64,000 nt of DNA from Malacoraja senta (lineage: Eukaryota), in the NCBI GenBank assembly GCA_038087875.1, contig CM075977.1, positions 361,398,001 through 361,462,000 of the forward strand, written 5' to 3'. The position numbers and the translations under genes were made by a program. Under the pieces are notes generated by a model. That model saw only the letters and a program-made list of their open reading frames with translations, searched no databases and was not told the DNA's origin. Shown one piece after another: positions 1 through 64,000 of this stretch (within the stretch, counting starts at the first letter, position 1; the number at the start of each line of letters is the position of its first letter).

Positions 1-926
1 ACATTAACACTACCCTATACACACTAGGGACAATTTTACATTTTATACCAAGCCAATTAACCTACAAACCTGTTGTCTTTTGAGTGTGGGAGGAAACCAA
101 AGATACATAGATACATAGATACATAGAAAATAGGTGCAGGAGTAGGCCATTCGGCCCTTCGAGCTTGCACCGCCATTCAATCTGATCATGGCTGATCATC
201 CAACTCAGTATCCCGTACCTGCCTTCTCTCCATACCCCCTGATCCCCTTAGCCACAAGGGCCACATCTAACTCCCTCTTAAATATAGCCAATGAACTGGC
301 CTCAACTACCCTCTGTGGCAGAGAGTTCCAGAGATTCACCACTCTCTGTGTGAAAACGTTTTTCCTCATCTCGGTCTTAAAGGATTTCCCCCTTATCCTT
401 AAGCTGTGACTCCTTGTCCTGGACTTCCCCAACATCGGAAACAATCTTCCTGCATCTAGCCTGTCCAACCCCATAAGAATTGTGTACGTTTCTATAAGAT
501 CCCCTCTCAATCTCCTAAATTCTAGCGAGTATAAGCCAAGTCTATCCAGTCTTTCTTCATATGAAAGTCCTGACATCCCAGGAATCAGTCTGGTGAACCT
601 TCTCTGCACTCCCTCTATGGCTATAATGTCCTTCCTCAGATTTGGAGACCAAAACTGTACGCAATACTCCAGGTGTGGTCTCACCAAGACCCTGTACAAC
701 TGCAGCAGAACCTCCCTGCTCCTATACTCAAATCCTTTTGCTATGAAAGCTAACATACCATTCGCTTTCTTCACTGCCTGCTGCACCTCGGAGATCTCGG
801 AGAAAACCCACGCAGGTCGTGGGAGAATATACAAACTCCGTACAGACAAGCACCCATAGTTAGGATAGATCCCGGGTCTCCGGCACTGTAAGGCAGTAGC
901 TCTCCCGCTACAGCACCCTGCTGCCC
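1..926 (-). mobile_element. HE1/V-SINE-type tRNA-derived SINE, split by a CR1 insertion (pieces 1-104 and 788-926)
   Basis: Both pieces match the other SINE copies (e.g. 57298-57606): 'aagccaattaacctacaaacctg...gtgtgggaggaaacc' and 'ctcggagaaaacccacgcaggtc...ctgtaaggcag...ctgccc'; 'agat' occurs on both sides of the insert. Confidence 0.85.
101..787 (-). mobile_element. CR1 (HER1-like) LINE, 5'-truncated 3' portion with open ORF2 C-terminus
   Basis: ORF 205..849 has CR1 motifs LYRVLVRPHLEYCVQFWSP, RRLRGDLIETY, FTQRVVNLWNSLP; 8-bp tandem tail (ACATAGAT) at 101-127. Confidence 0.95.
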
Positions 927-1764
927 ATCTCTACTAATTCACTCTACAGCTTCCCACAGTGTCCTTAAATATGTATGATCAGCCATGGAAAAGTTTAAGA
1001 CAAGGAAGGACAAATAAATTCTCCTCCTGTCACCACAAGGAAAATAACAAAATGCTTTTAAAAGAAAACTCATGATCATCTGCTGGTAGTAATATTATTG
1101 CCTGCCATTAGATACAGCGGTTGGCTCAGAAACTGGGTACTCGTCAGTCGATCCTGCAGTTAAAATGGTTTCAGATTAACTGTGACATGAGAGGGCAGGA
1201 ATAGGACATGAACCCTCAGTTCCTGCACTGTTTTTGTTTGATTGGGAAGGAGATCGAGAGATGCTGACTTGTACAGATAAAATAAACTAACTTCTGTTTG
1301 ATTCCAACTAGGGGTTTCAACCAAAATTCATAACTGTGCTTCCCTAATGCAGACTGCATTAGCCTTTCCCATAGAAAGGATGCCTCCTTTACCAGCCTGC
1401 AATTTAGTGAAAATTTAATGTCATTTAGAGCTCATTTTTATGTTTACCTGTAGGCTGATGTGGAACTCTATACTTTGTCCTTGGGGGAAATTCCACCACA
1501 GGTTTGTTGAATATTCATCAAACAAAATAATTTGGCTTCAGAATAATCCTTATGGCATGATTTCCCCAAATTAATCTTTTTTTTAATTAGCAGCATTTAT
1601 GTTTTAGGAAGTCCAGACAAATTTCACATGCCCTATGTATAATACAATATGCAAATTCAAGTTCTAAAGGGAAATCCGTGCTTTTTATATTTTACAATGA
1701 TTCGTAAATATGTAATCTGTTTTATGGCAATGAACATTATGAGGTGACATGCATTTATACCAAT

Positions 1765-2140
1765 AGAGTCAGACAGCAGGGAAACAAGCCCTTTGGCCCA
1801 ACCTGCCCATGCCGACAAACATGCCCCATCTACACTAGTCCCACATGTGGGCGTTTGGCCCTGTGGCCTCCAAACCTGACCTGTCCATGTACCTGTCCAA
1901 ATGTCTTTTAAATGGGGTTATAGTACCTGCCTTAACAACCTCTGCTGGCAGCTCATTCCATATATACCCTCCCCATGTATATGAAAACGTTGCCCCTCAG
2001 GTTCCTCTCTTACCTTAAACCCATATCCTCTGGTTTTTGATCCCACTAATCTGGATAAAATACTGTGCATTCATCCTAGCTATTCCCTTCATGAACTTAT
2101 GCACCTCTATAAGATCACCCCTCATCCTCCTGATCTCCTG
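1765..2140 (-). mobile_element. CR1 LINE 3' fragment (degenerate)
   Basis: RRMRGDLIEVHKFMKG in ORF 2015..2221; 3' UTR similar to other CR1 copies. Confidence 0.8.
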
Positions 2141-2915
2141 GATGCTAACCATTTTAATTTCCCTTCCCATTCCCATTGCCATACTGACCTTCCTGTCCCA
2201 GGCCTCAGAGTGAGGCCACAAGTCAGCTTACAACTCATTGGAATGAACATTGAATTTGCCCATTTTAGGTAACAACCTCCACTCCTTTTTATCCCCTTTT
2301 TCCCCTGTGCCCCACCCAGGTGCACACTCTTTTGTCCCACTACCCCCCCCCCCCCCCAGCTACATCATGTCATGAGTGATAGGAGTAGAATTAGGCCATT
2401 CGACCCATCAAGTCTATTCTGCCATTCAATCCTGGCTGATCTATCTCTCCCTCCTAACCTCATTCTCCTGCCTTCTCCCCATAACCTCTGACACCCGTAC
2501 TAATCAAGAATCTATCTATCTCTGCCTTAAAAATATCCACTGATTTTGCCACCACAGCCTTCTGTGGCAAAGAATTCAACAAATTCACCACCCCCTGACT
2601 AAAGAGATTTCTCATCTCCTTCCTAAAAGAACATCCTTTAATATCCTTTTCTCTGGCTTTACATTTCACTCCTCCTCTCTTCTTATCTGATACCCGTTTG
2701 TCACCTTTTCATCTCAAGCTTTTGTCTGTCCACCTGCCGATCAAACCTGCTCACCTGTATCCAGCTGTCACTTGTCAGGCTTTGTCCTGCTCCAACTCTT
2801 TTCCAGCTTTCTCCCCCCTACTATAATCAGTCTGAGGAGATGCTGCCTGACCCTCTGAGTTACTCCAGCACTTTGTTATTTTTTTGTACACCAGCATCTG
2901 TGGTTCCTTATGCCA
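2141..2915 (+). mobile_element. Penelope-like element 3' fragment (GIY-YIG end plus terminal repeat), interrupted by a CR1 piece at about 2365-2640
   Basis: 'aaccattttaat...ggaatgaacattgaattt' matches the Penelope C-terminus at 41367-41558; ends in the 'gatgctgcctgacc...gagttactccagcac' terminal repeat. Confidence 0.75.
2365..2640 (-). mobile_element. CR1 LINE 3' end
   Basis: ORF 2460..2669 FRKEMRNLFSQGVVNLLNSLPQKAV. Confidence 0.85.
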
Positions 2916-3602
2916 GCATGTTTTGTTATTGTCAGCAGTGCACAGATCTTTGAGAATTCTCATAAACCATATAGTTAAGTCGAGAAATTTGACTTAAATT
3001 ACTTCTATTTCACCAAACTTTAAACACATACCAGAAAGATTGAAGGGATGGATTTATTCATATATCCTTTCATCCCCAGAGCCAGACTGAATTGACACAA
3101 ACAACTGATTCTCAATCAGCTGAACTGAGTTCAATTAATTAAAACTGCATTTAGTAAAAATGGGTCAACTACATTACCTACAATTAAAGATTAACTAACA
3201 TCTAGTATGACAATGTAAACATAAATAAACATTCCCCAAAAATATTATTTGGAATAAATGTGATGCTAAATGTAAAATATTTAATATAATTACAGGAGGT
3301 TTGAATTCAACACTATGTCTTGCTTTGCAGAGAAAAAAAAGAACAAATGCAGATTCGAAACTTGTTTCCACCAATCTTAACTATGGGTTCAATTTTCAGC
3401 CACATGAGAGCATCTGGGGAATTGATGCTGACTAAAAAATGGTCGTCACACTGACATGACCGACACTGTTGAGTGTCAAGCCCAAGTCTTGGTATAACTT
3501 GTTGAAGCTTCCAATCAATAAACATGACAAATTAATGGAATCGACTTACTTCTGTGAGTTTAAGCAGAGAATATGTTGTGAGGATTTAAAATAAAATAAA
3601 TA

Positions 3603-3750
3603 CTGGAATTTATTTAAGACCCTTGACATCTCTCAGAATATCTCAAAGCTTAAGTGAAGCACTTTTGACACATGATCTGCGTAATGTAATTACAACTAAT
3701 TTGTTCAGAGGAATCTCCCACAAATATCATCATAATAATGATCAGATAGT
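3603..3750 (-). mobile_element. Ancient DeuSINE (SacSINE1/AmnSINE1-like) fragment
   Basis: 'tctcaaagcttaagtgaagcacttttga...gtaatgta...aatttg...ctcccacaaa...ataatgatcagatag' resembles the reverse Deu domain and the copy at 50497-50870. Confidence 0.5.
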
Positions 3751-5899
3751 TTTAGAAATAATAAGAAATAAGCAGAGGCCTATGCACCACAGATAATGTT
3801 TTGTGCTACTTTTGACTTGGAAGTGCTTGGTTCTGGATATTAAACATATAAATGAAGCTTTTACCGAATGGGAGTAATGACTCCAAACAGCAGACGCAGA
3901 AATTTCTACTGGAAGAAGAAAAGGTGCTGAATGTATCAAACAAATAAATGCAGCTCCGAAGTAATCCAATGGTTTTTTGAGAATGCAAAAAGGAAAGGAG
4001 ATGGATTATTTTGATTACAAAGGTTTATTTGACAAATTAAGTATATTCTACTGGGTACAAATTGTTCATTAACACTAAAGGTTTAAAACATGAAGGGGCA
4101 TTTAACAATATTGAAATTTAGAAGAGAGAGATAAAGATATTTTTACATGAAAAAGAATTCACTGCAGCTAAAAAAGACATAACAGAATGCCAATGTTTTC
4201 TAAGCTTTATCCCAGTATGCTGTCCCATCAGAAATGTCTTCCTACTGTTGAGTAAATTAAATCCATTGTCAAATAGTCAATAGATGAAGGAGTTGATGTT
4301 GGCAAGGTACATTGAACTAGAAATTCAATTGAATAACCTTTTGTTTTCCCTGTGTTCTGCAATTGAAAATGGATTCTATTCTGGAGCTCAAAGTGATAAG
4401 AAACAGTTCGCCACACTCCAGAAATCCAGTTGGACACTTACTTGAGTGAGTGACTCATGCAAACCTATAATTAGTTTTATAACATTTAGTTAAAATGTGC
4501 AGATGAAGATTGTCGTCAGAGGGCTATGACTGAAAGTCATTGATGTCCCCTGCAACTCTGTCTAACACATCCGTTTTGGTGCACTAGAATTACTGGCCCA
4601 CTATTTTAAGGAAGTGGGAATGATGATTTAAAAAATTATGTCTTCCACAGAAAAATAAACTTAAAAGTAAGCATCAAATGAGCAGTGCAATCTTGACTTA
4701 CGACATCTACGTTTAAATTGCAACCTTAAATTTGAATTTGAAGAGGATAATTGAACTAAAATGTTAGAAAGTCAGTTTAAATACAAAACTCCTTTGTGGT
4801 TCTCTGCAAATCTGACTGGCGTGATATAATCTTTACATATAATCTTCTCTAGTGCATGGAGATTCAAAGCACACCAAGGTGAAGGGGCAAGTGCTGGAAC
4901 AGTGCGGCAAATATCAAACTTGTCACAGCTCACTGATATGAGACATGAGGTTTATTTAAATCAGCCAGCTCCAACCCTGATGAAAACAGCATCAGGTTAG
5001 AGGGTGAAGGTTGAGCAAGTATGGCAGGAAAGACTGATTGTCCTGCCCCAATCTTCTAATATTGTCTGTTTATTTTTCAAATATTTCACGTTTAAGCTGT
5101 TTTCTTTTTTGTTTGTTAAAAAAAAAATATTTTGCTGACATAAATCACCCCACAGCCTAGAGCAAATTACTAGGAATGGTACATATGTGAAGAGATTTGA
5201 ATAGTAATGAAAATGCACTGCTGACAACATGAGCAATATAAATAGTTGTAATCATTGTCTAAGACAATATTCTCACATTTGGTGACACCGCTGTATGAAT
5301 GTTAATTAAAACATTTCAGCCTCTTGTAAGAACGTTTTTAAAAAGTGAGAAAGGTCGATCATCAGGAAATGGCAGAAGGTTTTACAAGTAATGTTGGGGC
5401 CAAGTGATGGAGATGGAGCAGTGGAAAAGGGATGGTAGTTGGCAACAAGAATTAGATAAGTGTTTCAAGGCTTAGGGGAAACAATTGGGCCATGGGAGAA
5501 TGGGATGGTGGCAGAAACATAATGGTAGGAGGTCACTTGTGGTGTAACCCCAATGATAAGGTGGACAATGTCTAAATTTCAGGGGTTGGAGGGAGATCGG
5601 TGATTTGGATGGCTATGTTGGCGGGACCTAAAGTATCGTGGGATTTACCATACTGTCCAACTTTACTCAACGCCAGTTGTGTGAGGCGTATCAAAGGATA
5701 GTCATACTTCGGACAACTTGGTTTAAATTCCCCCTAAAATGCTCGGTAAGGAGTATTTCATGGCAGTCAGGAGAGGGAAAGTGAGGAGGAAATGACACCG
5801 TCTTATGAGTAAATGATGCAGAAATTATATCAAGCATGCAAGGATGAATTATCATCAACAATCAAGTAAAATTTACAGAATGGTGCACTATGACTTAGA

Positions 5900-7503
5900 A
5901 ACCTCACCAGCTTTGTCAGTCTCGGGAGCGGATTACTGTGGCAGATGTAAGATTGGCCTTCCTGATACAGAAAGCAACTGGCCCGGATGGAGTCCCTGGC
6001 TGTGTTCTCAGGACTCGGGCGGCCAAGCTGGCAGAGGTACTCACGGACATTTTTAACCTCTCACTATTCCATTTTGAGGCCCCCACCTGCTTCAAGAAGA
6101 CCATTATCGCCTTAATAACTGTCATCCAGAGGCTCCACCATCCACCATAACATCCACCATCTGGAAGTACCTCGAGATTGGTGATGGCACACATTAACTC
6201 CAGCCTCCCAGCCAGCCTTGATCCACTGCAGTTTGCCCACTGCTGTAATAGGTCCACAGCAGACACCATCTCCCTGACTCTAAACTCATCTCAGGAACAC
6301 CTAGATAACATGGACATCATCATAATCATAATCATAATACTACTTTATTAGCCAAGTATGTTTTACAACTTATGGGTAATTTGATGTGCCATCTGACATC
6401 GAAGTTAGACTCCCTTCATCACCACAATCCTATCCAAACCCATCTCCAATCTCATGGAGCTAGATCAGCATACTCCTCTGCCACTGGAACCTTAACTTTC
6501 TGACCCACAGACCAATCAAACAGGATAGGTGACAACAAACCCTCTACAATAACTCGCAACTCTGATGCCCTGCAAGGATGCATTCTGAGTCCCCTATTAT
6601 GCTCCCTAAGCACTCATGACTCTGTGCCCAAATTTGGCTCCTACTACATTTGCAGATGACTCCACTGAGGTGGGCCGGATCATGAACAATGATGAGATGG
6701 AATACAGGAGGAAAATAGAGATCTTAATAACATTGTGTCAGGACAAGAACCTCTCCCTCAATGTCAGCAAGATAAAGGGGCTAGTTCTCGACTTCAGCGT
6801 GCATGGTGGAGGACATGTCTCAGTCAGCTTCACAGGTGCAGAAGTAGAAATGGTTGAGAGCTTCAAGTTCTTTGGCATCAATATTAGCCAAGGCACACCA
6901 ATGCCTTCACTTCTTCAGAAGACTGAGGAAATTCACTCTCACAAACTTCTATATGTGCACCACAGAAAGCATATGTTCGGGTTGAATCACAGCTTGGTTT
7001 GGAAACATCTCTGTCCAAGAACGCAAGAAATTGCAGTGTTGTGGATGTCGCCCAGTGCATCACACAGACCAGACTCCCCACCATTAACTCATCTACACTT
7101 CACACTGTTTCAGAAAAGCAGCCAATATAATCCAAAATTTGTCCCATCCTTCTTCTCCTTTGGGCAGAAGATACAGAAGCTTGAAAACACGCTCCACAAG
7201 ACTAAGGAACAGTTTATTCCCCTTTGTTATCATCCTTCTGAATGGTCCTCCCATAAGCTAGGTACTGTCCGATTCACCTCAATCCCATTGCTGACGTTAG
7301 CACCTGTCTCCAAAACTGGTACACTGCAATGCTGAGAAATATATTCTGCAATCTGTATAATTTCCTTTGCTTTGCATTGTCCGTCAGTTTGGTTTGATTG
7401 TATTTATGTATAGTATTATCTGATTCGATCGGATAGCATGCACTGCACCTTGGTACACATGATAATAGTACACCTAAACCTAAAGCCTAATCCTAAACCT
7501 AAA
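5900..7503 (+). mobile_element. Rex1/Babar LINE, decayed RT region through 3' tail
   Basis: KATGPDGVPGCVLR...LAEVLTDIFNLSL...PTCFKKT (ORF 5938..6150) and FADDSTEVGRIMNNDEMEYR (ORF 6616..7335); frameshifts; (CCTAAA)n-like tail at about 7472-7503; small nested minus-strand tail at about 6315-6400. Confidence 0.9.
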
Positions 7504-8842
7504 TGTTTGCTGGGCAAAGTCAATTTTCCATCATGTAATGCTGAAACAAAAGTGTTACCTGATGGAATTACTAGGCAATATTATGACATACATTATATGA
7601 TAATTACATGAGAAGAAGATTACCAGAAATTATTTATTGCATTTCTGCTGAAGTTCAGTGAGGAGGAGATTAAAGTGAACATGTCATGTCAGAAACGTTG
7701 GTTTAATAGACGAATGAATGATGCCACAAGATGGCAGAATGGGGTAAAGCGAATTTAGTATTTTCGCTTGCATGAGAGTTCAACAGGAAAAAATCTGTCA
7801 GTGTTTGAACGTTAAATACATGCAATTGGGGCCAATATTTGCATTGGTTGTTCATATGTTATTACCACTGAGGTTACTGTACTTCAGCTGAGTTGCAGAG
7901 ATTGCTGCAGGGCCCATGGTTCATTGGTTATCATTTAGATGGGCACATTAAGAAAGGGCACCCCAATCTTGCAGAGAAACTGATTAAATATTATGTCTGA
8001 TATCAATGTGCTTGTTTAAAAAAAAAATCAGTTCTGAAGGAAATTACACTTCTGCTCAAGGGTTGACCCAAATTTGCACTACCAAACCATTGCTGGTGAG
8101 GTTATGTCTTGTTTGGGTACAAATTCCAGCTGGCAACTCAAAATGTTTTAAAACATATATATAAATGAGCACAGAAAGAACTTTTCTGTGGGGTGTACTT
8201 TACTAACATTAATTTTAATATTAAAATAATAACATAGGTTAATATTTGTACTGGCAGGGAGATGCCTCCTTTCTCCACTTCATCTATTAATTCATAACAG
8301 AATTAGTTAGCCATTTGACAGGCGTTTTTTCACACCAAAGACACCAAACTTATTCATCGGATAAACCTCTATAATGATGACTATTTCTCTTAAAGAACTG
8401 CTGTCGGCCAAGTATCCTCAGCAACATTATCAATCACATTCTGTTACTACTGGCCAAATTAAAGACACCATAAAATGGAGGATCCCTGCATTTGTCAGAA
8501 TTACTTAACCCTTGTCAGCTGAAGTTTACAGGCTTTGGATGGCGCCAGCCAGTCTAGGCTCAGACTGCTATGCAGGATCCAGGTATTCTCCTTGTTTCTC
8601 CTAAATTGATAAAATGTATAGCAGTTTTGCAAACAAACCTTAAATGCATCATTTCGATTGGATCACTGCAAGGGCATTGTAAATAGTATAAATAATGTTG
8701 CGAGATGGTCATCCTGTTAATTGATGATTGGTCGAACTGTTGAGCCTTGGAGAAACTGTTTGAATCCCAGGGCACATGTAGCACTGTTTATTCTTGTTTG
8801 CTTCCTTCTAGAAGCTTCTTTCAAATACAATGTATTCAAAAT

Positions 8843-9228
8843 TGTATTATTGGGTTAGGGAACTGTCATTTATATACTGTTATTATCAACATGTTTAATT
8901 GGTTTATAAAGAGACCACCCCCATGTGGTTCAGCCCCTCAAGGTTCGGGGACCTGTAAAAAGTAGCTCCTACGAGGTCCGATGTCGATCTTCTGGAAGAA
9001 CGCTTGGGACTGCGTGACCTTTCGTAGTGTCTCTGCTTGCACGAGGCTAGAAGGACTTGGCCAAGCAGATACAAGGATCGAACCTGCGGTGGTTAGGTAT
9101 TGTATGGGGGAATTTGTGTTGTGTTATTCAAAATAAAGTTTAGTTGCTCAAGTGCTTGATTCAGTATTTTATTGACTGAAACTAGACAGGGGGGAGCTTA
9201 GAACGAGCTATTTGCACTTCGTAATACA
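8843..9228 (+). mobile_element. Probable solo LTR
   Basis: TGTATTA...TAATACA inverted termini, AATAAA about 95 bp from the 3' end, CpG-retaining; no TSD found, so the 5' boundary is uncertain. Confidence 0.5.
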
Positions 9229-9732
9229 TGGAATTTACAGCACAGAAGTGAACCAATAGGTCCACGTAATTGCTACTACTCCAGAGGAGACAATAGTGTT
9301 GAGCATAGGACTCTGTAGCAGTGAGAATGTTTAATGAACATTTTTTGCATTATTCAGTCTTATAGACTATCTGTGCATTAATGATGAGGCGCATTGTGGC
9401 CATCTTCCTCCACCCTTCCCTTAGTCCTGCGGTCAAAAGGCTCCGCTCATTGCAATAGTCAGTCACCCTTCTGCACGCCCAAGGATCTTGCAAATGGCAA
9501 TGAATGAGACCAAATTATTCGTCTCAGGTTGAGGGATGACAGGAATGTAAGTAAATTAGAAGAGTACAGATGGGTATCCCTCTGTATGGTTGAATAGAGA
9601 GAATGATTCACTTAATTCAAATATTGTGTGTAAAAAACATGAAGTAGTTGGACATCTGGAATAAAACCAGAAGAAAAAACCTCTGGAAAACATCAACAGG
9701 TCAGGTAGCATCTGGAGAAAAAGAAAGAGTAA

Positions 9733-10549
9733 AGGGGCTGTCCCAGTTGGGCGACTTAATCTGCGAGATTAGATGAGTGTCTTCGACCTTCAAACTCGCA
9801 GCATGGTAGACACGTGGTCCTAGGAGGTCCTATGAGGTCGCTGTATCTCTCCTTCATGCGCGAGGGATGTTCCCGAATACTCATGCCCTCAGCTAAGTCG
9901 CGGAAATTTCCACTAGTAAAATTTGGGTCGGCATGGTTCTTTTGAACTCGTATTGCAGTGGAGTGGGGTCGCTATTTAGTTACAGGCAGTCGAGGGCAGC
10001 CGTAGGCAATCTCCTTCGCTGACCGGGCATTTTAATTGGCTCAGTGGAGTTCTCAGGACCCAGGAAAACTGACCGGTAAGTAAAATGCCCGCCAAACTTT
10101 ATTATACTTCTTAAAAGTGTCTCCACTCCTTCTCTCCCCCCCCTCCACGCTCTCTAAAGGACTTACCTTACATTGTGGCAGCCGTTTACCTTCTTCTTCA
10201 TCGCGNNNNNNNNNNNNNNNNNNNNNNNNNNNNNNNNNNNNNNNNNNNNNNNNNNNNNNNNNNNNNNNNNNNNNNNNNNNNNNNNNNNNNNNNNNNNNNN
10301 NNNNNNNNNNNNNNNNNNNNNNNNNNNNNNNNNNNNNNNNNNNNNNNNNNNNNNNNNNNNNNNNNNNNNNNNNNNNNNNNNNNNNNNNNNNNNNNNNNNN
10401 NNNNNNNNNNNNNNNNNNNNNNNNNNNNCGCGGTTTCAACGCGGACGGTCGATCCAGCTCGCGTCTTTCCAGGCGAGTGTCCTCGAGTTTGAAGATCGAA
10501 GACACTCTTCTTAACTCGCGGATTAGGTCGCCCAAGTGGGACAGCCCCT
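9733..10549. mobile_element. PIF/Harbinger non-autonomous element (MITE), contains gap
   Basis: TIRs AGGGGCTGTCCCA(G/C)TTGGGCGAC...GTCGCCCAAGTGGGACAGCCCCT, flanked by TAA/TTA; sits within a Penelope-type short repeat. Confidence 0.85.
10206..10428. other. Assembly gap
   Basis: Run of N. Confidence 1.
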
Positions 10550-10661
10550 TTAATGATTCAGGTTCTGAAGCTCTTCAGGTTTCAGTCCTGAAACTAACTC
10601 TTCCTCTCTTCATACAGGTGCTGCCGAACTCATTTTCTGCTTTTCACCAGACAAGCATTCC

Positions 10662-11082
10662 TCACATGTTGAAACATTTTCTGCGACCAAAAATTGGTCG
10701 CCATGGAGAATGTCGATACTTTTGTTGTCGTAGGTGCAGTGGTAGTGGGGTCGCCATGTAGTTGTAGGTAGTCGAGGTAGCCAGAGGTAATTTTAGTTAA
10801 TCTCCTTTGCTGACCGGGCATTTTCATTGGCTCAATGGGGAAAGAAAACGTAAGCACGAGTTTTCAGAACCAAGGAAAACCGACCGGTAATGTTAAATGC
10901 CCGCCAACCTTCACACCTGTGTATCTCTGGCTTATTAAAAGTTGTCTGGCTTCTTAAAAGTGTCTCCACTCCTTCTCCCTTCCCCGCTCTTTTAAAGGAC
11001 TTACCGTACACTGTGCTAGCCGTCTTAACCTTCCTGTTCATCTGTATCACCTTGGCTTTGCACCATGTGAATTTCAGACAGT
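10662..11082. mobile_element. Internal fragment of a related Harbinger MITE, running into a gap
   Basis: Shares 'gctgaccgggcatttt..ttggctca' and 'gaccggtaa...aaatgcccgccaa' blocks with 10010-10200. Confidence 0.7.
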
Positions 11083-11307
11083 NNNNNNNNNNNNNNNNNN
11101 NNNNNNNNNNNNNNNNNNNNNNNNNNNNNNNNNNNNNNNNNNNNNNNNNNNNNNNNNNNNNNNNNNNNNNNNNNNNNNNNNNNNNNNNNNNNNNNNNNNN
11201 NNNNNNNNNNNNNNNNNNNNNNNNNNNNNNNNNNNNNNNNNNNNNNNNNNNNNNNNNNNNNNNNNNNNNNNNNNNNNNNNNNNNNNNNNNNNNNNNNNNN
11301 NNNNNNN
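11083..11307. other. Assembly gap
   Basis: Run of N. Confidence 1.
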
Positions 11308-11743
11308 TGATAGAATGAGTACTTTCCAGCACCATGCCTTCTATGTTGCTATAATTTATGAATAAACAATTGAATCATTACCTACTCTTCAATTTCTCAA
11401 TTTCTCAAAAGCAAAGATCTTTCTATTAATGAAGCTGAAGACCCATTAAAATGAAAAGCAGAATTGATTTCATAGTGAGGACCTCAGCTTTCAACACATG
11501 TGACAAATCAATTAATTGTCACAAATGTTAAGCTTGTTTTGAGTCTTCAATTGGTTTGGAAATTCTTTATCATTGGTATACAATATCATCGAGATTGAAT
11601 GGCTTCTACGAAGAATGGCGGGGAGTAAAATATTGAGCCATTCCCTCATTTTATATTGCTTCATTGCCACTTGTTCATTGAGTGTGGCTCCACATGGGAG
11701 TGAGATTTAAGAGACATGATATTCATCCAATATTGGTGAAGAG

Positions 11744-11908
11744 GACATCACGAGTTTACCAGATGTCCTGAGTACCTACCGTTAGCATTACGAGCCGCTA
11801 CGAGACATCCACGAACTCTTACGGACCCGCTATGGACATTCTCCGAGTTCGAATCCGGGGAAACCTCGGGAGAACGCTAGAATTACCTCATACAGTGGGA
11901 CAGGGGCT
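11744..11908. mobile_element. Harbinger MITE half copy (one TIR)
   Basis: Ends 'gaattacctcatacagtgggacaggggct', homologous to the end of 14357-14702. Confidence 0.75.
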
Positions 11909-13209
11909 TGGTGCACAGTTCATTTTATTAACAACCTCAAACTTCAAAATTAAAATAAAATCACATTAAAACTCTCCGGACTTTCATGGTGCCAGATGAG
12001 ATTTTTCCAGTCTATTGGATATTATTCTATCAATACTCCAATACACTACTAATTCACCCTTTCTATAAAGTTCTTACATGGTAACATAATAAATGTTACA
12101 GTAAATCCTGTAAGCTTAAAGGAAGTGTGGGGAACACAGCCCAGGTAAGTTTCAGAAGAGCATGGAAAATTTCAAGGGAGTAGTCAACAGAACCAAATGA
12201 GTTACAAGGCAATGTGGGAAATGCATTTCCAATGACTTTGATGGGACCATAGGAAATGAGGCGCCAATGATTTAGAAGAGAGCCCGGGAATCTGGTCCCC
12301 AGTTAACAAAAGGGCGAACAGGAGCCAAAACAGAAGCAGAACTCAATGAGCCAGATGCTGAACCACTGGGATTTTGGGATGTTTGGATGATAAATTATAC
12401 AGGTTTTAATGTATTGCAATGAAAGAAACAGAGAGACATTTGACTAATAATTGGGCAGAAACATCTAATAGTGAGAAAGATCTTGCATTTAAAAAAATTA
12501 TTCTGGTTTAGTGTAATGTTTTCAATTTTCACACTGTTTTTACGTGTTTTTGCTAAGATTTGCTGACATTTAAATTTTAAATATTAACTTTTAAAAAAAT
12601 GTTCTTCACTTTTTAATAACTTTGAGATGTCTCCCTTATAAACAGCTGAGGTGGTTGACAAAACTGTGGAGGTATTCAGGTGAGTATTTTGGCATCACCA
12701 ATACACCATAGGAAGCTCTGCTGGCACATTATAGCCATGCAATAATAGTGCTTGACAGCTCAGGCCAGGAAGATCGGCCATTCAGACAAGGTTAGTGTAG
12801 GGTGCTCGGCAAGATCCAACCCATTAGTTTTTTTTAATCAAATGGGCCTCAATACTATTTCTCATTCTTTCTTTAAGCTCCTTAGAGTTGAAATTATCAG
12901 TTATGTAAACATTTACATTAAAATATTATGCATTTTACAGCCCAGAATTTTTAGATTAAAACGTCTAAAAGATACCAGTGCAAATGCAATTAATAGTATG
13001 CTACATTGATCACTCTTTTTACAATACTGGGAATAATATCCTTTGGTGGCAAGCTTGTTGTAAGCATCAAGAACCATTTATGTGTTATCCCAAGCAAGTG
13101 TCTTCTACTGGTTTCAGAATGAGTATCAAACAAGAGCCGAAATCTTCATCAGTTTCAATTTCATGAGTTCTAAGGAACCAAATGAAATTTAAACCTTTGA
13201 TAGGTTTGA

Positions 13210-13658
13210 TATAGAAACATAAAATCATGGAAAATAGGTGCAGGAGTAGGCCATTCGGCCCTTCGAGCCAGCACCGCCATTCAATATGATCATGGCTGAT
13301 CAACATTCCAACATTCCCGTTTCTGCTTTCCCCCCATATGCCTTGATTCCGTTAGCCCTAAGAGCTAAATCTAACTCTCTCTTGAAAACATCCAGTGAAT
13401 TGGCCTCCACTGCCTTCTGTGGCAGAGAATTCCACAGATTTGCAACTCTCTGAGTGAAAAGGTTCTTCCTCATCTCAGTCCTAAATGGCCTACCCCTTAT
13501 TCTTAAACTGTGACCCCTGGTTCTGGACTCCCCTGACATCGGGAACATTTTTCCTGCATCTGGCCATTCCAATCCCTTAAGAATTTTATATGTTTCTATA
13601 AGATACCCTTTCATCCTTCTAAATTCCAGTGAATACAAGCCCGGTCGACCCATTCTTT
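13210..13658 (-). mobile_element. CR1 LINE 3' fragment
   Basis: ORF 13300..13653 GLYSLEFRRMKGYLIETYKILKG...FTQRVANLWNSLP; CATAGAAA-like tail. Confidence 0.92.
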
Positions 13659-14052
13659 CGGATATGGATATGTCCGGGATTTTATTCGAATCCCGTTAAA
13701 CAAAACACAAGTGGAATGCATTTTTGAAAAAAATAGGTTGCATTATCCAAAGCTCTTTAACATATTGCACCAGGGCATGCTCTAGGTTTTGCCGAGTTGC
13801 TGCTTTAATCCTTTCGGGCTTTGAATAGAATTTTTCTCTTTTCACTGGAGGTCAGCATAATTTCCTGGGATTCATATGGTGAGTGTACGTTACCCTCATT
13901 GAGTCTAAATTTTTAACATCTCCAGATTATTTTAATGAAACATCATATTTTCAATTTTAATTGTGAAAACATTTAAAGAATTGTTCACATTTTGGTCAAA
14001 ACTGAGCTTATCAATATTAAAGGCAACAAATTGACAGATCTGGAGCCAGAAA

Positions 14053-14313
14053 CATACAGCATGGAAACACAGGCCCTGGGCCCAGCAAGTCTACACCATC
14101 AAGCACCAATTTACATGCATCATGTACTAATTATATTTCATTAGAAATTGCCAAATTGCCTGTCTTTGGGATTGTGAGGAAAGTTCACCACCCAAAGGAA
14201 ACACACATGGCCATACAACTCCAATGACCCATGTGCAATCCTGAGCTCCACCTGAAAATCCACACAGGCAGCAGCGTGAGTAGTTAGCCGTAGTGCCACT
14301 ATCTCTGCGCTGC
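14053..14313 (-). mobile_element. Older HE1/V-SINE copy
   Basis: Degenerate match to other SINE copies ('atacagcatggaaaca...ggccc', 'gtgaggaaag', 'gccactatctctgcgc'). Confidence 0.6.
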
Positions 14314-14356
14314 CTGTTGATGCAAGAACATTTATCATTCTGATAGTGAACACTAA

Positions 14357-14702
14357 AGGGCATGTCCCACTGTAACCATAACCCTAACCCTAACCCTAAC
14401 CCTAACCCTAATTCAAGAGTTCTCCCGAGTTTCCCCTGATTCGAACTCGGAGAATTACGGTAATAGCCGCTCGTAGGTACTCGGGGCTCTCGTGGACATT
14501 TTTCAACATGTTTAAAAATCTTCACGAGTCTTCACGAGCTTACCGTGTTTCCCGAGTACCTGCCGTTAGCGTTACGAGCCGCTAAGAGATGTCCCGAGCT
14601 CCGACGTACCCGCTACGTACATTCTACGTGCTTACCACGAGTTTGATTTTTTTTTTAACTCGGGAGAGCTCTTGAATTACCTCGTACAGTGGGACTGGCC
14701 CT
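14357..14702. mobile_element. PIF/Harbinger MITE, complete, with a telomeric insert in the left TIR
   Basis: TAA|AGGGCATGTCCCACTGTA...TACAGTGGGACTGGCCCT|TAA; TIRs extend about 45 bp. Confidence 0.9.
14373..14411 (-). repeat. Interstitial telomeric repeat (TTAGGG)n
   Basis: TAACCA + (TAACCC)5 + TAA on the plus strand. Confidence 0.95.
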
Positions 14703-16079
14703 TAACAGCAAGGACACATGTTAAGGATTATCAACCCGGGTTAAAATGGGATTTTGGTGGAAGTTTTTTCAGCTGAGAGCTGGCAGTTTTATGAAGGGAC
14801 TAGAAAATGACAATATATTTCTCCAGGATGCAATTAGATACCATTTTGGAGGCTGAGGAGTTGAGGGATATGAAGAACTAGCAACCGCGATGCAGCTTTT
14901 ACAAGTAAGACTCTTGATGACTTTTCATCCACATGCCATCCTTACCATCCTTCCTACTTTACAGTTTTCCGCTAACTACCACCTAGCTCAGCTCAAAAAT
15001 AAAAGGACTGAGTATATGCTTTCCTATCTTTATATTAGTGGCTTGGTATTACATTGAGTGGTGTCTTTAGCCTTTGATCAAAGAAGCTTACCTAAATCTC
15101 TAATACTTATTAAACAAAGGATTCCAGTGAAATGAGTCTGCTTTGCTCATCACAGACTTACCTTGAACTGAAATTTCAGGTTTTGCTCAGGTATGGTCAA
15201 ACAGAACAGCTCAGCAAAATCAAATTCTTTGAACAATCAAATATTCATCCATTTTTACTTCAGTGAAGAAACACTGTGGCATTTTTCAAAGGGATTTATA
15301 ATAGAATTCTTCATTTTTGTTCCACATTTTATTTCTATTCTCCTTGATCATTATTCAGTATGAATACGTTTTGCCCAATGTAATTCCCAAAGATTTCATT
15401 TAAAAAATATAACACTGGTATCTAAAAAAGGAGTCTGATATTTAAAGGAGTTTTCAAGTATGCCATCGACATTTACATATATCCTAATACTCCCCAAGCT
15501 CCTCCAGGCATTGTGTCCTTATGCCACTATCTCAATCATATCTCTCATTATTACTTGATGTCTTTGGGATCTGTAATTAAAGTTCTGACAGTTTTGACAG
15601 CAAAAGGTCATTTATTTATCAATTGTTCGTCATATTCACAAATTCAATTAAAATAATATTTTAAATGCAATGTTGAAAGATTCCACATAGCCACGAGATT
15701 ACAATAACTGAAAATGATAAAGCATATTTTGCGTTGAGGATAGATGGTAAAGTAGATTTGTACATTGTCCTTTTACCACAGAGGTTTGGGGTTGATTCCA
15801 GTTTAATCTACATATGCGGAATATTCTTGAGGTGTTTGAGAGATGAGATAATGCACCATTTAAATGCAAGCTCTTCCTTTCAGATTTACAGGATGAGGGC
15901 GTCTTTTCTTCTTTGACAGTATTACAGGCATTTTAGTGGAATGAGTTTTGATGATATCAGCATGACAACCACTGGGCCCACAAAAGAGCCCACAATTCAA
16001 GGCCAAGTGCACAAATGAAAATAGTTGGCATTCCAAATTCTCTTTGGTGCAGCCTTTTGAGATAGAGAGTGAAGCAGAA

Positions 16080-16730
16080 TGTAGTCGCTGCCTCAAAAAG
16101 GCAGCCAAAATCATCAAAGACCCACACCATCATGGCCACACACACTCCCGACGCCGGAGTACCATCACCCGGCGAGAACGGCCAGGAACATCGGGCCTCC
16201 GTAGTGGCGAATGTGGAGGCCTCAATAGGCCCGACTATGGGTGGACATGGGGATGGGGACTGGACTTTGTGCCTTCCCCCACAGTGGGAACCATTGTGGG
16301 GGGATGTTTTTATGTTTAATGTTAAACTTCTTAATGCTATGTTGTATTTTTATTAGTGTGCTGCAAGGACATCAGAATTTCCCCTGAATAAGGGGATTAA
16401 TAAAGTAAAAATCAATCAAATCAAATCAAAAATCATTTCACCATTGCCATCGGGAAGAAGGTACAGGAGCCTGAAAACTGTAACGTCCAGGTTCAGGAAC
16501 AGCTTCTTCCCTACAGCCACCAGGCTATTAAACACAACAACAAATAAGCTCTTAGCTCTGAACTGCAAAAGTCTATATTATTACTGCACTATATTTGATA
16601 TTTATTGAACTTTTTTTCTCTTCCCCCATTATGTAAGATGTTTACATATTCACATATTCTGTTGTGCTGCAGCAAGTAAGAATTTCACTGTCCCATCGGG
16701 ACATATGACAATAAAACACTCTTGACTCTT
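16080..16730 (+). mobile_element. Rex1/Babar 3' end with a nested GC-rich retroposon 3' end (about 16150-16430)
   Basis: RCLKKAAKIIKDPHHHGH, continuing after the insert as 'ttgccatcgggaagaaggtacaggagcc'; the insert ends 'aatttcccc...ggggattaataaagta(aatca)n'. Confidence 0.8.
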
Positions 16731-17939
16731 GAACTGGGTGCAGAAGTTCATCTTCCAGTTGACTTTGAACACTCAGAGTTGACATTGAATACACGTTGTC
16801 TCCTGTTCCATTGGCCAGTGCTAACATCTTTCACTTAGTTGAGTACAAATTTCATTCAATAAAATTAATTTGAAAATATTCCAGAAATAAAAACCTAAAT
16901 ATTGGCTAAAATGTCTTCATACTGGGAAGTGAATGCTTAAAATCTGACACATCGCACTGACATCAGCCCATTTATATTCATTTGTGGGTCAAATTAATAT
17001 TAAAATATCTAATGGAGACAATTGATGCGCATTTTCATTATTAGTGAAAATGGTACTAGTTTTGCCCTGCTTCTGCATTTTTGTGGCAGAAATTTGAAAG
17101 TTCATGCCTACTTTAATATTTGGAATGATATGGCAGTGCCCTGTTCACAAGGTAGAACGCTGCATCTTCCTTTGTCAGGCATCAATAAGTTTAAAACTTT
17201 TAGTCCATTTTTGATAAGAGGTATGCTAAATATACAAAAAGAAATTCTATCTATCTTTATCCCTTATTTTTGTAATCTTCTCTCAGTTCCATGCATCACT
17301 CCACACGGTAATCTGCTGTCAGGCAAATATAAAGCTTTTCTTTAAATGGCCACTAGGAAATTGTTTAGTTTGACGTACCTTGCTTTGATGCCTCAGCAAA
17401 GATTGCATGTATGGTTGAGTGTGGGCAGTCGTCTGTGTTTACCTCGGATGAAAATAAAGTCGACCTTTTGATATTTATAGATTAAAAAAGGATATACATC
17501 GAAGTCTTATGGCATTGCACTGCATTGCATTGCACTCAGATAATCCGTTTTCCCTTTTGATCTCAATGATATTAAAGGAAGGATTTGTTTTTCCTTCTTT
17601 GAATACTGCAATGGAATTATTGACAGCCATCTAAGAGGACAGATAGATGATAACGTGTCATCTTTCAGTGCTGCATGATGGAGGTACCATACAAACAAGG
17701 CCTGTGTGATGTCTGGAGCTTTTGTACAATTCTCTGACTCGAGTGCATCACCTCAAAATCACACAATCACTCCTATGTAAAAGGACAAAGGCGGCAAATG
17801 AACACTCTCACCACAACCCAGAAGTTCCCTAAGTTATGCACTGTCCTGACCTGGAGATATACGGCCATATTTTCAAAGTCTCTTGGTCTAGATGGTGCAA
17901 CTTATTGCCTGACTCCACCACACAAATTGCACAATTACC

Positions 17940-18205
17940 TCAGGTGTGGTGGAGTTTGCACTTTCTTCCTGTATCCACAGGGCTTTCTCTTAGGTGCAAT
18001 GCTTTCCTTTAATATCTCAAATACATTCTGTTTTGTGGATTAACTGGCTACAGTAAGTTATCCTTAGTGTAGATGATTGGTAGGAGAATCGGCGTGCAAA
18101 TGATGGGCATGTGAGTGAGAAGAGTTCACAGGAAAATAAATGGGGGAGTCAGATTGATATAATTGTTTTGAGAGCTGACATTAACTCGATGGGCTGAATG
18201 GCTTC
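17940..18205 (+). mobile_element. Old V-SINE fragment
   Basis: 'ggagtttgcac...ctcttaggtgc..gctttcct...aactggcta.agtaagtt' V-domain-like; 3' 'gatgggctgaatggcttcc'. Confidence 0.55.
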
Positions 18206-19989
18206 CTTCAATGTTGCAAGAATAAACGATGAAATAAGTTTGGAGAAGTTGCCGTTAAAAGGTGTCTCATTTGATTTTCAACTTCTATTGGTTCAACACG
18301 GTCAGGGAAGATTCAGGATAATAACATTTATAACCACACACAAGTGCAAGGGTCAAGAAATAATAACAATGCTCGATTTTAGTTACCGAGCTGGACCTGT
18401 GCCAGACAACATATAAAGGAAGTTACATGACATGAACATAGTCTGGAGGTATGACTAAATTTGACAACGAGGCTAACAATTGATGGCAATCACTTGGATA
18501 AGGCCAGGAGTGTTCTCAGTAACGAGACATCACAGGTCAGTATGAGGCAGTATTAGAACAAAAAGGTGAGTACTGGGAGAAAAGAAAAAAAAAACATTGC
18601 GGGGATATAAAGCTTTAACTGAGAACTATAATGGTTAGAAAAATCAAGTCATCACTGATCGATAATGACATCGTTTTTCTGTGTAAAACAGCAACTGCAG
18701 TTCCTTGTATCACCAGTGACAAAATTAATCTTCTGGAAATATGTCAAAGAGATGCAGTAATGTTCTCTTCAATTAATCCATCTTGTACTTCTGCTTCCAC
18801 TTTCTTGCATATCTACTTGATGTGGTGTGAAAATTGAAATAAAATAAAATAAAACATTAATAAACAACTCTAAGACCATTTATCGATAGACTGACATGCA
18901 TATCCCCTGACTTTAAATATGCTGCTAAGTGCCTTGAATGGAGGTATGTGCGTTCACGAGACAATGGCACAATTGCTCAGGGTTAAAGCTGACATCCCTC
19001 CTGTGGATCATGATCCCTATTTTGTCACTGCTTATTGGAGAGAGGCTGACTGTAAAGAAAGGGCAAGTGAACATCTTTATAGAGGAACTAATCCCATGAC
19101 ACACTGAACTGCAGGGGATGAGCATGGCTGGTAATTCACACCATTCATACAGAGGAGATTGGAAAAAGGGACAAACATCAAATTAATTCCACCTTTTGCT
19201 CTGGTCTGATGTGACGGTTGAATGAGATGGGGTTTAATCTAGTTGTGCAACTTGAGCATCAAGAGGCTAATGTAAAAAGTCAATTCCCATAATTCCTTGG
19301 CGTTCCCGAGAAATGCAATTTAAGCTTGTCCATACAAGGCTTCTAGATTTCATAAGGTCAATTTTATTTTTAAAATGTCACCCACACGGAAATGTTTGAG
19401 GCTTTCATTGTCAAGCCGTATGCTGATGCTCATCCTGCCTATGAATAAATAACTAGCTAAATAAATGCAAGTACTGCTCTTGCCCTGTGCCTTCTAATTT
19501 GAACATCTATCCTGTCTGTACATATATTTGTCCCGGCAGAAAGTGGAATACTTGCTTGGGTATTAGGAGTGTAATCTATATTATCCATTTTCTTCAGATG
19601 AGCTTATAAACCTGGGTTTTAGAATTTTATTTAACACTTCAAAAAAATATTTTTCTGCAACAATTATAATGCTGGGGGAATCAAACTTTTTAATGATGTG
19701 GGGCTCAAAAGCACCAATATTGTTTTGGATTCAGGAAAATATATTTTGGGCAGTAGAGTATTCGGGTGGGAGTCTGAGTTTCCCACATACCTTGCCAAAT
19801 TTAACAGCAACTTTTTCAAGAGATTTTCTTTTCCCTTGACAACCATCCAGATTGACAACCTGTCTGTCTGCTGTGCTGGAAAGTGGCAGGGAGGCTGTGT
19901 TTGAGTAATTCTTACTTTCTGAGCCAGGTTAGACATCAAAGGTCAGAGGGAGATGAGATGCTCAGAAAATATAGGATGATGCACGAACG

Positions 19990-20540
19990 ATGTGGAGGCT
20001 TTGGAGAGCGTAAAAAGAGATTTACCAAATTGCTGCCTTGGTAGAGGGGTATTAACTACAAAGAGAGGTTGGACTGACTTGGATTGTCTTCTCTGGAGCA
20101 CCGGAGATTGAGGAGAGACATGATAGAAATATTCCCATGTGGATGATCAGCGATGATCACAGTGAATGGTGGTGCTGCCTCGAAGGGCCGAATGGCCTAC
20201 TCCTGCACATATTGTCTACTGTCTATCTATGAGAGGCATAGATGCGGTGCACATTCAGAACCTTTTTGCCAGGGTTGAAATGTCAAAAAGGTGAGAAGAG
20301 CCATTTAAAGGATATTGTGTGGGACAAGTTATTTTACACAGAGAGTGGTGAGTACCTAGAAAGTGGTGGAGGCAGATATAATAGTGGTGTTTAAGAGGCT
20401 TTTTGATTGGTACATGGAAATGCAGAAAATGGAGGGATATGGATCCTGTGCAGGCAGATGAGATTAGTTTATTTTAGCATCATGTTCAGCAAAGATATTT
20501 AGGCCGAAAGGCCTGTTCCTGTGCAGTATTGTTGTGAGTT
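19990..20540 (+). mobile_element. Degenerate CR1 3' region with a nested short CR1 3' end (about 20135-20230)
   Basis: 'gaggctttggagagcgt...agattgaggagagacatgatagaa'; 3' 'ggccgaaaggcctgttcctgtgc'. Confidence 0.8.
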
Positions 20541-20754
20541 ATATTTTCTCTGCAGGAATCACACAGAGAGGTGGACAAGATTCAGGCAAGGTTGTATCAG
20601 GCATGGCCATAAATTATGCTGATGGGTAGAGTTGATGGGGTAGTGAGGACATGTCATCAGGGCATCATAAGAAGACAGGAATTGTCTTGATCATGTCAAA
20701 GTCAATTTCCTGGTTCATAAGCAGTGCAGCTCATGGAACAAGCACTTCTTACCA

Positions 20755-21145
20755 AACAATACGATATGATAAAATATAATATTTATCCCAGGAGGGAAAT
20801 TAATTTGCCAACAGTCATAAAAAAAACAGAAAATACATGAAACATGAAATTAAAGTGACGAATGAAAAGGGTTTAGGGATGTGCTAAGATTGAGGAGGTG
20901 GGTTGGGGGGGGTGAGGGGAGTCAGTCTCAGTCTACCCCATGACAGAAGGGGGAGGAGTTGTAAAGTTTGATAGCCACAGGGAAGAAGGATCTTCTGTGG
21001 CATTCTGTCCTGCATTTTGGTGGAACCAGTCTGTTGTTGAAGGTACTCCTCAGGTTGACCAGTGTGTCATGGAGGGGTGAGTTGCATTGTCCAGGATGCT
21101 CCGCAGTTTGAGGCACATCCTCTCCTCCAAGTCCACCTCCCATGA
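20755..21145 (-). mobile_element. Rex1/Babar-type LINE 3' end
   Basis: ORF 20928..21143 SPLHDTLVNLRSTFNNRLVPPKCRTECHRRSFFPVAIKLYN. Confidence 0.85.
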
Positions 21146-21179
21146 ATTCACCTCGTTTTCATTGAAAAACATTTTTTTT

Positions 21180-21545
21180 TAATTTTATGCCTTCTTGCCG
21201 TGTGGTTACTCTTGGTGACAGCAGCATTTACTGTCCATACCCTCATTGCCTCTGACGGGGAGTGGCTGCTGAGAGCTAACTACTTTGGTGGGACTGGGGT
21301 CAAACATATCAGACCTGGTAAAGATAGGAGATTTTCTTCTCCATAGGGCTCAAGTGAACCAGATTGCATTTTACAACAATCCAGTGGGTTTTGTGGTTAT
21401 TATAACAGAGACTAGTTTAAATTTCAGATTTGTTTTAATTAATTCAATTCAAATTCCCCAGCTGCCGTGCAGAAATTCAAACTCATGTTTTTGGATCAGT
21501 GGTCCAGAACTCTGACAGTGCAGCATCTTAACCATTACACCCCCT
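21180..21545 (-). mobile_element. Old tRNA-derived SINE (second family)
   Basis: Minus strand begins GGTGTAATGGTTAAGATG (A-box-like)...GAGTTTGAATTTC (B-box-like). Confidence 0.55.
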
Positions 21546-22176
21546 GGAATTCCAACTCCATGTCTGAAAATATAAATGGAGTTAAAATGGAGACAACTAG
21601 ATGTTGTAACTACTTTAGTTACATACTCAGAGTACATTGGTCATAACCCCAGTTACCCTATAATCCTCCACACCTCCTCCCCAACATCCCACTCCCCTCA
21701 TCTACTCTATTCCCCTCCCTTCTAAACCTGCTTATTTTGCCTCTTAAACTGGAGATTAATTTTTGTTGTATTTAATTTTTTTTTACCTGCCCGTTTGATC
21801 CCAATCCTCCCTTCCTCGGAGGCTAACACTCATACATCACAGGAGCGGAATGAGGCCATTTAGCACATCGAGTCTCCTCTGCCATTCAATCCTGGCTGAG
21901 CTATCTCTCCTTCTCAACCCCATAACCATTGACACCCTCACTAATCTAGAATTTGTCCATCTCCACTGTTAAACATATTGTCAGTGGGAGTTGGGTGGGA
22001 AACATTGTTCCTCACCCCACTCCCACGAGCAACTATAAGTGCACTTGGGTCCAATTAAACCATGGGTGGATTTACTGCAAAGTTTCTCTCTGCTGTCCCA
22101 GCAATATCTTTCAATTAATCGTATCACCTATTTTTTTTAATGCATCTGTTTCACACACCTGCCAAATTGAACAGTA

Positions 22177-22465
22177 GAAGAGACACAAAATGTTGGAGTA
22201 ACTTAGTGGGTCAGGCAGCGTCTCTGGAGAAAAAGAATAGGTGATGTTTTGATGTCGAGACACTTCATCAAACTAAGAGTCAAGGAGGACATTGGAGGTA
22301 TGGGAAGGTACAGAACTCCTCCCTGACTCTTAGTCTGATAAACGGTCTCGACCCAAAACGTCACTATTCCTCTTCTCCAGAGGTGCTGCCTCACCCCGCC
22401 GAATTACTCCAGCATTTTGTGTCTATCTTTGGTGTAAACTAGCATCTGCAGTTCCTTCTTGCACA
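22177..22465. mobile_element. Penelope-derived fold-back repeat (inverted terminal-repeat pair)
   Basis: Left arm about 22177-22290 is the reverse complement of the right arm from about 22316; degenerate hammerhead motif 'ctgataaacggtctcgacccaaaacgtc'. Confidence 0.8.
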
Positions 22466-22484
22466 TATTGAACAGTACTATCGC

Positions 22485-22640
22485 AACGTTTAAGAAACAT
22501 TTGCACAGGTATATGTATCGGATAGGTTTGGAGGGAATGGGCCAAACGCAGGCAGGTGGGACAAGAGTAGAAGGAACACGTTGAACGGTGTGGGGAAGGA
22601 AGGCCAGTTTCCAAACGGTACGACTCTATGACTCCATGAG
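22485..22640 (+). mobile_element. CR1 3' end
   Basis: 'tttaagaaacatttgcacaggta...gagggaatgggccaaacgcaggc...gactctatgactcc'. Confidence 0.75.
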
Positions 22641-22772
22641 ATCAATAGAGAGCGTGGGCTGAAACCAAGAATGTCAGTTTCACCAGAACCTGACAACCTT
22701 GTTCAGTGAATCTTTTAATTAATGTCCTGGCTCTTTTTGCAATGTTAGGGTGACAATTCTGTTTTAATGTAA

Positions 22773-22820
22773 ATAAATATAATACAAATATAATATAATA
22801 TAATGAAGATAATACAATAT
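22773..22820. repeat. (AATAT)n microsatellite
   Basis: Imperfect pentamer run. Confidence 0.8.
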
Positions 22821-22972
22821 CTGGGCACTTACGCCAGCTCCTTATTAGATGTTTGTCTATTTAACACTGACATTACTGAGACTGCAGATGCTGGAATCTG
22901 GATCAATAAACAACCTGCTGATGGAATTTTATGAATCAGGCAGCATCTGTGGAGGGAAGTGGACAGTCATTG

Positions 22973-23285
22973 TTTAGTTTAATTTAGTTTAGTTCAGAGA
23001 TACAGCGTGGAAACAGGCCTTTTGGCCCACCGAGTCCGTGCCAACCATCACCCTGTACACTAGCACTACCCGACACGTTCACGACAATTTTCAATTTTAA
23101 AGAAGCCAATTAACCTACAAACCTGTGCGTCTTTGGCGTGTGGGAGGAAACTGGAGCACTCGGAGAAGATCCATGCGATCAGAGGGAGAATGTAAAAACA
23201 CTGTACAGACAGCACCAATGGTCAGGATTTAACCCGGGTCTTTGGCACTGTAATGAAGCAACTCTACAGCTGTGCCATCGTGCCA
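22973..23285 (-). mobile_element. HE1/V-SINE, near full length, inside a Penelope-type repeat
   Basis: (TTTAG)n tail, V-domain and tRNA-like head; Penelope repeat halves at about 22880-22972 and 23300-23370. Confidence 0.88.
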
Positions 23286-23603
23286 CTCGTTTGTTGCAGG
23301 GCGACAGTCCATTTTCCTCTGCCAATGCTGCCTGACCCACAGAAATCCTCCAGCAGTTTAGTTTTTGCAATTGACATTACCGAGTTGGTCAAAACAAAAA
23401 CTGGTTCAGATGTCTACTGTTCAGCGATTGTCCCTGTTATACCATCAGTGACACTTAAACTTGGTTGATACCGCACTACCTCTCATGTTTGAGTATTTCT
23501 TACTTTTGATCCAGCTGCCTGTTCGATAATTTGCCTGCCGCATATTTTCGGGTCAGATTCCAATTTCCAACTTACCAGCTTTCAATTTTCATAACAAGTT
23601 TAA

Positions 23604-23927
23604 AGGGGCTGTCCCACTGCGGCGACCTAATCCGCGAGTTCAGAAGAATTTGCCCTCGACTCATACTCGCAGCATGGTCGACACGAGGTCCTAGGAGGTC
23701 TTTGTAACTCTCCTTCATGCTCGAGAGTAGTCCCCGCATACTCGAGGCCTCAGCTAGGTCGCGGCGTATTTTTCAACATGCTGAAAAATGCCCGCGAGTA
23801 GAAAAAGATCGCCATGGAAAAAACTATATATTTTTTACTCGTAGGTTTAGTCGAGGTAGGTCGTAGTAGGTCGGCATGTTATTCGTAGGTAATCGAGGGT
23901 AGTTAAAGGTAATCGAATGTAGTCAAA
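23604..23927. mobile_element. Harbinger MITE, one-ended
   Basis: TAA|AGGGGCTGTCCCACTGCGGCGACCTAATCCGCGAG, homologous to the start of 9733; no second TIR. Confidence 0.8.
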
Positions 23928-24164
23928 GGGGGCGCCGTCCTGTATGGTATGGCTGCCCAGCCTGCAGCTGTCCGTTTTTCACTTTTTTTTTTATTTTAGT
24001 GAGTTTTAGTGTTTTGTTTTTGGAGTTCTAGTCTTTTTTATGTGGGGGGTGGGGGTTGGGGGAAGGGGGAAACTACTTTTCAGGGTCCCTACTTGGTTGG
24101 AGAGGCAGCTTTTCTCCGGGCTGCACTTTTTTCCCGTCCTCGCGGCGTTTCCTGAGGGGACCGC

Positions 24165-25218
24165 CCTGAAGGCCAAGAGCAAAGCCAGTAACACCGCCAT
24201 CATGGAGCTTTAGTACGTGGACGACTGCGCCATTGCAGCACACTCTGCAGAAGACCTCCAGGGCATCCTGAATGCCTTTGCCAAGGCATACAGAGCCATT
24301 GGCCTAGCCTTAAATATCAAGAAGACCCAGGTCTTACATCAATCTACACCCAACCAGCCGCCTACCCAGCCTACTATAAAAGTGGACGACACCACTCTTG
24401 AAAACGTTGACCACTTCCCCAACCTTGGCAGCATTCTTTCCTCAAAAGCTGACATCGACTCTGAGGTCAAACATCGCCTGAGTTGTGCCAGCGGAGCCTA
24501 CGCCGGACTCAGGAAAAGAGTCTTTGAAGACCGAGACCTGAAGGCTCAACAAAACTGCTGGTCTACAGAGCCGTTGTCCTCTCCACCTTGTTGTATGGAG
24601 CCGAGTCATGGACCACCTACAGCAGGCACCTGAGAGCCCTGGAACAATACCATCAAAGATCCTTACGAAAGATTCTGAGGATCAGCTGGGAGGACAAACG
24701 CACTAACATCAGCATTTTGGAGGAAGCCAACGTGACCAGCATCACCACCACAATAATGCAGCACCAACTTCGCTGGACTGGCCATGTCATCCGCACGTCC
24801 AACACACGTCTCCCTATACAAATCCTATACTCTCAATTGAAGGAAGGTCGGCGAGCCCCCGGCGGGCCAAAGAAATGCTTCAAGGACAACATCAAGAACA
24901 GTCTGAAGAAATTCCACATCACATCGAGCAAATGGGAACACATTGCATTTGACAGGCGGTCCTGGAGGAAATCCGTGCAGGAAGGAGCTGCACGTCACGA
25001 AATGGAACTACGCCGTGTCGCAGAGACAAAGCGACAGCACCGTAAGGAGAGAGAGAAGGAGGCTCGACGACTACCAACCACCGCCAGTCTCCACTGCCCA
25101 CTTTGCACCAAGGTGTGTGGATCGTGGATTGGCCTCTACAAACATCTGCAGACCCACAACTAGACGACCCTATGGAGAGGACGGTCATACTCGTTTCGAG
25201 TGACCGCCGATGATGACA
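24165..25218 (+). mobile_element. RTE-clade LINE, 5'-truncated (RT C-terminus plus C2H2 zinc finger)
   Basis: EL*YVDDCA (YADD box), GLALNIKKTQVL, FPNLGS, LYGAESWT, QLRWTGHVIR, CPLCTKVCGSWIGLYKHLQTH; one stop and one frameshift near 24550; 3' hairpin plus (GAT)n tail. Confidence 0.93.
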
Positions 25219-27019
25219 TCAAATAATGCTTCTTTGCTCATTTAACTAAAAAACATAGTCGTGGACAAATTCTTTGAAGTGATCCATGATCATTTTAGTC
25301 AATCTTGAGATGTAAAAAGCATCCAGTTTCCATAAAACTATTTATTTCACAGGGGTGGCATAATTTCACATGCATGAACTTCATTCTCTTTGCTCTAACT
25401 GTTACTTTGAACAAAACAAACTAGTTTTTATCCATGCTAAAATAAAAATCTGGTAAATATAAAATATGTGAATTATTTTTTTTAGTGCACGTGAGAGGGT
25501 GGTCTTTACCTTTTCTATACACAGTGCTGTCGTATTGTTTAAAGCAAGAATTCTGGGGAGAAGAGTGCAGTAAAATTGAGGGCAATGTGGTGTCATCATG
25601 CCCCAGATATACATTAAAAAGTGAAATCAATGCTAATCCTTCTCCTATCCAGAATGATGAAAAATTGATGATTACATAATGATGTTTCTCCACTATAGTG
25701 CAATCTCTGAATCAGGTGCATTGTAATGGATTTAGCTGGCAGTAACACCGTTGCAATATATGAGTTTTAAAACCCTTAGTGATCACCGTTCAAATCCATT
25801 TCAGGAGGATGGGTTGAGAGTAGCACAGGAGATGGAGTGTTGGTATTATCACAGCAATAAAATGGGACCAAGTGGCTGCTGGTTGGACTGCTGGTTCTTT
25901 TTTTCCAGTGGCGTTGTCCTTCATTGTAATGAGCATCTGAAATCCATATCATTTAGGTTTTCTAAAGGATCATTTCTGAAGCTGTTACGTTGCAAAATAA
26001 CACAATACTGCACAGGGAAGTGTTCCAAAGGTTTAATTCATGTCTCAGGCGCTGATCCACATCTTCCAAAGCTGTTTGCTCTTTTGCAATTGTAAATGGT
26101 TATGGGAAGAAAAACGTGGATAAGTGTCTGACAGCCAGACCTAGAGAATATTTAGCTAAAACCCATGAATATTATTAAACCAGCTTTGGTGCTTGCAAAT
26201 CCTCAAGAAGGGGATTAAAGGGGGTTACTATATGCATGGCTGTCTGTCACACATATATCATGTTGATAACAACATATTGTCATATAAAACCTCTGCTTAT
26301 ATAAGATAGAAGTTCTTAAACCGTCAAAAGAGCACTGAAATATGCTGATACATTCAAATATCTACAGCATAGCACTAAGCATCTCTTGTAGCTCTATTTC
26401 CTCATCGTCTTCACACACACACAGAAAGCAACTTTGACATCTGATCATATGAAATAAACTTGTTCACTCTTTCCTTTATTAGCAGCGGTTCATAAATACT
26501 GTTGAATTGAACACAACAAAAAATGTGCAGATTTGAAAATGTTAATAAAAAATTAATAATTTTGTATACCTCATTGAATTAGCAATTTGGAATCTGAAAA
26601 GCATTATTAAATAAAGAACAACTAAATTTTTAACCATGACATCAGGATTGCAAAAAAAAGAACATGCTTCTAATGCCTGACCACCCTCAACTTAAGCTTT
26701 TTTTTTCTCTCTATTGCTATCACTATGATTCACTGGACTAATTGTAACTTTGCAATTTCTATCAATGGATGCGAATTGTGTTCAGGTATTGCGTATCAAT
26801 CAGAGACGAGGTGACTGATCCTGGGAGTGCAATGAATGGACAGTGTCTCTATGAATAAAGGCTTCCAACTAAATAATGACTTGGCTCCAGATTTAAATCT
26901 TGGATTTAATAAAATAAAAATAACATATATTCATTAAATTCGGGATACCGAATTTATCAAATAGGAATGGAAATATCTTTGTTAGTGAGCAAAATATGCA
27001 ATATTTTAGAGTAGTCATA

Positions 27020-28100
27020 CAGCTTAGTTTATTGTCACGTGTACCGAGGTACAGTGAAAATCTTTTGTTGCGTGCTATTCAGTCAGCGGAAAGTTTCTTT
27101 AGGTTAAGGTTTATTATTGAGATGTGTACCGAGGTACAGTAAAAGGCTTTCTTTTCCATGCTATCCAAACAAATTAGATTACTGATCATAAATATAATCA
27201 GGTCAAACTCAAGTACAATAGCCAGAACAAAGGGGATGATTATAAGGGTACAATATATAGTTCTCAGCATTGTAGCGTATCAGTTCCGTAAACAAGGTCC
27301 ACTGTCCATTATGGGTTAGAGATGAAATGGACAGTACCCTGGCTTATGGATAGACTGTTCAGAAGCCTGATGGTAGTAGTACGCCCCCCTCGGTCATGAC
27401 TGACCATGGATGATGCATCCTAGTCGGATGCAAGCCTGGGCGATGTCATATGGAGGACAGGCTGTTGCCCATGCAGCACATCCCCCCACTCCACGTCGCT
27501 GATCGATCCAAAGGACTAGCAGGGCCGTTACAGTTTGGCACCAGCGCCGTCGCAGGAGCTGCCAGAGCGAGGTTGTAGACAATGACGAACTGCCTTAGGG
27601 GCTCTGACTCCGGATTTTCTTGAGGTTTACTCCTGGAGCCTTTTCCATGACTGGATATGGCCACAAGGCAGTGGAGGTTTTAAATCAAGAGTTTGCCCTC
27701 TCCCAGATGGACTGCCTTCCCAGGCTGATGAGCCCTATCTGCCCGAGACTCGTGGGGGCGGGAGCATCTACCTTCCCGTGCAGGTCTATAGCACCTGCCC
27801 ACTGCCTGATAACAGAAAGGAAAAATCTGTTCCTGAATCTGATGGTGCGTGCTTTCAAGTTTCAGTACTTTCTGCCAGATGGGAGCAGGGAGAAGAAGGA
27901 ATGACCAGGGCGAGACAAGTCTTTGATTATGTTGGTTACTCTTCCGAGGCAACGTGAAGGGTAGATGGAGTCAATGGTGTGAAGCCTGGTCTGTGTGATG
28001 GACGGCTACATCTACAACTCTCCACAATTTCTTGCAATCTTGGGCAGAGCTGTTCCCAAACCAAGCTGCGATGTAAGTTTGTAAGAATCATTGCAAACAT
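27020..28100 (-). mobile_element. Rex1/Babar 3' region with nested elements
   Basis: LLPAPIWQKVLKLESTHHQ (ORF 27680..27952) parallels the 7100-7250 segment; duplicated tails 'tgtaccgaggtacagt'. Confidence 0.8.
27372..27803 (-). mobile_element. Non-autonomous RTE-related short retroposon
   Basis: 7-bp TSD GCCTGAT (27365-27371 and 27804-27810), (TAC)n tail preceded by an RTE-like hairpin, RTE 5'-UTR-like segment 'gggcagatagggctc...agcctgggaaggcagtccatctgggagagggcaaactc'; no RT-like ORF. Confidence 0.7.
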
Positions 28101-28499
28101 GCCGAATTTGTATGTGTTTCTGAAATTCAGCTCTGGTGAGTTCCAAAGGACAGAATTTCAACGGCGAAGTATAATATGATGACACTACTGTAAAGCATGT
28201 GACTTTTACCACAACAGTCGGTTACTATATTCTCCATTTTCTTATTAAGCATGGAAAATGCGTGTAATTAGATTCCATCCTATAATCCAGAAGAATAAGG
28301 GAGGGTAATGACTGGGTACTTAAAGAAGCAGGAGGTGACTAGTCTTTGCTGGGACTACAATTATTCAGTGTGTTTCTAAACAACATGATAAAAGTAAGAC
28401 ATAAAGCGCTAGACTAACTCAACAGGGCAGGCAGCATCTCTGGAGAACATGGATAGGTGACGTTTCAGGTCGAGTGGCACTGTACGTGGGGACAATCAA

Positions 28500-28830
28500 G
28501 TGGGTACACTGTACAGGTCGTGCAAAGAGAACAAAATACCAGAGAGCAGAATATAGTGTTATAGAATTGAGCATCATAGTTGCAGAGAAAAAGTCCAATA
28601 TCCACAATGGTGTAGATTGGAAGATTGAGATTACACCCAAGTTTATGGGCGGACAGTTCACTAGTGTGGTAACTGAGGGGAAGAAACGGTTCACGTATCT
28701 GGTGGTATGTGTTTTCAAGTTTTTTAATCTTCTGTCAGACAGTAGAGGAGAGAAGAGGCAAATAAAGGTACTTGATTATGTTGACTGCATCCGAGGCAAT
28801 GTGAATTGTGGATGGAGTGAATGGTAAGGA
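28500..28830 (-). mobile_element. Rex1/Babar 3' fragment
   Basis: KTHTTRYVNRFFPSVTTLVN in ORF 28419..28718; preceded by a Penelope repeat piece at about 28398-28475. Confidence 0.75.
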
Positions 28831-30704
28831 GTCTGGTTCAGAATTAATATTTCCATTATTTTCTATTGATAGTCTTCTATTAATCAAAGTTGTAAAGCAC
28901 AGTATGGCAAAGATGGATGTACTAAGGTGGATCACAGACCACAATCTTATTTTAATGATCAAATAGGCTCAAAGGGCTAAATCTGTTACTCCTGCTTTAA
29001 TGATGATATGCTATTCATACCCCTCCTTTCCAGGGAAACTGGCAAATGGCTTGATCTTCTTGTGAGTACTGAAATATACACTGCTGACATTTAAACAAAA
29101 ATCCTTTCAGTGATTCATCGCAAGAGGCAAACTATTTGTTTTGATTCTAAAAATATACTGCACACAGGAACTTAAAAGCAACACGGGAAAAGTTTGAATG
29201 CCTTTGAAGCCAGTTCTTACAGAAGATCACAAAATCATCTCTTTCATTTACTTCCTCAACACAGGTGATGCTCGAATATGCTACATGCTATGTTGATGCT
29301 ACCCATTTTTCCCTGTCCCCTAAGAAGGCACACACGACAAAGAACATATTTCTGTTATATTTCATTCATAGCTCTCAATTAATGCTGCTAATTAATTTGT
29401 CAAAGCACATTCAACCCACATTGTTAAATGCTTATAATATGCTTTTCCATTTCTGGAAGAATGGAAGGGTTATCTATGGTAAACAGGCAATGGCACAGAA
29501 AGATGCGTTTAAATTTCAAATGAGCTTTACCCCCAAAATGCTTCCTTGGACACGAGTGAGTTATTTCTTAAAATACTCCCCTGTGTGGTTATGTGACACC
29601 ACTGCTGGTTTCACTGCGATTTATAAGTTCATCATTCAGATGAAGGAGATGAATTGAATGTAAGAACTAACAGATTCTCATCCTTTTTGTGATGTTATGA
29701 AGCTTTTTATTCCATGACTGCCTTGAACCATTGTTGGTCTCCTAAAATCCTTTCTAGGATCTATACATGCAACCTCTATGTCACAATACCAGGCTTGATT
29801 TTGATACCCCTCATAGATTAGCGGTGATTGCAAACCTGTGGTGCCACATTGCTGAAACATGTTTTATTTATAATTTGTCTTTTGCTGCATTAGAATCAAG
29901 ACTCACCAATATTGTTCTTATTAATGGCACAAATGTACAAGCATGCAGCTTTAAATATTCTTACAAACTATTTGAAAGTAACAGCGGGAAATATTTGTTC
30001 GCATTCTTTAACCCATTCTATCTCAACATTTCTAAACTGTTGAATTTCTCATCACTCTTATTCCTTCATTTCAGATACGATAAGTATAGCACTTCCTTTC
30101 TTCACAATGTCTGCGGGCTAATCAATGGTTCTTTGGAAAGTTGTTGGCCAGCTTATTTCTGTTCCCAGTCTGCACCCCCCTCCCCTCATGGCATCTCCCA
30201 TCTCTCCCCACTGGACTTACTACTGGTCAATGGATGTCTCACAATTTCCCGAGCAGAGGGGTCAGATAAACTTCATTTGCATCCTCTCAGCTTTATTTAG
30301 GTGCATGTGCCCTATTCCAGATCACCAATTTTATCTCAATTAAGCAAATTTACTTTTCTAATTTAATCAATATTTTATTTATTTCAGTTTATTACCAATC
30401 GTGAGAGAGGTTAGGCTGCAGTGAAAAGGCCACCCGACATCAAGACTTGTCAAAAGGCCATTGCAGCTATCTATGGCAGAACCTAAGATTCCTCTGCCTG
30501 CAGTCTGTTTGTCCTGCATCAACATTCACATTGAATTAAGACCTATGCAGCTGTAATAGGCTTTCGTGAATATTTGGCTTGTAGGGGAAAAGGTGGGAGG
30601 GCAGACTTTTAGCCAGAACTCAGCTCCATGGGTACCCTGTTGAAGTAAGTGTTACTTTTTTTCCTGAAATCCTGACAAGGACAAGCCAGCTGACTAAGAG
30701 AGGT

Positions 30705-30840
30705 AGAAACAAAGAACTGCAGATGCTGGTCTATACCAAAGATAGACACAAAGTGCTGGAGTAACTCAGCGGGTCAGGTAGCATCTCTGGAGAAAAAAAA
30801 GGATGGGTGACGTTTTGGGTCGGGACCCTTCTTCAGTCTC
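30705..30840 (-). mobile_element. Penelope terminal-repeat copy with hammerhead-like motif
   Basis: Minus strand reads CTGAAGAAGGGTCCCGACCCAAAACGTCACCC. Confidence 0.8.
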
Positions 30841-31009
30841 CTGTGCCTATCTTTGTGTTCATCATTGACCAAGAGAGGTCCTGCCCTGTGATCTAACTGG
30901 ACCACTGTGCATTCATTGAGGATCTTTCACATTTCTATCAGGGATTCTGGAAGCCCAAGGAAGGGGGCAGTGATTGTGAACAGCAAGATCCTTCAGCAAT
31001 ACTATGTGA

Positions 31010-31272
31010 CAATGGGCATCATATCACACCATTTCCTGTTGGAATGGCGAGTGTGGAATAAATATTGACAAAGGAGATTAAATGCACACAAACACTCTTC
31101 CAACAGGGATCGATGAAGATCAGCCATGGGAACCCAGCTGAAATGTTCCACTCCTTCCTTAGCTGCAACATTGAGGTCAAGCATGATGGCCTTACAGCCA
31201 TCCTGGTTAAGATGAACTCGTTCAATACAGACTGGTGATCAAACATAGTGCCTCCGTGGTCAGTATGGCTCT
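31010..31272 (-). mobile_element. Possible ancient tRNA-derived SINE relic
   Basis: Minus strand 'gagccatactgaccacggaggcactatgtttgatcaccagtctgtattga' is tRNA-head-like; heavily diverged. Confidence 0.35.
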
Positions 31273-31794
31273 GTTTTCACTGCATCGCTGACAGCTTTAT
31301 TAAAATATCAGCCGTGGGCAACATGAACAGAGGCTGTGTCTTTTGTATCATTAATTATTCCACTCAGCTGCTTGCAAATTCTCCTAGGAATCCTTAGCCC
31401 ACTTTATACAGATGGCAGTAAAACTTCCACTATTGTTACAAATGCCACTGTTAAAAATGACTTCATTCTCTCTCTTGATAAAAGGGACCAACTGAACAAA
31501 ATGTGACTATAATGTATGCCTGAACATTAATTGTAATTTGGCTCCGCTGACACATGAAATATCGATAAGGAACATAAACACTTGCAACATTTCAAGGCTT
31601 CAACAATCTCAGCAAAATAAATAGGGAAACCCACACACAAAGTATAATTTATTAATAATGATATGCTTTAAGTACCTAAGTATGGCAATGTCATGAAATT
31701 AAAAAATGTTGACCAACATCAACAAAATTTACAATAACATGTAAGATGTCACAATGAAAATACAGTATTAGGATAAATTGATTTATAATAACAA

Positions 31795-32005
31795 TCTGTG
31801 GTGGTGAATCTGTGGATGCCAAGTCAATGGATATTTTTAAGGCAGAGATAGATAGATTCTTGATTAGTACGGTTGTCAGGGGTTATGGGGAGAAGGCAGG
31901 AAAATGGGGTTCGGAGGGAGAGAAAGATTAGCCATGGTTGAATGATGAAGTAGACTTGATGGGCCAAATGGCCTAATTCTGCTCCTATCACATCTGACCT
32001 TATGA
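31795..32005 (+). mobile_element. CR1 3' end
   Basis: 'gtggtgaatctgtgga...atttttaaggcagagatagatagattcttgattagtacgg'. Confidence 0.85.
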
Positions 32006-32268
32006 ACTGGATGTGGCTTAAGTTATTATATTTGGGAAGTTATTGTTGGGAATTGCCATGGATAGTTGGTGCAATGTGTCAAATGCAGTCTTGATGCACC
32101 AAAGTTGGAGGTAGTGTTAAGGTGGGATGTGTGAGGTAGATTGCTTTGTCTTGGATGATGTTGAGTTTCCTGTGTCCTGTCATCCATGCTATTAGCGGGT
32201 GCTTCATCATGCTACTTACTTTTACCTGAAAAACATTGGGAACGTTTTGGACAGTTGGAAGAGATATA

Positions 32269-33255
32269 CCGTATTTCTTGGCAATGAAGACGCTATATTT
32301 TACCCAAAAATAAGGCACGAAAATCTACCTGCGTCTTGGAGGCCGAAGGTTAGATTGTTAGCCGAGAAAGATAGACTTGGCTATCCTTCAGTACAGCAAC
32401 ATCAAGAACGATGTTGCTGTACTGAGGAATAGCCAAGTCTATCCCTCATTGTTGGCAGCTGATGGGAAGCGGCTGTAAAGCGGGAATCAGCTGTAAAAGG
32501 ACAACGCCGCTGGGGGGGGATGAGTTCCTTTCACAGCGTGTGGGGAGTCTGGCCCGGGTCAGCACAGCCTGGGCTGCACAAAGTAGTAAACTTGGCTGGG
32601 CCGCCAGGGTTAAAGTTGCGGAAGGACAGGAGCATTGAGAAGGAGGGGGACGGGGATCATGCCAGCAACTCATTCAGTAGCTCGGGTAGCTGCGAGCGGC
32701 CGCCAGGATCGGACAGCCCGCCAGCCAGCCACAGTGGCCTTTGGCACAGGCGCAACCGGTGGAGGTGGTGCACATCTCATATGCATATGTGACGAATAAA
32801 CTTGACTTGACATGACTTGACTTGGAGGTGGTGGGTTGCTACTGGGTGGAAGNNNNNNNNNNNNNNNNNNNNNNNNNNNNNNNNNNNNNNNNNNNNNNNN
32901 NNNNNNNNNNNNNNNNNNNNNNNNNNNNNNNNNNNNNNNNNNNNNNNNNNNNNNNNNNNNNNNNNNNNNNNNNNNNNNNNNNNNNNNNNNNNNNNNNNNN
33001 NNNNNNNNNNNNNNNNNNNNNNNNNNNGAGCCAGGAAGTCCCCGTCCCTCATACCTGAACCGCACAGTGCATTGTGGGACAGGCAAAGATGGAGGCTCCC
33101 TGGTCCTCATTGCCTCCTTGAAGGAGTTTCACATCTTCTTTTCTACTGACTAAACCAAAACCTTGATCCTGTCCCGCCAGCCTTTTTCAAAATTTAGCAA
33201 CTCAAATGGGGGTGTGTATTCGTCGCAGTTGCGTCTTCATTGCTGGGAAATACGG
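32269..33255. mobile_element. Tc1/mariner-superfamily (Tc2/pogo-like) non-autonomous element, contains gap
   Basis: TA|CCGTATTTCTTGGCAATGAAGACGC...GCGTCTTCATTGCTGGGAAATACGG|TA; 25-bp TIRs, 22/25 identical. Confidence 0.88.
32853..33027. other. Assembly gap
   Basis: Run of N. Confidence 1.
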
Positions 33256-33515
33256 TAATGTTACAGAATATTCAGCCTCTGACCTTTTCTCAGCATAGTT
33301 TATAGATCGAGAGCCTGAGTGCCTCGTTTTTAGGGTCCTTACCCAAAACGTCAATTTTCCATGTTCTCCAGGTGCCTGATGCTGGATGCTGCCTGATCCG
33401 CTGAGTTACTCCAGCACTTTGTGCCTTTTTATAGTTTGCAGGTAACTGGTGTACTTAGGATAATGATCAATTCTGACACCCAGGACATCAGAAAAGGGAC
33501 ATTTGGTTTGGGTAT

Positions 33516-34648
33516 TGTAGATCAAACAGTATTGCTGACTGAATCCGTGACTGGTTTTGTCTGCATAGACCTCCGCCAGATTGAATCAAATAAGACCATG
33601 GTTCCGGACACAACTCATTGACCGTGCCCATATGGTCATATCCCTCCTGGGTTTGGAGACGGACCACCTGGCCCTCCGACAGTGGTTGGAGAGGACAACT
33701 AGAACGATCGTAGTACGCCTTCTCCGTCTGTCTTTTACGCTGCAGACGCGCCCGAACCACCTTGGGCTCGCAGACTTGTGGCTGGAGCAGCTGCTTCGCG
33801 ACTGGAAGAGTAGTCCTGGTCTGTCTCGACATGATTCGCTGAGCCGGCGAACCGAGTGTGGGATCACGTGGAATGTTGCGGAGATTGAGAAGATCCCAAA
33901 ACACGTCAGACCCGGCCCTGCTGGACCTCTCCATGAGCTCCTTTGCACTGCGGACAGCTCGCTCAGCCAGCCCGTTCCACTGGGGGTACCCGGGACTGCT
34001 GGTGATGTGCCTAAAATCCCATTCCTTTGCAAAGTCCTTGAAATGCTGGCTTGTGAATTGGCCACCATTGTCAGGCATGAGGGTTTGAGGTACCCCATGG
34101 ACCGAAAAATGCCTCGCAAGTTTCTTGACGACCGCTGCAGATCGATCTCAAACCACCAGGAGTAAGAGTCAACCAGGACCAAGTATTGGTTGCCATGCCA
34201 GTCGAAAATGTCAGTAGCCACCATAGACCACGGCAAGTCAGGAACCGGGTGCTGCAAAAGGAGCTCTTTCTGTTGATGTGGAGCCATGCTGTTGCACACA
34301 ACACAGGACTGCACCCTCTAGTGTATATAATCTGACATGGCAGGCCAGAAAAACATGCTCTTTGCTCGTTGCACCGTAGCTTCTGAACCAGGATGACCTT
34401 CGTGTACGGGGTCAAAGTACTTCTGTTGGAGTGAAGCCGGAATCACTGCCTTGTGGCCCTTTTTGATAACCCCACCTTCATTGTTGGGGGGGCCAGGTGG
34501 TTCGTCTCCAAACCCAGAAGGAGTATGAACGTATGGGCACGGTCAAGGAGGTGTGTCCAGAACCAAGGTCTTATTTGGTTCAATCTGGCAGCGGTCTATA
34601 CGGACAAAACCAGTCACGGATCAAGTCAGCAATACTGCTTGATCTACA
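33516..34648 (-). mobile_element. Gypsy-type integrase pseudogene bracketed by 160-bp inverted repeats (Ginger-like architecture)
   Basis: VHEGHPG...SCVVC zinc motif, VATDIF, PDNGGQF-35 aa-GLAERAV across frameshifted ORFs; IRs 33516-33675 and 34489-34648 (about 141/160 identical, no indels). Confidence 0.85.
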
Positions 34649-36864
34649 AGTATCTCAGTTGGTGATGGGGTAGGGTTGACAAATCAATTGCTTCGTTATT
34701 CTCTTTCAGTTTTGCATCTGGATAGCCGTCACAGTGGATTTCAGCTCCACTTTATGAGCTGTTTTACAGTGCTGTTCCTCATTGCTTTTACTGCTATCCT
34801 GTCACATTTCATGTACCAATTGAAATCCTCAACTCACATTCCCATTTCTCACTCCATCTTGATGTTCCTGTTTAAAACCACTGGACACTGTGCTCCACAC
34901 CACTTCTTCCCACTGTCGTGTCACCATTACTGTCAGAAGCGGGCAGAGTGGTCTCCTGACTAACACTTGAGAAACAGGCACTTGCGTCTGCACTGAAAGG
35001 CTCTTCTCTCCCTTGAAAAACGTTTCTAAACCACAATGTCAGGAGAAGAAAATTCGATTTTCTGATACCAGATTAGGGCAAGTTTACATTGGGTTCTATT
35101 TATGGACCTTCGTCTTTTCATCATTATTGATTCAATTTCCTTCCTGTCCTTTCCAAATATTCTTGAGTGCAGGAGGGGGAACAGTGACTGCCAATTTTTC
35201 TCCACATTCCAGAAGCAATGTTGCACCCTGTAAAATTATCCTAGCTCCTATCTATTAACTTGGTCAGGTAGGCAGAGTATTATTCCTTAACAATAAAATA
35301 TGATATTTTGTACCTTTTATTTCCATCTTTTTAGAGACTGCAAATTAAACTACCAAATTGTGATATGTTGAATGTAATAAATAACTGCCAAAGTGACACA
35401 TTGTAATAGGCAAAGAAAATCACAAAGCATGGATATGTTTTAAGCTTCGAGCAGATGTGGACAAGCTTGCACATAAAGCAATTCAGAGCTAAATTGTATT
35501 GTCCTGTTTGCACATTTGCTTCCATTACGGACCATATCTCTTTTAAACAGATGTTGTATTACAAAGAAACGATTCCTTCACAAAATATGTTACTTAAATA
35601 GATGTATTATCAACGCATGTTCTTTTAAAAGATCCATTATATTACAAGAACATGCTTCCTTAAAAATATCCATATTACAATGCAAGTCTTCTTAAACAGG
35701 TGTCGCCATTATCAAGGTTTGTTCCATTTAACCAGACATTCTCCATTAGCAGGGTGCCAATTATTTGGTCGGTTCTATTATATATTTGAAGTAAATGTCT
35801 CTGAGAAATAGCAAATCACACAGAACACTGATAAATGCACAACTCGAGGCCGAGAAATGTTCTGCTTGGATCAGGATTACGCCCGGATCAGAATTTCTAT
35901 AAATTGCAGGTGACTGCAAATCTTCCCTGCAAAGCTCATTTAATCATTCAACCATCAATTCAATCTCAGCAATAACCAACAGCAATCACTTAGCCGAAAT
36001 ATATACTTTACATGAATGTGATTAGATTTCTACAATAGGTGAAAATCAGAGTTAAGAGTATTCACTATGCAGAGCTTTAAGTACATGATATGCTTACTGT
36101 AGCCCAGGTAAAATACAGTGCTTTAGTACCTGGAGATCTACACCAGGAATCTATTCAGATTAATTCATGCTTCAGGCCATTAAAAATGTAGGCCATTGTA
36201 ATCAAAGTTATATCACTGCTTGACAACTGGCATGAACAGCTCCACCACACTATCAGACAGAAACCAGACACAAACTCATCAACAGAGTGAGGAAGAACAT
36301 TAGGTCACTACCTCTTCCCTGACACAACATTGTCACAAGTAGGAGTGACAGGCAATGGAAATTCTTTCACCTCCACTGGACCATTAAGTTTATTGTAGGG
36401 TGGAATATTTCCAATTAAGTTCTTGGAAATGCCTCTCAGTCTCATCAGCAAGACAACCCTTTCACTCTCTCACCACAATCCCTGCCCACTCCCACATTTT
36501 GAAATGGCTGTGAATAAATGTAAGGAGAGGTTATTCTAATTGGGGGGTTAATGAACATGTATTTACCCATTACATTTCTATTTCAGTCATTTGTTCGCCA
36601 ATTTCATGACACCCAACATACCCCCAGACATGGAACCCCTTTGTTGAATTTGTTAGCGATTTCATGATTGGAATCAGCCTAAAAAAGTCTGGACTCACTG
36701 AACATCTTGCAGAAGTATAATGCTTGTCCCCTAAAAAATATGTTAGATATTGAATTACATCAATGTGATTGTTTTTCATAAAATGTATATTTTCTGTAAT
36801 TGTCCCCTTTTCATACCACATTGAAGGAAAAATTAAGGTAGAACAATAACATTAGGGAGATTAA

Positions 36865-37044
36865 AGGGCCTGTCCCACGGCGATTTTTTCAGCGACTGCC
36901 GGCGTCATATCAGTGTCGCCAAAAGATTTTAAACATTTCAAAATCCAGCGGCGACAAAAAAATTGTTGCGACACTTGAAAAACCACTGCGCGTCATATGT
37001 CATCACGCCGCTTCACCGCCGCATCATCAAGTGGGACAGGCCCT
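36865..37044. mobile_element. PIF/Harbinger MITE, 180 bp
   Basis: TAA|AGGGCCTGTCCCAC...GTGGGACAGGCCCT|TAA, perfect 14-bp TIR. Confidence 0.92.
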
Positions 37045-37514
37045 TAAAAATCTCCATCTTGAAACATTATCTTAGATTTTCCAGGAAGTAAGACTAAGTC
37101 CCAAAGACCTACCCTGGCCTAGGGTGGATATACAAAACCTGCTGTCCTAGGAGTGATCAAGGGTGGGGAAATGGATAAAGGGTTTGATCTCATAGATTTG
37201 AATGACAAAGACTGAAAGAGATGCAAAAAGAACACAAACGCCTCCATGGACTGTTAGTTTATCTTGGCATCATGTTCGGTGCGGACATTGTGGGCCAAAG
37301 GGCCTGTCCCTATACTGTGCTGTTCTATGTTCCATGTCTGGTTCATCTTAATTAACTTGTTGAATATGTAAGCAACTTCATTTATTGGGCTTCAATCTAA
37401 AATGTCTTGGACTCTGCATCTTTTGTGCCATTATTGGGAATAATAGGGAACAATGTTCAGTGATGCATGCACCAGGAAACCCTGTCAGCTGAGCAAGGGC
37501 AAACCTTGACAGGA

Positions 37515-38295
37515 AGGTCATAAGGTCATGAGTGATAGGAGCAGTATTAGGCCATTCGGCCCATTAGGTCTACTACGCCATTCAATCATGGCTGATCTAT
37601 CTCTCCCTCCTAACCCCATTCTTCTGCCTTCTCCCATAATCCCTGACACCCATACTAATCAAGAATCTATATATCTCTGCCTTAAAAATATCCATTAACT
37701 TTGTCTCCACAGCCTTCTCTGGCAAATAATTCCAAACATTCACTACCCTCTGACTAAAGAATCTCCTCATCTCCTTCCTAAAGGAACGTCCTTTAATTCT
37801 GAGGCTATGGCCTCTAGTCCCGCACTCACCCACTAGTGGAAACATCCTCTCCACATCCACTCTATCCAAGCCTTTCACTCATCGGTAAGTTTCAATGAGG
37901 TCCCCCCTCATTCTTCTAAACTATAGCGAGTACAGGCTCAGTGCCATCAAACGCTCATCATATGTACACCCACTCATTCCTGGGATCATTCTTGTAAACC
38001 TCCTCTGGACCCTCTCCAGGGCCAGAACATCCTTCCTTGGATATGGTACCCAAAATTGCTCACAATACTCTGAATGAGGCCTCACCAGCACCCTATAGAG
38101 CTTCAGCATTACATCCCTGTTTTTGTATTCTAGCCCTCTTGAAATAAATGCGAGCATTGTGTTTGCCTTCTATTTTACCTTTTTGACTTGCAGATTAACT
38201 TTTTGGGAATCCTGCACCAGCACTCCCAAGTCCCTTTGCACCTCTGATTTCTGGATTATCTCCCCATTCAGAAAATAGTCTAAGCCTTTATTCCT
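37515..38295 (-). mobile_element. CR1 LINE 3' region
   Basis: ORFs 37597..37878, 37921..38157, 38170..38355: VQRDLGVLV, LYRVLVRPHSEYCEQFW, FFSQRVVNVWNYLP. Confidence 0.93.
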
Positions 38296-38604
38296 TGTAC
38301 CTTGTGAAATCTTCCGAGCACTGCAATCTCTACTTGGAAATGGTTGCAAGTACAATTCAAGTCAGGAAAAACAAACAATTTTCATTTATGTGGCACATAA
38401 ATAACTGAGCTATAAATGTCCATGCCAATTAGTTTTAATATCTAATACTTTTTAGAAAGTTTTCACGTTTTACATTTAACCTTAATCAAAATGCATAATA
38501 TATTGGATTAAAATATCTTTGTGCTTTGTTCCTTCTTGATTTGTTGTCTGTAAAAGTTCTTCATTGGCTGCTATGCCAGCATTTCTTAAAATTAATGAAT
38601 GAGA

Positions 38605-38750
38605 TAGAAACATAGAAACATAGAAAATAGGTGCAGGAGTAGGCCATTCGGCCCTTCAAGCCAGCACCGCCATTCAATATGATCATGGCTGATCATCCAA
38701 AATCAGTACCCCGTTCTTGCTTTCCCCCCCCCCATATCCATTGATTCCCC
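38605..38750 (-). mobile_element. CR1 extreme 3' end
   Basis: (CATAGAAA)n tail plus the same 3' UTR as 121-245. Confidence 0.88.
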
Positions 38751-38899
38751 AATGACGACATCGTTGGCTTGGCAAGGTTTCAAAGGTCCTTGCATGAAAT
38801 GGCAAACCCAGAATTGTCTCAGTCATGGTTTCACCACTGCAAACCTCAGGTGTTGATCATGAGGTAGAGTGCCACTGTAAACTGTAGAACTTGCAATGG

Positions 38900-38997
38900 A
38901 AGATAGACACAAAATGCTGGAATAACTCAGCGGGCCAGGCAGCATCTCTGGAGCAAAGAAATGGGTGCCATTTCAGGTCGATACCCTTCTTCAGACT
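38900..38997 (-). mobile_element. Penelope terminal-repeat copy
   Basis: 'gatagacacaaaatgctgga.taactcagcggg...cccttcttcagac'. Confidence 0.78.
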
Positions 38998-39671
38998 TGC
39001 AATAGGATAGAAACAGCAGGTTATTGTGAATTGAGGAGTTTGAATAGAGCATGTCCTTTAACCAGGGTGATTGAGTAAGGATTTTTTCATTGTGGACATA
39101 CTCTTTCATTGACACTGGGGTGAAGAAAGATAACATTTCCAGTGTTAAGAGCTTCTGACATTTCAACACTTGGTAATATGATTTGTTTGTCCTGATTGCT
39201 GCAGTCAATCGAGTCGACACTTAAATGTAAACATGAAGCAAACGTATACTTATAGTAAAGAGAATACAACATTTCTTTCTTTCTGGATCCTCTAGAAAGA
39301 CAAGCGGCTGTAAAGTAGGAAGCACATGGAACAACTTCATTCAGGTCTAAACGTTGTTCCCTTGGATTCTGGTAATGAAAATAAAAGTGGATTAAATTAT
39401 CGGTTTGTTGCTCATAAAACCAGTATCTGCCTGTGCAAGATTACTTTGATCTCTCCATTGATCAGGATGAAGGTCTATGAAAAACATAGATCTATTCAAG
39501 ACGAGTTAAATAAAAAAATGGTGAGAAGATGAATCTGAATTGAGAATTCTGTAATAGTAAGAGAAAAGGAGCTGGACGGAGGTAACAATTTTCTTTGCTT
39601 TTAAATGTTGCCATAAAATGAGTTTTATGTAGAAGATTATAGCAGCATGAACATTTCTAAATACCCTCCTA

Positions 39672-39797
39672 ACAAGTCTGAAGAGGCATCCAGACCCGAA
39701 ACGTCACCTAACCATGTCCTACAGTGATGCTGATGACCCGTTGAGTTACTCAACGGGTCCACACAAGATTCCAGCATCTGCAATTCCTTGTGTCTCC
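39672..39797 (+). mobile_element. Penelope terminal-repeat copy with hammerhead-like motif
   Basis: CTGAAGAggcatccagacccGAAACGTC. Confidence 0.78.
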
Positions 39798-40124
39798 AAA
39801 CAATCAATGCCGGCAGTGTCTTCATTAGGGAACATGAACTAAACGAACAACTGAGGAAAATGGGTTTTGATTCCTAAGGCAATTGAAAGGTGCAGAATGT
39901 AATATTGCTTTAAACTTTAACAACAAATAGATCCATTCTTTATTTAATTTTTGATTACAAACAATTCCCAGTCACTCAACTAACAGAAACCCTTCTATTC
40001 TGTGGCGCAATTATGGTACAATGAAGGAAGAGTACAGCAGATGGAATAGGTATTGAATTTCCTGACTGAAAGCCAGGAATCACTTTACAGTGTTTTTAAA
40101 CAAAGATCTTCCATTAGAGCTTAG

Positions 40125-40670
40125 AACATAGAACATAGAAGAGTACAGCACAGGAGCAGGACATTCGGCACACAAAGCCTTTGCCATACATAATCAAGTC
40201 AAGTCAAGTCAAGTCAAGAGTCAAGTCAAGAGAGTTTATTGTCATGTGTCCCAGATAGGACAATGAAATTCTTGCTTGCTGTCAAGTTAAACAAATTTTG
40301 ATGTAAAGTTAAACAAATAATGTCAAGTTAAACAAGCTTAATGTCAAGTTAAACAAATTTCCTCTGCTGACACACGATCCTTATCCAACCATTCCCAGAA
40401 TATCCATTTGTCTGCCTAAAAGCCTTTTAAATATTGTATCTGCCCCCACCACAACTGTGGCAAAGCTTTCCAGGCACCCACAACTTACTTTGCGGAGAAC
40501 ATCTCCATAAACTTTGCCGCTCTCTCTTTAAAGCCATGCCCTTTAGTTTTTGACCACCGTGGTAAAAAGGTTGAGCCCAATCTATGCCACATAATATTAT
40601 ATACTTCTATCAGCCTCTGATTTTCCTGAGAAAATAATCTGTTTGTCCAACCTCTTCTTATTGCTATACC
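40125..40670 (-). mobile_element. Old CR1 3' region with a nested Rex1-type tail (about 40195-40280) and a short tandem repeat
   Basis: (CATAGAA)n tail; (GTCAA)n-tailed insert; four copies of 'gtcaagttaaacaa' at 40281-40358. Confidence 0.7.
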
Positions 40671-40804
40671 CCCTTTAAATCAGAAAAAAACATATTAAAT
40701 TAAAACAAAATAGTTACAAGGAAAATTAAATGTGAAACTTGACATTGATTAATCCAAATATCAATGCTACCATAACAATTTTCAAAATATTGTTTTTGCC
40801 TAAA

Positions 40805-40935
40805 GAAGGATAGGACAGGCTTGGACGGATATGGACCAAATGCTGACAGGTAGGACCAGTGCAGCTGGGGTATGTTGGCCGGTGTGAACAAGTTGGGCCG
40901 AAGGGCCTGTTTCCACACTGTATCACTCTATGACT
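40805..40935 (+). mobile_element. CR1 3' end
   Basis: 'ggatatggaccaaatgc...gggccgaagggcctgtttccacactgtatcactctatgact'. Confidence 0.82.
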
Positions 40936-41057
40936 AAGTCCATTGCTACATTCGTTCTCCAGTTTTCTTTACTTATTTCTCAAATTATTTCAGTTAACTA
41001 GCCTCAGGAGCATATCAACTGCTACTGCTAAACTCTGTAGGAAAAACTGGTTTACAT

Positions 41058-41580
41058 TGAAGATAGACAGGCTGAAGTAACTCAGAGGGACAGGCAGCAT
41101 CTCTGGAGAGACGGAATGGCTGATGTTATGGATCGAGACCTTTCTTCAGATTGAGAGTAAGGGGAGGGGGGGTCTAGAGATATGAAAGGGTCAGGTGTAA
41201 AAATGACAGATCAAAGCAGATGGTGATAACAAAATGTAGAATGATTAATTGTTAGCTGATGGAAAGGTGACAATGAGGCATAGTCAGTAATATTTAATCA
41301 GGAGGACAGTAGAACTAGTCGGAGACCTAGGATGGGGGAGGGACGGAGAGAGAGGGAAAACAAGAGTTACATGAATTGAGGGAAATCAATATTCATACCA
41401 TTGGGTTGTAAGCTGCCTGAGCAAAATATGAGGTGCTGTTCTTCCAATTTGCATTGAGCCTCACTCTGACAGTGGAGGAGGCCCAGTACAGAAGGGGCAG
41501 CATGATAATGTGGAGGGGCAGTGGGGGGAGTTAAAGTGGTTTGCAACTGGGAGACCACGTAGGCCTAGGCTGACTGAGTG
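41058..41580 (-). mobile_element. Penelope-like element 3' fragment
   Basis: ORF 41367..41558 SVLGLLHCQSEAQCKLEEQHLIFCSGSLQPNGMNIDF (GIY-YIG C-terminus) followed by 3' UTR and terminal repeat. Confidence 0.88.
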
Positions 41581-42221
41581 GAGCCCCACAATTTGTTGTG
41601 CACTACTGCTTTAAGGCGATCACCTTAAATCTACACTCCAGGAGCGGAGACTTTCCTCCATCCCACAGGAGCATGGAGACAGCGCATACGCATTTCAATG
41701 CGTTGCAGAATTCTCCGAAGCCCATTCAAAGAATGTACTCATGTCCTTACAGAGAGCTCACTGACAACCTCCTGTTAGAAGTTCCTGAATGCTCTCTCTG
41801 ACCTCCATGCACAAAGAGCATGCCGGCAGATAGCACCGCTCAGGTCTGTTTGACTTCCCGGGAGCACACTCCCAACTTCCTTCCATCATCACTGCATTCA
41901 ACATTCATTAAGTAGCAACACTCCCATGTGTATTGGTATATGCCTTTAAAGTCCACCTGCAGAGATTGCACCTGCTGTGTGTGGTACCGGGAAATTGTAA
42001 TAAGTCAGTATGTGACTCTGCACTGAAACAGCATCACTTTCAGTGTGAATTTACGCAGGGAAATCCAACAACATCGTTCTTTGAACTCTGCAATGGATAT
42101 TCTTGTTCTTTACAAAACTTCCACAAATAGCATTTCGTTTGACTCACTCTGTTGTTTTAATTCCAAAAAAGTAGTGCTCAGCAACTTCTAAGCCATAATG
42201 TTATATCCAAATGTAATAAAA

Positions 42222-42425
42222 AGAAACTGCAGATGCTGGGTTATACTAAAGATAAACCGAAAATGCTGGAGTAACTCAGCGTGTCAGGCAACACCCCTGG
42301 AGACCAAGGATATGTGACGTTTCAGGTCTGAAGAAGGGTCCCGACCAGAAACGTCACCTTTTCATTTTCTCCAGCAGTGCTGCCTGACCCGCAGAGTTAC
42401 TCCAGCATTTAGTGTCTATCTTTAT
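42222..42425. mobile_element. Penelope-derived fold-back repeat with hammerhead motif
   Basis: Inverted arms meeting near 42325; AGGT-CTGAAGA-AGGGTCCCGACCA-GAAACGTC-ACCT at 42324-42359. Confidence 0.82.
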
Positions 42426-42573
42426 TATGTTTAAATATATGTTGACTGCACTCATCTTTTATCCCGTTAATTTCTCAATCCTTCTGTTCCCATTCCATTG
42501 TTAAGATTGCTCGTCCAGCACTAAAATCCATAGCTTTTTCCAAAATGTTCATTTCCCGCCACAGATGCTGTAA

Positions 42574-43252
42574 AGGCCCTGTCCCACTTACGTGTCCTTG
42601 GCACGCAAATTACGCGACCTCGTCATCGCGTTGAGGCGCACGGGCATCATGTGGCCGCGCGGGGCCGGTCCCACTGAGAAGCACGGAGGGGTATGGAGTT
42701 GTGCGCGGTATCGCGCGGCGCACCGAAATTTTGTAGCGAACGAAATCTTCGCGCGCCACCGGCCTGTCGCGTAACTGACGGCCAAGACCCTGGCGCGACG
42801 CAATGTCTCACCTTCAACAACAGAAGAAGCAGGCAAACGATCGCCGAGCTCGGCCTGGGGCTCACGGCCGTTGCGGATCCAGTCCGCCCTCACTTCTACT
42901 CCCAGAGCGGGGCCAAGAAAATTGAAGATAGACACAAAATGCAGGAGTAACTCAGCGGGACCGGCAGCATCTCTGGAGAGAAGAAATGGATGACGTTTCG
43001 GGTCAAGACCCTTCTTTCAGACTGAAGAAGCGTCTCGACCCGAAACATCACCCATGCCTTCTCTCCAGAGATGCTGCCGGTCCTGCTGAGTTACTCCTGC
43101 ATTTTGTGTCTATCTTCAAATGACGTCACGCGCTCCAGATGGCTGTGCGGGCGCATGAAGTCGCGCGCGACCTTCGTGGGACCATCGCGCCTCAACGCGA
43201 CCACGAGGTCGCATAATTAGCGTGCCAAGTACACGTAAGTGGGACAGGGGCT
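42574..43252. mobile_element. PIF/Harbinger MITE with long TIRs, CpG-rich
   Basis: TAA|AGGCCCTGTCCCACTTACGTG...CACGTAAGTGGGACAGGGGCT|TAA; TIRs about 65 bp; encloses a Penelope palindrome. Confidence 0.92.
42922..43119. repeat. Near-perfect 198-bp palindrome of Penelope terminal repeats
   Basis: TTGAAGATAGACACAAAATGCAGGAGTAACTCAGC...GCTGAGTTACTCCTGCATTTTGTGTCTATCTTCAA. Confidence 0.92.
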
Positions 43253-43369
43253 TAAGACCTCCTGAATTCTTTCAGCAGCTTTCCTTTTTGTTATTCTCCA
43301 GATTCGAGCATCTGCATTTATTTGCTGGGATCTGTACTGGGACCTTTGTTCGACATATTGTAAATGCAG

Positions 43370-44170
43370 ATGGGTTAGTGGGTAAGTTTGCAGATGACAC
43401 AAAGATTGTTGGGGTCGCAGATGATGAGAAAGGCTGTCAACATGTACTGAGGGATATAGGTCAACTACAGAAATTAGCAGAGAAAAGGCAGATTGAATTT
43501 ATTCCGAACAAGTGTGACACTTGGGAGGTCGAATGTTCGAATGTAAGAAGAAAATATACAATTAATGGCATGTCCCTTAACTGCATTGATGTACAGAGGG
43601 ATCTTGAGTTACGTCCATAGCTCCCTGAATGTAGCAGCAAAAGTAGATAGGCTGGTTAAGAAGGCATATATAATGCTTGCCTTCATTGCGCAGGGAATTG
43701 ATTATAAGAGACAAGAAGTCACGATGCAGATATATAGGACTTTGGTTAGGCTGCAATTAAAGTATTTTGTGCAGTTCTGGTCACTCCATTACAGGAAGGA
43801 TATTTTTGGATTTGGAAAGGGTGCAGAAGAGATTTACCAGAACGATGTCTGGATTTGAGGGTATTAGTCACAGTGAACAATTGTACAATCTTGGACTGTT
43901 TTCTCTGGAATGCTGGAGGTTGCGGGGAGACCTGTTAGATGTATGTACAATTATGAGAGGCATAGATAGGGTAGACTGTCAGAGAATTGGAAAAAAAAAA
44001 TAGTGGATATAACTTTAAGGTGAGAGGGACAATTTTTCAAAAGAATTGTGCAGGGCAAGCTTTTTTCCACAGAGGGTGGTGAGTGCCTGGAATGGGTTGC
44101 TGGGGGTGGTGGTGGAGGTAGACACGATTGTATTAGCATTTAAGACGCTTTCGGATAAGCACATGGAGCT
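43370..44170 (+). mobile_element. CR1 LINE, decayed RT to 3' region
   Basis: VGKFADDTKIVG, VQRDL, YRTLVRLQLKYFVQFWS, RLRGDL across ORFs 43222, 43565, 43767. Confidence 0.92.
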
Positions 44171-44337
44171 ATCAGATAATCACACTTTCGGATAAGCACA
44201 TTTTCTCCATAAAGGTACTATGTTTATACATTTTGTTCTACAATAAAATTAATGAAAATACATTACAAAGCCAGAGATAAATCTGGAACAGAGTTCATGC
44301 TGTTCCACTAGTGCCAATATCCTTTCTCTTAAGAAAT

Positions 44338-44975
44338 GGAAACAGGGAACTGCAGATGTTGGTTGACAAAGAAAGTAATTCAACAGGTCAGGTAGCATCT
44401 CTGGAGAACGTAAATAGGTGACATTTCGGGTTAGGGTACATTGGGAACACCAAATGCAGTAGATGAGGTTAGAGGAGGTGCACGTGTACCTCGATCTCAC
44501 CAGGAAAGATTGCTGGATAGAGCTGAGGCTGGAGGTATATGGACATCTCCTGCAGTTGCAGGGGAAAGTGCCTGGAGAGGGGATGATTTGGGTAGGAAGG
44601 GATTAGTGAAACTAGGAGTTGCAGAAGGAGCAGTCTCTGCAGAAGGTGGAAAGTGATGGGGATGGGAAGATGTGACTGCTGGTGGAATCAGGTTGGTGGT
44701 GACAGAAATGTCAGAGGATGATGTGTTGGATGCCGAGGCTGGTGGGAAGAAAGGTGAGGCCCAGGAGAATATCCTTTTTCCTTCTGGGAAATGGGGAGTG
44801 AGAGCAGAATTTATAGGACACAGAAGAAATGTGGGTGAGGGATCCATCCATGACAGCAGTGGAGAAACCTCATTTACATAAAAAAGAGGACAGCCTCATC
44901 TTGGGGCAGATGCTACAAAGGAAAAGTGAGAGTAGGGGATAGCATCTTCACAAGATGCAGGGTGGGAGGACGTAA
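44338..44975 (-). mobile_element. Penelope-like element fragment (GIY-YIG N-terminus joined to terminal repeat)
   Basis: RYTCTSSNLIYCIWCSQC in ORF 44249..44500; upstream linker sequence at 44500-44975. Confidence 0.82.
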
Positions 44976-45174
44976 TCATTTGTTTTTGAATATTTTGCAA
45001 CAACAATCTTCTGGCACAAATCTATCATTGAGAAGTTTGGATTAAGATTCGCAGAGAGCAATAGTCTCTGAACATAAATTTTCCATTCTGCCTTAAGTGA
45101 GTCCCTCCTTGCTACTTTCAAGTCACCAGTGTGTACAGAACCTTTAAACATTTTCCCTTCAATTGAAAAAGTGA

Positions 45175-45258
45175 AACACACACGCGGACAGACACACGTG
45201 GATGCGCGCACATACACACGCGCACACATGCACATACAAGCATGCGCACACGTACACA
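45175..45258. repeat. Imperfect (CA/CG)n alternating purine-pyrimidine tract
   Basis: acacacacgcggacagacacacg...gcgcacacgtacac. Confidence 0.85.
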
Positions 45259-45615
45259 AATATGAATGGCATACAATGGAATAAAAGAGATCTAAGATCC
45301 TCTGCAAAACTGATCTGCTTTGCATTTGCCTTACACCTGCGGACAGAATGACATACATACCAATTTCTACCCTGCAGTTTCCACATTTAATGTTACAATT
45401 TGGCACCTGCACATCTCTACTACTGATTGAAAGGTAATGTTTAAATATTTCACGTGGTGAAACTTCGCAAAGATGGAAAGTCCGAGACAAGGATTTAGTA
45501 CCAGCATTAACATCCACCCATCATCTCCTCATCAAAATACAAAATAAATTAAAGGCCTAAATGTACAAGAGGTTTTGATATCAGAAAAGCATCAGCATGT
45601 TGTTGACTTTTTTTT

Positions 45616-45890
45616 TAGAGATACAGCATGGTAATATGCTCTTTGGTCCACAGAGTCCACGCCAGCCATCCATCACCCATTCACACTAGTTCTATGTTAT
45701 CTCACTTTCTCCTGCATTCCAGACACACTGCGGACAATTTTATAGACACCAATTAACCTTACAAACCTGCATATCTTTGGGATGTGGGAGAAAACTGGAC
45801 TATTTGAAGGAACGCACGCGATCACAGGGAGAATCCAAGGTCGGATTCAAACCTGGGTCTATGCCACTTTGAGAGTTATGTGCCGTGGGA
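45616..45890 (-). mobile_element. HE1/V-SINE, internally deleted
   Basis: 'tagagatacagcatgg...ccaattaacc.tacaaacctgc...gtgggagaaaactgg'. Confidence 0.8.
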
Positions 45891-45989
45891 CTAGCTCAGG
45901 AAGGCCCTTTTGTCAGCTTGCATTGGTTTGGGCGAAGGGTCTGCTTTCACACTGCATTCCTCTATGACTATGATATTCTGATTTACATC

Positions 45990-46245
45990 GAACAAAGAAC
46001 AGTAGAGCTCAGGAACAGGCCCTTCAGCCCACAATGTCAATGTCAAACATGATGCTGTCCAACTCTTATCTGCTTGCACATAATCCATTTCCTTCTATTC
46101 CCTTCACATCTATATTCCTTTTGCAAAAATCCCTTACATGTCACAATTGTGTCTAGCTCCCACGCATTCCAGGCATTCATCAATCTCTGTAAAAAATTTG
46201 GCCTGCACATCTCCTTTTAACTTTACCCCTCTTACCTTAAAGCAA
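45990..46245 (-). mobile_element. Old CR1 3' end (a short plus-strand CR1 end lies at about 45915-45970)
   Basis: 'caggaacaggcccttcagcccacaatgtc...gcattccaggca...tcttaccttaaagc'. Confidence 0.7.
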
Positions 46246-47267
46246 AATATGTTGATGTTTAACGCAGAATATCTGGGAATAATTGGAATAGGGAGGTGGA
46301 TGCAGAAGCAAAATTAATCCTGGAGTGATAATAAGTTTAAGATTATCTTTGCATCTGATATTTGGTGTAACATTTTTCTCTAATCTCTCACACACATTGG
46401 CAGGTTAGAAATAAATTAACAACACTGTGCTGTTAATAATTTGGAAACATGCTTGGCATCTCACAAAAATATGGTAATGTTACAATCGTGTTGCAAAACT
46501 TTAATTTGAAGGGCTGCAGAATTATTCAAATATGCTGCCAAGTACGCTGTAAGCTTTTAGCTTTGCAAATTGTAATCTTCTTTGACTGTTTGTTTGTTAC
46601 TTAATTATCCTCTGGCAAATAACACAACAACACGCAAGTCGCCCATATGGGGCTGCTCTGATAAAAAAAAACACAGAAAGCCAGAAGAGAGAAAATGGAT
46701 ATATGAGGCAAGTCAATTAATTAGAATGTATGTCCATCTTCCTGGTGTTGGCTCAATGCGTTTTCAAGCAAAGAATTGTGGGATTGAATTACTGTGTTTC
46801 CAACAACACGGCTGTAAAGGATTTAAAGTGTAATCTTTAATGACAGTTCCCGAACTATTAGCATACACAAAATGATTAACCCACAAAACATTCTTCACCA
46901 TGCAAGCCCAGGTTACAGTCTAATGTGCTCTGGTTAATCCATCATTGGAGCGTTAAATGCTCTGTGATTTTCTGCAGTTTACAAAGGTGGGCCTGAAATT
47001 GCCTGCACGTACAAAACCTAGCAGGTAGTTTTTGAATAGAGGAAATGCTATCAACTGAGTACTTCAGAAATGGTGTACTAATATTAAAGTCCACATTTTC
47101 TCATCTTGCCCACCATTTTCTTTCTCATCCTTTGTTTGGTAAAACAATTTCAGGGCATGAGTTTACAAATACAAGTTTAACAATTATTTGTGTTCACTAT
47201 CTGACAAAAAGTCAAATATAGATTTTGAAAACATTAGGAAACACCTCAAGAGTAACAACATCACTTA

Positions 47268-47440
47268 GATAGATAGATAGATAGATAGAGCTCTAGGGGC
47301 TAATGGAATCAAGGAATATGGGGAGAAGGCAGGCACGGATTATTGATTGGGGACAATCAGCCATGATCACAATGAATGGCGGTGTTGGCTCGAAGGGCCG
47401 AATGGCCTCCTGCACCTATTTTCTATGTTTCTATGTTTCT
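47268..47440 (+). mobile_element. CR1 3' end preceded by (AGAT)n
   Basis: 'ggaatcaaggaatatggggagaaggcagg...ctattttctatgtttctatgtttct'. Confidence 0.85.
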
Positions 47441-47689
47441 ACATCCTATGTAGAATCTAAAATTTACTCAGTCTGCATGGATACTGAGGGAATCTAAAAG
47501 CTCCTGTATTAATGAGAAAATCTTTTCATCATCCTTCCCACATTATCTTTTGTCTGTCAACAAATAATAATTCATATATTTTCAATGAATTTTCATTTTT
47601 TGAAATTATGGAAACATAACCGTAGAACTAACAAAATGTTGTCTAATAACTGGACTGGCCTTACTTAATCTAATGTTACTGACATGTTG

Positions 47690-48090
47690 TGCAGAAGAGG
47701 TTTATCAGAACGCTGCCTGGATTGAAGGTTATTAGTTATAAAGAGAGATTGGACAAACTTGGATTGTTTTCTCTGGATCATCAGAGGTTGAGGGAAGAAA
47801 TGAGAAATGAAAATGCCAAAGACTAGAGGGTTCAACTTTAAATTTGAGAGGGGGAAAGGTTGAAGGAGGTGTACAGGGTACGTTTTTTTTTTACACAGAG
47901 AGTAGTGGGTGCCTGGAACATGCTGCCATGGATGGTTGGGGAAGCAGATACCATAGTGTTAATTTAAGAGGCACATGGATATGCAGGGAATGGAGGGAAA
48001 TGGATCACATACAAGGTGAAGAGATTAACTTGGCATCATGTTTGGTATAAACATTGTGGGCTAAAGGGCTATATTGTTCGATGGTCTATG
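47690..48090 (+). mobile_element. Old CR1 3' region
   Basis: 'gcagaagaggtttatcagaacgctgcctgga...tacacagagagtagtgggtgcctggaac'. Confidence 0.78.
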
Positions 48091-48379
48091 TGGGTCTCAA
48101 ACATGATACAGTGGACCCTGGATACCTATAAAGGCATATTTTGTTGTGACTTTAGAGACCTCTATTTGAATTATCCATGTCGAGAACCCAAAATATGTCT
48201 CATTTATATACAGTAACCAATATTCCTATTATCCTGCATTATCCCACACTCAGCTCAATTCTTCATGGTAGCAGTCTCCCTCCTCCCTCAAGACTGTGAC
48301 TCATGGACAAAATCCCTCCTGCCAACAATATCTTGACATGAACTAACATCTGTAGGCTGGCAGTGAAAGGACATCTCCT

Positions 48380-49500
48380 GGGATTAGTTACATTACAAAA
48401 GTGCCGGTAATGTTAAAATGCAGAGAGGTAGATGAATCCCCAGGACATGTTTAGGTTTATCCCAGCACATCGTGGAAATCAGAGGCAGAACCCACTGGAC
48501 TTTGGTAGAGATATTTGTGTCATTATTAACCACGGGTGAGGTACCGGATGACTAAAGGGTGGCAAATGTCGTGGCTTTATTTAAAAAGAGTTGCAAGGAC
48601 AAGCCAGGAACTATGGGCTGGTTAACCTAACATCAGTGATGGGAAGGTTACTGGAGGGAATATTGAGAGAGAGGATCTATCTGCATTTTGAAGAGCTATG
48701 GCTGATTAGACATAGTTAGCATGGTTTTGTGCATGGAAAATCATGTGTCTTGCATTTCATTGAGCTTTTTGAAGAGGTGATGAGCAAATTGATGTGGGCA
48801 GAGTGGTGATCATTGTCTGTGTGGACTCTGTATCTTCTACAATGTCCTTACGAAGATCCTGCATGGTAGGTTGGTCCGATAGGTTTGATCACATGGAATC
48901 CAGGCCACCAAGCCAATTGAATATAAAATTGTACAAGAGTTGCCATATCATGTGGTAATTGTACATGATGTCAGTGAGACCATGTGTGAAATATGAAGTC
49001 ACAGTGAACTACAGATGCTTGCATCTTCAGTAAAACAGTAAATACTGGTGTAGCTCAATGGGTCAAGCAGCATCTCAGGAGGGAATGAATAGGTAATCTT
49101 TTGGGTCCGGACTCTTCCTCAGAGGCTTCTCCTTGCAATACTTCTTAAATGAAGAAGTATCCCGACCCAAAACATCACTAATCAATTCCCTCTAGAGACG
49201 CTGCCTCAGTTACTCCAGCACATTGTGCATTACACAGCTGGAGCATGTGTCACTATGCTAGAGGAAGAATGTAGTTAAATTGGAAAAAGTGCAAACAAAT
49301 TTCACAAGGATATAATTAGAACTGGAAGGTTTGAGTTATCAGGAGAGACTGGAAGGGCTAGGATTTTCCCCTGTACCTTAGGGGCCTGACATGTGACTTG
49401 ATCATGCTATACAAAATCATGAGGGACATAGAAAAGGTAAATGGTCACAATCTGCTTCCCAGGGTAGGGGAATCTGGAACTAAAGGGCATGGATTTAATA
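48380..49500 (+). mobile_element. Old CR1 RT region with deletions and a nested Penelope fold-back (about 49005-49230)
   Basis: Recognisable SPG, ANVV.LFKK, PGNY..V.LTSV.GK and HGF...KSC segments in broken frames. Confidence 0.8.
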
Positions 49501-49607
49501 TGGTCTGAGGAAAGAGGTCCTTAGGACCTGCCACCTGATACCCAGGTGGCGTTTACTGATGAATTTGCTTCATCGGGTGGTTGCTTTTACGTCCGCCTAG
49601 AACTGTA

Positions 49608-49965
49608 AAGTCATGGAGTCATTCAGTGTGGAAACAGGCCCCTTCGGCCTAACTTGCCCACACTGACTAACATGTCCCATTTACACGTCCCACTTGCCTA
49701 TGTTTGCTTATATATCTCTAACCTTGTCCTACCCATGTACATGTCTAAATGCTTCTTAAACATTGCAATACTACCTGCCTCAACTACCATCACTGGAAGC
49801 CGTTATATACACTCCCAACACTCTGTGTGAAAAGGTTACCTCTCAAGTTCCTATTAAATCTTTCCCCCCCCCCCCCCCCCCTCACATTAAACCGATGTCC
49901 TCTGGTTCTCGATTCCCCTACTCTGGGCAAGAGACTCTGCGTCAACCCGATCTATTCCTCTCATA
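49608..49965 (-). mobile_element. CR1 3' end
   Basis: 'gagtcattcagtgtggaaacaggcccc...ctctgtgtgaaaagg...cctctggttctcga'. Confidence 0.82.
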
Positions 49966-50496
49966 GAAGTGAAGTAGTCCGTAAGAAGTGAAAACCATAA
50001 GGCAGGAAAAGTCCTGGTAGGATCGTATCTGATCCTGAGCAGTATCCGTTACTTCTGACCCCTTCAATGACTGGTCATCTCTATTGGAATTGTGGCAAAG
50101 CAAAATGAAAGGATATTCACCTGATAGAGTGTGTTAAGAGTTCCTGTAATTCCTCAACTTCCTCCATTATACATTAAGTCTTCACAGGGTGCCTCTTCTC
50201 TCATTAATATTCTTACTCATGGTTATGCGCAATTAAATAAATTGAACACAATTAAAAGCTAAACTGCATTAGCCTTTTACTGGCCATTAAGGGAAGCACC
50301 AAAGAACAAAGAGCAACGAGGGAGCTAAAGTGAGTTCAAGTGTAAGACTGCGTGGTAACCTAAACATAACACAGAGATAGAACAAGCAGGTCCTGTCTTT
50401 ATAGCTGAGTGACTACAGGAGACAACGATGAAAGTAGAGTCTTGTATATAAAATAAATTTATAGTAAAGAGAGATTTAAAGCAAGAGAAAATACAA

Positions 50497-50870
50497 TTTT
50501 GCATTTACAAAGCCACTTTCACATCTCCTTCAAGAAGTCCTATTGCACTTTGGAACTAATGAAATACATCAGCAGTACCGTTGAGAGGTAGGAAATGTGC
50601 CCAATTTGTAAGCAACATTTTCCACTAAATAGCAATGTGATTATGAACACAATATATGGCCTCCAAATATTGCTATAGTGATAAATACTGTCTGGAATGT
50701 CTTACATCAATCTGAGAGAGCACACATCTCGTCCAAAAAGTGGTAGGTTGGACAGTATGGCACACCTTCAATTCTCCTCGAAGTATCCAGTTTTGAGATG
50801 TGTGCTAGTGAGACTGAAGTCTTCCGATCTTTACATGCTTGATACATGCTTTCAACATGGGAGGTGAGAG
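50497..50870 (-). mobile_element. Ancient DeuSINE (SacSINE1/AmnSINE1-like)
   Basis: Ordered blocks 'ttgcatttacaaagcc', 'gtaggaaatgtgcccaatttg', 'agcaatgtgattatga', 'cttacatcaatctgagagagca', 'catctcgtccaaaa', 'gacagt', 'tgtgct' follow the reverse Deu-domain layout as I recall it. Confidence 0.62.
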
Positions 50871-51340
50871 GGAAACAAATTCTTATTGCGCATTTTATTT
50901 ATTTCTTGAACTGTGTTGTATAAGAATGCAAAATTGGAAATTGTGCATGAGAAAATGAGTTGTTTTTTTAATCTCAAATCATACATAGACTGTAAGAAGG
51001 AATAAACTAAACTGACCAGCCCCTTTCCATGGCTTCCTGGTTACATTAGGTGCATATAAAAATAATTTAAAATAATCAAGTTTAATTTGGTCGATAATTT
51101 AGTTTCATTGAATTTAATCATCTATTTCTTGTGATAATTCTGATTTCTTCATTTTCGAGCTGAAAAATTCTCAAGACGAGGGAGAAAAAGAAACCAGGTT
51201 GTCCGAAAATTGACAAAGGAAAGTGGTATAAAAGGATATATGAAGATGATGGATAAATATGATTAAAGAGTACATCCAGCATAGTCTCCTCACACAAATA
51301 ACTGGTTCCCTGCTGCAATATTATCGTATTTCTATATCAT

Positions 51341-51475
51341 TTCAGTCTGAAGAAGGGTCTCGACCCGAAACATCACCCATTCCTTTTTTCCAGAGATGCT
51401 GCCTGTCCCGCTGAGTTACTCCAGCTTTTTGTGTTTGTCTTCGGTTTAAACCAGCATCTGCAGTTCCTTCTTACT
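51341..51475 (+). mobile_element. Penelope terminal-repeat copy with the best-preserved hammerhead motif
   Basis: CTGAAGA-A-GGGTC-TC-GACCC-GAAAC-ATC at 51347-51374. Confidence 0.85.
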
Positions 51476-52839
51476 CATTTCAGCACATTCCTTAAAATGA
51501 ATGTGCAACCAAGATTGTGCAGTAACTTGGGAGATTATGGCACCCACTTTTTTAAAGCCCATTGTTGCCTAGCTACCAGCTGCTTGGAGAAGGCAGTTTT
51601 CCATTAAATCTGGGGTTAAGCCTTTTCTGCTGCATTTCATCCATTCCAATTCAAGTTGTTGAAGATATGATGCTTTTAATTATGATTATGCTAGTCAAAT
51701 TGAGAAGTAATAAATGTTTCACGCATCTGTTCCGAATAAACAATATGATTTCAATATACATGTACACACACACACTCACGTAAACACACACACACATGAT
51801 ATCATGGTCTTGCCGGGTTGTTATTAAGTGAGTCACTGCCTGAGCCTGCCAGACCTCAGGAAGACTTTGGGCTCTGCGTAAAGGTGAGGCTGTCATTCCA
51901 GTAAATCTGCCTGCTGCCTCCAAATGTCAGCTGCAAAATGTCACACATCATTTGCATGCATTAGGCAGGTAATGGATGACAAGAATTCAAAACCTCCTAA
52001 ATGATTAATGATTTTTGGGTCATTCTTTTAAATTGTTTCAATGGTCTATAGTAATTCTGGTGACAGTAAGCTAGATACCTGTGTTTGTTATGACAAGACA
52101 ATGAAAATGCCAGACACTGTCATCTGAATAATAAATGAACCTCAGATCTGACAATCACTTTTGCACTCTACTAACCCTCCACCCAGAAGAATGATTCATA
52201 CTTAAAAGCTTTTAAAATTCTTAAATTATAACAATAACTTTTTTCTTTATCTATGTTATATTCAAGTTAAAATATTGTAAATATGGAAAATCGAATAAAT
52301 GATCATTGGATTTAAACTGATTAATTTCTTCATAGTCATTGTAGCAACAAAAAAATATTAGATTAAAAATCACATTTCACTGTTTCCATCTCTTGTGTTT
52401 ACTTTCCTTGAATCACTCCTCTTGTAACAATCATCAATTCTCATAACTCATTTTGTGGTTTGTATCATTTGAAAGCAGAGCTCAACTGCTGCTGTGCTGA
52501 GCAGTTCAATCAAGGTCCTTAAAAATAACATCTCATTTAAATAACGTTATTTTTTATGTGCACATGTTAGGAATGATGTTGTGAGGTTCCTCTCCCCAGA
52601 ACAGACTTAAGTACACTTCTAAACTATTAAATGCCTAACAAAATTCAAGATGTCATACAACAAATCTCCACATCAGAGTGAAAACTAGCAAAAAAAATCT
52701 TGAGCCATTAGTCGCGTTAGCTGTTTCGCGATGTATTGTGAAATTTACAGAGTTTCAAATTGTTCGCAACCAATAGAAATAAAAACATATTAACCATACA
52801 AATAGATAAGAGAGATTTTGAACATTCTTTTAGTTTTTT

Positions 52840-53139
52840 TGGAGATACAGTGTGGAAACAGGCTCTTTGGCCTCAGAGTATGCACCAACCAGTGATCCAC
52901 GTCACACTAGCACACACTACACACTAGGGACAATTTACAATTTACAATTTTTACTGAAGCTAATTAACCTACAAACAAGTACGTCTTTGGAGTGTGGTAG
53001 GAAACCGGATCACCCTGGAAAAACCCATGTGATCACAGGGAGAACGTACAAACTGTGTATAGCAGCACCCACAGTCAGGATCGAACCTAGGTCTCTGACG
53101 CTGTAAGGCAGCAACTCCACCGTTGTGCCACTGTGCCTT
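52840..53139 (-). mobile_element. HE1/V-SINE, full length
   Basis: Minus-strand head GGCACAGTGGCACAACGGTGGAG...GGTTCGATCC, V-domain, CR1-like tail. Confidence 0.9.
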
Positions 53140-53492
53140 CCAGAAACTTTTATTACCGAGTTAATTTCATTGACTTTTGTATTCCATTTTTTCTTCTTTG
53201 TATTAAGCAGTATTGGTTTTCTATTGCGATTCCTGACCAGGTTTGCAGAGTGCTCTGTCAATGATCTGCTGGTGGAAGATGGCTCACAAGTGTGTTCCAT
53301 CTGACAGCTGGTTAAGCAGAGGACGAAAAGTGAAGCTGCTACACTGCTGCAATTTGAGAAATTCACTTAAGTTTGCAAATGCTGAGTATGTAAGATAGGT
53401 CATTGTAATATCAGGTCAATTGTTTTACTCCAGTAAGTAGGGAGGACTTGCATCTGCAGGCTGCAACCATGGTGTAGCTGGAATGGGGAATA

Positions 53493-54149
53493 CAGTAAAC
53501 CCTTGTTATAATGAACCATGGGGCGGGGGGGGGGGGGGGGAGGAATGGTGTCCGTTATTGCCGATTGTCCACTATAACCGAGTACGGTATTATCATTGTA
53601 CAAGTCGTAAAAACAAACAAATGCAGTTGTTGGTTAATATATAAAAAGGGCACAAAGTCCAAGAATAACTCAGCAGGTCAGGCAGCATCTCCGGAGAACA
53701 TGGATAGGAGACGGTACCCTTCTTCAGATTCTCAGACCAGAACTAGACCTGGAATCCAGGTGAGTTAAGGGCTCCGGCCTGTTGACAGCTGGGGGCATGG
53801 ATCGTCGTGTCAATGGTCACGGACTGTGGTTGGCAGGAGTGCTGGTAAGGATCGCGGTGGAGGCGGCGGCAGGCATGGCCTGGAAGCAGATGAGGAAGCT
53901 GTGTGGACCGGCATTGGCTGCAGTAGGTCCAGCCTGGAAGCAGCCGGAAAGACGGAGTGAGCCGGTGCAGGAAGCCTGGCCGGGAAGCGGCTGGAGAGAC
54001 TGTGCGAGCCGGGGGTGGTGTGGGAAGCCTGGCCAGGAAGAGGCCGGGGAGGCGGTGTGAGCCAGGAGTGACTTCGGCAAACATCCGTTGGTCCGTCCGC
54101 AATAACTGAAATCCATTATAAAGAGATCCATTAAAACAAGGGTTTACAG
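53493..54149. mobile_element. Tigger/pogo-like non-autonomous DNA transposon with a nested Penelope piece (about 53620-53730)
   Basis: TA|CAGTAAACCCTTGTTATAATGAACC...GATCCATTAAAACAAGGGTTTACAG|TA (21/25 identical); GC-rich interior. Confidence 0.85.
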
Positions 54150-54569
54150 TACTGTGTTTTAATGTTGGGAATGCAAAGTTTTGATGCCACTTGCAGTTTG
54201 CGTGCAAATTGGCTACCTGGCATGAAAGTTGGGCTCGCAAATCTCCCAAAGAATTAATGTTTCTACTCACCTCATGTTGTACTTGGGAGAAGCCTGGATC
54301 TAGGAATCGGTGGGATCCAAGGCCAGGTCCTTTTGATATGTCTCTTCACTGACTTGCAAACAGTTGTAAGGCTGGGGCCTCAGAGAAAAGCAGTCCCTAT
54401 TTTGTTATGTTACGAGTGATAGAATGACACTTAGTACAAGCAAAGTCTCAGTCAAGTTCTGGATCTGAAGCGGGATTGGGATTGTGGGGAAAATGGACCA
54501 GGGCAATGAAGTTAATGTAGCGAGTCCCTGCTACCACCCACCAAGTAGCCTGGGAAATGCTGGTTCCTT

Positions 54570-54708
54570 TTTCTTCTTCTTTCGTGTGGCGTGCACAGCC
54601 TAAAGTTGTTGGACAACTTGTTCTATTTGATCTTCCGTTTGTGCACGTCGAGTTGATTGCATTAGTCGAAACAGGGCGGACCACGTGAATGTTGCAATCT
54701 TCCACCCC
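54570..54708 (-). mobile_element. 139-bp non-autonomous retroposon (Ingi/Vingi-like 3' end) with 5' ribozyme
   Basis: 10-bp TSD CTGGTTCCTT/CTGGGTCCTT (54560-54569, 54709-54718); 3' end GCCACACGAAAGAAGAAGAAA. Confidence 0.8.
54655..54708 (-). ncRNA. Minimal HDV-like self-cleaving ribozyme (predicted)
   Basis: GGGGUGG AA GAUUGCA ACA UUCACGU GGU CCGCCCU GU UUCG A C UAA UGCAAUC: 7-bp P1 with G1.U wobble, perfect 7-bp P2, P3 with one mismatch, L3 UUCACGU, J4/2 CUAA. Confidence 0.82.
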
Positions 54709-56595
54709 CTGGGTCCTTATTTCATGTAAAAGATGAATATCCATATCTGAACAAGAACAGGATGTCAGAATACTCGTAGTATATAGTATTTAGTGTGTAT
54801 ATATATTTTTAAAAATCTTCAAATTCTTTTGATCTTAATAAGAACAAATACATGTGATAAGTACTGACCTTCTCTGAACAGAGATTAGCCAAGAAGTGAA
54901 GAATCAAAAATTTATAAACACTTATTGAGGACATAAAGTCTTACCCCCATCCCGAAGCATTCACTAGTAATGCTTAGGGTAGGGTATTGGTAAAGCTCAA
55001 CAAAATCTGCTCCAGTTTGTAATAAGGATCATCAATAGTTATATACAATGAATTTCTCTTATCAGGAATTAGCTCTTAATCAGATTTACTGCTTTTCACT
55101 TTTGCAATGTTATTGATCCTGAATGTGTTGCTCCCATGTGGGATAAATTGCTCTTCAGCCGCTTGCCATAAATACATTGTTTGGTATTAAATCATGTGTC
55201 AAATTTAATATTGAATCCAATAACCTTGTGTCTGCCAACTTTTAAAATGGTCCATTTATACACAGGTAGTTTCCAGAGCTGGCACAAGGAGAGAAGTTTG
55301 CCTTTATTGTTCAATGCCTCTTACCAATGCCAAATCCTACTACTCATTCCTTTGGACAATATGGCAGCGACGAAAGGAACTTTTAAGTTCTGTTTTAAGG
55401 TTTTTTTTCCTTTTAAAGATTTGGTATACAGTATTGTTACACTGAAGGCTTGTTCAGTTTAAACACTGTTAATATAATAATTGCAGTGTTGATATGTGTA
55501 CTGAGCCATTGATAAGTTTGCCAGATACGTAAGCGACATTTTAGAACAAAGTGTCAAAATGAAGCCATGTTTCTATTTTGCTTAAAAACCTTGACAAGAG
55601 GTCTTCAAGTTGAAACATTAACTCTCTTTCCCTTTTATATGGTTGCTCTCTGATTTGCCGAATGTTTGCAGCATTTCCTGGCTTTGCTCCAGGTATTCAG
55701 CATTGCGGGTTTTGACTTTCAAGTTCCTTCCTCATCATAGTCCCTCACCTCCCAATCATGAGAACACCTCCAGCCCACTAGCTTGTAACAGCATTATTAT
55801 AAAGAGTTTTATCCACGGTGATATACAATAAGCATGTGTTATTGAGATGTGGGCATTGGAAAGATGCTTCTGAAATTTTCGTCAATGGAACTAAATTTCA
55901 AAAAAAAATATTCTGAGCATATCAAGAGATGGCAAATTCCTACTGTGAATTTCTGAGCAGGCCAATTTTCTGTTCCTCTTCATTGGTGGTTAGACTTTTT
56001 TTTAAACCATCATTATTACATAAACTGGGATTTTCTGCCTAAATCCCAAAAACCTACCTCTCTGTGCAAACATTTGATTACCTGCCTTAATGTATCTTTT
56101 GTCATTTTGGCCTCAGGACATTTTACCATATTAAAGAAAACATAGAGAAGCAAGTTGGGAAAGGATGGGGCAGCCCCAAAATAAAAATAATATCTTGCAA
56201 TAAAGCTAATGTCAGTGAACTTTCAAGTAGGTTAGCCCTGAAACATTGGAAATAAACAAATTGTAAATTAATCAGTGCACAAATGACAAAAAACACTGAT
56301 TACATGATTATGGGGTGAATTAGGTCTATATTCATGGAAAAGCTAGTTATTGGATTAGTGAAGACCAAAAGGCATATGAGAATAATAGGTCAATAGATAA
56401 TGACAATCGCAGTCTTTTAAAAGACTGTTAGGAAGCAAAAGAAAATTAAAAATGTAAAGGAAGGACATAAGAGATTTTTCAAAGGATTTTGAAAGTAATG
56501 AAATAAAACAGGAATTAATGAATGAGTAAATTCTAGAGATGAAGGAATTTCATTAGCAACAGAATGAAAGGATATAAGAAGACAAGGTAGACAAA

Positions 56596-56728
56596 TGAAG
56601 AAGGGTCTCGACCTAAAACATCACCTATCCATGTTCTCCAGAGATGCTGCCTGACTTACTGACTTACTTACTCCAGCACTTTGTGTCCCTTTGTGTATTA
56701 ATCAGCATCTGCAGTTCTTTGTTTCTAT
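56596..56728 (+). mobile_element. Penelope terminal-repeat copy
   Basis: 'tgaagaagggtctcgacctaaaacatcacctatcc...gcatctgcagttc'. Confidence 0.8.
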
Positions 56729-57297
56729 TCTATGGTAGATGCAGACAACTGACTGGGAAACATGTATAAAACAAACTACGTGAACAAATGGTGAGATGCT
56801 GAATAAAAATGCAGCAAACGAATGACAGGTAGTTGAGAATGTTAAAGTAAGTCACAAAAGCAATATCACAGGTTTTAATCACTAACTTTCAAACATCCTT
56901 GAATATGGACTGTGCTAAAAGACTGCAACTGATCCAACTTTCCATTTTGCTTAAGACCCTGTGTTTTTTCATTTACTGACAAATCTGCCCTTGTCAAAAG
57001 CCTACTTAAAATAAGATTACTAGAATGGTCTGTTTAGTGTGCTCAATTTTGCCACCTATCTCACCGCTTGCAAATAACATCCTTAAAATATTTCTTTCCC
57101 ATCAGTAAGGGAGGAAAATTCAATATATTTTAAATGGAAATGCAATTGGAACAGAATGCATGAACACTCAGCAACAACGGTTCAACAAATATCGTATCTC
57201 ATCCAAGTTGCATTTCCTGCAAAATGCACCACGTTCTACTTTACCATGTACTGTTTTCTTACCACTATTTCGGGTCCCTTTCTTGTCCCTTTCAACA

Positions 57298-57606
57298 GGC
57301 GGCATGGTGGCGCAGCAATAGAGATGCTGACTTACAGCGCTTACAGCGAAGAGACCTGGATTCGATTCCGACTACAAGTGTTGTTTGTACGGAGTTTATA
57401 AATTCTCCCCATGACCGCGTGGGTTTTTCACCGAGCTCTTCGGTTTCCTCCCACACTCCAAAGATGTACAGGTTTATAGGTTAATTGGCTTGGTATAAAT
57501 GTAAATTGTCCCTAGTGTGTGTAGGATAGTGTTAATGTGCTGGGATCGCTGGTCGGTGCGGCCAAAGAGCCTGTTTCCACGCTGTATCTCTAAAACAAAA
57601 CAAAAA
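57298..57606 (+). mobile_element. HE1/V-SINE, full length
   Basis: A box TGGCGCAGCAATAG, B box GATTCGATTCC, internal CTTACAGCG duplication, V-domain, CR1-like 3' end 'cctgtttccacgctgtatctctaaa'. Confidence 0.92.
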
Positions 57607-57894
57607 ATCATCTTGTTGAGGTGAAATCTGCCATAGATATGTGTAGCTGGGATGCGAGCTCAAGGAAAATATAACCCAGAATTGGCGACAGCAACAATTA
57701 TGTTCCTGCCAGGCGCAACCGCCCATTGAGCTTCTCCTTCACATGAGATAATGTAGTGCTTTCATGCATAGCAGGGCATAGAATGGAATAAACTAATCTG
57801 CCTTGCTGTTTAGCTGAATTCAGGCCTATCACTGGAATGGTCAAGTAGTAGTTCATGGGGTCATAGTAACAGTAAAAACCATAGTAAAAGTCTA

Positions 57895-58070
57895 GTCAAT
57901 GGATATTTTTAAGGCAGAAATGGATAGATTCTTGATTAGTACGGGTGTCAGGGGTTATGGGGAGAAGGCGAGAGAACGGGGTTAGGAGTGAGAGATAGAT
58001 CAACCATGATGGAATGGTGGAGTAGACTTGATGGGCTGAATGGCCTAATTCTGCTCCCATAACATGAACA
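57895..58070 (+). mobile_element. CR1 3' end
   Basis: Matches 31820-32005. Confidence 0.85.
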
Positions 58071-59589
58071 TAAAAAATGTATTAGATTCTATCTTAAAAG
58101 GAGGAATGAACTTTTTTAAATCTTAGAGTTGGATTACAGAAGTGAATGGGACAAAGGGTGCCCAGATAGAACCTGAGACTAAATATTGTTTCTCAACAGA
58201 TTGGCCTTGACAGTAGTCTGAACTGGTATTCCTCTCAATACAATTGCTCTAGGATCCTTTGAATATTGTTCTCAAGTGCCGATAGCTTTAACCTGCAGCT
58301 AAATAACTCTCTTATGGATTTTAACAACAAGAAATTTTAAAATTAAAATAGAAAATAAAACGTTAAAATTATTGAAGCAATTTGATAACAAAAAATACCA
58401 ACAGTTGAATAAAGTTTAAACATGCCACAACAGAATTGACAACTTTTGTAAGGGTGAGAAATGAACACAATACAAGAGGGACGTATCAGAAAAGATTTAC
58501 GGCTTATACGCTGATATTTATTTTGCATTGATGGAAATCCCTCACTAAACTCTAAAAGGATTAAATGTTTCAATTTGTGACCCATAGGAATCACGTGAAC
58601 AAGTATGTTATTTGCAAAGGGAAACACACTAGTGTCCATTTTACATGTATGAATTATTACTGGAAATCAGACTGCCCAGTGCAGTGGGTAACCCAGTCAC
58701 ACTCTGGGCCTTCAACTGCATCTGTGCCTAATCATTCAAAGCATGCTATAACCAGGTTCAGGGAAGAATTTTACCAGACTTGTCACTTACTAGGTTTTGT
58801 CAATGAGCACTCATGACAACATGCAACACATTTGTCTCTTAGTACACACTCATTAATAGAATCTGTAATATTTACAACCGATTGAATCTCTTGAATAACA
58901 CTTCTCTTGCTTGCTGCTTCGATTTTCACCGGGTTTGGGCTTTACTATAACCCCAATGGAATATGGGGTACAAGAAAATCAAGTCAAGATGATGAGGCTA
59001 AAATGAAAAAGAAGAGAAAATAAAAAATAAAAATGTGATTATCCCATGGAATCACAGATGGGAGTCAATCACGGGCGGTGCTCAAAGTTCATTGTAGCAT
59101 AACTCGCAGACAGTTCCATCAGGGAGAAATCCATTATTATTATCGTGACTGCATTAATTCCTCGTTATCCTCTGCAGATTGATCTTAAGGTGTCAATGTC
59201 GCAGAATACAATAGCTCCCCTGACTGTAATGATATTGTGGACACTTTTCAATAATGTTCTCTTTGGTATTAATGAGAGATATGTTGGCAACTCGTCATCA
59301 TGATCTCTCAGAAGATTGTTTGATACATATGATGTGCCTGTTTTCCTTCTGGAGTATTTCATTATAGCTATAGGATTCATTTTTAAAGTTAGCTAATATC
59401 AATAGCATTTTAAGACCTGAAAATATCTTCTATAGCTTTGCTCTGTTTGTTCATGCCATACAATGTAGTATTCCATATCGGGAAATCCTACTGAAACACA
59501 AATTAAAAAAAAAAGAACATTTCAGGTCATCAACCTGAAATATTAACCACTTCTCTTTTCACAGATGCTGTGATTTTTCCCACCTTTTA

Positions 59590-59805
59590 TGGAGACACAA
59601 GGAACTGCAGATATAAAAAAGACACAAAGTGCTGGAGTAACTTTCCCCGTCAGGCAGCATCCCTGGAGAACGTGGATGGGTGACGATTTGCTTCAGGACC
59701 TTTCATCAGTCTGAAGAACGGTCCCAACCCACGATGTCACCTATCCATGTTCAGCACAAAGGCCGCCTGACCAGCTGAGTTACTCCATCACTTTGTGTCT
59801 TTTTT
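59590..59805. mobile_element. Penelope-derived fold-back repeat
   Basis: 'gacacaaagtgctggagtaact...tttcatcag|tctgaagaa...agttactccatcactttgtgtc'. Confidence 0.8.
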
Positions 59806-60412
59806 TTCTACCTTAAATTCAGATTTCTAAAATCTGATGTTTTTCTTTGTGTTCAGCTTTTGAACCTCACCCAGCCATTTCCTTACTCATAGCAATCTTA
59901 TCATCTCTGCAAAATCGTTGTGCTTATCTTTCAAGGTGAGCTTAAGGACTTGGGGGTGACTTATGGGCTTGCTCAGAATGTGAAGCTGAGGTTTGTGTGC
60001 AGGCAGTGCACTATTTTTGAGGCACTGTGCTTTTTAGGTCACGGAAACGTTATCGCTGCTCAGGCCCGTGTGACTGAGAGGAACAAGACTCGCATCAAGA
60101 TCCATCAGTCCCCCAGAGAAAGGCTTCGTACTTTCCGTTCATCTGTGCTGGGAGTCCACCTTGGGGAGAACAGTGCAACTCTGTGGCAGGCTCTGAGTGT
60201 CTGGTGCCACCTATCTGTGCTTTCACACAGCTGAGCAGAGAGCAGTCGCAACTCAAAACCAGCTGTGCATCCGAGGAAGTACTGATTTAAACCTCTCCAC
60301 CATCAACCCAGAACTCTCCCACCCCCCCCCCCCCACATCGCCTCATGTTGCATACAGAATTCCGATATTTCTATTATTTGTGCTTTCGTAGAACACCACT
60401 ACTTCTATTTGT

Positions 60413-60540
60413 AAGAAAGAACTGCAGATGCAGGTTTATATCGAAGGTAGACACAAAATTCTGGAGTAACTCAGCGGGTCAGGCAGCATCTCTGGAGAGA
60501 AGTAATGGGTGACGTTTCGGGTCAAGACCCTTCTTTAGTC
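60413..60540 (-). mobile_element. Penelope terminal-repeat copy
   Basis: Minus strand CTAAAGAAGGGTCTTGACCCGAAACGTC. Confidence 0.8.
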
Positions 60541-61824
60541 TAAAGTATTTCACTTATTTTGGGTGTAAGTCTGAAAGTGTTCAACCTGGAATATTTTTTT
60601 TCTGGTCTGGATACCAGGTAGCTGTCAAATCCTCATTTCTTAAACACTCGATGGAACAGTCACCCATTTAAATTTACAGGGAAAATGAGTTTAGCAAAAG
60701 CCACACTTAATAGGAGTAGCCACTTAACAGGTAATGGAATATACTGTACTCTCAATTGACCTCCATGCAACATGACATTAATAACTGGATCCCACTGGGC
60801 TTTCACGTTTGTGTTTCCATCTGCAACATCATTTATTTTTGTATTGACACAAGTAGTTAAAATCAAAGAATGGCTTTGACATGGCACCATATTGTGATGC
60901 AAAATCAGTGTACGACATTTAATTAAAGGCCACAATTCCCATCATTGCCATAGAAACAGTACTTATCCTCTATTTCAGCATCCATCTTTTCTCAACATTA
61001 ATGTACTGAATGGTGTTTATTAATACTTTATGATGAGGCCCATGCATATTAATTAAAATGTGCATTTTGACCTTTAATTGACAATGCTATGCAATTATAT
61101 TCAACATTATTAAGGTAACATAAAGAGCACTTTGGGGATGGTAAATGTAATAGCAAATCAGTTACTCCAGCATTTGGTGTCTATCTTCAGTTTAAACAAG
61201 CATCTGCAGTTCCTTCCTACAATAAATCAGACAGATCTTGGTGCTGGAACATCAATGCAATATTATTTTAAGTAATTTAATCAACTTCTTAATGTATTAA
61301 TAAGTATTAAGAAGTATTAAGTATATTAAGGCATACGTTATAGAACATAGGAACAGATATAAGCTATTCATCCTCTCAAAGCTGAAATACCATTCAACTA
61401 GTTATTGGATCAAATCTGTTTCACCCGAAACCAACAAAAATCAATTAATCACTGTCTTGAAAATGTCATGAATCCAGCTTCAGCATTCATTTAAGGCAGT
61501 AATCTGGATTTCCACCACCCCTTCCATAAAAAAAGGAAATTCCTCATTTGCTTCTAATTGAATGATTGCACGTTTTGAGATCATATCATTTTGCACACAC
61601 AGAAAATTGTTTTGATTTATCTACTGCATTAAATTAGAAAATCTCATGATTAAAAATGAGGTTGAGGTACCCCGGGCCACAATGAATAGGCAGGTGAGCC
61701 TGCACTCCATTCCACACCCCCAGACGAGTCACGCTGCAGCTTGAGCTGGTTTTGAGGGTGTGGAATTAAACTTCAGTGCAGTATTCGGATGGGAAGTGAC
61801 TAAAGCTTTGTACGATTGAAACAT

Positions 61825-62438
61825 TAGAAACATAGAAACATAGAAAATCGGTGCAGGAGTAGGCCATTCGGTCCTTCGAGCCTGCACCGCCATTCGATAT
61901 GATCATGGCTGATCATCCAACTCAGTATCCCATCCCTGCCTTCTCTCCATACACCCTGATCCCTTTAGCCACAAGGGCCACATCTAACTCCCTCTTAAAT
62001 ATAGCCAATGAACTGGCCTCAACTTCCTTCTGTGGCAGAGAATTCCACAGATTCACCACTCTCGGTGTAAAAAATGATTTTCTCATCTCGGTCCTAAAAG
62101 ACTTCCCTCTTATCCTTAAACTGTGACCCTTAGTTCTGGACTTCCCCAACATCGGAAATAATCTTCCTGCATCTAGCCTGTCCAACCCCTTAAGAATTTT
62201 GTGAGTTTCTATAAGATACCCTCTCAATCTTCTAAATTCTAGCGTGTACAAGCCGAGTCTATCCAGTCTTTCTTCATATGAAAGTCCTGCCATCCCAGGA
62301 ATCAGTCTGGTGAACCTTCTCTGTACTCCCTCTATGGCAAGAATGTCTTTCCTCAGATTAGGAGACCAAAACTGTACGCAATACTCCAGGTGTGGTCTCA
62401 CCAAGACCCTGTACAACTGCAGTCGAACCTCCCTGCTC
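61825..62438 (-). mobile_element. CR1 LINE 3' portion, open frame
   Basis: ORF 61922..62524 nearly identical to ORF 205..849; (CATAGAAA)n tail. Confidence 0.95.
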
Positions 62439-63257
62439 TTAAACGTACATCCAACTCCATAATAAAGGACTCTATTCCATTTGGATTCTTGATTACTTCC
62501 TGTGCCTAGGCAAATGCTTTTCATGATCTGTGGATATTCTTTCCCTTTTACTCCACCTCAGTCATTTTTTATCTTTATCTGATTTGAGATAAATGCCATT
62601 ATATTTTCCCGCTATAAAATGTATTTACCTTTGAATTACTGCTTTACTTGTCTCTGTCATTTTTATTTTCATATAACAGCTATATAGGTTATATAATCCT
62701 ATATGCTAATCTTTTAGCTTCCTTTGCTCTACTTTTCTTGAAACACAATATCACAAAATAACATTTATCTCCGATTAATTGAACCAATATTCCCAGCCCT
62801 GTGCAGCTCAAGATTTCCAGAAGTATTTGTGTAAAAGCTGAGACTGGGTTACATTACAATGAGATTCACCTCAAATGTCTAATCTAACCATTCAAGGTTT
62901 TCACAAAAACATCCAAGAGCAGGCATTAATGAAAGGTTTGCAATTTATACCCTGAACCCAATTTCATTGTCAGGCAAATATGGTAAGAAAAGCTATGGAA
63001 CAGACCACAATCCAAAAAGAAGATTTTCATGTGGAAGAGATTGCCGGATTCCCACAATTGTTGGTTGGAAGGAGGTAGGTGCTGGTGAGTTGGTGCAGAG
63101 ACTGAGATCTAGGGAAAGGATGTTCCAAGCAGAGGTCCGAGAAGCAGGAGAAGCTGACAAATGTCGGAAGTGCGGGATTGCAGGGTAACTGGTTGTGCAT
63201 GAAAAAACATTCTGGCTTTCCTGGTTTGCTAGCTAATTTATAAGGGAATTTAGCCAG

Positions 63258-63882
63258 CAGATCCATATCTTCTTAACACCATTCAACTCACCACGTAGAT
63301 CCAGCCTTCCTCAACACTGTTCAACTCATAGAGATGCAGCATGGAAACAGGACTTTCAGACCACTGAGTCCACACCGACCAGCGATCATCCTGTACACTA
63401 ACGCTATCCTACACACTCGGGACAATTTACAATTTTACCAAAGCTCATTAACCTACACACCTGTACTTCTTTGGAGTGTGGGGGGAAACTGGAGCTCCTG
63501 GAGAAAACTCACACGGTCATGGGGAGAATGTACAAACTCCATACAGACAACACCCGTGGTCAGGACCTGGGTCTCTGGTACTGTAAGGCAGCAGATCTAC
63601 CGCTGCGCCACTGTGCTGCCCACTCACTAGGTAAATTCAGCCCACCTCAACAACGTTCAACTCACAGGGTATATCCAATCCACCTTAACATATTCACCTC
63701 ACTGAGTAGTTTCAGCATTTCTCACCACTGTTCAAATTACTACATAGATCAAACCCTCCGTAACAACATCCAACTCACTGGATAGATTCTACCAACCTCA
63801 TGAATGTTCAACTCAGTGGGTAGATCCAGCCCTGCTCAACACTGGTCAACTCAATGCATAGATTCAGCCTTCCTTAGCACCT
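63258..63882. repeat. Degenerate 38-bp minisatellite (about 9 units) interrupted by a SINE
   Basis: Units resemble GTAGATCCAGCCTTCCTCAACACTGTTCAACTCACTGG. Confidence 0.82.
63329..63621 (-). mobile_element. HE1/V-SINE, full length
   Basis: 5-bp TSD ACTCA (63324-63328, 63622-63626); tRNA-like head GGGCAGCACAGTGGCGCAGCGGTAGA. Confidence 0.9.
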
Positions 63883-64000
63883 TTTATGTGTCGGGCTTCC
63901 CAAGACTGGATGGAGGGTCAGGATTTTAATAGAACCTTGGAGAAAGGAATGCATGGACCTTCCCTAACAGGGTACCGGCTATGTTTAGTCTTTGATGAAA

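What the first reader, a model, noticed from the sequence alone, without database searches (positions are those of the whole stretch)
33516..34648. Lone Gypsy-type integrase enclosed by TGT...ACA inverted repeats and a probable TSD (Ginger-like element)
Seen: the segment holds essentially only an integrase (VIPASL linker, HEGH...CVVC zinc motif, D-D35E triad, C-terminal region) with no RT, RNase H or LTR nearby. Its last 160 bp recur inverted at the other end (about 88% identity by hand count, no indels). Termini are TGTAGATCAA...TTGATCTACA, flanked by GGTAT/AGTAT (or GTA/GTA if each IR is 1 bp longer). Most of the IR is itself integrase-coding sequence. Established: Ginger DNA transposons use Gypsy-related integrases with TGT-starting TIRs and 4-5 bp TSDs. 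Inference: either a TIR element built from an LTR-retrotransposon integrase, or a one-off fold-back duplication. This copy is frameshifted and dead.
Basis: partly seen in the sequence, partly recalled or inferred. Interest (0 to 1): 0.8.

Follow-up and report, generated by a model that had tools for sequence, protein, structure and literature searches.

The report
Integrase-pasted fold-back Gypsy integrase fragment
A dead 1.1-kb piece of an ordinary skate Gypsy retrotransposon, holding only the integrase gene, carries an inverted copy of its own tail at the other end and was most likely pasted in by a Gypsy integrase that took a look-alike site inside the gene for the element's normal end, so it is a fossil of a replication accident and not a Ginger-type DNA transposon.

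Summary
A 163-nt inverted repeat (88% identity, about 176 nt if one indel is allowed) encloses a frameshifted Gypsy-type integrase on the minus strand. There is no RT, RNase H or LTR anywhere in the 64-kb window.

The Ginger reading does not hold. The integrase is 58-68% identical to ordinary 1,000-1,350-aa Ty3/Gypsy Pol proteins. A little-skate paralog, 82% identical in DNA, has RNase H directly upstream of the integrase. Paralog contigs from other species diverge from the window at the inner junction. No second copy with this architecture was found.

The new result concerns the ends. Both termini read TGTAGATCA, and TGTAGA occurs nowhere else in the element. All six intact relatives I could fetch have LTRs starting TGTAGA (mostly TGTAGAACA). 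Three of them have perfect 5-bp target duplications. The window element is flanked by GGTAT and AGTAT.

The unit was therefore most likely inserted by a Gypsy integrase acting on two copies of a cryptic LTR-end mimic in the pol tail. The two copies were brought onto one insert by a strand switch or by end-joining at a CAnTG microhomology.

The insertion is old (arms 12.8% apart), is shared by at least two related species, and is dead.

Earlier notes of this scan describe similar fold-back Gypsy insertions elsewhere in this genome. This one differs in using internal cryptic ends.

The parts
33511..33515 (.). Left copy of the probable 5-bp target-site duplication (GGTAT).
   Evidence: Read directly. 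It matches the right copy at 4 of 5 positions; chance probability 0.019. Related elements make 5-bp TSDs.
33516..33524 (+). Left terminus TGTAGATCA, a mimic of the clade's LTR 5' end (TGTAGAnCA).
   Evidence: Six of six related elements have LTRs starting TGTAGA. The hexamer occurs in the element only at the two termini.
33515..33677 (-). Left arm of the inverted repeat. It is the true 3' end of the integrase gene: the C-terminal domain with the decayed RRNRRHI motif plus about 10 further codons.
   Evidence: The skate paralog carries the outer 45 nt in the same arrangement after its integrase.
33516..34147 (-). Integrase core and C-terminal part in an open frame (second D and E of the D,D35E triad; C-terminal domain).
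   Evidence: Translation; Pfam rve; 58-68% identity to the fish Gypsy Pols among the hits, 46-50% to more distant ones.
34140..34141 (-). Frameshift: a 19-nt deletion relative to the skate paralog.
   Evidence: Pairwise alignment with L001 and the frame change seen.
34135..34483 (-). Integrase N-terminal part: linker, HHCC zinc finger and first catalytic D. Homology to ordinary copies starts at 34483.
   Evidence: Pfam Integrase_H2C2; 87% protein identity to skate protein P0206; DNA alignment.
34318..34320 (-). In-frame stop codon inside the zinc-finger region.
34479..34483 (.). Inner junction with CAnTG microhomology, where the inverted arm meets the start of the integrase fragment.
   Evidence: Alignments of the junction to the left arm and to the skate paralog overlap on these bases. 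Four paralog contigs run on unlike the window beyond 34471-34480.
34487..34649 (+). Right arm: an inverted duplicate of the last about 163-176 nt of the integrase fragment.
34640..34648 (+). Right terminus TGATCTACA, the reverse complement of the left terminus.
34649..34653 (.). Right copy of the probable target-site duplication (AGTAT).
   Evidence: The arm-to-flank junction is bridged by contigs of two other species at about 95% identity (records 7 and 24).

Best explanation
This is a single, old, dead-on-arrival by-product of an ordinary Ty3/Gypsy LTR retrotransposon of a skate-like genome. A DNA made from the element's integrase region ended, at both ends, in the same short sequence from the pol tail (...GATCTACA-3'). 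Read from outside, that sequence is TGTAGATCA, a close mimic of the clade's normal LTR end. A Gypsy integrase treated the two ends as LTR ends and inserted the piece, making a 5-bp target duplication.

The two like ends came to lie on one insert in one of two ways. Either a strand switch during DNA synthesis copied back to the 5' end of a like strand, or two truncated molecules were joined head to head at a CAnTG microhomology.

Shown: Gypsy origin; the sharp common outer end; the match of the termini to the clade's LTR ends; the TSD length of the clade; presence of the insertion in other species. Inferred: that integrase did the joining, and how the inverted copy arose.

The unit has no start codon upstream of the zinc finger. 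There is no sign that it ever moved again.
For: Gypsy origin: the nearest proteins are RT-RNaseH-H2C2-rve Pols, at 58-68% identity over the whole integrase for the fish elements. The skate paralog L001 is 81.6% identical in DNA over 33858-34483, with RNase H directly upstream.

Sharp common outer end: both arms stop at the same nucleotide and the flanks are unrelated.

End mimic: LTRs of six related elements (L004-L009) all start TGTAGA, four of them TGTAGAnCA (three TGTAGAACA, one TGTAGAGCA), and one ends TTTCTACA. The window termini are TGTAGATCA/TGATCTACA, and the hexamer occurs nowhere else in the 1,133 bp. Its frequency in the window is 1.3-3.0e-4 per position.

TSD: three of the six relatives have perfect 5-bp TSDs and one has a 6-bp match. 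Here the flanks are GGTAT/AGTAT, 4 of 5, p=0.019. One change is expected from the 6% per-arm decay.

Placement: in the tree the window integrase falls among the fish elements with TGTAGA LTRs, and a TGTAGA element also sits on the other side of the midpoint root.

Inner junction: microhomology at 34479-34483.

One-off: paralog contigs reaching 34471-34480 continue unlike the window (records 4, 5, 6, 31). The outer 46 nt of the right arm is close to single-copy depth (table 2).

Age: arm K2P is 0.128, against about 4-5% flank divergence to species that share the right junction.
Against: Only one other DNA copy of the family (skate L001) could be read. The family's own LTR termini in this genome were therefore not seen; they are inferred from teleost and other relatives.

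The TSD is imperfect, and a 3-bp GTA/GTA reading is also possible.

Retroviral-type integrases normally need the CA close to a DNA end, and I cannot show what made a DNA end at this site.

In the skate copy the site reads CTGCGG, not CTACAA, and what follows it there could not be identified as pol tail, PPT or flank.

A genome-wide copy count was not possible. The depth argument rests on summed contig depths in 74-nt bins.
Confidence: 0.6

Rival explanations
1. It is one copy of a real, multi-copy TIR transposon family (a newly born Ginger-like element). In this reading a Gypsy integrase gene sits between terminal inverted repeats that its own product recognises, and the unit moved as DNA.
For: The architecture fits: integrase only, 163-176-nt TIRs, TGTNR-type ends identical to the clade's LTR ends, and a 5-bp flanking repeat. 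Bao et al. 2010 (PMC2836005) propose that Ginger1 could have arisen from an LTR element whose integrase became flanked by inverted ends. A whole-genome copy search could not be run.
Against: Every paralog contig listed that reaches the inner junction continues into ordinary upstream sequence. The skate paralog is an ordinary RNaseH-IN copy. Right-arm outer depth is near single copy, for example 54 against 47 in run X6. There is no ATG upstream of the zinc finger in the open frame. No close lone-integrase proteins appear in three protein searches.
Confidence: 0.1
2. An ordinary truncated Gypsy fragment lay here first. Later a local genomic accident (templated insertion, replication template switch or fold-back repair) added an inverted copy of its far end.
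For: Microhomology at the inner junction is typical of such repair. The event is unique as far as seen.
Against: A copied stretch would have to stop exactly at the old element/flank boundary. That boundary would also have to be the only TGTAGA mimic in the element, and the new flank would have to repeat 4 of 5 bases of the old one. The joint chance is well under 1e-4. The arms end abruptly with no inverted flank.
Confidence: 0.1
3. There was no integrase step. Either two 5'-truncated reverse transcripts sharing a 3' end were made head to head at a staggered break by another reverse transcriptase (as in twin or dual target priming), or a free cDNA fragment was captured at a break by end-joining.
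For: The tail-out, head-to-head layout with a microhomology junction and a common outer end is what dual target priming would give. The skate copy is also 5'-truncated and loses similarity at the same point.
Against: There is no poly(A), microsatellite tail or LINE 3' end at the termini. The exact match of the ends to the clade's LTR end and the clade-typical 5-bp duplication would be coincidences.
Confidence: 0.12

Closest known systems
Ginger1 DNA transposons (Bao, Kapitonov and Jurka 2010, PMC2836005)
   Same: A Gypsy-type integrase (H2C2, DDE, C-terminal domain) lies between 40-270-bp terminal inverted repeats that start TGTNR.
   Different: Ginger1 transposases are at most about 40% identical to Gypsy integrases, carry a C-terminal OTU or Ulp1 protease domain, make 4-bp CCGG/CCGT TSDs, and occur as families. 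Here the integrase is 58-68% identical to real Gypsy Pols, there is no extra domain, the flanking repeat is an AT-rich 5-mer, and only a single copy is known. The arms are made of the integrase gene itself.
Ginger2/TDD and GingerRoot transposons (PMC2836005, PMC6839031)
   Same: Integrase-related transposase, TG...CA ends, and TIRs of 50-300 bp.
   Different: Their transposases are distant lineages. TSDs are 4-6 bp at RTATAY sites (Ginger2) or 6-8 bp (GingerRoot). They occur as families of many copies.
Complex or aberrant LTR-retrotransposon insertions made by abnormal template switching and then integrated (Sabot and Schulman 2007, PMC1950507); fold-back Gypsy insertions noted elsewhere in this genome by this scan (s1-195530, s1-175031)
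   Same: A rearranged product of reverse transcription is inserted by the element's own integrase with a normal TSD and is dead on arrival.
   Different: Those cases end in true LTR ends. Here both ends are a cryptic look-alike site inside pol, and no LTR sequence is present at all.
L1 twin priming and Penelope-type head-to-head 5'-truncated copies (own knowledge, not tested)
   Same: An inverted 5'-truncated segment is joined head to head through microhomology.
   Different: Those are target-primed by non-LTR reverse transcriptases, have variable TSDs, and end at the RNA 3' end. Here the ends are LTR-end mimics with a 5-bp duplication.

Membership tests
Ty3/Gypsy LTR retrotransposon (pol fragment) | Integrase with an HHCC zinc finger and D,D35E core; nearest relatives have the domain order RT-RNaseH-IN. 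| tested here: met
   Pfam H2C2 and rve. The relatives carry RVT_1, RT_RNaseH, H2C2 and rve in that order. The skate paralog has RNase H directly upstream.
Ty3/Gypsy LTR retrotransposon (complete element) | Two LTRs, a PBS and a PPT flanking gag-pol. | tested here: not met
   No direct repeat of 100 nt or more within 8 kb either side. No RT or RNase H in 64 kb. No convincing PBS motif. This is a fragment, not an element.
Ginger1 | The transposase belongs to the Ginger1 lineage, at most about 40% identical to Gypsy integrases in the DDE region. | tested here: not met
   58-68% identity to bona fide fish Gypsy Pols over the whole integrase; threshold taken from PMC2836005. No Ginger sequence was available for a joint tree.
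Ginger1 | TIRs of 40-270 bp starting TGTNR. | tested here: met
   163-176-nt arms starting TGTAG.
Ginger1 | 4-bp TSD, CCGG or CCGT. | tested here: not met
   Flanks are GGTAT/AGTAT. No 4-bp match lies next to the termini.
Ginger1 | C-terminal OTU or Ulp1 protease domain. | tested here: not met
   Only H2C2 and rve were found in the pieces. The frame ends 8 codons outside the arm.
Ginger1, Ginger2 or any TIR transposon family | Several copies with the same termini at different sites, each with its own TSD. | tested here: inconclusive
   No such copy appears among the contigs laid, in the skate locus or in the window. A whole-genome search was not possible.
Ginger2/TDD | 4-bp (5-bp in TDD-4/5) TSD at AT-rich RTATAY targets; a transposase lacking the GPY/F region. 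| tested here: inconclusive
   The target is AT-rich (GGTAT) but is not RTATAY. The integrase keeps the Gypsy C-terminal domain.
GingerRoot | 6-8-bp TSD and 100-150-bp TIRs. | tested here: not met
   No 6-bp match at the flanks.

The most novel reading that the evidence does not exclude
Gypsy integrases in this lineage can mobilise LTR-less DNA bounded by short end mimics. This unit, an integrase gene between inverted copies of a site its own product recognises, would then be a natural snapshot of the step by which an LTR retrotransposon turns into a Ginger-type DNA transposon, and possibly the founder or a member of a small undetected family.
Probability: 0.08. Interest if true: 0.75.

Novelty: new variant of a known kind. 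Interest (0 to 1): 0.4.

Why it matters
Bao et al. 2010 left open how an LTR retrotransposon could become a Ginger-type DNA transposon. They guessed that inverted LTR ends came to flank an integrase gene.

This fossil shows that the raw material arises naturally. It is an integrase-only segment with inverted ends that copy the clade's LTR end, apparently inserted by integrase. In this case the ends are an internal look-alike site, not LTRs.

It also suggests that about 9 terminal bases are enough for a Gypsy integrase to accept a DNA end in vivo.

As a single dead copy in a genome where the scan has already noted other fold-back Gypsy insertions, its value is as a clean example and a lead. It is not a new class of element.

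Tried and rejected
- Metagenome scan for the terminal 20-mer (TCAGCAATACTGYTTGATCT): two hits, both unrelated chance matches.
- Protein searches with the integrase piece, with P0010 (integrase region) and with skate P0206: only one close family member was found (P0206, little skate). No closer full-length Pol and no lone-integrase family appeared.
- Exact look-up of the window's 196-aa ORF: not on record.
- One relative (P0219) had no DNA available.
- Search for the clade's PBS (CATGGTGTCAGAAG, up to 2 mismatches) in the window: two matches, no more than chance.
- The search of earlier findings by sequence: blank.
- Depth per bin from read laying could not settle how many paralogs carry the outer 45 nt. 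The left outer bin is inflated by a very abundant repeat next door, and contigs spanning the C-terminus map preferentially to the left arm.
- A PBS-like sequence after the cryptic end in the skate copy: by eye only about 7 of 12 positions match TGGTGTCAGAAG, which is not significant, so I dropped it.
- Assembly artefact: rejected. The arms differ at 19 sites, and other species' contigs bridge the right junction.
- A pol tail or LTR after the site in the skate copy: none detectable by tblastn or repeat search.

Full report
**What is there.** The inverted repeat is real. Its arms are 33515-33677 and 34487-34649, 163 nt long and 88% complementary, and it is the only repeat in 32500-35700. The 19 differences are mostly transitions (13), five of them at CpG, and K2P is 0.128. 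If one indel is allowed, arm homology continues inward to about 34474.

Between the arms, on the minus strand, lies an integrase. The linker, HHCC finger and first catalytic D are in one frame, from 34483 down to about 34141. The second D, the E and the C-terminal domain are in another frame, from 34147 down to 33516. Pfam recognises Integrase_H2C2 and rve. The gene has one in-frame stop (34318-34320) and one frameshift. The frameshift is a 19-nt deletion relative to the closest paralog.

The left arm is the gene's true 3' end. The right arm is an inverted duplicate placed upstream of the gene's 5' end.

**Surroundings.** tblastn with eleven full-length Gypsy Pols finds nothing else in the 64-kb window. 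There are no direct repeats of 100 nt or more within 8 kb and no convincing primer-binding site.

**Which family.** HMMER against 1.8 billion representatives gives 18,870 hits. The best are a mix of short fragments and Pols of 1,300 aa or more. The long hits carry RVT_1, RNase H, H2C2 and rve in the Ty3/Gypsy order. Fish Pols are 58-68% identical over the whole integrase.

The closest relative is little-skate protein P0206, 87% identical to the N-terminal piece. Its locus L001 (GCA_028641065.1) aligns to window 33858-34483 at 81.6% DNA identity. It continues upstream into RNase H, so it is an ordinary pol fragment.

Ginger1 transposases are at most about 40% identical to Gypsy integrases (PMC2836005). 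This integrase is therefore a piece of a normal LTR-Gypsy family and not a Ginger lineage.

**Copy number and age.** Contigs of four runs from four species labels were laid at 80% identity or more. The integrase interior is multi-copy and the right flank is single-copy.

Four paralog contigs that reach 34471-34480 run on with sequence unlike the window (records 4, 5, 6, 31). Ordinary copies therefore do not have the inverted arm there. The outer 46 nt of the right arm has close to single-copy depth (table 2).

Contigs of two other species bridge the right arm/flank junction at about 95% identity (records 7 and 24). The insertion therefore predates their split, which fits arms that are 12.8% apart.

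I could not run a genome-wide search, so "unique" is supported but not proven.

**The outer ends.** Both arms stop at the same nucleotide, and the flanks beyond them are unrelated. The skate paralog carries the outer 45 nt directly after its integrase (87-90% identity), so this is pol sequence and not foreign DNA. In intact relatives pol continues 60-75 codons past the RRNRRHI motif. The stop point lies about 10 codons after that motif, which puts it inside the pol tail.

**The key result.** I fetched six intact relatives with their flanks. L004-L008 come from five teleosts. L009 comes from an unnamed assembly. Their Pols are 48-87% identical to P0225.

All six have short LTRs (168-244 bp) that begin TGTAGA:
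- TGTAGAGCA
- TGTAGAACA (three elements)
- TGTAGATTA
- TGTAGAACT

Each LTR is preceded by a polypurine tract. Five of the six are followed by the primer-binding site TGGTGTCAGAAG or a one-base variant right after an ...ACA end. In L005 the LTR end could not be fixed. One LTR ends TTTCTACA. Three elements have perfect 5-bp target duplications (GCAGC, GGTGC, GTACC) and one has a 6-bp match.

The window element begins TGTAGATCA and ends TGATCTACA. TGTAGA/TCTACA occurs nowhere else in its 1,133 bp and at only 1.3-3.0e-4 per position in the window. The five bases outside the termini are GGTAT and AGTAT, a 4-of-5 match with chance probability 0.019. One change is what the observed decay predicts.

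In a tree of the integrase core the window sequence sits among the fish elements with TGTAGA LTRs. Resolution is weak, but a TGTAGA element also lies on the other side of the midpoint root.

**Interpretation.** The unit was inserted as a whole, and its two ends were accepted as LTR ends by a Gypsy integrase. A later local duplication would have to stop exactly at the old boundary, on the only end mimic, and recreate the flank. A target-primed or break-capture origin would leave the end mimic and the 5-bp repeat as coincidences.

How the two like ends came together is inferred only. The inner junction has CAnTG microhomology. That fits either a strand switch that copied back to the 5' end of a like strand, or head-to-head joining of two truncated molecules. 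Template-switch products that are then integrated are known for plant LTR elements (PMC1950507).

There is no ATG upstream of the zinc finger in the open frame, so nothing suggests an autonomous gene.

**Relation to earlier scan notes.** All of these were read as leads and not tested here. The same genome has a fold-back Gypsy derivative with inverted LTRs and a 5-bp TSD, which a follow-up agent judged a reverse-transcription accident (s1-195530). It also has a gag-protease unit between two inverted LTR 5' ends (s1-175031), and a one-LTR Gypsy closed by a cryptic inverted terminus inside the integrase gene with a 5-bp TSD (s1-170640).

The present case belongs with these. It differs in having no LTR sequence at all: both ends are an internal look-alike site.

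**Verdict.** Ginger membership is rejected. The best reading is an integrase-pasted, one-off, dead fold-back fragment of an ordinary Gypsy element. It is a new variant of a known kind of accident and is of moderate interest as a natural model for how Ginger-type elements could start.

Noticed in passing
window 33346-33430: An extremely abundant short repeat lies 85 nt left of the element. Summed contig depth is about 1e7, against 25 for single-copy DNA, in all four runs. It has sharp common ends near 33385 and 33423-33430. Copies are also present in the skate locus.
   Followed up: partly
L004-L009 (loci of related elements): Gypsy elements whose Pols are only 48-87% identical, from five teleosts and one unnamed assembly, share the LTR start TGTAGA. 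Five of them also share the primer-binding site TGGTGTCAGAAG (or a one-base variant) directly after the LTR end. LTRs are very short, at 168-244 bp.
   Followed up: partly
L001 9685-9924 and 7016-7246: The skate paralog is interrupted between RNase H and integrase by a roughly 240-bp hairpin-like insert with 97-nt arms, 91% complementary. A second copy lies 2.7 kb upstream. It looks like a MITE.
   Followed up: no
L001 10860-11011: In the skate paralog about 290 nt of integrase C-terminal coding sequence are replaced by about 150 nt of AT-rich unrelated DNA, while the last 45 nt are kept. The copy sits in an intron of a sortilin/VPS10-domain gene.
   Followed up: no
L009 4743-4748 and 9262-9267: This element shows a 6-bp flanking match (AGCATT), where its relatives have 5-bp target duplications.
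   Followed up: no
window 32853-33027: A run of 175 N lies about 490 nt left of the element. It was left untouched.
   Followed up: no

What the first reader, a model, noticed from the sequence alone, without database searches (positions are those of the whole stretch)
54570..54708. Ribozyme-headed mini-retroposon: a minimal HDV-like ribozyme defines the exact 5' end of a 139-bp element
Seen: the minus strand 54708-54655 reads GGGGUGG-AA-GAUUGCA-ACA-UUCACGU-GGU-CCGCCCU-GU-UUCG-A-C-UAA-UGCAAUC. P1 GGGGUGG/CCGCCCU is 7 bp opening with G.U; P2 GAUUGCA/UGCAAUC is perfect; P3 ACA/GGU has one A.G mismatch; P4 is reduced to a UUCG loop; a C sits at the catalytic position before UAA. A 10-bp TSD (one mismatch) abuts G1 exactly, and the other end is an (AAG)n tail. 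There are no Pol III boxes and no RT ORF. Established: HDV-like ribozymes cleave immediately 5' of the P1 G and process the 5' ends of R2, RTE and L1Tc/Ingi retrotransposons. Inference: this is a promoterless SINE-like family released from host read-through transcripts by self-cleavage and mobilised by an Ingi/Vingi-type LINE. I cannot tell whether it is already described in chondrichthyans.
Basis: partly seen in the sequence, partly recalled or inferred. Interest (0 to 1): 0.92.

Follow-up and report, generated by a model that had tools for sequence, protein, structure and literature searches.

The report
Ribozyme-headed mini retroposon, mutated copy
This 139-base stretch is one slightly damaged copy of a very abundant cartilaginous-fish jumping element whose first 54 bases fit a stripped-down HDV/CPEB3-type self-cutting RNA, and RNA from a related species does start exactly at its first base.

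Summary
Minus strand 54708-54570 is a 139-bp retroposon flanked by a 10-bp target-site duplication. Contigs of two related species carry the empty site with a single copy of the duplicated 10-mer. The family is very abundant (7,500-18,800 contigs laid per run) in at least 11 coded organisms. Its DNA 5' ends pile up exactly at G54708.

The first 54 nt fit a P4-less HDV-like double pseudoknot. No common variant breaks P1, P2 or P3. The only Rfam family that matches is the CPEB3 ribozyme, at 15.3 bits, well below its threshold. The layout matches the biochemically active minimal ribozyme drz-Mtgn-1 almost segment for segment.

In two oligo-dT RNA libraries of a relative, about 265 reads each join the template-switch oligo directly to G1. 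This places RNA 5' ends at the predicted cut site, while about 75% of boundary reads run through from unrelated flanks.

Cleavage chemistry and the partner LINE were not tested here. The design is a known one (NARTc, R2 SIDEs, RTE derivatives) in a new minimal vertebrate form. The scan noted this family many times elsewhere in this genome.

The parts
54709..54718 (-). Upstream copy of the target-site duplication, AAGGACCCAG. The C at 54713 differs from the other copy.
   Evidence: The empty-site contigs of organisms B and D read AAGGA|ACCAG across the joint (tables 5 and 8).
54655..54708 (-). 54-nt P4-less HDV/CPEB3-type ribozyme fold. The predicted cut is immediately 5' of G54708.
54702..54708 (-). 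P1 5' strand, GGGGUGG (e1-7). G1 pairs with U36 as a wobble.
   Evidence: Variation is below 8% in four runs.
54693..54699 (-). P2 5' strand, GAUUGCA (e10-16). It is preceded by J1/2, AA (54700-54701). e8 is A or G in the family.
54690..54692 (-). P3 5' strand, ACA (e17-19). A19 (54690) is private to this copy. About 99% of family depth has C, giving ACC/GGU.
   Evidence: table 3, place 54690 T>G. The P1+P3 energy is -9.3 kcal/mol for this copy and -12.4 for the consensus.
54683..54689 (-). L3, UUCACGU (e20-26). It is identical to L3 of the Rfam CPEB3 ribozyme consensus.
   Evidence: Alignment.
54673..54682 (-). P3 3' strand GGU (e27-29) followed by P1 3' strand CCGCCCU (e30-36). The family variant G32A turns U5.G32 into U5-A32.
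54662..54672 (-). G37-U38 (P1.1 partner), the 5-nt linker UUCGA in place of P4, the candidate catalytic C44 (54665), and J4/2 UAA. The family variant U45G gives CGAA, as in the CPEB3 consensus.
   Evidence: The same layout is seen in drz-Mtgn-1.
54655..54661 (-). P2 3' strand, UGCAAUC (e48-54).
   Evidence: Variation is below 8%.
54584..54654 (-). 3' domain (e55-125). It has a long-range stem, e62-69 with e112-119, that encloses a 7-bp hairpin, e90-96 with e100-106, with loop CCA. It is a LINE-tail-like recognition structure and carries most of the subfamily variation.
   Evidence: Folds.
54570..54583 (-). (GAA)n-type microsatellite tail. Its length varies among copies.
   Evidence: Loose ends lie at 54567, 54571, 54572 and 54573.
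54560..54569 (-). Downstream copy of the target-site duplication, AAGGAACCAG.

Best explanation
The stretch is one recent insertion of a very abundant ORF-less, LINE-dependent retroposon, a bipartite non-autonomous LINE derivative. It has three parts: a 54-nt P4-less HDV/CPEB3-type self-cleaving ribozyme, a structured LINE-type 3' domain, and a (GAA)n tail.

Shown:
- It is an insertion, with a TSD and an empty site in relatives.
- The family is very large, and its DNA 5' boundary is sharp at G1.
- The family consensus has perfect P1, P2 and P3.
- Copies are transcribed together with their flanks.
- In a relative, many RNA molecules begin exactly at G1.

Inferred:
- Copies have no promoter of their own and are carried in host read-through transcripts.
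- The ribozyme cuts immediately 5' of G1 and so creates the exact 5' end that the family inherits.
- A partner LINE recognises the 3' stem-loop and tail and reverse-transcribes the RNA into a new site by target-primed reverse transcription.
- This copy has C19A, which removes one of the three P3 pairs, so it is probably impaired.
For: Insertion: contigs of organisms B and D skip 54565-54713 (149 = 139 + 10) and keep one TSD copy (tables 5 and 8, records 17 and 24).

Family: 7,501-18,796 contigs were laid per run. Summed depth over the element is 1e6-7e6, against 22-70 in the flanks. Loose ends with random flank consensus sit at 54708. Eleven coded organisms hold 80-100% of the sampled words.

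Fold:
- The descriptor hits only here in the window, against 0.3 expected per random window.
- Place 54690 reads G in about 99% of family depth, which restores C19-G27.
- The only sites in e1-54 with 8% or more variation are e8, e41, e42 and e45, all unpaired, and e32 (G>A), which keeps its pair with U5.
- The only Rfam match is RF00622, CPEB3 ribozyme, aligned over the full model with an identical L3.
- The segments match drz-Mtgn-1 in order: P1, 2-nt J1/2, P2, 3-bp P3, 7-nt L3 (UUCCCGU there, UUCACGU here), G+N, a 5-6-nt linker, C-UAA, P2 (sequence from PMC10879173). That paper states that minimal drzs lack P4 and are active in vitro.

RNA ends: in X40 and X41, 264 and 271 reads carry loose letters behind 54709. 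Their reverse complement is TGGTATCAACGCAGAGTACATGG, which is the Smart-seq template-switch oligo and not the oligo-dT primer. ACAT followed by 7 G equals the oligo's GGG plus the element's GGGG, so the template ended at G1. Another 837 and 738 reads run on into unrelated flanks.
Against: - No cleavage assay was done, and the chemistry of the 5' end (5'-OH or cap) is unknown.
- The CPEB3 model score of 15.3 bits is far below its gathering score of 35. The match was not reported when 5 kb was searched.
- Nested-fold energy is no better than shuffles.
- Within-family covariation cannot be assessed, because the paired positions are nearly invariant.
- About 75% of boundary-spanning RNA reads are uncut.
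- The reads joined to the template-switch oligo could come from a few highly expressed loci.
- The RNA data are from organism H, not the window's organism, and are family-level, not for this locus.
- No partner LINE was seen here.
Confidence: 0.78

Rival explanations
1. The retroposon is real, but its 5' end is a transcription start. An internal promoter or initiator in the head, as in the Pr77 element of L1Tc, makes RNAs begin at G1. The HDV-like fold is vestigial or coincidental.
For: Reads joined to the template-switch oligo show only that RNAs end at G1, not how the end is made. In L1Tc/NARTc the same 77 nt act as both promoter and ribozyme (PMC3383444). Most boundary reads are uncut.
Against: No Pol III boxes and no tRNA, 5S or 7SL similarity were found. 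The chance of the complete fold starting on that exact base is about 2e-6. L3 is identical to that of CPEB3. All common variants spare the helices. A dual promoter-plus-ribozyme role is not excluded.
Confidence: 0.1
2. The head is kept because the partner LINE's protein or the translation and retrotransposition machinery binds the LINE's 5' end. It is a structural signal, and the ribozyme is no longer catalytic in this minimal form.
For: Kojima 2018 (PMC5786205) notes that bipartite non-autonomous LINEs keep the LINE 5' ends and leaves the reason open. P1.1 here would have a U.U mismatch next to one C-G pair, and P4 is absent.
Against: P4-less drzs of nearly the same layout cleave in vitro. 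RNA ends lie exactly at G1. The candidate catalytic C44 shows less than 8% variation.
Confidence: 0.08
3. It is an ordinary Pol III SINE or a retropseudogene of a small RNA, with a head that has diverged beyond recognition.
For: Its size, copy number, TSD and LINE-type tail are SINE-like.
Against: ARAGORN finds nothing. The best A-box and B-box matches have 3 or more mismatches. Rfam gives no small-RNA match at E<=10.
Confidence: 0.03

Closest known systems
Minimal (P4-less) HDV-like ribozymes: drz-Mtgn-1 and phage theta ribozymes (Riccitelli 2014, cited in Kienbeck 2024, PMC10879173)
   Same: The order and sizes of the segments are the same. P1 opens with G.U, J1/2 is 2 nt, P3 is 3 bp, and L3 is 7 nt of the form UUCNCGU. 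G follows P1, a 5-6-nt linker replaces P4, and the catalytic C is followed by UAA and then the P2 3' strand.
   Different: Those ribozymes come from gut phages or metagenomes and sit next to tRNAs. This one heads a vertebrate retroposon. Here P1 and P2 are 7 bp rather than 6, and the base after G37 is U (as in CPEB3) rather than A.
Mammalian CPEB3 ribozyme (Rfam RF00622)
   Same: It is the only Rfam family that matches. GGGG at the start of P1, L3 UUCACGU, and CCCU-GU after P3 are identical. A subfamily has J4/2 CGAA.
   Different: It scores 15.3 bits against a gathering score of 35. The 18-nt P4 is replaced by a few bases, and P2 is unrelated. CPEB3 is a single-copy intronic element of mammals, whereas this is a high-copy retroposon head in cartilaginous fishes.
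Ribozyme-headed non-autonomous LINE derivatives: NARTc/RIME (L1Tc/Ingi), R2 SIDEs, and bipartite RTE and Vingi derivatives (PMC3383444, PMC3414825, PMC5786205)
   Same: The design is an ORF-less element made of a LINE 5' end plus a LINE 3' end. The 5' end is generated from a co-transcript by an HDV-like ribozyme.
   Different: This element is much smaller (139 nt) and has a P4-less ribozyme. It is dispersed at very high copy number in a vertebrate. Its partner LINE was not identified here. Vingi is not among the six ribozyme-bearing clades listed in PMC5786205.

Membership tests
HDV-like self-cleaving ribozymes | Nested double pseudoknot: P1 (6-7 bp), P2 and a 3-bp P3, with the P3 3' strand directly abutting the P1 3' strand | tested here: met
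   In this copy P3 has 2 of 3 pairs. In the family consensus it has 3 of 3.
HDV-like self-cleaving ribozymes | Cleavage site immediately 5' of a G that forms a G.U wobble closing P1 | tested here: met
   G1.U36 is present. The family's DNA 5' ends and RNA 5' ends in organism H lie at G1. How the RNA end is produced is not shown.
HDV-like self-cleaving ribozymes | Catalytic C at the first position of J4/2, three bases before the P2 3' strand | tested here: met
   C44-UAA-P2. Variation at e44 is below 8%. The cmscan alignment instead placed C41 under the model's C, so the assignment rests on geometry and on the match to drz-Mtgn-1.
HDV-like self-cleaving ribozymes | L3/P1.1: a C in L3 pairs with the G that follows P1 | tested here: met
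   C22 can pair with G37. L3 is identical to the CPEB3 consensus. The second P1.1 position would be U.U.
HDV-like self-cleaving ribozymes | Mg-dependent self-scission that is abolished by a C-to-U change at the catalytic C | not testable with these tools
   This needs a bench assay.
Mammalian CPEB3 ribozyme (RF00622) | Score at or above Rfam's gathering threshold, with P4 present | tested here: not met
   15.3 bits against 35, with the 18 P4 positions replaced by 2. It is CPEB3-like in its core but is not a member.
Minimal P4-less HDV-like ribozymes | All core elements present, with P4 replaced by a short loop | tested here: met
   Segment-by-segment match to drz-Mtgn-1. The definition is from PMC10879173.
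Non-autonomous LINE-dependent retroposon (bipartite, ORF-less) | TSD, precise empty site, many dispersed copies with a common 5' end, and a microsatellite tail | tested here: met
Non-autonomous LINE-dependent retroposon (bipartite, ORF-less) | An autonomous LINE that shares the 3' end (and the 5' end) | not tested
   None is in this window. No eukaryotic genome collection could be searched. Unchecked notes elsewhere in the genome name a Vingi-like LINE.
Canonical SINE (Pol III head) | A tRNA-, 7SL- or 5S-derived head with internal A and B boxes | tested here: not met

The most novel reading that the evidence does not exclude
CPEB3-type ribozyme cores (GGGG..., L3 UUCACGU, ...CCCU-GU, C-G/U-AA) circulated in vertebrate retroposons or LINEs long before mammals arose. 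The single-copy mammalian CPEB3 intronic ribozyme would then be an exapted retroposon head. In cartilaginous fishes, tens of thousands of such heads would still cut host transcripts in vivo.
Probability: 0.2. Interest if true: 0.85.

Novelty: new variant of a known kind. Interest (0 to 1): 0.62.

Why it matters
Minimal P4-less HDV-like ribozymes have so far been placed in phages and metagenomes, and PMC10879173 calls the function of minimal variants poorly understood. Here the same minimal design heads a vertebrate retroposon present at very high copy number in many species, and public RNA data place RNA 5' ends at the predicted cut site.

It gives a compact natural example of how a promoterless element can define its own 5' end. 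It puts a CPEB3-like catalytic core outside mammals, which makes the origin of the CPEB3 ribozyme testable. It also implies that thousands of intronic or UTR copies could cut host transcripts.

Tried and rejected
- Rfam over 5 kb gave no ribozyme hit. Only the 74-nt targeted scan found CPEB3.
- Nested MFE z-scores were uninformative.
- No second copy exists in the window.
- I tried to fetch other copies for covariation. A metagenome scan and a viral scan with a 3'-hairpin 19/20-mer returned only a marine phage gene that shares 20-35 nt by chance. Two genome-contig scans and a second viral scan found nothing.
- The route to cartilaginous-fish DNA through homologs of the window's integrase ORF gave two skate loci (Amblyraja, Leucoraja; 41 kb in all) with no copy. 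That is too little sequence to say the family is absent from skates.
- The only RT fragment in the window (24217-25163) ends in an unrelated 3' region, so it is rejected as the partner.
- Strand invasion by the template-switch oligo at the GGGG was considered and rejected. It would leave about 4 G between ACAT and TGG, not the 7 observed.
- RT stalling was rejected because it would stop 3' of the structure, not at G1.

Full report
**What is there.** Immediately upstream lies AAGGACCCAG (54718-54709), and immediately downstream lies AAGGAACCAG (54569-54560). The element ends in GAAAGAAGAAGAAA. In what follows, e is the position in the element, with place = 54709 - e.

**It is a retroposon insertion.** I laid Logan contigs of four runs on 53900-55400.
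- Contigs of organisms B and D cover both flanks at about 94-97% identity. They skip 54565-54713, which is 149 bases, i.e. 139 plus 10.
- Across the joint they read AAGGA|ACCAG, a single copy of the duplicated 10-mer. This is a precise empty site. It also shows that the C at 54713 is a later change in one TSD copy.
- Over the element, 7,957-18,796 contigs per run align at 80% likeness or more. Summed depth is 2-7 million, against 22-70 in the flanks.
- Hundreds of contigs per run leave the alignment exactly at 54708 and run into flanks with no consensus (agreement about 0.35).
- The other end scatters over 54567-54573, which reflects variable tail length.

A second call confirmed these points in another species. 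Eleven coded organisms hold 80-100% of the sampled words of this copy. This copy differs from the family majority at only about five positions (e19, e99, e127, e139, and about half the family at e123). That fits an insertion younger than the 4-5.5% flank divergence from B and D.

**It is not a Pol III SINE.** ARAGORN finds nothing. The best A-box and B-box matches have three or more mismatches. Rfam gives no small-RNA match.

**The fold.** The first 54 nt divide as follows.

| Segment | Positions | Sequence |
|---|---|---|
| P1 5' strand | e1-7 | GGGGUGG |
| J1/2 | e8-9 | AA |
| P2 5' strand | e10-16 | GAUUGCA |
| P3 5' strand | e17-19 | ACA |
| L3 | e20-26 | UUCACGU |
| P3 3' strand | e27-29 | GGU |
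| P1 3' strand | e30-36 | CCGCCCU |
| P1.1 partner | e37-38 | GU |
| Linker in place of P4 | e39-43 | UUCGA |
| Candidate catalytic C | e44 | C |
| J4/2 | e45-47 | UAA |
| P2 3' strand | e48-54 | UGCAAUC |

- I wrote a generic HDV-like descriptor with these requirements: a 7-bp P1 opening with G.U; P2 of 6 bp or more abutting P3; P3 with at most one mismatch; L3 of 6-9 nt; a 2-bp P1.1; and a C four bases before the P2 3' strand. No L3 sequence was required.
- The descriptor hits only this site on both strands of the window. It hits 0.3 sites per random window with the same dinucleotide content.
- The fold alone would therefore not be remarkable. Starting on the one base that the TSD, the empty site and the family boundary define independently, it has a chance of about 2e-6.
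- Nested-only folding is no better than shuffles. P2 appears in the MFE structure and P1 in the centroid, as expected for two helices that cross in a pseudoknot.

**Family consensus.** One search lists every position where 8% or more of family depth differs from this copy in any of four runs (two DNA, two RNA).
- Place 54690 reads G in about 99% of depth in all four. The family therefore has C19, and P3 is the perfect ACC/GGU.
- A19 is private to this copy. It costs about 3 kcal/mol in the P1+P3 substructure.
- The other variable sites within e1-54 are e8 (J1/2), e41 and e42 (linker, a CpG), and e45 (J4/2). The e45 U>G variant gives CGAA, as in the CPEB3 consensus.
- The last variable site is e32 (G>A), which turns U5.G32 into U5-A32 and keeps the pair.
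- No common variant breaks P1, P2 or P3.
- The 3' part carries 15 such variable sites.
- Because the helices are nearly invariant, covariation within this family cannot be read.

**Comparison with known ribozymes.** A scan of 74 nt against all 4,227 Rfam models returned one match. It was the mammalian CPEB3 ribozyme, over the full model length, at 15.3 bits and E = 0.045.
- GGGG, L3 UUCACGU and CCCUGU are identical to the model consensus. The 18 P4 positions are replaced by two bases.
- The score is far below the family's gathering score of 35, and the match was not reported in the 5-kb scan. The head is CPEB3-like in its core but is not a member of that family.
- PMC10879173 states that minimal HDV-like ribozymes lack P4. 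It reports in vitro activity and C-to-U inactivation for such ribozymes, and it gives the sequence of drz-Mtgn-1.
- drz-Mtgn-1 parses into the same segments in the same order: a 6-bp P1 opening with G.U, a 2-nt J1/2, a 6-bp P2, a 3-bp P3, L3 UUCCCGU, G+A, a 6-nt linker, C-UAA, and P2.
- This match and the geometry favour C44 as the catalytic base, rather than the C41 that cmscan placed under the model's C.

**RNA evidence.** I laid raw reads of two oligo-dT RNA-seq runs of organism H, X40 and X41, on the element.
- 837 and 738 reads cross 54708 into unrelated sequence. Copies are therefore transcribed as part of longer transcripts, and most are uncut.
- A separate class of 264 and 271 reads has loose letters behind 54709 with a clear consensus. 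Its reverse complement is TGGTATCAACGCAGAGTACATGG.
- That sequence is the Smart-seq template-switch oligo (…GAGTACATrGrG+G). It is not the oligo-dT primer (…GAGTACT30VN) (PMC8579666).
- Between ACAT and TGG there are seven G: two loose, one aligned to the G at 54709, and four at 54708-54705. Seven equals the oligo's three G plus the element's four, so the cDNA template ended at G1.
- Strand invasion at the GGGG would leave about four G. RT stalling would stop 3' of the structure, not at G1.
- About a quarter of boundary reads in two libraries therefore mark RNA 5' ends at the predicted cleavage site.
- Caveats: the reads are family-level and from another species; they could come from few loci; and they cannot tell a ribozyme cut from a transcription start.

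**Mechanism.** The most likely reading is a promoterless bipartite non-autonomous LINE derivative. It is carried in host transcripts, trimmed at its 5' end by its own minimal ribozyme, and copied by a LINE that recognises the 3' stem-loop (e90-106, inside the e62-69/e112-119 stem) and the (GAA)n tail.
- How the 3' end of the RNA is made is unknown. RNA reads also run through the tail.
- The partner LINE could not be tested. Nothing in the window shares either end, and the only RT fragment has an unrelated 3' region.

**Relation to what is known.** Ribozyme-headed ORF-less derivatives are established for L1Tc/NARTc and R2 SIDEs. Kojima 2018 lists RTE, Ingi, Vingi and R2 as the clades that produce bipartite non-autonomous LINEs. 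It lists six clades with 5' ribozymes, and Vingi is not among them. My searches found no paper on a shark or CPEB3-like ribozyme retroposon. I therefore class this as a new variant of a known kind.

**Earlier notes from this scan.** The scan has noted the same family many times elsewhere in this genome. Three or more notes were followed up, with the same reading. Those notes also name a Vingi-like LINE that begins with a CPEB3-type ribozyme. I could not check that claim.

Noticed in passing
window 53970-54154: A second repeat family lies next to the element. Summed contig depth is 1e4-2e4 over 54104-54154 in three species. A GC-rich 53-bp unit is repeated 1.9 times at 53970-54070. A 175-aa ORF at 53743-54270 (-) has no Pfam hit.
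   Followed up: no
window 24217-25163 (+): A LINE ORF2 fragment. It matches the C-terminal part of RVT_1 (E = 6e-5), followed by a short zinc-knuckle-like end (weak Zn_SUZ12 hit). Its 3' region is unrelated to the mini-retroposon.
   Followed up: partly
window 33488-34078 (-): A fragment of an rve integrase core. The best database homologs (60-66% identity) are mostly teleost K02A2.6-like proteins. Only two skate proteins appear, further down the list.
   Followed up: partly
L001-L020 (marine metagenome and IMG/VR contigs): A 20-mer of the element's 3' hairpin occurs by chance in a conserved marine phage gene. The shared stretch extends to about 35 nt at 89-91% identity, but there is no other similarity to the element.
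   Followed up: yes
window 54570-54708 (runs X21-X23): Words of this copy also occur in two metatranscriptome runs and one wastewater RNA run, at shares of 0.04-0.09 of the 901-base stretch. X21 holds 0.80 of the element's own words. The source of that material is unknown.
   Followed up: no
window 54634-54639 (family indel variants): A large subfamily lacks about 8 nt (ACGGAAGA, e71-78) of this copy. It is seen as loose ends at 54634 in all runs (agreement 0.64-0.82). Another variant has a GA insertion behind 54638.
   Followed up: partly
   Followed up: no
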